Made by a program: the position numbers and the translations under genes. 55,898 nucleotides of DNA from Diploschistes diacapsis. Lineage: Eukaryota. Each line of letters opens with the position of its first letter. The first letter of the stretch is position 1. Positions 1 to 55,898 of this stretch are shown here, piece after piece. Below the pieces are notes generated by a model, which saw only the letters and a program-made list of their open reading frames with translations, had not been told where the DNA came from and ran no database searches. The stretch spans positions 1-55,898 of the forward strand of contig JALAIB010000006.1 in the NCBI GenBank assembly GCA_023645945.1, given 5' to 3'.

Positions 1-600
1 TTATATACGAGCATAACGGTTTCGATATATATAAAGATTTAAAAAAAACGTATTTCATATAAACGGATACGAAAATCGTCGTTCGATAAAAACGTCGGTT
101 ATAAATAAATCATCGCTTTATTTAAAAGTATTTATATATTAATTACGTTTAATTTAAAAAGATTTTAAAAGATCTCTGAACCATTTTTTACGATTAAAAG
201 ACCGTGACGAAGAAAGCGCCTTTAAAAAACCGAAATGTCCTTATAAGCAACTTCTTACGCGCTACGGGTCAGCTTTATGGCCACTTACCACTACGATCGG
301 ACGCGGAAATAAAGAAAAAGCGAAAAAAAGTATAATAGACGGAAAAAGAACACGGCATAAAAGAAATTATAAAAGATTTAAAAGCACGCTTTTAAATTAT
401 TTTTAAAATATTTTAAATATTTTTTAATATTTTAATATTTATTTTTTTTTACTATATAGTTTTTATGGCTATATAACTTACTTTATAAATCATTATAGGC
501 ACGATAATAATAAAATTATATTTTTTTTATATTTAATTCTATATAGTTCTACGTATTTCTATAAGTAACATACATTTGTATATAAATTATATAGAGATCT
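1..600. mobile_element. AT-rich, hypermutated repeat/transposon relic (RIP-like), family not identifiable; truncated by window start
   Basis: Very AT-rich with abundant TpA. No TpG in the first ~175 nt, and 12 of 16 cytosines in nt 1-120 are in CpG. No ORF of 60 aa or more. Sharp return to normal composition near 600. Confidence 0.6.
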
Positions 601-1146
601 AAGTACCTAGCAGAGCCACAGCGAGCTAAACAGAATGCATCACTAAGGCGCCACCAAATATGTTACACAATTTTACAGTAGGCAGAATAGCACATACCCA
701 GGATGGAATTAAACTTATCAGCCTTACAGGGGGCACTAGAGTTTCCCCAAGGATTTCGAGTAAAGAGCAATCATCCAAGGCTAGGGGTGCAGTCTTAACA
801 TGGAGCATAGTTGAAAAAGACTCTCTATCCTTATTCTATTTTCTCGTAACCTATCTGTCAAACCACTGACAAAGCACTTTGCAACGGTATCACAAGGTTA
901 GACTCCACGATGAGCTATACATCTCGATGGCATGTCTGATATGAAAGGTTAGGATGAATAGCATGCCGGGCTTTCACACCAGTCTCAAAATGATATATCG
1001 TAGAATCGTGACATTAATCGTGTTCGGCACAGGGCTGCCTATCCATCTTTGCAATCTTGACCATTCATGAGTAGCTACAACCAGCTGATCCCATGTACCC
1101 CTACGGTGTAGTCAATGCTTCCTTTCTTGCATGATATGATCCATCA

Positions 1147-3511
1147 TCAATCCGCAGCTCCTCCGTCACTGTCGGCTCTTGCCACCGTTCGACTTGGCAG
1201 TACTGCGCGCGCTGAGGGCCTAGAAGCTGGTTGGCCGTAATATCCGGGGTCTGGTTCCAACTGATGGTCGACGCGCACCCCAATCTTCTCTTCCGATTCA
1301 TCCTCTTTCGCACCATCATTCCAGCTGTGAATGGTACATGTACCTGTTGACATGTCCCACCCATTCCAGGAAGTAGCTATATGGGTGTGAGCATAGAAGA
1401 GATTGGGGAAGAAAGGAAGATATGCTTACCTGCAAGAACTGGCGCATTGGGATGCCAGCTTGCATCTCTAACGCAGGTCTCCCAGCTGCTGGGACGACTG
1501 TTATCCCCCAAGGCATTCATTTGAAGACTATTGTCTCTTGGGCGAGACTCAAAGGTGGCCGATCTGACGTCAATGGTTCCAGCAACGGTATTGTCCATGT
1601 TGTAGATATGCACTTTTCCATCCTCGCCGCCCGAATACACATATCGAGAATTAGTGCTCCCAGGTGGGGAGAAGTGGCATCTAATCAACGTCTTGAGCAC
1701 GCTATGTCCTCGATAAGTAATAAGAGAACAGTCGCTTGGATGCGCCACATAGTCGAAGTCGGAATATGCCATACATCGATAATCAAAGCCGGAGCGGTAA
1801 TTCCTGTCGATCTTGGCTGATTGCTCCGTCGACATCATCTTCCTCAAATCCCAGAGTTTCATGGTTTGATCTTTTCCGTTGCTCAAGACATAGCGTCCGT
1901 CGCCTTTGCTATCGACATATGTCAATCCCTCAGTATGACCCATGAACACTCCAGCTTCTCGACTATCCCCCATGCTTCGACGATCCCAAACTTTGATAAG
2001 AGTGTCATCCGAACCAGAGTAGAGGATGTGAGGGGAAGAGGCATCACCGAAACACACAGCATTGACATCCCCTTTGTGTCCTGGAATGCGCAAAATAGAC
2101 CGCTTCGCTTCGATGTCAAAAACGTACACAGAGCTGTCCGAAGTGCCGGCAACAAGCTCACGACCATCCCCCGAAAATCGGACAGACCAGATCTGACAAA
2201 TGTTAGCGAAAGAGTTAGGTTTGATTATCCTCCGTTCAGCCTACTCCGAAGTTTGTATTGCCATGGATATGCCCTCGAGCCCGCGTAGAGGGTTCGCCAA
2301 TGTCGGAAAAATCGAGAATGGATGGCTCGCTACTGTCCCGTGGATCCGTAACAGCGAGGCACACACTGCTCCTAATCGAACTATACGCGAGGTACCTATT
2401 GTCCGGGCTCAAAGTTGCGTCTGTTATAGTCCACTGCCCGAAAGGATAAAGGACGGTTTTGTAGTGTTTCCAGTCATAAGGATTTGATGTATCGTACATC
2501 CGTACTTTGAAGTCTTGCGCGCAAGAGAAAAAGAAGTTTCCGTCGTCCGAAAACTGGCCGGAATAGCACCGTGAGTTGTAATGGATGATGGTGTCGGCCT
2601 CTGAAGACGGTATCATATGCTAGCTAGATTAGTAAAGCCCAGAGGTTCCAAAGGCTCATCTGACCTGCGACATCGTCTGGTTTCGGTCTCTCACGAGCTC
2701 GGCACCCAGCCCCAGCTCTCGTTCCATCAACAGCCGGGGTACTCGCTGTTTTATCTTCCTAAGTCTGTCCTGGTAACGCTCATTTCGCCCGAATGTTCCC
2801 ATCTGCATCAGGCGCTTACCCTCAGCACTTGGTGGTAGTACACGCTGAGCTCGGGCTGCTTTGGCGCGACGCTGGCGCCGTATACCCATGGCAAAGAAAC
2901 CATAATTGCTCAAATCATCGTCGTCATCCTCAATGACTTGTGGCGCAGCGTCCGTTGTAGCTTGCTGTGTGAGAAGCGTATGAAGCCCGGTATGACCTAG
3001 GAGATGGAATATTTGCGCTCTTGATACTATCAGGCATATTAGTCCGCTGCTGAATTCGGTAACGTAGACACACACCCTGCACTGGCCCGGCAGCGGCTGT
3101 AGGCTGAGTCACCGTAGCATTTCTAATGCTTCTCTCTCCATTTGCGTTTGCATCGCTGTCGAAAGAAATTTCAATCCCAAACTCTCCCCCCCCATCTTCT
3201 GCGCCTACATAGGAACGCAGAGATTAGCAAATGGCTTGTGAAATATTTTCGTAGTCACCGTATGTAGATGTTGTCTCACCATGAAACTCGCCCTCTGTGT
3301 CTTCATCGTCCCCATTTCCTCCCTCATCATCGCCTTCGGTTTCAAAAACCTCTAGATCATCGCTTTCCTCCGCCGCAGGTTCGAAATCAATGTCGTCATC
3401 ATCTGCCGCATCTTCAGAGACAAGAGAGTACTCGGTGTTGTGCGAAGGAAGCTGGCCTACTGGTGTAGACGAATCACTAGATGCATTTCGGGTGATATTT
3501 GAGGAACTCAT
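1147..3511 (-). CDS. WDR23: WD40-repeat protein, WDR23/DCAF11 (LEC14B-like) CRL4 substrate receptor; multi-exon
   Basis: ORF pieces 3224-3511, 2656-3075, 2236-2616, 1377-2129 and 1147-1353 are joined by GT-AG introns. Motifs YSGQFSDDGNFF, GHKGDVNAVCF, SGSDDTLIKVWDRR, GHTEGLTYVDSKGDGRY, YRGHSVLKTLIRC and CVRDASWHP are typical of DCAF11/WDR23. Confidence 0.9.
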
Positions 3512-3760
3512 AAGGGCAACAATGCTAGAGGTGGGAGTGATGTTGAATCCAGAAATACAACAACATTTAAGTCAGACATGTTTATCGATAATAATAATGT
3601 AGGTTTCTTTTTTTGGCGAGCGGGGACTAGAGAAAAAGTTAAGTTAGGAGATCGGACATTGCACACGGAGATGGGTTTAAAGATCGTACCCTTCCTAGTA
3701 CTACCGGTGGAAGCGGTGAGAAGGAAGTAATTAATTCCCAGCACGCCTTGATCTTAACGT

Positions 3761-3809
3761 ACAGATTCGGATAACTACAGATTCGGATAACTGCAGATTT
3801 GGATAAACT
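3761..3809. repeat. Three-copy ~16-bp tandem repeat (ACAGATTCGGATAACT)
   Basis: ACAGATTCGGATAACT at 3761-3776 and 3777-3792, then a degenerate copy GCAGATTTGGATAAACT at 3793-3809. Confidence 0.85.
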
Positions 3810-3928
3810 GCAAAAGATGAGAGCCCGTACTCCGCCATCCCATATGCACTCCGCCGTCTATATGCACCAATCCCCGTGGGTATCAAAGGCAACGCTTTCA
3901 TTGCCGCTTGTCGGACTTCCTCGGGCAA

Positions 3929-5187
3929 TCATGCCTTGGTGTTCAAAAGGCGCAGAATACCCTCATACCTGCAGCGGTTAGTGTGTATCGATAAAAGGAT
4001 TCCGGGCATTAACTTACATGCCAAAGGTAATCGCAGCGCTCGGTATTACTCTGAGCAAATGTGGCGTGAGTCCACCATACAGCGCAGCCACTCCTTCCTC
4101 TCTGATTATAGTTTTGAAGCATTGGATGAGGCCAGTGTACCTCAGTTGTCTATTTAGCATTGGCCCCTGACGCAGCCTGGTCCGGACCACTTCGTGAGGG
4201 TAAGTAAGAACGGTGGCAAAGAACTTGGCGCTGCCAGCGGCGCCCAGCCGCCCACCCATACTGGCAACTTCGTACCATAGCGTTGCGTCTCTGCCAGATG
4301 CCGCCAGCGCTTCCTCCTTCCTCTTTATGTAGCCTTTCATCTGTTCATAGAGAACCCATTGTAGTGTACTTTCAGATACCCCAAGATAGCTGGCGCTAAG
4401 GCCCCGATAGAGGCCGCGGATGCCCTCCGTCCGAATTGTCTGCATGACACAATCAAGGGAGTTCTTGTATCGGCGGTTGGCAGTACCGCCTGATCGTTGC
4501 GCATTGGACCTGTCCAACTGTAGGCGAGTCTTGACAAGCCAAAGTGGGTTGGTGGCTGTTCCCGTAATAATGCCCGCCACAACGCCAGCGCAAAGATGTA
4601 CCCAAGCGGCCTCTTGTCCATTGTTGAATCGCTCACTTATCAAGCGCTTACCATTACCATAAGAGTAAAAGTTTATTGCTTTTGCAGGGACAACGCCCGC
4701 TAAGTTCGGCCCAAGACCTTTGAAAAGCGCTCGCCAACCTTCTACCCGATGAATGGCAAAAAGCATCTGTACTGTTTCGCTGAAATGAAGAAGACTGCTT
4801 CGAGGCAGCGACATTTGGGCAGGAGAAGGTATACCGCGGGCATGCCGCGTAGCGAGGATTTGCGCTTGGTAGAAGTCTGACTGTAGACGAGTTCTGAGGA
4901 CGTCAAGAGGAGAAGTAAGCGCCGCCGCCGTCATTCCGCCAGTCCTAGGGCACTTTAGCGTAAAGCTCAATGATGCTGGAAAGATCATCGCACCCCCCGG
5001 CAACTAGATGTGCCCATGGTTTTATCACCCGTGCCTCCGTCTTGGATACTTGCGTTGGACCATTCGACCGGCCTGTGGTCACTTGCCTAGTCTCGACGGC
5101 TTGAGAGAGGCTGCAGTTGCGCGCTTCATGATGCCGACTGCCAAGATGAGACTGGGAGACCTCTTGTGCAGTGCTTGAAAAAGTCAT
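3929..5187 (-). CDS. RIM2: Mitochondrial pyrimidine nucleotide carrier (SLC25 family), 3 exons
   Basis: PWAHLVAGG is spliced to TGGMTAAALTSPLDVLRTRLQSDFY. Three carrier signature motifs: PLDVLRTR, PLWLVKTR, PHEVVRTR. The last intron (GTAAGT...CTAAC...CAG) leads to YEGILRLLNTKA-stop. Confidence 0.92.
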
Positions 5188-5871
5188 CGAAGATGGTTGC
5201 TTAACCCTGCGATGTTACCGACACTGCAGCGGAAGGTCCTCAAGGTAGGCAAAACTCGCAGACGAAAAATTCATGTCTAGTCTCTTACTCTCAATTTGTA
5301 AAGTCCTAACTCCTTTAGAGTACTTCCTGCTCAAAGAACTTAGAACGCTTGGTCGTTGCCATCCGGAATTTCCGAACCCATGAAAAGTTTTCGGGTAGAC
5401 GATGACGATGAATAATACCTGGTCACCATGTACTTGCATTAGCTAGCGTCAGAAGTGCTGATTGGCTGGATATTCAGAGGTCTCTTTCAGGATGCCATAC
5501 ACTCACAAGTTTACAGTGTCGTCTAGTACCTAATCAAGTCTTCGTACAGCCTCAAGTTCCCAAATTTACAGTACACAATTTGTCCTGATCGATTACCTAT
5601 CTCAGTTATTGCAATAACATCCGCTCCACGGACAAGATCATCGAGAGCACTCGGAGTTGGATGCATAACGCCAACTGATGGCTCACGCAAAGTTGGTTCT
5701 GGTTCTGCAAAATCTGGTGTAATTCTCATAGCATGAATGGACGGGCGATTCAGGGGCAGTCAAAGGCATTGATAAATGATAAATTTTCTTTGGTTGGATC
5801 TCCATTCCCTCGAGTATCGCATACACTTTAGATATCAAGGATTCTAGCAATCCTTTTGCCTCTTCCTTCGC

Positions 5872-7224
5872 TCAGTGACCAGCAAGCGCATGTGCCCTAC
5901 GGCGATCTCTCTCTTCAGCAATCGTAAGCTAGAAGGCGTTAGTAAATCATATCAAGCACTAAAGGCCAAGCTTAATTACCTTAACGCCCTTGCCCTTAGG
6001 CAGACTGATCCATGGCTTCTCATGTCCTATAACAAACACGTTCGTCTCGCGCGTCGCGAACGAGTTGTCAATAGCATCTTTGATGTGGACGATGTTGAAA
6101 CCTCCGTCGTGGCGTTCCCGGTGCGCGATGACACCTACTCGACCCATGTTGCGGCCACCAGTGACCATGGCAATGGCGCCTGTGTCAAATTTGATGTGAC
6201 TCGTGATCTTGCCTGTCGCCAAATCGATCTTGACAGTATCGTTTGCCGATATAACCGGATCAGGATAGCGAATGCTAAATATCCCCAAGCACTCGTCAGC
6301 CTCTATGCCTCCCAAGACTTGGCCCAACGTCTGAAAGATGCGGCAAACTTACGTTCGTGCATCATGCGTAACCAAGTAGGGGACACCTCCTCTTCCGACC
6401 TGCACCCTCTTAACCTTGCCAAGTTTGTATTCTGCCTCTTCAGCCGTGATACGGTGAACAGCGAAGCGTCCCTTCGTGTCATACACTAGTCGAAAGTTTT
6501 CGCCAGTCTTTTCGATAGAGATGACATCCATAAAGCTGTTTAAGAAGTTAACAATGGCTGGAACACTTCCGTTATTCACAAGGGCACCAGTGAGTGCAGA
6601 GATTTCGCGTACGTTTCTTAGCGCATGCTCACCAAGCCTTGCGTGGAATTGTACGCGGAATTTTCTGTACCAACTGACAACGATAGAAGTACAAAAAAGT
6701 ATCATATGAAGGGCAGGAATATTGTGTGCCTAAGACATACCCAGCAGGATAGGTCGTATCGGTTCTGACCTTTCCGTCCACGCGGACGAGGCGTTGCATC
6801 AAAATACTTTGCACTTCCTTTGCCGTCGTCAGACATTTTTCAAGTATTGAAAGAACTATGAGAGATTAACCTTGCCGTTGAGAGCATACTTGAGACTAGC
6901 AGCACGGTAAGCGTAAACACCGAGGAGTAGGCAACTTCACATACCGGTTCCGTAGGAAGACAATCAATGGCATGCAGTCGCGAAGCTTATGGGGACCGGT
7001 ACTTGCTCTAGGAGCGTATGCACCACTAAGCTTGTCTAGAAGCCAATGAGACGGCGCTGAAAGCCGTTTTTGACTGAAAGCGCGTCAGGTGTCGTTTCAT
7101 TTTGTATCTCTGATCCAGCCCAGCTTACTGTTTCTTCCTAATCAAAACGTCAGTGACAGTGCTCCCCTACCCCCATCACAGGCAAGGAAAATGCCGGCAG
7201 GAATACTTACGGTCCACGAGCCAT
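5872..7224 (-). CDS. RPS4: 40S ribosomal protein S4 (eS4), multi-exon including a 9-nt micro-exon
   Basis: Spliced translation [23 protein letters not shown]...[46 protein letters not shown]...GGRNMGRVG...[27 protein letters not shown] at 7222-7224, TGA at 5872-5874. Confidence 0.97.
6598..6700 (-). ncRNA. Candidate intron-encoded box H/ACA snoRNA (snR83/SNORA4-like guide for 18S rRNA)
   Basis: Inside the 205-nt RPS4 intron: hairpin TGTAC..GTACA, then AGAAAA (ANANNA H box), then hairpin CGCGTAC..GTACGCG. The internal loop strands TTCCAC and GCTAAGAA are complementary to 18S UUCUUAGU-UG-GUGGAG. A canonical ACA tail is not seen (AAA variant only). Boundaries are approximate. Confidence 0.5.
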
Positions 7225-7606
7225 GATTGCGGCTACGAGTAGAGGCTGGTCTATGGAGGGGGAAGTTTGTCAAAACAATTCAGAAAGGAAAGCAGTGTGG
7301 GATTACCGAGCTTCAGCCCTATAGTATTAATAATTTCTTGGCATTGCAAATAGCCCAAGTAGGAAATTTTTGGGCCCGAAATAGGTTAAAGGCTTAAGGG
7401 GTTGCCCCTAGTAGTCAGTAAGTCACAGTATCTGCCCGTTGTCGGTATTGGACGGTGATGCTCGTCACGTATTGTAAATGTGATTCATTGAAGCCGAAAC
7501 GTTGCGGATATGGTGAACAGCGGACTATATAAAGCGTCGCTCCCAATCGACCTTCCATTTTCCTGATATTGAGACATTTGACGATTCCTTTGTTGGAGAC
7601 TGCCAT

Positions 7607-9350
7607 ATGAAGACTGTACCGCATCCCGTTCCATGCAAGCGTCAACTTCCAGCTCAGTTTCCGTCCCATCCCAAGGAAACTTGCCAATCTGCGTTAAAAG
7701 AGCGTAAAGTTGTTTCCAGGAAGAACAGCGAACAGCCAGCAGCGTTTTGGGACAACTTATCCGAGATTCCGTTAACAAAACGTGCATTAAGGGAACTGGA
7801 TCGAAGAGACGCTCAAGCTGCGCCAACGTCATCAACGCGCCAACGGACCATCACCCTGTTACCAGACTTGCTGTTAGGAGTAGGAAAGACACCATTCACC
7901 TCGCAACCCTATTACCAGTCTCCTTGCCGACCGTAGGTGCAACTGGCTGAACGATATAAAGAGCTTTTCCCAGACACGGTGGGCCAAATCTATCCGATAT
8001 TTGAGGAGTATGGGTCTTTAAGATCCGTTTAAGCTGATGCTAATATTCTCAGATCCGGAGACCTGTCCAGCCCGATTATGACACAATGGAGTCGAGCCAG
8101 GCCAGCTCTGCTGTTGTGCCGGAACAAAAGCTACCGCGAACACGGCTACTATCAAGACAAAAAGCACCGGGCCCTATGATTGAGCTTTTGAACAGCATCT
8201 CGTTGATCAGAATGTTTATCCCCATGCTTACGAATATCCAGACGGTCATATTCCGTCCAAACCAAATAACTGGCAAGAAATAAATCGGAGATTGACGCAG
8301 CCTCGACCTTCTCTTTCTCCCTCTGAATTCTCCGACGAAACGCATGAAAAGTTCGCGCGAATAGATGCGCATGCTCGCAATGGAATACATGTAACAACAT
8401 CGGTGATGCCCATCATTGAAGGCGAAATTAGGGATGCAAGATGCGTTTCGCGCGGAATACCTTTCACGAATCTAGCTCCTCTAACGGATGAAAATCTTGT
8501 ACGCGGTAATCCAGATGTATACTACGGAGCTCGTCCGGAACAGCTCGACCGGGGAGTCCGTAACGAACAAATCGAGAACAATCTTAGTGACCGTATCGTT
8601 CCATCGACGCAGCATGATCTTGCTATATTACCAAACTTCGTTTTAGCGGTAAAGGGTCCGGAAGGATCTCTTGCAGTTGCTGGACGATCGGCCTGTTACG
8701 ATGGTGCGCTGCGGGCGCGAGCAATGCATGCTTTACATTCATACGGACAGCAGGACCCATTCTATGACGGCAACGCCTATACAGTCTCGTCTATCTATCA
8801 TGGTGGCCAGCTTAAGATGTTTACCAGTCATCCTATTCACCCAGCGACTCTTGGGGATCTACCTGAATACATCACGTCTCAAATCAATACCTGGGGAATG
8901 ACTGGGAACGCTGAGATCTTTCGACAAGGAGCCACTGCGTACAGAAACCTCAGATATTGGGCAAGAGAGCAGAGAGACACTGCAATAAAGCAGACAAACG
9001 ATCAAGTCCGAACATCAGTTAAGGCATCCACTTCCGAAACGTCCAATGTCAGCCTTGACTCCAGCTTCGCAACTCAAGCATCAGAGGAAGAGACCTCCAC
9101 AAATGACACTCAACAGGAAGCGCTTCACAGGTTTATCAGGAGAACTTCGGTACTACGGACACCTCACAAGCAGCCGTCAATCCAGAAGATGACTTTGAAC
9201 CGAATCCTTCAGTCACTCGAGCATCCCATCACAACCCCGAGACGAGCCACTTCTGAACGGAAGCGACGGAATAAGGCACCAGAAGAAGCGGGAGGCTTTA
9301 GAATTTCTCCCTCGCGCCTATTCCACAGGCTTCTTCCAAAAACGCATTAA
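7607..9350 (+). pseudogene. Disabled fungal PD-(D/E)XK restriction-endonuclease-fold gene (DUF7924-related family)
   Basis: Family motifs PAAFWDNLSEIPLTKRALRELDRR, GGPNLSDI*G, STGPYD*AFEQHLVD, PRPSLSPSEF, GNPDVYYGARPEQL, PNFVLAVKGP and ACYDGAL. In-frame TGA at 8002-8004 and 8181-8183, a frameshift after ~7820, and an intron at 8008-8052. Confidence 0.75.
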
Positions 9351-9801
9351 GAAGCACTCGAGAAGCTGATGATGGCCCTCCTACACCCTTTTTCGCCGCC
9401 TGCCTACGCAGGTGCCTCGTATTGGTGGTCTTCAAAGCGACCTTGTTTACATGTCGTATTTGGACTGTGTGTGAAGCACCAGCTCGTAAGGCACTCAATA
9501 CGAGCACTTGGACAGAGTAAATTGATTCTAACACCTCCTGTTGCAGCTCCAACATATCCCTCCCCTACCAGAGCCAACACTACCCTAGCATAAGAATTTC
9601 TAACTTATATCACGCTTGGTTGAGTTACGCTAAAGCTGGGTTTGATTGACGGGGAGACAGTCGATATGAGATGACTAGCTGGTTATTTCAGTTCAGGATA
9701 CTCATTCACATATGATACTCGGCGCCTTGTTTAAAATGGTGGTTGTGTAAGATCAAGAACGGAGTTGCAAAGCAAAAGGTACTGCTTGTCTACTTACATC
9801 A

Positions 9802-10190
9802 TCAGGATTCATCCAAAAGGCTTGCCAAGTCGATCATTATTTCAAGATCTGATTGGGTCTCCTTCTCTTCCAATATGGTTTCAAGACTCCCTTCAAGTCC
9901 TTTGATTTGGACTTTCAGGTCCGAATGGGTCTGCTGGAGATAAGCCAGTTCTGCTTCTAGATCCTCTTTGGCGGACTGTGCGGTTGCAAGCAGATTTTGC
10001 AAGTAGTCCATTTGTTGCGTGAGAAAAGGATTTCTTTCTTGGAAGGCATAGCACCGGCATTCCTTTCCCACAGGATTATGATGCTGCAATCCAGGGTTTG
10101 TCGTATCGTGGCTGGAGGTCTTGCAGCTTGATATAATCAGTGTCATTTCCAAATATCTTTTGTTTTCAATTCCTACCTTATTTTGGTCAT
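9802..10190 (-). CDS. Small hypothetical coiled-coil protein (possible 2-exon gene or 3' part of a pseudogene)
   Basis: ATG at 10190. An intron GTAGGA...CTGAT...AAG (10127-10176) joins it in frame to ORF 9802-10152, which has a heptad-like tail (LQNLLATAQSAKEDLEAELAYLQQTHSDLKVQIKGLE). The upstream ORF 10227-10475 is in the same frame behind one TGA. Confidence 0.3.
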
Positions 10191-11412
10191 TTTTACTCTT
10201 GAGTCGAGTGCTGGGTTATCGCGAATTCAGAAGGATAGGACAAGAGATTTATTTGACAAACTGGAGGACCGAAGCTGCAATATAAGCTTGTAGACAGCTT
10301 GAGAGTTTCCCAGCTTGCGGAACAAAGTCCGAGCTGTCTCAAACCACCACCGCATTGCATGGCGCGTTGGGTGGTGAGTATCCAATAACGAGCGAGTTGC
10401 CATGCCACAAAAGTTCGCAACCCGCAATCTTGTGTCGCGTGAACGGTGGCATACTATAGGCGCAGTTGGCGCCAAAGGCTAGCTGAATACTTGCCTAGTC
10501 ACTTTATGGGGTATAACTCACCAATCAAGAGCGGCGGCTAACGGATGATTGTCATCCTGTGAACGCTAACAGAAACTGGCCAAGTGTGGAGGGCCATGGA
10601 TGACGGCCCTTACGAGTACTGCAATCAGTCATGTAACGTATCAGCAGAAAGGGATCAGCCATGTGATGATATTGTGTTCATTTTCGTGCTTTGCTCTATC
10701 AACACCCCTCGTTCCAGCTCGTCTAGAGGGTTTGGGCAATAATTTATCGCAGTTCAAGTACCCTGCTCTCCCTTCTGACAGTAGCGGGTCAAAAACGTTT
10801 GATTGCCAGCCCAAACTCTTCAGCTACTATCGTTGCATGACCACGACGTCGATCTAGCGGGGGGTTATTCATGGCTGGACTTTGTCTGTAGTTTTCGTAG
10901 AGTTACTTGAACATGCACGTGGAATAAAGTTTCCTATATGAGCGAACTCTTGCCTTTCTGTTACAGGCCGCAAATAATGGTAGGTGGCGGGAAACATCAT
11001 ATTCTAACCAGAGACGGATTTTCGATTGTAGTGGGAAACTACAAGCCTCTTCGAAGCTGGGGCCAAGGCGCCTGTGACGAAGGGTGGGTGATTGAAGCCG
11101 TCGACTTCTGTGGGAGATACCGGCCGATCAGATGCTCTCATGCATCGCCCTAATGTCCTTTTGATTGCCCAGACTCTTTCGTCGAGGATGATCGCGAGCG
11201 TGACGTGGTGACAGCTAACCTTGTAGTTGAGCGACAAGGTTTTGTCGGTTTTGTCCGAGCGCTGCGAGTCCCCGAGGTCTTTGTACCGTTGCCAGGCATG
11301 GGTTTCTTGTTCGCCGCTGATTGCTTTGCAGCCATGTTGTGTGATGAGTTGTGGAGTTGTTTGTGGTTAAAGTGAAGTTGCAGTAGAGGGGAAGAAAACA
11401 AAGCTAGCGGGA

Positions 11413-11880
11413 TTGGATCATATCCATTCTCTCGGTTATGTACACTGCGGTCTGGCTTCCCCTAACGTCGTAGGCGAGCATCCCACCGAGTCAAGCGGTC
11501 CATCCAACTTCAAAATTACAGATTTCGGCAATGCATGCACGAAGGCCAAACATGTTGTCCTCCACGGCACGCCGCACTATCTTTGTCCTGAGACCTTGAC
11601 CGTAGGTCACACCGAAAAACCCCAAGGCCGGTATGCGTTAGGAGTTATTATAGTGGAGATGGCTCATGGGCTTGCCGAGTGGATTCGGGGCGAATCTCCG
11701 ATCAATAGCTTGAAGGCTGCTGAATCTGAACTGAAGAAGGCAGCAATGGCGACTTTCCGATAGTGGATTGAGGGAGTCCGCCGCAGGGCCGTATCCGAGC
11801 TCAGAGATCCGTTGCACAGCATTGCATTCCAGTACATCGACGAGGGTCCTAGAGAAAGACTGCATGGCGCACCAAGACAG
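11413..11880 (+). pseudogene. 5'-truncated Ser/Thr protein kinase relic (C-lobe only)
   Basis: LDHIHSLGYVHCGLASPN (degenerate HRDLxxxN), FKITDFG, GTPHYLCPE and YALGVIIVEM. After an in-frame TAG at 11761-11763 the frame continues ...DEGPRERL (subdomain XI-like). No N-lobe upstream. Confidence 0.7.
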
Positions 11881-13316
11881 CTGTTAGACATCCGTTCCCC
11901 GCCTGTTGCTTGAGCAACGCTAAATCTCACGAATGGCGAGACAGGAGCCACCCTTACCAAGCGATGCTGGAGACTGGCAATGGCCTTTGTATCTCGAGAC
12001 GCCGATCCGCAGCCTCCCAGAACGGAGAACGCCGGAAAGGGAAAGACTGGGGCTTGCGGACCTGGAAGGGTAGAAGGGATCGACGAAGAAAAAGCGGATC
12101 CCCCTAGAGGACTGAGACATACGGGTTGGAGTAAATCGTCCGTCCCCAGACACTGCAGATTGATGGACCTTGAGGGTACCCCTGTTTTGCATCTCTAAAC
12201 GAAGTGGCTGCCAACACAGATCAATGCACCGCAAACAAGCCGAATTGTTGTATCAGCTTAGTTTCGAGGTTTAACCTCCGTAGGGAAAGCGACTGGTCAT
12301 TATTTTGTCTCTACGAAGTTGACAAGAGGTAGAAGACCAACGTGGTACTAGTTGGAGAGGAGCGCCAAGGTAGAAAGAAGAGCCAGGTGTGATATGTCTG
12401 TTACGATAGAAGAAGGCTTAATAAATAGAGGGAATGGACTAGATTGCTATATATAGTGTGCCTACCAAGCCGTTCAGCTCATATCTAGTTCCCATAGTAA
12501 TCAGTATGCATTACTTAAACGAGAGAAAAGTGAATTTCAGATTACATAATGACAGATGTTATCACGTGACATGGAATCGCGTGCGCTACCAAATGAGTTG
12601 GGAAAAGCTTCAAGGAAATGCATAGACAAATTTGTATGGAACCTAACTTAGCGTGTAAGCAGATTTACTGAATCATCATCTCGCTTAACTAAGCTAGCTT
12701 CACGTGACTATCTAATACAAAATTTTATTTTACAATAAAAAATATTTTTTGCCGTCGTCGTCGGTCGTCGCAGAAAGCGTTTATGACTTCCTTCATTCGC
12801 TTGAAATTCAAGACGAATAATATCCTTTTCTTGTATTCTGTAGATTCTGAGATTTAAAGGGGGTTGGGACAATGCAGGAACGCGCCTGGAACGACAAACG
12901 AACGGTAAACGAAGAATCATTCCCATCCTGCATGAACCCGGATAATACACAAGAACTCCAAGAGGGTTGAAGGGGATGGCATCCTTAGAAAAGAATGATC
13001 TGAACAGGGTGTCGTTGGGGCGTTGCTAATTGTCGCATGCTTTGCATAGAAGACCGCTCAACTACGTGACAGCAATGAGCCTGCGGTTCTTGAGCTTCAC
13101 TTCCCATATGGGAAACCTTAGGAGACTACAAAGGCCAAGAGATAGGGATGATATGGTACTTTGGCCCAATTACCCAGAACATACAGTCCAGACTCGCTGT
13201 CTAGCGAACCATCCAGGAATGAGACTGTACGCTCAGGAAAACAGAGGTACTATCCCAAACTCTACCAAACGCATGAAAGGGAGCTTTACTATGAATATGA
13301 TAGAAATGCCGCATTG

Positions 13317-15161
13317 CTAGTGTTCCTGGAGGTTGGGAGCTGCTGCAAGTTGCATCACGTCCTGTGGGACCTGATCGCCAACCGGCTCGAAGACCTTTCC
13401 AGGATTCATGAGCCAGTACGGATCAAGCGCACGCTTGATGCTTCGCATCACTTCTATAGTCGCCGGTCCGAGTTCACGCAGAAGAGACTCCTTCTTGCCT
13501 AGGCCAATGCCATGCTCGCCCTGAGGAGTTAGCTTTCTGTTGCCTCAGACCCCTCTCAGGCGTGTGCAGTACAGTACGTACCGTGCAAGTTCCCTCCATT
13601 TCAATGGCCTTGTGTACCATGTTATGCACGCAATGCTCAACCGCTTCACGCTCCGCCAGGTTCGTAGCATCATAGAGAATACTCTCGTGGAAATTGCCAT
13701 CTCCAATATGACCGAGTATGCTCGCAAACAATCCCAATTCGTCCATTTCCTTTTTGGATTCCTCAATTATGTCGGGCAAGCGCGATAGAGGAACAGCGAC
13801 ATCGGTGGACCATATCTCGTTCCCGCTTTGCCGAAGCGAGAGCATACTCCACAGGGCTTCTTTGCGCGCGGACCATAGCTTGGCGGCGGCATCAGCGTCT
13901 TTAGTAAATTCCATATCACCGCCCTCGTGGGTTTTTGCAATGGCCTTGACGGTACCGATATTGTCCTCGACCCCTGCCGTGGTCCCACTGAATTTAAAGA
14001 AGAGGGTTGGCACTTCTTTCCAGACTTTACCCGTCGCCCCAGCGCGATTGATGACGTTCATTTGAACCTCGTCCATAAGCTCCATAGCGCCGACCGGTAC
14101 GCCGGCCTTCATCACTTTCGCCGCTACAGCAGCAGCATCTCTAATCGATGGAAACGTGACCACGCCAACGCTAGTCTCTTGAGGAATCACGGTGAGCTTA
14201 AGTGTAATCTCGGTGACAATGCCCAGGGTCCCTTCAGAGCCTACGAAGAGCCCCGTAAGGTTATATCCAGCACTGGATTTTCGCGGCCGCCTTCGAGTCT
14301 TGATCACGGTCCCGTCGGCAAGGACAACGGTCAGATTGATAACCCAGTCCTTCATGGTACCATATCTGACAGCATTGGTCCCGCTGCAGCTCGTACCCAC
14401 CATTCCGCCGATCTTAGCGCTGGGTCCTGGATCAACAGGGAAGAACAAGCCAGAATCCTTAAGCTCCTCGTTGAGCGACATCCACGACACGCTTGGCTGC
14501 ACAACAACATCCATGTCGTCTTCATGGAAAGCTAGAGTCTTGTCCATGAACGCAAAGTCGATTGACATGCCACCGTATGGAGCCGAGAAATTAGCTTCGA
14601 GTGATGAGCCCCCAGAAAAGGGTACCATGGGCACGCGGTATTTGTGGCAGACCTTTGCAACCTGCGCGACATCTTCTGTTGATGATGGATAAGCCACAGC
14701 TATAGGTAGTTGATCTATGTTAATGGAGGACCACTCGGAAAATCCATGAGCATGCAAGTCTTCGTCGTCGGTGCTAATTGCATCTTCGCCCAGGTGAAGC
14801 CGGAGCTCATTGATGGCCTGACTTGTGTAAGTTATTCCCATCGTAAGGTGGTCGAGGATGGTACCTGCTCGAGAGCCTTGGAGTCACCGTACTGAGGCAG
14901 ACTGTTTGGCTTTGCATGCGGTTCTTTTCTTGTAGATCCCTCAAAACTGCCGTATGCATAGGCTAACGTACTCGCGAAAGCCGCGAAAAGTACGCTTGAG
15001 CCGGTCGTCCATTTTGCAGAATTCGAGCTCGCAGTACCACTCGCCTGGATGGTGGAGCTTCGCCTAGTGATCAAAGCGTTGTACCGTGTATATGTAGTGC
15101 TTCCTCTGCTGTTGGCATGCTTCAGGGCGTGCGCGACGAAGCTCTTCCAAGTTCCGGCCAT
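13317..15161 (-). CDS. DLD1: Mitochondrial D-lactate dehydrogenase (cytochrome), FAD-binding oxidase family, 3 exons
   Basis: Motifs PFSGGSSLEANF, FFPVDPGPSAKIGGMVGTSCSGTNAVRYGTM, GYNLTGLFVGSEGTLGI and GHIGDGNFH. Spliced EGTCT|GEHGIGLGK...LDPYWLMNPGKVF. N-terminal presequence-like exon at 14832-15161. Confidence 0.93.
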
Positions 15162-16739
15162 GATGGACAAGCATTTGGCATGGGGTGAACCGGTAGGCGC
15201 CCTGAAGGCATTGTAGATCGGACGAGAGATTCATCTGTGCTTTTTGTTAGCCCAGTTGCAGATGGGGTCCGTTCCTCTCTTAAGCTCCTACCTATACCGT
15301 GTGGGGGGCTTTCTCCACCTTGGCGTCGTGCTCGAAATTCGGGCAGGTAAAAGGCGGCCGAAAGCCTTCGGTATCTAACCATACTGTAAATCTATTTTGG
15401 AGAAGCAAAGAAAAGTCACAACGGCAATGCCGGAAGAGAAATCGAAGGAAATTCCACAGTCTCTTGTAGTAGGTTGGGCGGCAGCATGCTGGCAATTTAT
15501 CCCCATTCCCCCGATATCTCACCAACATTAGATAGGAAGTCCTTATCTTTTGCCATATCCATATCTGTCTCCTTGTCACAAACGTGTCTCTCTACCTGCG
15601 TTACACGATTATATTATATGTTCCCTAATCATGCCTCTCTGCGACAAATGTTAGATTCCCAATTGGCAAGCAATTCATCTGATGGCTTCGCTTAGTACCT
15701 CTACGTTAGATTGAGCTCCTGTCACCCAATCCGTTAAGATCTGCAACGACCGACCGAATGACACGTTGAAGACCGCAAAAGATGTATTCGGAGATGAACA
15801 GAAGCCATCAGCAACAGTTTATTTGAGAGAAGTGGTGAGAAGACGGAAATGTGCGTGACAAACAGCAAACATATAGTTAGGGGCTCTGTACTATCTGCAC
15901 TCTCAGTATCCTTCCTTGGCAAACAATTCATGTGATATCGGAGCCTGCTTGTTTAGATGGCTTCAGGAACAGTTTGTTTGACAGGTAGGAATGAATTCCT
16001 AGTTGGAGGTAAATGTCCTTCAGATCATGCAGCTTTCCGCTGTTCCGAGCAAGCCAGGGGGGAGGGAGCCCAAACGCCTTAAACAGGCTGGCCACCTCGT
16101 CTTACAGGCTCTGTGTATGAAGCTTATCTTTTTATCCTCCTCGAAATTCCATAAACATGCTCGAAGTCACAAACAAAAGGCAAACGAAGGGCAAATTAGG
16201 AAAGGGATTCACACATGGAGATTTGTGAACGATGTTGACTATGCTACTTGAGCGGATGACTCCTTATCCAAGCTTTGATTCTTCCATCCTCTACCGCTAC
16301 TAAACACGTCCATGATCGATTTTTGCAGCTGCCTTGTGAGCTTCAATTGACTTCTATGAAGATCAGTTTTTTCAACCCACATATCTGAGGGAAACCCTGC
16401 GCTATGAGTGTGTAACAATTGGTACTTTTAACGATCTGACACAGGCTCTCCCGCTGAAGACCAAATTGATATTCAATTGTGCAAGACACGACTGACTTAG
16501 ATGTTGAAAAGTGTCAAGCGTCTACAGTTAAGTGATCTACACTTGTTGGTGCATTTCAACAGTCTGTCTCTGCTCATTTTCACTCATTACATAGTTTGAT
16601 CGAACACCACCGGTGAGCTTCAACACTCTTCTCGTTCCTATCCAGTACACAGTGAGCAGTGAACACAGGCTGAAGAGGTCCCAGGTGCTGGAAACAATTT
16701 AAAATCGTCAGCTACTTCTCGTCTTTCACAGTAGGCACG

Positions 16740-19700
16740 ATGAAGCAACCCAAGGATCATGGGGTTGCCACCTCAAATCGTCAACAACCAGAGTCGAGGA
16801 TACCGTCCAAACCTGGCCATAATCCGACGAGGTATGGGTCAGAACAAGTTGTCTCTCGTATTGGAGGATTCAATTTGCAGCAATATTGGGGCAATCAAAA
16901 CGAGATCAAGATCAAGGTCTTGGATCTGCCCAGGGATATCTCTACCCTTGAGGTCGCCGAAATATTTGCCGGGGAAGGACACATAGTGCATATCCATCTC
17001 CCCACAAATCCGGACGGATCTGGTAAAGGGGTAGCGTTCGTCGTCTTCAGTCCACCACCGAGCCGTGACTTCTGGTCAAGAAGCAGATACGATGCAAAGC
17101 TTCCCAGCAGAAAACTACACACGAAACTCCGCTTGACACTGGCTGAATTGCCTGAGCCTAAACTCTACAAGGGACTCTATACGGGAGATCAGTATCCTGA
17201 GACCATGACCCTCTCTGCCGAATCTCTCGGTTTTGGCACGTCTTATGATGAACACACCATGATGCTCATGTACAGTACACGTGCTCTTCCTAGTTTTCCG
17301 ATTACGGTACGCCAGTCGCTACGCTTCCGAGAGCTCGAGGTACGCTTTCCTGTGCGCTTTCGTAATGCTCCAGGCACGCCTTCGAAACCTCTGAAGTAAA
17401 GTTGTCCATCTCGTGCAAACCGATCTTCCAGTACTAACTGCATTTAGTCGAGATTGGCTGTACAAGTTTAGCATCTCCCACGCTTTGCCAATGACGGTCT
17501 TTGAAGTCAGCCCCCCTAATCTTTCTTCCAAGGTTGCCACGTTGGTTATTTGCGTCGAATACCCTCCCGAGTTCAGTCGCAAGTATGAGGACAAACTTTC
17601 GCACAAATTCGGTTCTTCTAGTTGGTCGGCCAGAGATGCTTGGTATCGTTCAGTAGACATACTCTACGACTTCGAGGTTGCCAAAGCACTTCCTGCACGT
17701 CTCAGCAACACGACGTCTCTGATCAACATTGGACGCTGGACTACCTATAAACTTATCTTTGATCTTGAGAGAAACGATCGCAGAGTCTATGCGCAGTTCC
17801 TAGATGCTCTTCGTGACTTCAATATTTCCGTTAAGAGCAGCCACGACTTTGTTTTCATGCAAAACAGAGTCCCTTCTGTCTTCGAGCACATCGACCAACG
17901 CCCTTCAGCGAAGAAAGAGTATAAAAGCTTCGCTGATGAACTTTTGGACAACAGTGTTTGCCATTTGCCATTCGAGGTGCGGTATCAGCTTGAAGTTTGT
18001 ATCTCCGACGGCTGCCTGAACGAGTACAGTCTTTCCAGAGAATTTGTGGATCAGCTGAACAGGCTCGATGCAGAGAGAGCCGAAGGGATGCTTGCAGAGG
18101 TAGCGATTCGTAAGAAGCGCGTGTACGCTCCAATGAGTATCTTCGAAAATACAAAGATTCGGAAGCCTCGTCGTAGGATACCCGACTACGCATTCTATGC
18201 TCATGCCGCCATTGTCACACCGACGACAATCTACTTCGGTACCCCATCGGTTGAAATATCCAACAGGGTTATCAGACGTTTTGCGGAGCATGCAGATCGA
18301 TTCCTTCGGGTTCGATTCACGGATGAAAGGCCGAAGGGCAACATTTATGGCACTGATAGGGACACATTGAACGAGGTTTTCACTCGAGTGAAGCGGGTGT
18401 TGATGAATGGTATCATCATTGGGGACCGACATTACGAGTTTCTAGCATTTGGGAACTCCCAATTCCGTGAGAATGGCGCCTATTTCTTCTGTCCCCTGCC
18501 GCATCTATCCGCAGCAAAGATCAGGAAGTGGATGGGCAATTTTGGAGACATCAAGATTGTTGCCAAGTACGCCGCTAGACTTGGTCAATGCTTCTCGACA
18601 ACTCGAGCCATTCACGGAGCGAGTGTTACCATCAAAGAGCTAGAGGACGTCGTTTCAAAGGACGGCAAGTCCACTTTCACAGACGGTGTCGGGATCATCT
18701 CGAAATTTCTTGCCCAAGTAGCAGCGAGCGAAACCGGCGTCTTAACGCCATCTGGAGACCCACCCTCCGCTATGCAATTCCGCTTGGGTGGATGCAAAGG
18801 GGTATTGGTAGTATGGCCACTTGCTAGCAAACGAGAGATCTACATTCGGAAGAGCCAGCATAAATTCGACGCCGACCACGAAGGACTCGAAATTATTCGA
18901 TGGTCACAATTCGTGGCAGCTCACCTGAATCGACAACTGATCGCTATTTTGACTTCCCTAGGCGTGCCCGATCAAGTATTCCTGGACAAACTCGACAAAC
19001 AGCTCGGGGAATTGTCAGAAGCAATGGAAAACCCACAAGTCGCTGTTCGAATGCTTCAGAGAGAGATTGACCCGAACCAAATGACGTTGGAGGTAGCGGA
19101 AATGGTAAACAACAGGTTTCAGATGGCGCAAGAACCGTTCATGATGTCAATACTTCACTTATGGAGGGCATTCTCCATCAAATACCTCAAGGAGAAAGCT
19201 AAGCTTGCCATCGAAGATGCAGCCATTCTACTGGGATGTATTGACGAAAGCGGAAAACTTCAAGGCCATTGGGATCGATTCCAGAGAAAGGTCCAAGAGC
19301 AGCATGATATCGACTTGTTGCCGCAAATCTTTCTCCAGCTGTCATCGGGAGGTATAGCAAATCACGGAAAGCTCAAGATCGTCGAGGGTGTTGCAGTTCT
19401 TGCCCGCAACCCATCCCTCCACCCCGGCGACATACGAATAGTTAGGGCAGTCAATGTACCCGAGCTGCATCATCTCAAGGACGTGGTGGTTCTGCCCAAA
19501 ATAGGCGATCGAGATCTGGCTGGAATGTGCTCTGGTGGTGATCTGGATGGCGATGATTTCCTGGTGTTTTGGGACAAGGATCTTATCCCTCGCGAGTGGA
19601 ACCATGAGCCGATGGACTACACGGCACCGCCGCCTCTCAAGGTTCGCCACAACATCACTGTTGATGATATCACTTCATTCTTCGTTCAATACATGAAGAA

Positions 19701-20913
19701 CGATTCGCTCGGTAACATCGCTACCGCTCATCTTGCTACTGCTGATGAATCTCCTGTGGGAGCCAAGGATCCTAGATGTCAGGAGCTTGCTCAGTTACAT
19801 TCCATGGCTGTCGACTACGCCAAAAGCGGCCACCCGGCCCAAATGCCTTGGAGGCTAAAACCAAGACGTTGGCCGCACTTTATGGAAAACCGGAGCGTGA
19901 TATACCATTCCAAAACAGCCCTGGGCAAGCTGTATGATCGTGTCGAGCTCGTTGACTTCTTGCCCGTGCATGACTTACCATTCGACAAACGGATTCTCGA
20001 CGCCTACCCCTTGCAAACTTCAACTCTAGAAGCGGCTGCGAGAATTAAAGAGGAATATGACTCTGCTGTACGACGCATCATGACACAGCATGACATTGCC
20101 ACTGACTTTGAAGTTTGGTCGACTTTTGTACTTCATCACGCGAAGCAGAAGAAAGACTATAAGTTTCACGAAGAGATCGGCCAGCTTTCCACGACCTTGA
20201 AGGATACATTCCGGGAAAGATGCTATGCAGAGGTTGAGGGGAGGGACTTCGAAAAGCTCGCGCCCTTTGTGGCTGCAATGTATGCAGTGACAAGCCAGCA
20301 AGTCTCGGAGGCTCTTAAGGACCTGAAGCGGCGAGAACAGCCCGCAGACTCCACATTCACCCAGCGGATGCCCCTGATGAGCTTTCCTTGGCTCTTCCCT
20401 GCGATACTGGGACAAATCGCTATGGGCAGGGCAAAAGCAAGAGTTGGTGATTGCGAGCCAACAACAACAGAGAAGCAGCGTCAGGACTGGCAGAAGGAGC
20501 CTCAGCAGCAGCCCAGTCCCGTGATCGTGCAGACGGAGGAAGACGTTCTTCAGACGCAGGATGGACCAAAGCACCGAGGGGATGTTCTCAAGCTCTTTTC
20601 ATCGGAAGAAGCGAGCATTAGCCACGCCGAAGATGTGATTCAATTCAACCGATTGCAGGCCGAAGATGCTCTTGAGAGTAATGGATTGTTGATAACCGAA
20701 GATCGCCCCAGATCCGCCGGGAGTGATATTGATGTAGAGGAAAACATCGTCCCTCTCGGCGCAGACGAGGACCCCGAACAAGCCACGGGCACTAACGAGG
20801 GCGATGATAGCGCTTCCGTCGGCCCCGAGGCTGGAGAAGAAATCACTTTGCCTGATCGCGGTAAAGGCTCCCTTCTAGAGCGGCTTGCGGAGTTCAATGG
20901 TGGGGGTCAGTAA
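16740..20913 (+). CDS. sad-1: Cellular RNA-dependent RNA polymerase, SAD-1/Rdp1 clade, with N-terminal RRM-like region
   Basis: Catalytic motif CSGGDLDGDDF, plus RHYEFLAFGNSQFRENGAYFF, KYAARLGQCFS, FTDGVG, QFRLGGCKGVL, RNPSLHPGD and LHSMAVDYAKSG. An intron at ~17396-17449 joins ORFs 16740-17399 and 17413-20913. The RdRP call is firm; the clade is inferred from FLAFGNSQ and DLDGD. Confidence 0.9.
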
Positions 20914-21143
20914 CTAAGAACTGTAAACGGACAATACGTCTCTGGCGCTTCCAAATTGGGGTTACAAGCCGGATAGTTGTTATCGACATGTATATTATTA
21001 GGACCGTGAGTGATGGGGACTGAGAATACCAATGAAGCAACATAATCAATCTCGTTTATCCGTTGACCCTTGCCACTTTTTGAAGTCTATGACCCCCCAG
21101 AGTTAAGACTTCGCTGCTGTCTGAAAGTCAAATTTTTAGTCAA

Positions 21144-22103
21144 ATGGGGTCTTCGAGCCGCTTGCCACACCTTTTGAACACCCATCTTTCCCTCCCTCCG
21201 CAAGGCTCGCTCATTTTATTAACAGGCGTGGTAAATGCTTCAACAAATTGGCTGCTACTGCGGTTCCTTCTAAGTTCAGAATTGAGCGGCGCGGTGCAGC
21301 AGCCACCGAGCAGTGTGGAAGTCAGCCACAGCGTATCTCGGATCGTGCTGGTGAGCTTCTTGCGAGACTGGGAGTTTTGGCGAGATGGCGCTCGCCGCAT
21401 CGTAGGTGAACACAGTTCTATGCATTCTAAACCAAGAGTTTATCCGGTCATTAGGGCCTCGATGTCAACCAATGCGCTCGGCGAGGATCCTTCACCTTTA
21501 TTGATGGCCTTTCTGGGCTATTCGCCCCAAAAACGTCTGCAAATGGCCGCACAAAAGATCCGCCAGGAATGCTGGCGCTGCAGGATCCAAGCTTACGAAG
21601 CATCGAGGAATCAATCACACGGCGTTTGAATGCTCGATCGCAGGGTGCTGCCGGAGGCGTGATGCTACTGGTAGATGGACTGGATGCACTACTCGCCGCC
21701 ACGCCCGCTACCGCCCTCGAGCTCCTTGAGACGGTTATGAATTGGAGACAGGTACGGGTTCACACTACATGTAGGTGCAAAGCACTCATGATAGTAGCAT
21801 GCATACGCTACGGTATTCGCGGTATCCGCCGACCATCCTCTACTGCTCTCGCCTTCCACGCCGCTGGAACTAAACCATGCAGCCTTTGTTGCTGGATTGG
21901 TACAGCAGACTTATTTCGTCATGAGCTTGAGGCTTCTCAGTACTGGGATCGCAAAAGATGTTAGCGGCGTGTTGAGAATCACGAGAGGTGCAGAGGCTGG
22001 TGAGCTAGAGGCCGAGGAATCCAGGTTGGAGGAGAAGGAGTTGTTGTATCTGGTAGGAGGTGATGGGAGTGTCAAGATTTTTGAGAGGGGAGCTGTGGAT
22101 TAG
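21144..22103 (+). CDS. ELP6: Elongator complex subunit 6, 3 exons
   Basis: PPQGSLILLTGVVNASTNWLLLRFL, VLVSFLRDWEFW, LLVDGLDALL, LSTGIAKDVSGVLRITRG and ELLYLVGGDGSVKIFERG. Introns at ~21403-21453 and ~21751-21797. Confidence 0.85.
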
Positions 22104-22408
22104 CTTAGTAGTATCACAGTAAGGAAGGTATGAACTTATACAGTTCGACGCATTATGTTATGGATTTTCAAATCCAGTACGTTCTAGCTTTGAGGTTTCC
22201 ATGCCTGTCCTTCCAAGCGATGGAAGGAAACAATGATCCTCGCTCTTCCACTCTTCGAGCTCTGATTGGCCGACGAGCGAAGTAAGTATCGAAATCTTGG
22301 CGCTCAGCCCTAGGGCTTTGCTCCCACGCATCTTGAATATTGATAAATTCACTTCCATACGATAGCGACAGCGATAGTTCGAGCACGGAACGACAACACT
22401 GAGCCACT

Positions 22409-22878
22409 ATGAGTATGTACCCGTGCTGTAATCAGCTTTCGCGATATACCAGTGCTAACATAGCAAACAGCAAAGGGTACCTCCTCCTTTGGCAAGCGCC
22501 ACAACAAGTCACACGTTCTTTGCAGGCGCTGTCCGTGGCATTTTCCATTCGCAGGACTCCATGAGCATTCGGTCTAACAAAATTTTGTAGGCGGCCGCCG
22601 ATCTCTCCACGTACAAAAACATACTTGCGCGAGCTGCGGCTACCCTTCAGCTAAGGTCCGGAAATGTATGTTCTTCGGCGCGGCGCGGACCAGAGCATTT
22701 TCCATAAACACAAACCTCTGACTCAATAACAGACAATTGGAGCGAGAAGGCCAAGCGAAGGAAGACGACTGGAACGGGTCGCATGCGGTCGTTGAAGCTG
22801 GTTGCCCGGAAGTTCAAGAACGGCTTCCAGCAAGGAACACCCAAGGGAGCCAGAGGGCCTGCGAGCGCGAGCTCGTGA
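22409..22878 (+). CDS. RPL37: 60S ribosomal protein L37 (eL37), 4 exons; missed by the ORF track
   Basis: Spliced translation [94 protein letters not shown]. Confidence 0.97.
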
Positions 22879-24680
22879 AAACTTACCAGATGGGGCTTGA
22901 GTGGTGTTGTTGCGGTTGCATTATGGAAATCACTGAAACGTGCGGCTTTGCCCGTACGGTGATAGCATGAATCAAGAGCATTGAAATGATACTGCTGTGA
23001 CTATAACATGATACGGCTAGTATGAACCGGGAGTTATTGTGGCCGCGAATCGAGCTCATCCATCGTGAGGCAAAGAATTTTTTAGGGAAACGCCATTGAT
23101 CAAAACTGCTACTGAAAGGCGTGACTGGGCCATACGGACGCCGCTGTGGTGTGTATTATACATCGATTCCCTTGGGCAATGTGTTACCAGGTTCCAACCA
23201 AAGGAAATCCACTCAACACCACTGTCCACGTTCATGTCTTAACTGCCCATTGTTTGGCTGTTTATCTGACGGTTCCACAGCTTCCCCTGGTGTTTGCAAA
23301 GCTTCACACAAACTCAATCCCATCACAGCTAGATCCCGGCAATCACTTGTTATGCTAAGGCTATGATATCAGCCAGAAACGAGACAAGTGTAATTTCATA
23401 TCATTCCGTCATCATGAGATCGGGCAAGGATTGGGAACTGCCTCACCTGAGGGTCATGATTCCTATCTGGGCTGATCTACAAGTCTATTGATATTATGAG
23501 TATTCTGTTCCTTTTAGTACTGTTTTCTGTACTAAACGATCCCTTAGCTTGGGTCGGTAGTGAAGTTCTTGGGGCTGCAGGGGTGTCCTTTCTACCTGCC
23601 TGAGGCGCTTCATATGAGTCAACTTGTGTCTATTATACATACTGTTATCCAATCTGTATTTAGAGAGGCGGCGAACATTTGAAGCGGTAGCTAGCAGACC
23701 CTCCCTCTCCTATCTCAAAACAGAGTTGTGTTTTTCAATATCTCGACCTCCATACTTTTGCTTTCCCCAACATGTCACAAGGCATACATCCCGAGCCTGT
23801 TTTACCTTCCCCCGTGTGCATTGCAATTAATCTAGCAGCTAAGCGGCAGGTAGACTTCGGTTTCTCCGAAGAGAATGTCACTAAATGTTGATGCGCTAGC
23901 CTTTCTCATTCCTGTCAGTCGCCCATGGCCTGCGCTAGTAACGCGATATTGCAAACATGTTTGTCCACCTCAATGTGCCACGCAGCAAAACACCTTGGGG
24001 TACTTGTGGAACGAGAGCGGGAGTTTCTAGCAATGGCGTTCCAGGAGCCCAGAATCTTGAGACATCCCGGTGCAAACGTGTACTGCGGATGGGGCCCCAT
24101 GGTTGGTTCTCGCCATTTACTTTGTGAACGATATGAAAAGGGTCTGTAATAACAAAGAGCAACCGCAAGGCGAAGTTCGATGGTCTGACAAAGGATTGAA
24201 TAAGAAGGTCAGGTACTCTCTTGATCTAATGAACAAAGATTATCACAGGCTTTACCGTACAGTCATTCGGGAAATGAATGGGAAATATCTAAGGCGGGCA
24301 AGAGGGGACTTTCAAAGAAGACAATGGATGTGAAACGGGCCCAGAAGCGGACGTAGAAATAGGTCCAATGGCACGAATCCGATTATACTCAAGGTTGGGG
24401 AGTCGCCAGTACTCAAATATGTGAAGCAGCAGTAATGATGTGAATTGCGCTTTCGGACGAAAAGCTGTGTAGAACACCCCAATCTGACGCGCGTTGCTTA
24501 TAACAAGGCTAGAGCACCCCTTCACCGGTGCTAAAAATGTAAGAATCTCCCTAGATCCATGATTTCTTGCAGGGATGGCTGGAAGAAGGCATCAACGTCC
24601 GAACAATGAAGCTAGAGCCTTCATTCTTTCAAGAGGAAATCATCTCTTGTTCTTCACGAAATAGTAGCGTCTAAAGTAAG

Positions 24681-26180
24681 ATGGCAGAAGGAAGCGGCTC
24701 GGCTTCAAGCGGTGCAGGAGGGGCGAGGACCGAAAGCGCCGTCATCGAGGACACCATTCACAGACCTGGCACCATCAAGATAAATGTCACTGGAGCTTTC
24801 ATCACCGACGAGGGCTCAGCTACACCACAGCAACTGAGCGAGGAAGGGGTCTTCCATGATACAAAGGATATTCGGCTTCCGCATCACACTTCAGTAGTCA
24901 GTCATGTTGCAGTCGATGTAAGCTTCACAAATATACATGAAGATCGTTGTCTAGATCTAAGCTTGTTCATTAGATTGGAGGTTCGCTAGCAAAGCTGGTC
25001 TATTTCTCACGAGAGCCGAATTCCCAGGTGCTGGGTGGACGCCTGAACTTTATCAAGTTCGAAACTGGCAAGATCGAGCAATGCTTGGAGTACATCAACC
25101 AGTTGAAAACTCGGCATCAGGCCACCAATGGCACTAAGCCTGGCGAGCTCTGTGTTATTGCTACTGGCGGTGGAGCCTACAAGTACTACGACCGGATGAG
25201 GGAGGTCTTGGGCGTGGAGGTCCTGAGGGAAGACGAGATGGAATGTCTTATTGTCGGTCGGCCTCCCAAAAGAAGCTCGTATCGAACCACCACCACTGAC
25301 ATCCCGAAGGACTAGACTTCTTCATCACGGAGCTCCCGCAAGAAGTCTTCACCTATAGCAACGAGGATGACATGAGATTCGCCGCAGCCAGAGCCGACAT
25401 ATACCCGTACCTGCTTGTCAACATCGGCTCGGGAGTCTCCATGATCAAAGTGTCTGGCCCAAGACAGTTTGATCGAATCGGCGGAACCTCGCTTGGAGGA
25501 GGGACGCTTTGGGGCCTCTTGTCACTTCTCACTGGAGCACGAACCTTCGACGCTATGCTCGAGCTTGCTGATAAGGGCGACAACAGTGCCGTTGACATGA
25601 TGGTTGGGGACATCTACGGCACCGATTACGGCAAGGTTGGCCTCAAGAGCAACACGATAGCCTCGAGCTTTGGGAAAGTGTTCAAGATGAAACAAGAGGC
25701 GGAAATGGATGCCGAGGATGGAGGCGGACTGGCGATGGGCGAGCTGGCAGATGCAGAAAGCTCAGGGGACGCTCGGCGGTTTGCACCGGAGGACATTAGT
25801 CGTAGTCTACTTTTTGCTATCAGGTAGTCGTTGTGCCCCTCTGCGTGCCGACAGCTAATGTTTTACAGTTACAACATTGGTCAGATAGCGTATCTGCAAT
25901 CCGAGAAGCACAACCTACAGCACATATATTTTGGTGGCTCTTTCATTAGAGGGCATCGCCAAACGTGGGTAGCGCTACACCCTCTCCGAACCTAGCTGAC
26001 ACGATGAACAGGATGGACACTCTATCGTTTGCTATCAAGTTCTGGTCGCAGGGCCAGAAGCAAGCCTACTTCTTGAGGCATGAAGGATATCTTGGATCAA
26101 CTGGCGCCTTCTTGAAGCAGCAGCCAAGGAACTGGGGCCGCCGCAATAGTCTCGAAGCCTTGGAGGAAAGGGCGTTTTAG
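24681..26180 (+). CDS. CAB1: Type II (eukaryotic) pantothenate kinase, 5 exons
   Basis: [73 protein letters not shown] and [12 protein letters not shown]. Confidence 0.95.
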
Positions 26181-26667
26181 TAGGAGATAATCGATTTCGT
26201 CATGCTTTAATCTCTGTAACATTGCCAACAGTCTAAGAATGCTCAATAGAACATAATTTGAGCATTGTTCACGATTTTCTTGAACCTCGAGCACAGGAAC
26301 ATGTGAATACGCGAGCACATGGTTCATCCTTTTTTCATGTTTGATCTTGAATGAGTAAATTTCCTTTTGTTAGCCCCTATTCCATCACATAAAGAACACA
26401 ATGGCTATCGTAATCCTTTGCAAGTATATTAATGTCCTTTGAAGCTATTCATGGCCACAATGGGAAGATGTTATTTTTATCGGTCATAGGTATTTCAAGG
26501 CCTTTCCTAATATCTCCCATCCGTGCTGCGCTCTTTTTCTTCTTCAACCTCCGCAAGTCTTCTTCATTAATGTTTTTTTTTTTGCTTTTATTTCGAGATA
26601 TATCAAAAATCCCTCGTTTATATATTCATCTACAGCTTTTAGAGTCTGTGACTCGCCGTATCCAGTA

Positions 26668-28467
26668 ATGTCCAACCAAGCACCGGCCGCTGGCGGTCAA
26701 GGCCATATTGTGAGGTTTGGTAGCGTCGAGGCGGTCAGAAACATGATTGCGGGACTAGCACCAAACGCTCGCAAGGACTGTGTGATCGACTACCACAAGC
26801 GAAACGAAGGAACCTCCCGCGACGCCCTGGACGATCCCGAGGACGGAGACGTGATCGGCGCCATCAGGCTCATACCGCTCCACGAGAAGCAGGTCGGCTA
26901 TCTCCTCGAGCACCACGACGGCGGCGTTTATCTGCTGAAATCAAAAAGGGGGAGCGGCAAGAACCAAACGCTGCGCTATCTGGCTTACAGGTCCGACGGG
27001 ACCTTCACCTACCAGCCGCATTTCTGGGGCATCAAGCCCAACTCCGTCGTCAACGTCGTCAAGAACGGGGCGGGAGCGGGCGCGAAGCCCAAGTCTGGCG
27101 CACCGAAGCAGCAGAGGCTGAAGTTGAATCCGCCAAAGAAGCGGAAAAGGGAGCAGCAAGCCGGAACCGAGGAAAGTCCCGAAGCCGCAGAAGTAGCCGC
27201 AGCGGCCGCAGAAACTGTCGCCGCCGACGCCGTGCACGAAGAAGCTATAGCAATAGGTGCAGCGCTCGCAGCATCCATCGAGGTGCCTGCCCAGCAGTCC
27301 ATGGAGGAGCCGGCGCAGAAGAAGAGCAAAACCGCCGAGGCCCCGGCTGCCGTCGCCAATCCCGCTCCCAGGAGGAGAGGCCGCCCTAGGAAAGACGCGT
27401 CGAAGACCACCACCACCGCCGCCGCCACCGCTGCTCCGCCAGCCTCTCCGCTTGCTCCGACAACACCCGCACCAGACAGCCAAGCGGCCGAGCCTCCTTC
27501 CAAGAGGGCTACCAGGGCAGCTCCCAGGAAGAAGCCACTTGACGCGAAGGAGCCCGATGACACGAAGAAGTCGGTCGCCTCGAAGAGGCCAACTGCCACG
27601 AAGAGGCCGGCTACCGCGAAGGAGCCCGCAGCCGCCACGAAGAAGCCAGCTGCGAAGAAGAAGCAGAAGGTCGTCAGGAAATTTCCATCGAGGCCCTATA
27701 CCCCCTTTACCTCCATCCTCCCCGCTGCCGCCGCACCTTCCGTCGCGCCCTCGACCGCTCCCAATGCCCAGACCATCGTCGGCCGCGCGTCTCTCCGCAG
27801 CCGCGGCCCCGCTCCGGAAGCGGGGGGCACGGGCGGCAGGAAACACGTCGAAGGCGACAGCAAGTGCTACTGGGAACGCCTGACGGACGACCGGGAGCAC
27901 ATACCGAGACCGATGGTTTTCCGGCGCGACGACAGGGTGGTGCTGGATGGAGGGGCACCCCAGGAGTATCGCCTGACGGGCATGAAGTTGAGGGAAGGGA
28001 AAGAGCCCGGCGGTCAGCTTCGTAGCGGCCGGTCGGGGAAGAAGAAGCAACAGGAAGTAATTGAGCGGAAGTACTGGGGGCCTACAACGGAGGGGAATAC
28101 GGGAGGCAGAAGTGAGGTGGTGAAGGCGCAGAAGCAGACAAAGGGAAAGAAGACGACGCCACGAGAGGAAAGGAAGATGATGTGGAGGGGCGAGCTGATG
28201 AGGAGTATGGAGGAGAAGGCCTTGGGCGAGAAGGCGGGAAAGGAAGGAGCGCAAGACGGGGCCGAAGCGAAGAAAGGGATGGCGACGAGTTCTCTGAGAT
28301 TGAGAATAAGGTATTCCGGCGGCGAAGGGCTGGTCGTTAGCGATGACGAAGTGGAAGAGGTGCCGAACCCTTTGAGATATCGAGGCCGAGGAGCAGCTAC
28401 TAAGCGCTTCACTAGAACCCCCGAGAGCGGCGAGTACGGCGAAGAGGACACCAGCGAGGCAGATTAG
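26668..28467 (+). CDS. Orphan intronless 599-aa protein with AT-hook and Lys/Ala/Pro-rich (histone H1 tail-like) region
   Basis: Uninterrupted GC-rich ORF. RRRGRPRK AT-hook, NLS-like PPKKRKR, and repeats KRPTAT/KRPATA/KEPAAAT/KKPAAKKK. The globular-looking N-terminal ~130 aa is unrecognised. Confidence 0.75.
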   Translation: MSNQAPAAGGQGHIVRFGSVEAVRNMIAGLAPNARKDCVIDYHKRNEGTSRDALDDPEDGDVIGAIRLIPLHEKQVGYLLEHHDGGVYLLKSKRGSGKNQTLRYLAYRSDGTFTYQPHFWGIKPNSVVNVVKNGAGAGAKPKSGAPKQQRLKLNPPKKRKREQQAGTEESPEAAEVAAAAAETVAADAVHEEAIAIGAALAASIEVPAQQSMEEPAQKKSKTAEAPAAVANPAPRRRGRPRKDASKTTTTAAATAAPPASPLAPTTPAPDSQAAEPPSKRATRAAPRKKPLDAKEPDDTKKSVASKRPTATKRPATAKEPAAATKKPAAKKKQKVVRKFPSRPYTPFTSILPAAAAPSVAPSTAPNAQTIVGRASLRSRGPAPEAGGTGGRKHVEGDSKCYWERLTDDREHIPRPMVFRRDDRVVLDGGAPQEYRLTGMKLREGKEPGGQLRSGRSGKKKQQEVIERKYWGPTTEGNTGGRSEVVKAQKQTKGKKTTPREERKMMWRGELMRSMEEKALGEKAGKEGAQDGAEAKKGMATSSLRLRIRYSGGEGLVVSDDEVEEVPNPLRYRGRGAATKRFTRTPESGEYGEEDTSEAD

Positions 28468-28738
28468 TATTTGCTCGAGCGTTCGCCAATCGAGGCTGTT
28501 TAATTTCGCAATAGATGAAGAGCCCTCAGTTGAAGATGTCCCCAGACACAGGAACCTCGGGCGTTATAGAAGTAACAACAGGCAATAGCAAGTAAGGCCA
28601 AGGAGTGGTTAGATATAGGACATTAGTCGAAATTAATTTTTCTATTGTCGTGGACTGAGGATTGTAAGTATTCGGGCGTCAACCTGCCAATGGAAATGCC
28701 ATTTCGCCTCCTGGCGTATCATAAGCCAAAGGCTGCCT

Positions 28739-30027
28739 CTAAGTCCCCTTCAAGCGACCCCATTCTGGTGGCTCGAGTACTACTTGACCCTCAGTGTCGA
28801 TAACTTTGCCACGATCCCATTCCCTCCCCTCGCCCTTCTTCTTCCACACTACGTCTTCTTCTTTCTTCTCGGTGCCATTCTCCCACTTGTCAACTTCTTC
28901 CTTTGTAAACCCCGCCGCGCGTAGTCTGTCCGCACCTTTCTGCTTCCAGTGTTGGCGATCTCTGAGCGCCTCTAAAGCCATGTCCCAGTCATCGTCAATG
29001 CTATCATCAAGTTGAACATCAGCTGAAGGATTGTAAGACGCCGCGAAGCGAGATTCGATACCAGAAGATGTGGCCAATGCACCACGTCCTCGCGGGCGAA
29101 CTCTGGGAGGTGGGGAAGGTGGCGCAGGCCCGATAGTTGCCTCGAGTGGATCAGAATCTTTATCCTTTGCTATCATGGGCGATCTTTGCGATTTGTTCAT
29201 TGCACTATACGCTTTCTTAGACTCCGCCGAGTCGCGGTAATGCGTTCGCCGCTCTGAGGGGGCTTGTGGGTCGCCTGGGCGACTTCGGCAACGCCGAGCT
29301 TGTTCAGGGGTTTGGTCGGCGTCGAGTTCTGGGGAGCGTCGCCAATAATGTTTCCGGTCAGCATCGTTTCGATGACTCTGGGAATGACCGTGTGGACTTC
29401 GACTGCGAAGTCGCTCAGCCCGTTCTTCCCTGCTCCGGCCTCCGTCTCTGTCGGTTCGACGCCGGCGGTGTCTCTTTCGGTCATCTTCGTCTTCGTCCCT
29501 AATTTCGTCGTCGTCCTCGCAAGCCTCCCGAGTCTTCCCTTGCCTGTAGATTCTGCTGTTCTTCTCGTGCCCCCGTGATCGCCCCCGTGATCCACAAGCG
29601 GAAGTCTCCCTCGAAAGTCGGCCTTGATCCTCATCTGGCCTCTTGAGCCTCCTTCTTTTAGACCGATGGCGATCGATGCTGTGCTCCCTGGCGCGACGAT
29701 GATCGTGTCTCCGATCCTCAACAATATCTCTTCTCATCCGCCTGAGCCTCCTTGCTGCATCTTCCCGCTCCTTGTCTTTTAGAGCGGCATTATGAGTGTC
29801 GGTCTCGCGCAGGATATTTTGTAGAAACCTGGTGTTCGGTTTTGGAGCAGATAGTGTAGGCCTTGGTACATCATCTCAGTTGCGCCACTACATCAAAGGA
29901 TGAGTACCCACCTCTTTGGTAACAGTGCCTCAAGACCTAATGCAGAGTATCTACTCGCACTGTGCCGGGCATCTCGCTTCAAAAGATCCGCAACATAGTC
30001 GTCAGACATGTAATCCTTAGAAGCCAT
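28739..30027 (-). CDS. Conserved fungal Arg/Ser-rich nuclear protein (family often labelled pre-mRNA-splicing factor 38B-like), 2 exons
   Basis: MASKDYMSDDYVADLLKRDA...LLPKR|PTLSAPKPNTRFLQNILRETDTHN at the N-terminus and RGRG..., DDWDMALEALRDR, GADRLRAAGF, WKKKGEGREWDRGK at the C-terminus. Confidence 0.8.
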
Positions 30028-30325
30028 GCTGCGCGACCACGTTCCATAGCTTTCTTGGGAGTCATCCAAGCTCTTCTTGCATCTGCATCAGGGAGCATCT
30101 AGTGAGGTCAAATATAATCATCCGTACATTCAAAACGTATTCGTACAGAACGGGAGCACAGGATAGACTCTGATAAGCGCCGAGGCTGCCAAGCCTTTTG
30201 AACCGTTATACCTAAAATAGACTACTGACTCTCGGCGTTAAAACGCTCTATCCTGTATCTACTTCAAGTTCCATATAGGCGCCAACATAAATACAACCTC
30301 TGTGTCCGCGCACTTCCTCCTCGAT

Positions 30326-32080
30326 ATGACTCGTGACATCGCAAGTTCAGGTATCCAAAGATATCAACGGCGGCAGTCAAGACCAAAAGACCTAGGTATG
30401 CCCTCTCACTTCTACCAAATTAGCTACTTATCCTTGACTTGACAATAGGGAAACGTCGTCAAGGTGTTCGGAAAGCAGAAGTGAAGGGACCTCTACGGCG
30501 AAGCGCACGTCTAAATCCTGAGCTCTGTAACCGCATTGAGCAGCAACAGTCTCTCCCCATCAATAAGACGCTGAGCAACAGGGTACAGCATACCATCCCA
30601 TCATACTGCGATGCCGATCCAGATTAAGATTCAATAGGCCTCGTCGGCTGCGTCGCAAGCTCGAGGTCAAAAACGACGCCGTTTTGAAAGCCTCTGTGAG
30701 GCCATCCCCAACTTTCCTATCCAAAAGCGACCACCAACAACTCAAGGCTCTGCCTTTGAGAAACAAGCTTGTCAAACGGGATCGCTCTGCGGCAGCGAAC
30801 CATTTGTTGGCGCCATTGATTATTGGAGCAAGACACACACTTGGCCGAAGCAATATTTCGAGCCTTTGATTATGAATCATCTGCTTGCGAGGAAAAAGTC
30901 GACGGCTTCTCTTCTTCGCAAACGATCCATGACCTCCGATGCATCCGCAACGCCGAGCGACCAAAAAACAAGAGAGGAGAAGAGTGCGCCATATCGAAAT
31001 CCAGTCTACAGAATCCAACTAGAGAAGAAGAACAGTTATATGAACAGATATGTGGGCGAGAACGAAGCAGACGTAACAGAAACGAGCAAGAAGCTCTGTC
31101 AAACGTTACTACAAACGAAACAGACAGTCCCAGAAGATTCTATGTTTGCGGACGAGTTCTTCCAGGATACTTGCGAAATGTTACGAGACAGAAATGAATC
31201 CAAGGTTATCCAGGACATTACTCGGCTCATTGTCCCTTCTGCGCAGTCTTTGGCCATACGTGCCATCAGGGGTGGGAGCAAAAACCTCAAGTATCTAATC
31301 GAAAGCGTCAACGAAGGCTGGAATAACTCTATTCCCCTTATCGGACGTCGTCCACAGCCTGACTACGCTGTAGGACTTAAGCGGACCGCATTTACTGAGG
31401 AGCAGCTTGCTAAGATAGAGCCTATTATAGGCGACATCGTTACGGAGATGTCCCTCTTCATGGCTACTTATTACATGTACTTTCCTTTCTTGACCTGCGA
31501 AGTGAAGAGTGGTGCTGCGGCGCTTGACATCGCAGATCGGCAAAATGCTCACAGTATGACCCTTGCAGTTAGGGCTATTGTTGAGCTTTTTCGGCTTGGA
31601 AAGCGCGAGAAAGAAGTCCATCGAGAAATTATGGCTTTCTCTATATCGCACGACCATCGAACGGTAAGGATCTACGGCCACTACCCGGTCATCGATGGAA
31701 AAAGGACTATTTATTACCGGCACCCAATCCGCGAGTTCAATTTCATAGAACTAGACAGCAAGGACAAGTGGACAGCATACAAATTCACCAAGAATATCTA
31801 CGAGGTATGGATGCCGGAACACTTGGCTAGAATTCGCTCTGTTCTTGACGAACTACCTTCCGATATCAACTTTGAAGCTCGGCCGCATTCGGAAGCAACT
31901 GGGCTTTCACAGAGATTTGAGGGTAGCCATATCGCGCGGCCGCTCACGGAGCCAGGGTCTTTGCTAGGGCAGTCTGACACTCAACCTAGGATTGCTGATC
32001 AAGTAGCCACTCCTAGCACTTCCCTTACCACTCCAGCAACGTCCAAAAGGCCTAAGAATAATGCGAGAGCGCAAACATGA
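30326..32080 (+). CDS. DUF7924-type PD-(D/E)XK nuclease-fold protein, apparently intact; start inferred through two short introns
   Basis: LRRSARL, IDYWSKTHTWPKQYFE (in frame upstream of ORF 30866), MNHLLARKKS, ESVNEGWN, RPQPDYAVG, FPFLTCEVKSG, DIADRQN, AFSISHD and VRIYGHY. Confidence 0.8.
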
Positions 32081-32565
32081 ACAATCTGGCTCTCGATCTC
32101 TAACTCTTCCGTTTCTCAGTTCGCGAGGCAGATGGTTTATAATGTTAAGGGCTTGTCATCTTCACAGGCTGGGAGGTTGATGGTGGCGAGAGCTTTCAAG
32201 CCAGAGTTTGCGAAAAGGTTCTGGTTGATGCAACAACACGGCTTTTTGCTTAATACTGTCTTTTAACGCCTGTCCGAGTCACTGGGATGAGTCGATGAAA
32301 GCGAAACAGCAAGCGATAATAGTACCGTTAACGACCAGTTTGCGCCACACTGTTTTAAAAGGAATCTTGGAGGCTGTAGAATATTTGCCCGCATCTGTTA
32401 AACGGAGCGGTCTGTCCTTTACAGTGCCCAATCTTTCACTTGAGACACGCAAGCAAGCGGCGTCACTGTCTTTCAGACAACAAGAGAAAGTGGAGAAGTC
32501 GCTAAGATGAAAGAACGTATTGGCCTGCTTTGCAGCTCTAGCGGCAGAAGGAGATCATTCACTGC

Positions 32566-33246
32566 GTGTTCCATTCCCATTCCCTTCCCATTCCCGACGA
32601 AGGTTCTGTTCAGCGAGAACATACATGTGCGCATCAACCAAAATATCCCGTATTTACTTTGGGCATACTGACACACACATCTTCGCACTATAAGATTATT
32701 CAGCCCTACAGTTACCGCCGTAAAAAAGTCGCAAAGTTACTGGCCTCGTTTAATAACCAAGAGATGGAATCTCCTCATGGACTTCGCCTTATTCTATCTG
32801 AGCTGATGGCAGAATATGAGCAGCACCTCGCTTCTCTGCAAGGCCACGCTGCCACTGGCACGGATTTTGGAACCCCCACGGTTCGTCGATCCATTGTGAA
32901 GCAGCTGTCGGAAGACCCGGGAGGAGAGGCAGTGGCGAATGTAGCTCCTGGGGAAAGAGGTAAAGATACGAGAGCAAGCAGAGATGTTGACAAAGTTTCT
33001 CCTACGGACTCGATCGTCAAAAATGCCGTCAGTGCCGCTTGACTCGTTAATACGATTTTGAAATCACTCAAATCCGGGTTCGATACCTCACCGCTAGCCG
33101 ACGGTAATCTTCGCGTCTATAATGAAGTGGGCAAAAAACTTCATCTCACCAGGCTCAGGTATGAAATGTTCAGGAGAAATGGCATCATAAAAAAGTCAAG
33201 GCATACAAAACGAAACCTCAATACGTTTGAAATCTCCTTAAGGTAG
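32566..33246 (+). pseudogene. Possible interrupted hypothetical gene
   Basis: ORFs 32566-33042 and 33058-33246 are in the same frame, separated by a single TGA. No recognisable domain. Confidence 0.25.
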
Positions 33247-34008
33247 GAAGGCGGATTTTGCTATTCAAATTTCCTAAGATATATATTTTATCACCCAGTA
33301 TCCGAGTCTTATCACCATCCCCATTTGTTCGACGAGTCGGGAGTGAAATCTTGAAACGGGCGAGTCTTGGTCCATTGTCATGCCGATAACCTTTCTCAAG
33401 CATTGTCTGGCTTGGTATCGCTGACTTATTCGGCAGGCGCTGTTTGTGGTATCTCTTGGTTTCACGATCGTTTGAAGAAACAGTGGCTGATAGACCGTCC
33501 TACCCGTCTGATGTATCTACCAGCCATGCAAGATTGAGGCAAGTTTCGTACGTACTTGGAGCCGTTCGAAGAAGATGCACAGACTCCTTCGACCTTTCGA
33601 CCACAGAACGCCATTACTACTCAATAACGGCGAACGGGAGGCCATCGATCATGTGGGGGACTAGAAAGAAAACGGAAACCAGGCAGTAAAGTAGAGCCAA
33701 CAGGCGATATTAAGAATGATTAGCACACCAGACACCTCTTCCACCAGCTTTTGCCCGCACAAGAGCTTGGGGATGCTCCAGCTCGATTATAAAACAGATC
33801 TGAGATACTCCGTAGAATTTTTAGACTTACTTTTGATCTGAAGCATCGGCCCCGCTCTTATTTCGGCATAAGTGGCAGAAAAAGCTTGTGGCATGCAAAA
33901 TTATCTTTAATATATAAACCACCCCCGGGGGACCGTTAGTAGCCGAAAGTCAACAAACACACGACAAACCGCATGCATTTATAGAGAGAGTCTGATTGAA
34001 GAAACGCC

Positions 34009-34977
34009 ATGGCGCCAACGAACATGACTTATGCCGAGACAGAAAAAGCACTGAGGGAGCTCCAAAGCCAAGAGCTATCGATACTACGGCTGGCAGAGCC
34101 CGTGAGCTCAAACAGCTCGCTCAACCAAGCAAACCGCAACTCCGATGCCTCCGCAGATCCATCAGACAACCCCACGCCAGCAAGCTTCACGGCAGATCTG
34201 GCGCACTACAAGGCAAGTTGGAAACAAAAGCGACCGTTCGAGATGCTCTCTCATGTCGCCCACAGGAACTGTTCTCGAAACTCAGGTTTTCGTACTTGGA
34301 GCAGGTCACCAAGGAGAAATTCCTGCGCGCCATTGTCGGGGACCCACCGTTGATTGTCGAGCAGCAAGAAAACATCGAGCTTGAGGCGCAGCTCGCGACA
34401 GCGAAGGCAGAGCTCAAGGCTCAGAAGGAGGAGGTAGCGTCGATGACGGCGGAGCTGGAGGCACGGGGAAGAGATCTCAGCCGCCGTAAGACCGAAAGGG
34501 AGCAGCTTTCCATGAAATCTGAGAGATGCTGATCAAGAAAAAACCGCAGGTTACGAGCGGATTCGGTTGCGAGCCACACAACTGTCCACGTTGCCCTCGG
34601 AAATTGCCGGGTTCGAAGAAACAATAGCAGCTCTCCGCAAGCAGCAGGGCGTGCAATCTGGCCAACCATCCTTGTCGCTTCCCTTGCCGGCCACTATCGA
34701 CCTGCTTTCTGCTCGGGAGGCGGAGCACGAGCTGCTGGAGCGGCAGCTTCGAAGCCTGCAGGCCGCTATTCCGAAGAAGTCGCGGGAACTGGACCGCCTG
34801 GAGAGCGAATTGAAACCAGTAAAAGCCCAGAAGGCTACGGCGATATCGGCCGCCAGGGAAGCGATGAGGCGGAAGGGCGAGGGCGAGAGGGGAGTAGGCG
34901 ATGGTTTAGAGATGAAGGGAAGATGGTTTCGGAGCGCCGACATGTGCTTGGGAGATATCCTCATCTCAGAACCGTAA
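34009..34977 (+). CDS. SOS7: Outer kinetochore protein Sos7 (Kre28/Zwint family), 3 exons
   Basis: TPASFTADLAHYK|ELFSKLRFSYLEQVTKEKFLRAIVGDPPLIVEQQEN followed by coiled coil. Intron 1 (34213-34265) is GC-AG. Confidence 0.85.
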
Positions 34978-35616
34978 GGTGGGAAACAGCTGCATTGTGT
35001 TTGTTTTGCCATTGTAGTCGGCTGTGCAGTTCGGCTGACTTTGGCATTGGTCTGCGAGGGCATGCGAGGGATCAGATGGTATGATGATCCTTAAGGGGTA
35101 TGAGTGCGCGTACGACTCATCCAAAGGCATGTGCTCTCCAGACACTCTAGTTTAAGATAACGTCGTCATGAAACGAGTTTTCGGGTCTCATATTTTGCTG
35201 GTTCAGAATGGCTTCTAAAAGCCGATTAGGAACGCAAGCTTTATTTAATACGATCAAGACTGGCACTCGTAAGTTTAACTTAATATTTGCATGACTTTAT
35301 GGCTCACGTAAGCTAGGAGCAGCGCGGAAAAGAATACCTATATAACCACACATTGGCGCTACCCATTTCAAGGTCATGAAGGTCATGTCGGCATCATCTG
35401 TATATATTTGCCCTGCAAGTCCCCCTATCTTGTTGCAAACATAGCTTTACGGCAGCGCACTGAATGTTAACATCAAAGGGTATCATTTCCAGAAATAAAT
35501 CTCACGTTGCCTCGGTCCGGTCCTAGATTTGGATGTTGCCGAAAAGGCTATCCAAGCAGGTATGAGGCAACGGTTGCAAAAAGGTCATTTAGGTCGTCAT
35601 TGTCACAATGACCATC

Positions 35617-38318
35617 TCAATCAGCGAGTCCTACACCAAATGCTCTAAGCGTGTCCTTTTGCGATTTCTTGAGCGGAATGTATTCAAAGTTCGTAGGCAA
35701 CGGTGTTCCCGCCCTTCATAAACTCAGGTTAGCATGCGATTGAGGAAATATCCTCAAGTTATTCACTCACTTCAGAAAGTCGAACTTCATATTGCGAGCC
35801 TTGTCCTTCAGACCCACTTGATCACGCAGGGACAGGATGTTTTGTTCATCCATAGTCTTAAGATACGCCCAGCTGACACCATGGAGTTCTATTAGTTCTT
35901 GTAAAGTCTCAACCTCCTCTGCAGACCAAGGTGTGCGGGTTTGGAGAGGCTTCATGGCGCCGGCGCGGCCTGTGAACACTTTGGCGTGTCTGTTTACCAT
36001 CTGGTAAACCTGAAAATTGCTTTGAGTGGTCTCGGCGGGGGTGTGTCCAGTCATCTGCTGAGATGGCCCAGCACTTGACCTTGCTTGCCTGATACGAACT
36101 CGTTTCGATGACGATGGAATTGTCTTAGTTGGTGCAGGTCGCTTTCGATTAGCGAGAGCGGACTCTGGTGGTCGCATTCTGGTGTCCTCCTCGAAACCTT
36201 CGTCCTCGCTAACCTGGGATGTTGACACGTCTGAAACAGCCTTATGTAAGGGAGTGCTGATATGCCTGGACGGTTGACTTTCGAAGCGCACTCGCTCCGC
36301 GTCTGGTTGGCGTTCAAACACCTTGCCTCTGCTGAGTAGTCTTGGTTCCTTTGGCGGAGGGTCATTTTCTTTGTCCTGCTCCCTCTCCAACTGCCGATGA
36401 AGGGAAATTACTTCCTGTCTTTCTTCTCTGGATGGTATTGCCGTTGGATCGTTCTGCGCCTGTGCAATGAAGTTCGCCTCGTCCTCCAATGGAGTCATCC
36501 CAATATCAGGATCCTCTTCCCCAATGTCGTTCTGCGAGTGCTCGGTCTCAACTGGGCGAGCCTGCGGATCGGGTGGCTCCGCAAGACTAGACGCTGAATA
36601 ATCTGACTGCTCAGGAGCTCGAAGCCTTTCGAGTAGTTGTGAGCTTTTCTTGGGAATGCGCGGTACGCTAGACTGTTTTGGCAGCGTCTTAATGTTTACC
36701 TTAGAAGAACTCATGATATTGTCCAATCCCGGCCTCGGCCCTTGTGCATTCGTATCCGGAGGTCTAGATGTTCCACCCTGACCTCGAACAAACTTAAATA
36801 GGTGCTGGATTGCCGCAGGGGAGTTAAATCTAAATAACAGAATTAGCAGCTCGTAAGTCTTGGGCGGAAGCGCTTCATACTTGTAGGGCTTTGCAGTGCT
36901 GGGTATTACGTTCTTTTCTGGAGCTTGTTCAGACGACTCGGACTGTGGCACATCCGAGGGTGGCTGGTAGTCCAATCTGATGTAGCCTCTTTCATCCGGA
37001 TCACCACTAGCAGATACTGTGTTCCTTCGAATGATTTCGTCCTCCAGTGCGGCTTGAACGCCATACCCGATACCTTGGCCTGAATTAAGATAGTCCAGTT
37101 GTTTGACCATTTCATTGTCCCTAGTCCGTGCCCACTCGATGAACATACGAACGAACCGTGAAAGTGGGTAACGAGCTTGAAGGCCTTTCACAGGAGAGAT
37201 TTCCGCGTTCTTGAGTATAAAGTCGTGAATATCGTTGTGTCGTTCCCGCAGAGCGTTTCTCTGTGCTGGACTCAAGTCTGCATGCTGTAAACCTGGCACA
37301 TTCCAAGCTCGAATCGGTCCATTCTCGGTTTCGTTAAATGTTTGCTTCACGACACTATTCGGATCGAAGTTGGGCCTTGTTGACAGCACTGCAAGAGCAT
37401 GTATCGCAAACTGCGTGCGTAACTCAAGCCCTACGCTGAATGATTCTTCGAGTAGTGCACTGGACCCGGTTGAAGGTGCTTCAGAAGACACTTTGAAACC
37501 GCTCAAGAAGCGCTCAGGAAAGTCGCGATCAAGTTTTTCAAGGGGAATACCATCCGTCTCGGCGCCTGCCTTGCGTGACATCAAGTCTGCTACAGTCGAC
37601 GCAAGATTTGCTCTAAACAGTATCACGTCAGGGCGCCAAGGTCCATCCCCAATATCCCCCAGCCGACGGACGCCAAAGAGCCCCCTCAGAGCCAGAGATA
37701 GGTTGATGTAGGGTTCCGATGGGAAAGAGGTAATTGTCTCGTCGAAAGTCTTTTTCAAGCTGTCCAAATTCTTGTGCGCTCGAGATTCAGACAATCCCAA
37801 TTTTTGCATCAGACCCTCCAAAGCTGTTCCTGAGACATTACGCGGAGCACATATATCAAGGATTTTACCCGACAGGTCGTATAGAGCTGGTAGAGCATCT
37901 AGCATGGCCTCCGTACTCAGATCTGCCAGTTCCACTACCGAATTGGAAGTCCTCGTTGTCGTCGTGCCTGACATGTTTGAGACCGCTCCTGATGATTTTA
38001 AATACGGCCGGTTGCTCTGCCCATCCTTTGGTTTGTCCGATACTGGATTGACATCTGCGGGCATTGCAGTGAGAATAGTAATCGGACTCTGGAGACGAGG
38101 AAAAGCATACCTTGTTGGGGGCGGACTTTTGGCTTGCCTTCTTTCTGGATAGGCTCATTGCCTACAGTCTCTGAGGGCTTGGCACTGGAAGTTTGTGCGT
38201 TGCGATGTGAGGCGCCTTTGCGAATCTGGGTACCGGAAGGTTTGCTTTTAGTTGAGCTTCCCTGCACAGTTACCGAAGCAGCGCCAGTGGAGCGCGTCGG
38301 CCTCCGAGTCTGCTCCAT
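35617..38318 (-). CDS. Large protein with C-terminal telobox-type Myb domain (Tbf1/Taz1/TRF-like)
   Basis: TRTPWSAEEVETLQELIELHGVSWAYLK...DQVGLKDKARNMKFDFLK|AGTPLPTNF. Introns near 38070-38110, at 36830-36880 and near 35715-35770. Confidence 0.8.
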
Positions 38319-38815
38319 ATCGACTAGAGTGAGGAGCTAGCTGATGCTACATCATTGTCCCAATATTTGAAGGTGAGAATTGAACAACAGTACGTTGTTT
38401 AACTTGATCATTAAAGCCGCAAAAGCCGCGTAGACACGTGACTTCTGAGTTGGCCGTCCTTCACACTTGTGGTAAGCAAGTAAAATTGATGGCACTTGGC
38501 ACCGTACTATCTGTGGGTATTGTGGTGCCATTATTACATAGCCCCTGTTCCTGCTACTCTGGTCTGGAAAATTGTACAAGTTTACAGACAGCCTTAAAAC
38601 GTATCATTTCCAGTTACCTTTCTCGATTTCCCCTTGTTAGCTCACATGTTACGTCTTTGCTGAACTCGTCACTCTTTTATGTTCAAAACGATAGTGAAGA
38701 TTCGCCCCTTTAACTTTAGGCAGAATCCAATGCACTTTGGTCGTCCTTAACGTCGCATCTCTGTCATCCCCGCTAGGGTATCTTTAACCACTCCTATTCT
38801 GCTGTTATTCTCGAT

Positions 38816-40557
38816 ATGAGAGTTGCGAAGCGCTTAGTAGCACTCTCACTCTTACTCCCGTGTATTGCATACGCCGCAGACGCTTCGACTGAAGCAGACG
38901 TCCAGGCAGTCGAAAGAGCTGATGATGCAAACGGCTCTATCCCCGAGCTGGGATCAAGCTCGAGCTCTGCCACAGCGCCACTAACAAGCTCGACGCCCAA
39001 ACCAGTAGGCAGAAAAGATGCTCCAGTGGATGGGAAGGATGGAAGGCCGCACAAAGGCCCCTTTGTGGAAACAGAGGCGCAGCGTGATCGGCAAAAGGCA
39101 AAAGAGAGCGCACAAGAGGAGGTGCTTCAACCGGGCGTCAAGCCAAAGCCAAAACCAAAAGAGACCTCAGGGAGTCAAGATCTTGGTGATAATTTTGACG
39201 GTCCTTTGCCCGAATCCCACGACGGCGTAATGGACGACCCAAACCGGATGGGGCCAACAGAGGGCACCCGTGGAACAGAAGGGGGCATTTCAGAAAAGAG
39301 CAGGGGCAAAAAGGAGAATCTGGTAGGGCAACTGTCTGGAAATCTCCCTGGTCAGCCAAAGGAAGCTCCTCCTCTACCTCATAGCGAACAAGAAAAAATG
39401 GCCGCGGTAGAGGAAGCGGAACCAAAGTCAACGACCGAGGTGGAAAAACCAAAAGCGAAAGTGGAAGATCTTGAACTCGGTGGCCTCTCTGTAAGTTTCT
39501 CTGACCTGGCTTCGACGTTGGCTAACCCATTCCAGAAACCTGAAGATCTCCCTGACAAGCCTCATGATATTCCTCACCCTTCACCTGCAGGTGGGTCTAA
39601 GAAAGACCCACTAGCTATAAAGCAACCGCAGTCAGCTGGTGACGGCTCCCAACTCGACTCTGTTGCTTTGATCCAGCCATTACATTCTTTTCTGCTCGCC
39701 TTTACAATGATTCTTTTCTCCGAAATTGGCGACAAGACGTTCCTTGTCGCAGCCTTGATGGCCATGAAACACCCACCCACTCTGGTTTTCTCTGCAGCAT
39801 TCTCGGCACTTTTCGTGATGACTATACTTTCAGCAGTACTCGGCCACGCGGTTCCCGCGCTTCTATCTGTTCGGGTTACCAACTTCCTTGCCGCAATCCT
39901 GTTCCTTGGTTTTGGTGGGAAAATGCTCAAGGAAGGCTTTGCATTAAGTCCAAACGCAGGCGTTGGAGAAGAAATGCGAGAGGTGGAAATGGAGCTGGAG
40001 GAGAAGGAGCAGCTTGCACGCCAATACACTCGAAGTCGTTCGTCGATCTCATCCTACGTTTTGGAATCGGGACGCGGTTCCAGGAAAACACGTTCTAGTT
40101 CTCGCTTGCCTGCTCCACCTGACTCTCCACCATCTTCGCCCGATTCTCGATCTCCGTCGCCATCCCGGTCGTCGACACTAGTAGGCGCCCTCGCTGGTAT
40201 TAATAATTTATGTTCTCTTCTACTTAGTCCAGCGTGGGTGCAAACCTTTGTCATGACCTTCCTAGGCGAATGGGGAGACCGCAGTCAGATTGCCACGATT
40301 GCCATGTCCGCTGGGCAAGACTATTGGTGGGTTGCTACCGGATCTTTGGTCGGTCATAGTATCTGTACAGCAGTCGCGGTGGTTGGCGGCCGAGCAATTG
40401 CTGGCAGGGTGAGCCTTCGAGTCGGTGTGTACTGGACTTCTCTCTCTTCTACATACAACAAGTTGACTAATTGATCACAGTCACCCTCGGAGGAGCTTTC
40501 GCGTTCATCGTTTTCGGCTTCGTTTATCTAGCTGAAGCCTACTATTACAAGCATTAA
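38816..40557 (+). CDS. GDT1: GDT1/TMEM165 (UPF0016) Ca2+/Mn2+ transporter with signal peptide and long lumenal N-terminus
   Basis: The two family motifs SEIGDKTF and GEWGDRSQ with flanking TM helices. The last exon encodes TLGGAFAFIVFGFVYL and ends with TAA at 40555-40557. Confidence 0.93.
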
Positions 40558-41508
40558 AGGTTTTTGATATCAGTTTATGCTATTCTAATCGAAATGAATC
40601 ACGATGTATTATATGCCAGTTTCCTTCGGTATGTCTTTCTCATAACCTTAGCAGAAGCTGAGGCTGAGGCGGGCACCATCACACCCTACCGGGTAGCTTG
40701 TTTGGAAGGACTCCAAGCTATTCGACAATGGTTTCACCCACTCGGCAGACCAGGAGAAATAAGCTGAAATGGAACCCGGCAATGGCTGGATATGTAATGT
40801 TAGACGGGAATGGGACAATCACAAAACATTTAACCTGAATACATGCCCTTGCTAACTTCTTCATTGCGCAGTCACTAGCTTCGTATTCGTGACACTTTTG
40901 CCACTCCGGGATTCTTGGGAGAGACAGCTGGCCGATCAAGAGGTCGATGTTGGCGGTTTGCATTCCATAAAGCGTTCACGACGGGCCCAATACTTCTACA
41001 TTGTGTTAGAAGCCGTTCGTCCAGTGACTGGACAACTCTTTGCCTCATTTCACCATGCAACTCGAAATCACAAAGACTCCCCTATATGTTTCAGCTAACA
41101 CATCAAATATACAGTCCAGATAAGCAACTCTGTTATTGATAGACGATCAACCACGTGATAACATCTAGCTGCAGCGCTCAGTTGTACCGATATCGGTTTA
41201 CTCGGACCTGTTGCTTATACATGAGTTCCCTTATTCAGAGACTTTCTGTATTTACTATCACGCAAAGGTGTAACATCGCTTGTACTATTCGTCCCTTTTC
41301 CAATTTCCAGCCCATTTCACATCATAACCAATTCATACTGGTAGCCTCCCCTGCAGTAACGACAGCTAGGTTGTCTTCGGAGAAGGCTTGGTTCGACCAA
41401 CTTCGCTTTTCCGAGCCAGCGCGCACTAATCTTAGCATCGTTGAAGCGCACCTCAGGTCGATCTTGGCTATCCCCCAGATATTCGATGTGCTCGTATTGC
41501 TCTCAACG

Positions 41509-42802
41509 ATGGACTTATATACTAGTACATGCGCATCATGTGCAGACGCTGGACGTTCTATAACCCGAAATCTCTCCGCCTAACGGCCGCGGCCATGAGC
41601 ATCGGCGCACTCAGGTGACGCATGACAAGATCGATCAAGAGGTTCGGAGGCCTTCACTATCATTTGACGAGACTATCAGCTGCGGAAAAGTCGCTGCAAA
41701 CAAGCCTGCAAAGGCTGCACCAAAGAAGAAAGTTGTTACAGAACCTACTTCAGTACCTCAGCCCCCCACGCAGAAGAGACGCCGCTCAGAGACGTGTTGT
41801 CAACATTCCTACCCGACACAAAAAGCAAAACGATCGACTCGGTCGAGGCCCCCCGCCATCGCAGCTCCAAACCTCCAGGAGCCCTCCAAGTACACAGAAA
41901 GAGCGTCCCACTGGCAAAACCAAGAAACTCGGCGTCACCCAAGAAGAATGGACAAGCAGAGAGCCCCAAAAAAACCCCCCCAACACCAGGCGCGTTGAAA
42001 ATGGCAAAGTGGCTCACCTCCCCTCGCCCGCCCTGACACCCAATTTCAGCTTCCGGGCCCGGCTCAACGGAACACACGCGCCGACGACAGCGCAACCAAA
42101 CCCCAAAAGTCCTTGAAGACTTCTCGCCGCAGCCGCCGCCCACTGCCGCGGAAGGAAGGCGCCGTCAGTCCCAAGGGGAAAAAAAACCCCCCCCCGAAAA
42201 CGCGCCTTGGAAGGGCTGGAATCGGCTACGGCACCTTAGCGAGCCACACACGGAAAGACGGTCGCCGCCGCCACCGCGCGGACGAACAAGCCAACGAAGA
42301 AGACGGGCACCGTGCCGCAACCCGAGCCCACGGCTTGACCAGCGTGGGCCCAGCGAAGAGGCAAGATCATCATCATCGAACTTTCGACCTCGTCCTGCGC
42401 AGGGGTGCGAAATCTTGGGTGCGGCTCAGAAGCGATGATCTTGGAAAAAAGAGCGTCGGTGGTAGTGCCGGTGCCAGCAGGACGTGGATGTCGAATCGGG
42501 TGCGTGCTCTCAAGGCTTTTGAGGGGGAAGGGGAGGAAAAGGGGGCGGCTGAGAAAATGGGATCGCTGGGTAAGGGGAGGGGTATTTATTGTGAATGAGT
42601 CGCGGTATGTCGAAGGGTAATGTGTCAAGGGACAGTGTGTCGCGAGAGAGCGCGTCACGGACGGGGACATTGTGGGGAACGGGGTCACTGGGAAGGGAGG
42701 AAGGGGGCAAAGAGGAATGTGAGGGCGGGTTCGGAGGAATGGGAGATTGTTGAGAGTCCTGTCAAGGCAGAAGGAACGAAGGAGGTGCGCAAGAGGCCAT
42801 AG
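41509..42802 (+). pseudogene. Low-complexity Pro/Lys/Gly-rich coding-like tract broken into several frames
   Basis: Overlapping 60-160 aa ORFs switch frame around A/C homopolymer runs (about 41965-41981 and 42179-42195). No recognisable domain. Confidence 0.25.
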
Positions 42803-45800
42803 ATGTTTGGGCTAGATGCCACTTGGATAAAGCCGGCGACGCTCAGTCTTGATGGCCCGTGGCCTTCTAATTCTACCACATTCCTCGAACGAGCGCCCGT
42901 TGCAACAGATCGAGTGTCCATGACCACCGCTATTCGCTCGTAGAAGCGAAAATCGAACAGCAACATCTCCCTAGCAGACATGCCTTCCTCTATCTGGCCT
43001 TTAGCTTGTGCACCATGCTTATGAAAAAGTAACGTGGCTTGGAGCTCCACCCATAGTCTCAGTCGAGGCCGTGCTATCAGCGACTTCACGTCAATGCAGT
43101 GGTTGTGCCCAAGTCGAAAAGCAGGGAATAGCTTCTGTCAAATTTAGGAGCTTCGTCTCTCGGCGCGGGTATTGAGCAACATTTGCTGATCCTTATTAGC
43201 GTTCGAGTTCTAGATGCTCACGGTTGCCAACGAAACTCACTTTGATCGTCCCTCTGTGGGCAAATCTTATCAGGTACAATAGGCCCGCGAACGTCGTTGA
43301 GGCCCTGAGACCATTCAGTAATATATTTTTAGGTAGAGGGAAGATGGGACTCGCGCGCGTGGGTCTCTCATGCTGGGTGATAGACTGGACATCTGCGGTA
43401 ACTCAAATCCGTACCTCTAAAGTACCGCGGTCTCCCCAATGGCCCGCCACGAACTCCTTGACCAGGTCAAGGACCTCGTCCTCGTCGAGTCTTCGAAACT
43501 GTGATGTTTCTGGATGACCATAGAGTGTAAACTGGCGAATATCTAGCCAAAGGTCGCTTCATTCTTCGGTTCCATGTGTGATCCCAATCCTCACCCAAGC
43601 ATTCAGAGCCTCTCGTTAAAGCAGAAATTCTCAGCCATATTTGGCCGGTTTTGCTGCAAAGGTGCTGGATCTAATTAAAGTCTCGAAAGCGTACGTGTTG
43701 CTGGGCAATGTGGAGTGAAGCCGCTCTAGATAGGGAATCTTAAGCGAAGATTTTATGGTAGCCGTGTTCCCAGCCATAATAGGTGAGTGTCTACTCCGGA
43801 AAACTCTAAAAGACCTCCCAGGCAACATTGATGCAGTGAACAGGATCGAAACATACACTCAGTGACCTGAATTTCCAAACAAAGACAAACCGCTTGCTGT
43901 GTAAGCTTTCCTGACAATTCCGATTCAAATGAAATTCACTTAGCTAAATCATATCTCCACAGCTGGCCAGCGCTATCTTATTCCATACTCATGGCCACAG
44001 AAGACTTTCAAAGGGCCTCTGTGGTATAAAAGATAACGCCAGCGACAAGGACTGAGAGAAGCAATATGAAGACGCTGACAGTCTTCCAGAGGGGAGCAAA
44101 TCAATCACGGCGGCATTCAGAAGGAGATACTGCCGTCGTAAGTAATTTTCGATGGTCCGAAGGGAGTGGTGCTTTGGGGTCTCCAGCTGCGAACACAAGA
44201 CTCTACGATTGCTCCTGTGTTGTTTGTACAGCGCTTCTCCCAGATAACAATGTATGAAGAGTGAAAAAGGCTGTGAGCGCCTGGATTCTATCAAGCAGCT
44301 TCCACAGGCATCTCGGAAGATAGGGGAAGAGCAAGCAAAAGACCCAAGACAAGAACCAGGAAATCAAGATGAAACTGAAGGAAATATATCACTGCCAAGA
44401 TAAGAATGTTGACTAAACAGCAAACAGGTAACTAGATATGCTGGATGACTTGCATAGATCATGCTCCTATCGAAACCGTCAGGCCACGGCATGTCCTTCA
44501 CGAGGCACTCTGAGTATTTGTAAGAGCTTTACCAGGGTAGCGCTTCATCGTAAGTAAACGCTCAATTGAAAGAGCGGAGCGCGAAGTAAGGACGATAATT
44601 GCAACACCAAGCATGAGCCACGCTCCCTTCTCCAACAAGGACTCCGCTGAATACCTTGAATAGAGTAGCGGCAATGCTGGAAGCGCTCAATCCTCGAGAA
44701 GACCAGGTCGACTTAGTTACCCTAGAGGCTCTCTATATTTTCAGTGCCGAAATCGTGAAATTGCCGCCGGCTTTTGCGCTCTGCAGTCCACGACGTCTGT
44801 TCTCATAACAGACCACGAAATGCTCAAGAACGATGAATATTAATTGATGGTGGGCCGGATGGTTCTGTGGAGAAAGCAGCTGACGACTCATTGGCCGTAT
44901 CTGATTGCTCAGTTGCTGCTCCCGATAAGCACGTTAGATGCAGCTAAAAATGCAGGTCAGACTTCAAGGATGTCCGGTTAGATTTTTGCGAAGAGTCCTG
45001 CATCCTATAGAAGCTTATGCTGGGCTGGTTTGGTTAGACAAGCGCAAAGCGTTACTCAGAGCTGACGGCCATGAGAACGGAGTGACCAGTCACCGATCAA
45101 TAGCTCATTTTGAGGCTCGATGCGCGCTCGCAAGATCTCTTGCTGACGTGATTGCGAACTATGGAGGGTGGAGCTAGAGTCCAAGAAGCTTGTCTGAACA
45201 TCTGACGGTAGGGCGAAGTTTGGCTCGGGCCATCCACAGTCCAAGAGCGACTGCGACCATGATGCACCACCATGCACTGGGTTGATGGCGGGAGCACTTG
45301 TCGGTTCATCGGACATACGATACGAAGGAAAGGGCAAGCCGAAGGCGAGGCTAGTATTTTCTTGAGCAGATGTCGAACATTGAATATCTCAAGGATGATC
45401 ATGGAAGTTCCAGAGTTCTTTGTTCTGTGTATATAAGCGAGAAGTCAGTCACACAAATGGAGATGGAGATGGAGATATTCCTATGTCCGGTTAAATCCGC
45501 ACAATAACCTATTAAGTGCAGGTACAGCAGTATCTAGCACAGATCCATACCGTGACATACAGCTCCATATCTCTTTCCATTGCTATTCGGAGTCACTGTC
45601 TCTGTCACTATCACCGCTTTCAGCTCAGTTCACCCTGGTAGGCCTGCCAGTATGACCGCCCCCATCTTATTCAATAACAATAAAGTTGTACGGTGCTGGG
45701 CGCAGCTGTGGTCAAGCACCACTAGGTCCACTACCAACACCTCCCCCTGCAGTCAGCGGCTCACCCTCCATCACTACATATGCCACGTTATACATAGCAT

Positions 45801-45920
45801 GACCCTTCAAGATCACTCATCCTACTACCCCCACACAGCCTTATCTCTTATTGATGATGTCTACTTTCTTTCCCCCTCTCCCAAAGCTAGCATAGCCCGT
45901 ATTGCTCTTCGCCTTCCACC

Positions 45921-48512
45921 ATGTCGGACGAGGAGAAGAAGCCGAACAGGCCTCCCAAATGGGGCTTGGGCATCCTCAACGACAAGGAGACCGACGAGGT
46001 GCCTGGTATGTCTGCTCAAGGTACAGATGGCAAGAGCTTACTGACTTGCTTGAGGCTCCATCTTGCTTATGCCAAAGGGTAACGAATTTAACGAACCGCT
46101 CGGTCTACGCGATGCACCAGCCCGCACCTCAGCCTCGACCCTTCCCTCTCCATTTCCTCCAGGTTTCTCGTCTGCACCGCGGTCAGGGTCCAGGTCACCT
46201 CATTCTGAGCCTTCAAGACAGTCTTTCAGATTCAATGTTCAGCCCCCAGAAGAAGACACAACGCTGGTGGAAGAAAAGAAGAAGTCGTCGGCCGGTTTCA
46301 TCCTGGACCCTCAGCCTGAGGAGTCACTCAATGATCCATTGAACTGGAAACAATGGCGGCGGGATCTGGCTCTGCTGTCATTGGGGTTCTTCTGCATGGT
46401 TGGAGGTGGAATGACACCAGTGCTCGCGGCTGGCTACGCAGAGGTATCTCACTCGTTTGGCGTCCCCGTGGCGGAAGTTTCTCTCACCACAGGCTTCTAC
46501 ATGCTTGGACTAGGGCTAGGTGGGGTGATTGTATCGCCGACCGCTATTCTGTTTGGGAAGCGACCCATCTATCTGCTCGGGACCGTACTTTTCACGATTA
46601 GTGCCATCTGGTGTGCCCTTTCACCAAACTATCCTTCCCTTGTAGTCGCTCGAATCTTCATGGGGGTTTCGTTGAGCCCCGTGGAAGCCCTACCTTCGGC
46701 TACAGTTGCTGAGATTTTCTTCCTCCACGAACGCGCTTATCGCCTGGGTATCTACACTCTGTTGCTTCTTGGTGGCAAGAATTTGGTTCCTCTCGTAAGC
46801 GCTGCAATCATCGGTGGGCTAAGTTGGCAATGGGTCTTCTGGTAGGTGCAAAGTATGCGCCAACATGGGCCATTAACTGATGAGCACATCAGGATTGTGG
46901 CTATCGCCGGTGGATTTGCTGGCGTCCTCATATTCTTCTTTGTCCCCGAGACGTTCTGGGACCGAACGCCACGACCGAGAGTTCACCATCATCACCTCTC
47001 ACGCAGTGTTCTCTCTGTTGTCAGTCGTATCTTGACCCCTGGCGGTCACCATCATAGAGAGCACCACGAAGCGCTTGCTGCCCACGAGAATGCAGGGTTT
47101 TCCGACGACCAGAAGGCGACTCTTTCTAGTCTGGCAACAGGAACTAGCTTGAGCAAAGGGACCATTGCCCAGAGGCGTCAGCAAAAGAACGAACATCATG
47201 TTGGTTTCGCTGACGATCCAATGGCTCGGATCCACATCGATCGAACTGCGGCTGGTGGTGTGGGTGGAGAAGCAAAAACACCCCGGGAGGCAGGCGAGAT
47301 CTACGGTGCCAAAACACCAAACACCGGGAACCCATTGAATGCACCGGAATTCTCCAGCAGCGGCGAAGAACCTACGACGAGTGGCGAGGAAACAGTTGCG
47401 CAAGAGAAACAAGCGGCAAAGAACCCAATACCGAAGAAACCTCAGCCCATTCATCGGGACTCATGGCGTGTCCAGCCTGAGGCAAAGGCCCCCAAGACCC
47501 CTGAGCTACCCGAGCTTCATCATTTCAATTCTCCTTCGTACAACAAGCAAGAGGGCGAAACTGCTGACCACCGGCATAGCGACGTCGAAAGTCAGCGTCA
47601 GGCTCTTTCCGTCCCACACTCGCCGCCTGCGGAAGAAGACGAACATGCAACAACAGTACATGCAACTACCTTCGGCTATACGCATCACCTACGTTCAAGG
47701 CCACCAAAAACCTTTGTCGAAACCTTGAAGCCCTGGAATGGCCGACTGCGCAATGACAACTGGGGCAAGGCGATGATGCGCCCCTTTATCCTCTTCGCGT
47801 ATCCTGCCATCCTGTGGTCCGCCTTGGTGTACGCCCTATCTGTTGGCTGGCTGATTGTGCTTTCCGAGTCTGTGGCTGTCGTTTATCAAAACAAGAACAC
47901 GTACAGGTTCAGTGCGTTGCAGACGGGCTTGGTCTACATTGCCCCGTTCGTTGGCGGCGTCCTGGGTACGGCTGTGGCCGGAAAGGTCTCGGATCTTGTG
48001 GTGCGATTCATGGCGCGACGGAACGATGGGGTCTATGAGCCAGAATTCAGGCTTGTAATGACCATTCCGGTCATGTTTGCTACGTGCATCGGTTTAATGG
48101 GATTTGGATGGAGCGCCCAGATCAACGATGCTTGGATTGTGCCGACGGTTCTTTTCGGGGTCATCAGTTTCGGGTGCTCGCTCGGTAGCACGACGGCCAT
48201 CACGTTTGCAGTGGATAGCTATCGCATGTATGCTGGGGAGGCGCTTGTGACGCTGAATTTCTCAAAGAGTAAGTACCTCTGACACATGGCATACGAACAC
48301 GATGGGTGCTAATTAGATGGACAGACGTATTGCACGGCTTCGCCTTCTCCCTATTTTTTACCGGCTGGCTCGAGTCAAACGGGTCCAAACAGGTTTTTCT
48401 TGCCATCGGCGGCATCCAGGTTGCACTGTTGCTCACCACGATACCCATGTACATATTCGGTAAGCGGCTGCGCATGTGGACGGTCCGCAAGAAGATGATG
48501 GAGCGATGGTGA
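45921..48512 (+). CDS. Major facilitator superfamily transporter, HOL1/DHA1-like, 4 exons
   Basis: MSDEEKK...WGLGILNDKETDEVP|GSILL, DPQPEESLNDPLNW, FGKRPIYL, EIFFLHERAYRLG, FFFVPET, GVYEPEFRL and PMYIFGKRLRMW. Confidence 0.92.
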
Positions 48513-49530
48513 TTGGTCCACTTGGTGCATTTCCAGGCGCTACAACTTTGTAGTCACTGTGCTGTTCGTCGGCGGCGTTCGGACATGGTGTTGGAGGAAA
48601 TTACATTGAACTCCCGCGAGGCATTCTGGGGGTGCAACAAATCTTATGACGCCCTCGCGGGGCCTCTTTCCTATCTGCATGAATTCTGATCGATCAATAC
48701 GGCCAGGTACAGACCAGTTATTTACACGACTCTGCCAGCCTCTGCCCAACATGGAGCAGAAAATACGAGGATAGTCGGATGTTTTTCTCCGTTCAACCGG
48801 TCCGAGAAGCACTAGCTTGTGCACAAGAATCGATCAAGATACCAGAAATGCATTATTTTATTTTTTCGGTTTTTTTTTTTTACCATCGTTGAGCTAGCAC
48901 TGTCTGTGCATGGCCTGGGCAGCCCCTGATGCAGATCTTGATGAGTTTGGCCAGAGGTTTGAGTTAGCACCGGTTGTGTTAAGCTCTGTTGGAAGTGGCA
49001 GATTCTTTTTCAAGTTTTCCTTGACGAGAAGACCCGTTGGTTGGGTCCTCCAGTAAAATTGGGTTGTGGAGCCTACCTATATATAGCAAGACCGCGATGA
49101 CGTATCTCCTCCCATCTACTACTATCTACTCTTGAAAGATCGAGTGAGAATGTCATACCCTTTTGGAAATGCAAGTTCGCTTTATCTATTACGAGTATGC
49201 TGTTCCTTCCAAAGTCAATCGTCAAGCTACTGGTACACTACTTGCTGCTGCGCTTCAACCTGAACCCGGGGTGTCGAAGCAGCAGTTGGCATGTCTCTTT
49301 TCCCGTCACATCAGCTGCGCCCAGTGTGAAAATGGCTGCTTGTATACCATACATACCCCAGTGATACCCAAGCTCTCCCCAGCGCTCAGGCTTCTCAGAA
49401 GCCCCCCTCCCTTCTCGAACTGGCGCCCGAGAACGACCGATTCCGTTCCATTTCTTTTCCTCTTGCACACCCCCCCAACCCCTCTGGTCCTTCTCCTCAC
49501 CTGCCTCTCCTCGCCAGCATCTGTCTTCCT

Positions 49531-51309
49531 CTACCCGCCCGCCTGACAACTAAACGGCGCCCCGATCGCGCCCTGCGCATACGCCCCGATGATGCCCTGA
49601 ATGATCGCATACAGGCCCGCCACGCAGATGAAAGCGCCCGCGAAGATGGTCAGTGCGCACAGCGCAAACATGGCCGGTCTGCGCCCCAGCGCGTCCCACC
49701 CGCGTCTGTGGCCGCGGAACCCGTCCCGCACCTTCAGCCAACTCCGCTCCTCTACCCCCCGCAGGTCCCCCGTCGAGGTGTTCTTGCGATCCGAGTCCCA
49801 GCCGTGCCAGGTATCGAAGATCCAGAACGCGCCGGCCAAGCCGTACGTGTACCAGGCCGCGAACAGCGAGGCAGCGAGGCCGACGAGGTAATTGAAGATG
49901 GGCACCCCGACGGCGAGAACGAAGGCGACGGCGACCATGGCGAAGACGAGCGCCGACCAGACGGCCCAGCCGAGCGGGGTGTGGGAGTGGATGTGGCGCG
50001 TGTGCCGGAACAGGCGCACAAAGAGCAGCTTGGCCGCCGTGTGCGAGTACAGGCAGGCCGCGATCAGGAAGTTGGGCAGCGCGAGGCCGTACGTGGCCTT
50101 CTGCCAGACGGGCGGCAGGGACGAGAGGGAGGGCGAGGCGACGGCGGGGCCGAGGTAGTAGTACGTCACGATGGCGAAGACGGTGTAGAAGGTGGTGGCG
50201 AAGGCCTGCAGCGCGTAGGCGGACTTCATCGCGTCCTCGGGGTGCCGCATCTCGGAGATGAGGATGAAGAACATGAAGTGGCCCGCGTACGCGAAGACGG
50301 GGTTCGTGATGCTGATGAAGGCGGTGACGAAGTCGCTGGGCAGGGCGACGGCGATGACTCGGCCGGGTGTTGGGTATGCGCCTGCCGCGCCCATGGCGAC
50401 GATCCCGGCCACTAGGATGCTGAAGGCGGCTAGGGCGGAGAGCCAGTTGAGCCGGTCGAGCGTGCGGGGAAGCGAGACGAGGAAGGTGGGGATGGCGAAG
50501 ATGCCGGTGAAGAGGAGGGCGCAGAGCGAGCGCGGCTGGGAGAGGGCGCTGAGGGCGATCTGCCCGGCCAGCAGTTGCGAGCCCGTGCCGCAGATGGCGA
50601 AGATGACGGTGCCCCAGGAGAGGATTTCGCGGCCCACGCGGCCGAAGAGGATGAAGCCCGCGTCGCCCATTGAGTGGACTGGGATTTGTACATTAGAGAA
50701 TAATGGGGGTTAGAGGAGAGGGGTTTGGCGTGGTGGGAAGTTGGGAGCGGAGAAATGCAGAAGTAGGAGAGAGAGGCGCAGACGCAGTACCTTCGGGATG
50801 GCGGACTTTGAACTGGATGAGCAGGTAGCTGGTGAAGGTCGCAAAGGCGCCAACTTGGATGGTCAGAGCACCCACGATCTGACGGGTAAGTCCAACATAC
50901 GAAACACGACAATGACCACTCCCGGCACCATGCCCACGACTGCCAAGCTCGAGGGCAGTGTCAACATGCCATTGCTTACGATCTCGGCAATCATCTAGGT
51001 ACTGAATCAACCACGGCTCCCGACTGAAGCAAAGAGACAAAGTATCAGAGGCGTAGATCTGCGCAGGGCTAGACCAACCATCAGGGCAACGAATTGCCAA
51101 GAAAGCGTTCTGTATTGGATCTCGAGTTCCTGTCAGCCTTTGCTCTCCATTGGCTCACGATGAATGCATACAGCGTGGTTTGCATCGTCCCCGAAGACGC
51201 CTCCGCCAGCGACGTCGGCCTCGTGGTAGTCGGCAGGGTAGATTCCATCGCTTCCTGCCCTATCATCGGGCATCCTATAGGCGCCATCTTTCTCGTTTTC
51301 ATACTCCAT
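49531..51309 (-). CDS. Neutral amino acid permease, Mtr/AAAP (Aa_trans) family, 5 exons
   Basis: Spliced IQYRTLSWQFVALM|MIAEIVSNGMLTLPSSLAVVGMVPG...KVRHPE|VHSMGDAGFILFG, NPVFAYAGHFMFFILISEMRHPEDA and PIFNYLVGLAASLF. Confidence 0.9.
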
Positions 51310-51749
51310 CACGAGTTTGCAGTTGCTACCAAAGCGGGGGGGTGGGGGTAAAGGATATTTATTGCAAAGACTCGATATTTTCAAGAGAAAGAATGGACAA
51401 CGAAAGGCGTCAGTTAGTGGGCCACAAAACATGCCCATCAACAGCCGCTCGGCCTGTGTTGCTGACATGCTGTCGCGCGGGACTACTTTGTATGCAAGGC
51501 AATGACCCCTTCCTTACAGCACAGCCTTTAGCCGGTGCCAGCGATACCCTGCCGTTGCAGCTCTGTATCCCCCGCGAACGTCATTTCGATCGAGCAATCG
51601 GGTATTCTCGCTCTACTTAGCTTTACATACATACTCCTTGCAGTCTTTTAATTAAACCAAGCAGATTCAGACCAAAAAATTCAACCCTTGTGGTGGGGGG
51701 GGAGGGGGGGCCTAAGAGTGAGTGGCCTTAATTAATTATCTATCAAACC

Positions 51750-51757
51750 AAAAAAAA
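51750..51757 (-). terminator. RNA polymerase III oligo(T) terminator of tRNA-Lys
   Basis: A8 run on the plus strand (T8 on minus), 5 nt downstream of the tRNA 3' end. Confidence 0.8.
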
Positions 51758-51762
51758 GTTGA

Positions 51763-51842
51763 AGCCGAACGCGGGGGTCGAACCCGCAACCTTGAGATTG
51801 TGGACTAAGAGTCTCACGCTCTACCGATTGAGCTAGCCCGGC
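51763..51842 (-). tRNA. tRNA-Lys(CUU) with a 7-nt intron
   Basis: Minus strand GCCGGGCTAGCTCAATCGGTAGAGCGTGAGACT-CTT-A[GTCCACA]ATCTCAAGGTTGCGGGTTCGACCCCCGCGTTCGGCT. Acceptor, D, anticodon (TGAGA/TCTCA) and T arms all pair. Confidence 0.97.
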
Positions 51843-52405
51843 TTGAATGGAAAACAGAAAATCAAATATCATATATAAAGTATTGTTTATAACCGTCTGA
51901 CTCTTAGCAGCATCAAGTATCTAAAGCTTCAGTGTACTACTACTCGCTAAGGAATGCGCAGGTGGAGGGAGTTCCAAGACTGACTTCTCGCTGCAAAAGA
52001 CCGAGCAAAGAATCCCATCTTTGCGTCTGACTGGCATTGGCGAGCTGGACCTACTTTTGGCGAGCAGGATGGTGTGACTTCCGAGACAAGCATAATGAAT
52101 CTGTATCTACCCTTCTTGAAATTGTCCAAGCCTTGGGCTTGTTCTTATCTATTTAAAATGGCTGCATATCGAGTTGTACAGAACTCTACCTTCGCGTCGT
52201 TAACATCTGTAAAATGATATATATGGCTGTGAATAACAAATCACTACCAAGTATTACAGCCGCTATGACAATTTCTATTTCTCCATGTCTAATAATGGTG
52301 GGGTAGCACTCGTACGGGTCTGCTGTGCGACGAGTGACAGAGGAGATGGGACCCCTCTAGGTTAGTACAGTATGTGCAGTTTGCTGATGAGGGGTTTCAG
52401 CTTGC

Positions 52406-52446
52406 GGATACGGATACGGATGTGGATGTGGATGTGGATGTGGATG
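52406..52446. repeat. Compound hexanucleotide microsatellite (CGGATA)n-(TGGATG)n
   Basis: cggatacggatacggatgtggatgtggatgtggatgtggatg. Confidence 0.85.
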
Positions 52447-52517
52447 AATAAAGGGAGCAGGCCCTGTTCGAGAAAATAAAAATAATAGCAAGTTGTTATG
52501 AAGGGAAGGGTGAAGGG

Positions 52518-52530
52518 TGATGACTCATCA
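52518..52530. promoter_or_regulatory. Gcn4/CpcA (AP-1 type) element
   Basis: TGATGACTCATCA, an extended pseudo-palindrome containing the optimal ATGACTCAT core. Confidence 0.4.
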
Positions 52531-53048
52531 CTGTCATATTGCTGTCATATTGGGCTCCAGCTCGGTGCCCACGTGATCGTTTGCAACACGATAACTAGCG
52601 ACATTAGGCGTTTCCGACTGTCCGACTAATCGGACTTCAAGCTTATCTAACACCAATAATCCCACTTCATCTCTCTCTCACTTGCCAACATATGAAACCA
52701 TCGGGAAAAACAAGTAAAGTGTCACTGGTCTTGGCCTTTTAATGGCCTCCCCTCTCTCTCTTGTTACTTCTTTCTTTTTCTCTGATATTTGATACCAACT
52801 TCCATCATGGAAAAAAGACTGTGTCCTTCGTTTCTTGTCCCTCCCAGGTCTTCCCTTCCTCTTCTTTAGCTGGCCATTCATGTTGCCACGCATTAACCGT
52901 TAAACTTTCTTATCGGAACCCATTCGGGTCTTCTGCTTTTACTTCATTCCGAGCAGAGCTTCGGCAACGTCCTTGACTCAACTCTGAGAGCCTTTCAATC
53001 CACGCCCTTACTTTCTCCGCCATCTTCGTTTCTTATCCTCATTTCAAA

Positions 53049-53723
53049 ATGCGTTGCACGCTTACCCTTCCTCTTCTGGCCATTCTCTCGGCCACTCTAG
53101 TCTCCTCCTTGCCCACCTCGCTCACCGTTCGTGAGCTGACGCCGGACGAGGCAAGTCTCGAGGTGTCAGCCGCCGCATCGCCCTCACCCTCGATCGTCAA
53201 GATAGCCGAGCCTACGATGCCAGCAGATGCACAGTTCATCGAGCCACCGCCCCTGTTTGATCCGCTAGAGCCTAGACCAAACCCTCTATTCGAAAACCCG
53301 GGCGAGCAGCCTTTCACGGAGAATATTTCTCACGAACCACCCATGCCGACCGACCGCAAAGAGGTTTTGCTCCCCTTTGACGGCGCTCATGTTCATCCAG
53401 AGAATACGCCCTACCCTCCCGAAGAAGGCATGCCCGGTACTTGCTCCCACAGCTGGCACTGTTCGTGGCTACGGACCTGCGTCGAGATGGCGGCTACACT
53501 TGTTGGGATATTGATGATCGCTTGGGCTTGCATCTGGACCATCCAAAGGGTGGTTCGCGGCATCGTCAGGACGGCAAGGTCGAGGACGAGAAGCCCGAGC
53601 GGAAGTCTGCGCATAGAGCCGGAAGTTAAGAGAAAGGATGAGACGACAGGCCCGCTGCTTCAGGCTTGGGCCTTGGCAGAAAAAGAGACACCAAACGAGA
53701 AGAAGGTTTCGTTTGCGGTATGA
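53049..53723 (+). CDS. Hypothetical single-pass membrane protein with signal peptide and Pro-rich ectodomain
   Basis: Signal-like MRCTLTLPLLAILSATLVSS and a hydrophobic segment MAATLVGILMIAWACIWTI followed by basic residues. Pyrimidine-rich 5' leader. Confidence 0.7.
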   Translation: MRCTLTLPLLAILSATLVSSLPTSLTVRELTPDEASLEVSAAASPSPSIVKIAEPTMPADAQFIEPPPLFDPLEPRPNPLFENPGEQPFTENISHEPPMPTDRKEVLLPFDGAHVHPENTPYPPEEGMPGTCSHSWHCSWLRTCVEMAATLVGILMIAWACIWTIQRVVRGIVRTARSRTRSPSGSLRIEPEVKRKDETTGPLLQAWALAEKETPNEKKVSFAV

Positions 53724-54769
53724 GGTCGAAAAAGGTATGACCGGAGCTTAGGCTACCGATGACATGCATCCGACACGGGTCATTTGGGGACCATGTCGCT
53801 GGCACATGGGAATAGACAACTCGGATCGAAATTGGCATAGCGTTGGTGTTTCTACCTGGGGACCATTATTCACAAGTCTATCTGCTGCATTGTATGGGCT
53901 TCAGCTATCCGAAGGCGACATTGCTTTTAGACATCCAAGAACATTGCATAACTCATCTCCTGACTTGACACTTCTCTCGCGCTGCCTTGCCTTTTCTTCG
54001 CTTAGCCACCAAGCTTTATTCCCATGTACTGTGCCATCTATACGCTGGCCATCGGTACGCCCTACGCTGTTCGACGGTCTTGTAACCGCTCCATGTGGTA
54101 GAAAAGAAAACAGCTCAGGTGCTCCCTATGGGCCTTGATCAAGGTCGGGCCCGTTTCATGGTCATTGACTTCATCGTTTCCAGATAAAGTTCATGCGGGT
54201 ACTGAATTCTAATCCCTACTTTTTCTCTCCTCAACCTTGATCATCATTAACTCGAGTACTAGATTATCGATTGCGAATCTTCTCTTGAGGACATTATTGT
54301 ATATAGTTTCCTCAAAACCTCCGTTGACTGCTGAAGGGAAGATAATCAGCCCTTAGGAAGCCCGCACTGTCGGGGCTTACTGCTTTACAACCATGGCTCC
54401 CACGTTGCGAAGCAAACAAGGGACTATCATTGCAGCCACAAACTCTTCTTTATCCGGGCAGTTTGTAGTGGGAGGGCACTGTCCCCGAACTGTAAAGGTA
54501 TACAAAAGAAACACAGGGGCTTCTTTTGGAGCCACTCCAACCTGTTGCGTATCTTGTAGGTAGGCTTCACATTATGCTACCCGTTGATAGCGAATTATCA
54601 CTGTCTCGTGGATACACTTGATTGCCCTAACTGATCAGCGCATGCCCGTACCGATTGTGCATGCTTTTTTCCCATCCATCCTCAGCCTCTGATAGCCGCA
54701 AACTAGCGCTTCGCTTAATTGTCTTCGTTACTCGGTACTATTTCTATATGGCTTCCTGACATACAGTAC

Positions 54770-54799
54770 CTCTCTCTCTCTATCTCTCTCTCTCTCTAT
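54770..54799. repeat. (CT)n microsatellite
   Basis: ctctctctctctatctctctctctctctat. Confidence 0.8.
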
Positions 54800-55388
54800 A
54801 CTTTTTGGCGAGTTTCTGTGTGTTCTATTCGTCCACGCTGTGTCCCTATAAGGTTGGGTTGCCACATCTACGGAGTACACAGGCAAGCGCATTGGATAAA
54901 TAGAGAACTCCCGTTCGACATGGATAGTAAAACTTTCCGTATAGAAAGGGTTCAGGATCTAGCAGTCTTCTATTAGGACGATGTTTAAAAGTTGGGCAAT
55001 ATAATGTAATGCCCGCAGCCCAAAAGAAGCTCCGATTCTGCGTTCCGAACCCCCTTTAAAGCATATTCCACGCTTCTTGGAAAGAGAGCAAAGGCTCTGC
55101 TTTTTGCCACCTACTGTTATGCGGCGATTGAAATCCTCAGATGAAGTCTCTACCGCTCATCCTCCACTAAGCCAGGTACAAAAAACTAGGCTGCGACAAG
55201 GCTGCGCCACACCCGCCACTTCTCCTCCTTCCCTCCTTAAGGTATCTACTTCCTTCACTTCTTCAATTCACCCACAACTTTCTTTTCGACCCTTCGCTTC
55301 GAAACCTTTTATTCAATCAACATCAATAGCTCTCCTCACAGAATTGAAATTTTGAACAATCTGTCAAGAAAGAAAGCAGAAGCTCGCA

Positions 55389-55537
55389 ATGCCCCGCCTT
55401 GACGACTCCAACAGCCCCTTCCTCCGCAGCGCGGGTGAGATGGGCGAGGACGTCAGGGAGCGCGTGTCCGGCTTCTGGGACGGATTCGCGGACTTTGCGC
55501 TCAGAGATAATGTGCTGGAGGTGGCCGTTGGGTTGAT
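55389..55537 (+). CDS. mscL: First exon of fungal MscL-family (large-conductance mechanosensitive channel-like) gene; continues beyond window; missed by the ORF track
   Basis: MPRLDDSNSPFLRSAGEMGEDVRERVSGFWDGFADFALRDNVLEVAVGLI, then donor GTATGT at 55538. Matches the MscL N-terminal motif F..F...GNV.D.AVG.I. Confidence 0.8.
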
Positions 55538-55898
55538 GTATGTTTGATCTTCTTTTTCTTTTTGGGTGGGTTTTGGCTTGGTGTCGGGGGCTTTGATGTT
55601 GTCTTGAGAGAAGCAATGGTGATGGGAGAATGTCTGGGGCTCAATGCTATTCATGGGATAATGTACGGGGAGGGTATGAGTCGAGGTAGGGAAAGTGAAG
55701 GGAAGGATTCTCGAGCGCTTCGAGATGTTGAGACTCCGTGGCCGACGACAAGGGCCAAAGGAACAGCGGACAGCAGCGGGAGAGCGCAGAAAGGTGTTCT
55801 TGTGTCGCTATAGAATACAAGACCCGAGAGCATAGCTGCTGCTGCTATCATTCCTTCACGTCCAGACTGCAGCGATGGCCCCACCCATTCCTGGAAGC

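Follow-up and report, generated by a model that had tools for sequence, protein, structure and literature searches.

A long RPS4 intron of Diploschistes diacapsis may encode an atypical H/ACA-type guide for the equivalent of yeast 18S Ψ1290

In Saccharomyces cerevisiae, snR83 guides pseudouridylation of 18S rRNA at Ψ1290 and Ψ1415, and a preliminary description of the DNA analysed here named SNORA4 as the guide for the equivalent human site. Ψ1290 is tabulated as snR83-guided in two reviews (PMC8307265, PMC5699541), and in the first of these its modification level exceeds 85% and the site is marked as conserved in human. snR83 is itself structurally atypical, and only its 3′ hairpin could be folded in a 2008 study (PMC2551606). 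It is transcribed independently and, by homology search, is confined to Saccharomyces (PMC5824354); the relevant text of PMC5033589 reports that it was not found in Candida species.

Intronic H/ACA RNAs of filamentous fungi, such as ACA1 and ACA9 of Neurospora crassa (PMC2780460) and a candidate described by Gao et al. in 2021 (PMC8216456), lie in sense-strand introns of protein genes and are built as hairpin, hinge and hairpin. They are 136–201 nt long and conserved across species, and they have ACA boxes. The main text of the first paper lists 20 H/ACA RNAs for N. crassa and assigns none of them to the U1290 equivalent; the same holds in the main text of the second for the candidates of Gao et al., whose survey covered Aspergillus and Neurospora. 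A guide for this site outside Saccharomyces is absent from the main texts of the fungal surveys. H/ACA-like RNAs with an incomplete set of boxes have also been described, namely “intergenic structures 1, 3, 4” of Gao et al. and the single-hairpin AGA-box guides of trypanosomes (PMC8216456), both of which have guide-like interior loops and partial H/ACA signatures.

Here we describe the fifth intron of RPS4, which encodes 40S ribosomal protein S4 (eS4), in D. diacapsis. The candidate RNA in this intron would address the same uridine as snR83; unlike snR83 it would be processed from an intron and, should it prove real, would count as a functional analogue of that RNA and not as a detectable homologue. 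It shares the sense-strand position with the filamentous-fungal RNAs, and its two predicted hairpins may follow their hairpin-hinge-hairpin order, whereas its size, its box and its lack of conservation set it apart from them. Its guide-like loop and partial signatures resemble those of the intergenic structures and the AGA-box guides, but H/ACA-like RNAs lacking the full box set are backed by covariation across hundreds of genomes (PMC8216456), whereas the candidate is a single sequence. We did not find an RPS4-hosted snoRNA in the literature searched.

The window, that is the whole 55,898-nt stretch of contig JALAIB010000006.1 that was analysed, carries RPS4 with 8 exons, 7 introns and 262 codons. 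The gene model was built from splice-site motifs and translation, and the protein starts at 7224 with MARGPKKH. In gene order, the introns measure 73, 55, 49, 53, 205, 78 and 51 nt. Intron 5 is thus 3–4 times as long as its six neighbours, and the contrast drawn in the preliminary description (205 nt against ~50–70 nt elsewhere in RPS4) holds, the other six introns spanning 49–78 nt. Intron 5 begins with GUAUGU and ends with ACAG, and its excision fuses TYPAG with FMDVISIEK. Coordinates of all features are given in Table 1.

Table 1. Positions of the RPS4 features and of the candidate guide elements in the window
Feature	Position	Strand	Basis or remark
RPS4 coding region	5872..7224	-	splice sites, translation; exon 7 84–91% identical to the best 80 of 283 metagenome relatives
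RPS4 intron 5, 205 nt	6536..6740	-	after codon 84, phase 2, TYPAG/FMDV
Hairpin A, candidate 5′ hairpin without pocket	6661..6698	-	stem 8–11 bp, loop 16–18 nt; −8.7 kcal/mol alone
AGAAAA, candidate H box (ANANNA)	6661..6666	-	part of the hairpin A 3′ arm in the MFE fold
Hairpin B, candidate guide hairpin	6606..6657	-	lower stem 6657–6651 / 6612–6606, upper stem-loop 6642–6623
5′ pocket strand AUUCCAC	6643..6649	-	pairs with 18S GUGGAGU 3′ of the unpaired UG; duplex −8.1 kcal/mol
3′ pocket strand GCUAAGAA	6615..6622	-	pairs with 18S UUCUUAGU 5′ of the target U; duplex −7.4 kcal/mol
AAA directly after the lower stem, candidate ACA-box variant	6603..6605	-	17 nt from the pocket top
Likely branch-point motif UUAAC	6547..6551	-	predicted from sequence; 12 nt ahead of the 3′ splice site
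End of exon 6 plus the 41 nt that open intron 6	6312–6381	-	RNAalifold, 50 sequences

Two further features of the gene model were observed. Exon 2 is 9 nt long (7137–7129, minus strand; GAAGAAACA), encodes the end of P5, two lysines and the start of the following histidine, and sits between the 73- and 55-nt introns. It is placed by splice motifs and protein consensus, and it is needed in the model because the conserved GPKKH would otherwise be lost. Intron 4 (6818–6870, minus strand) is 53 nt long, follows codon 59, has the unusual 5′ end GUUAAU and is missing from every related locus whose alignment spans the site.

Exon 7 was used as a query against metagenome contigs; of the 283 relatives recovered, the best 80 (84–91% identity) were kept. 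Intron 5 was absent from all 74 of these best loci that have both flanking exons, and the exons were contiguous. The next intron is missing as well from nine of these loci, which may be cDNA; the remaining 65, representing 53 distinct loci, are genomic, and because none of the 65 contains intron 5 the intron is specific to the D. diacapsis lineage. Judged from these alignments, the lineage would have two private RPS4 introns, 4 and 5. A blastn search with intron 5 against the 56-kb window and the 80 loci yielded nothing beyond chance matches, none longer than 18 nt, and this set holds no second copy that would point to a repeat or introner-like origin.

Within intron 5, two adjacent hairpins are predicted. 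The arms that the preliminary description had proposed for hairpin A (6696–6689 / 6670–6663) pair over 8 bp with one G-U, and the minimum free energy (MFE) fold lengthens this stem to 11 bp (6698–6688 / 6671–6661); hairpin A is a plain stem-loop. The perfect 7-bp basal stem proposed for hairpin B is present as CGCGUAC / GUACGCG, and the hairpin has a predicted energy of −18.5 kcal/mol, or −14.1 kcal/mol with the pocket forced open. Its internal loop has an 8-nt 5′ strand and a 10-nt 3′ strand. The pocket strands named earlier, UUCCAC (6648–6643) and GCUAAGAA, pair with 18S rRNA as described, with two G-U pairs and an unpaired UG, but the count of 6 + 8 bp becomes 7 + 8 bp because A6649 pairs with the next U. 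In the predicted pairing with the 18S fragment used here (L096, see below), the unpaired UG sits where the upper stem of hairpin B begins, which is the correct H/ACA geometry.

The intron as a whole folds no better than expected. Its MFE is −46.2 kcal/mol compared to −43.7 ± 4.2 kcal/mol for shuffled sequences (z = −0.58), and 57 of 200 shuffles were at least as stable. The earlier label of a “long structured” intron therefore applies locally, to the two hairpins, but not to the overall fold. In the MFE structure, intron positions ~31–36 pair with 159–164 and enclose hairpins A and B.

The rRNA used for comparison came from fragments on eukaryotic contaminant contigs in prokaryote assemblies. 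The set consisted of a fungal-like 18S (L096), a yeast-like sequence (L114) and a eukaryotic LSU (L117); a plant-like sequence (L116) was dropped. The 19-nt 18S motif named in the preliminary description is identical in at least 40 fungal-like, plant-like and protist-like loci, all of which were picked by the presence of that motif. The unpaired target U lies 510 nt from the 3′ end of the 18S in L114, which, with yeast 18S rRNA taken to be 1800 nt long, makes it U1290. This distance, together with the two review tables, agrees with the earlier identification of the target as the snR83-guided yeast Ψ1290. As a side observation, L081–L120 include at least 40 contigs labelled bacterial or archaeal that contain eukaryotic rDNA (plant-, fungal- or protist-like 18S) and are contaminants, and the 18S of L117 has a group I intron.

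We compared these elements with the known architecture of H/ACA guides. The 7 + 8 bp of guide pairing, with the target U and one further nucleotide unpaired, is more than the 8 bp, including 3 bp or more per side, that have been published as the minimum (PMC7991803). The H box is less clear. The AGAAAA proposed as such is present at 6666–6661 and fits ANANNA; it also fits AGANNA, the form taken by about 80% of fungal H boxes (PMC5824354), but there is overlap with the 3′ arm of hairpin A, and the motif is base-paired in the MFE fold. When the upstream part was shuffled, ANANNA occurred within 12 nt upstream of hairpin B in 406 of 5,000 shuffles, and AGANNA in 43 of 5,000. ANANNA together with an adjoining hairpin of at least 8 bp, as in the real sequence, occurred in 28 of 5,000.

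The 3′ end of the candidate departs from the standard design. No ACA follows hairpin B at the position of the box, where AAA is found instead at 17 nt, just as the preliminary description had cautioned; the sole ACA downstream of hairpin B overlaps the 3′ splice site. AUA, AAA and AGA are documented alternatives to ACA (PMC7991803), AAA being rare, and a fungal survey in which 2,255 H/ACA snoRNAs were folded found ACA highly conserved and variants at its middle position rare (PMC5824354). An ANA within 2 nt of the stem arose in 1,819 of 5,000 shuffles and an ACA in 650 of 5,000. Because ANA near the stem is common by chance, the AAA does not strengthen the case for a guide, and the absence of the C weakens it. 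The 17 nt from pocket to box (8 guide, 2 unpaired and 7 stem nucleotides) compare with a distance of 14–16 nt, or 15–16 nt in eukaryotes (PMC7991803), and would fit only if A6614 and C6613 bulge out, giving a helical length of 15 bp. The candidate unit, from hairpin A to 3 nt past the AAA, is also small, at ~100 nt compared to a minimum length of 115 nt in a survey of over 2,000 fungal H/ACA snoRNAs (PMC5824354).

Guide homology, for which the preliminary description had looked to Rfam, did not appear. A search of 501 nt (6400–6900) gave no family matching intron 5, either at the gathering score or at E values up to 10. No SNORA family was matched, and neither SNORA4 nor snR83 (if the latter is in release 15) was recovered with covariance models up to E 10. 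At gathering score, Rfam recognised a single element in the window, a tRNA gene (51763–51842, minus strand, 55.4 bits). Neither CUGA nor UGAUGA occurs in the 205 nt, and a box C/D snoRNA as passenger of the intron was rejected for want of a C or D box. An alternative layout with hairpin B as the 5′ hairpin and AAAUCU as the H box was also rejected, as no convincing 3′ hairpin lies downstream. The proposal of an H/ACA guide thus stands on its pocket geometry, the identity of the target, the statistical excess described below and a 5′ hairpin with an AGANNA motif in the right place, but three defining features depart from the canonical form, with AAA in place of ACA, 17 nt in place of 14–16 nt and an H box predicted to be paired, and no Rfam family matches.

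We then set the complementarity against chance. Among 1,395 uridines (L096 18S and L117 LSU), the U1290 equivalent was the single hairpin-embedded match of intron 5 (guide ≥13 bp, upper stem ≥3 bp, lower stem ≥5 bp), and the pocket site was unique in 5.8 kb of rRNA even when relaxed to 4 + 5 bp. With the pocket fixed and the rRNA shuffled, the control also used by Gao et al. (PMC8216456), a 7 + 8 bp site with at most two G-U pairs arose in 1 of 20,000 shuffles of SSU plus LSU and in 0 of 20,000 of SSU alone. Dinucleotide shuffles of the intron gave a looser match to some U (≥14 bp, lower stem ≥5 bp) in 61 of 1,053 cases, and reached the observed quality (≥15 bp, lower stem ≥7 bp) in 2 of 1,053. 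In real sequence, 544 non-overlapping 205-nt segments from both strands of the window were scored; 28 reached the looser thresholds and 3 the strict ones, the intron 5 match included. The other two strict matches have 20–21 nt from pocket to stem end and no ANA box. A scan for guides of the U1290 equivalent over both strands of 739 kb (the window and 80 related loci; ≥14 bp, ≤2 G-U, upper stem ≥3 bp, lower stem ≥5 bp) found no second match. Three weak near-misses near RPS4 of relatives were dismissed as chance; they have no boxes and are probably coding sequence.

A hairpin-embedded match to some U is therefore common at loose settings, in ~5% of random 205-nt stretches, and a match of the observed quality is rare, at 0.2–0.5%. 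About 44 pseudouridines are known in yeast rRNA, roughly 3% of its uridines. Because the target is among known pseudouridines (~3%; up to ~8% with human sites), the chance for intron 5 falls to roughly 1e-4 to 4e-3; the scan thresholds were fixed after the match had been seen, and the looser figures are the safer ones. With 28 looser matches to some U in the window, one chance match on a known site in 56 kb would be unsurprising. The case for a guide rests on the match lying in the one long sense-strand intron of a ribosomal-protein gene.

Overall, we lean, by a little over even, towards intron 5 encoding an H/ACA-type guide for the U1290 equivalent that is functional though atypical. The analysis shows the sequence with its hairpins, the 7 + 8 bp complementarity and the target identity, and shows that all of this together is rarer than chance. 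This reading is favoured because the guide match, its target, the hairpin with its H motif and the host context agree; our estimate is held down because the box is AAA, the ruler measures 17 nt, the H box is paired, the unit is small and conservation lends no support. On this model, intron 5 would be spliced out and debranched, and exonucleases would remove whatever Cbf5/Nop10/Gar1/Nhp2 do not protect, leaving an RNA of ~100 nt (~6700–6600, minus strand) in which hairpin A is joined by the hinge AGAAAA to hairpin B, with AAA as the tail. Hairpin B would use its internal loop to pair with 18S rRNA on both sides of the U1290 equivalent, in the helix 34 region, and present the target U and the following G unpaired to Cbf5 for conversion of the U to pseudouridine. 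The model implies that a stable RNA would accumulate, that H/ACA proteins would accept an AAA box at 17-nt spacing and that the U would be modified in the host.

The main competitor is that intron 5 is an ordinary long, lineage-private intron that yields no stable RNA, and that the match of hairpin B to 18S rRNA is coincidental. We regard this as unlikely, though as a serious contender: nothing shows selection on an intron missing from 65 of 65 genomic relatives, ACA is lacking, the spacing is 17 nt, the H box is paired, the unit is only ~100 nt overall, Rfam gives no match and the overall fold is unremarkable. Loose matches to some rRNA U are also common, both in shuffles (61/1,053) and in real segments (28/544). 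However, the match lies at the strict end (2/1,053 shuffles, and 1/20,000 with the pocket fixed) and falls on a known conserved pseudouridine and not on any U. The adjoining hairpin with an AGANNA motif, present in fewer than 1% of shuffles, and the sense-strand position within an intron of a ribosomal-protein gene likewise argue against coincidence. If it is one after all, the case is a useful calibration, with hairpin-embedded 14-bp matches in ~5% of random 205-nt stretches.

The intact pocket and stems beside an aberrant box and spacing could also point to a decaying or recently inactivated guide, in which ACA has mutated to AAA while another genomic copy now serves. We consider this improbable, since little decay is to be seen in a lower stem of 7 perfect pairs and a guide of 15 pairs with no interruption, since AAA is accepted as a variant of the box (PMC7991803) and since no second copy is known. 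Least probable by far is that the hairpins aid splicing of a long intron, for example by drawing the splice sites together, with no role in rRNA modification; the long-range pairing that encloses both hairpins in the MFE fold (~31–36 with 159–164) would favour this reading, but the enclosing fold is no stabler than shuffles (z = −0.58), and the 15-bp bipartite match to one rRNA site would be left unexplained.

A separate structure was observed at the next intron of RPS4. Intron 6 (6352–6275, minus strand) contains a motif that is near-invariant in the same-position intron of relatives (consensus UCAGNCGUUGGNCCAAGNUUUGG). RNAalifold predicts that the last 30 nt of exon 6 pair with this motif to form three helices that enclose the 5′ splice site. 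The alignment comprised the window and 49 distinct loci from L001–L080 (the best 80 of 283), giving 50 sequences. In these helices 98.8% of 850 cells were paired, compared to 15–54% with the partners slid, and compensatory changes occurred in 2 of 17 pairs, a count reached by 2 of 500 shuffles. The paired exon 6 codons are fixed at synonymous sites, with TTG and ACG in 50 of 50 sequences. Intron 6 is 100–261 nt long in 44 of 65 genomic relatives, many of which have a conserved 3′ partner, CAACGG, for CCGUUG. Mimicry of rRNA by the motif was rejected, as blastn against 18S and LSU gave only matches of 10 nt or less. The structure looks like a candidate autoregulatory splicing element of RPS4, and we found no description of it in the literature searched, which included parts of PMC8216456.

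Returning to intron 5 as a guide, a more specific version is that a functional minimal H/ACA guide (~100 nt), with an AAA box and an extended ruler, was born in or with the lineage-specific RPS4 intron and is convergent with snR83/SNORA4. We put this version forward tentatively and think it rather unlikely. If true, its convergent origin would be a documented birth of a snoRNA inside a young intron, and the box, spacing and size rules accepted by snoRNA finders would be relaxed. A validated guide of this kind would also explain why search programs miss such guides, because it breaks three of their built-in rules (the ACA, the 14–16 nt distance and the size). Ψ1290 is a highly modified position near the decoding region of 18S rRNA that is conserved between yeast and human. 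With the known fungal guide, snR83, confined to Saccharomyces in the literature cited above, a validated guide for U1290 from a filamentous fungus would fill a gap.
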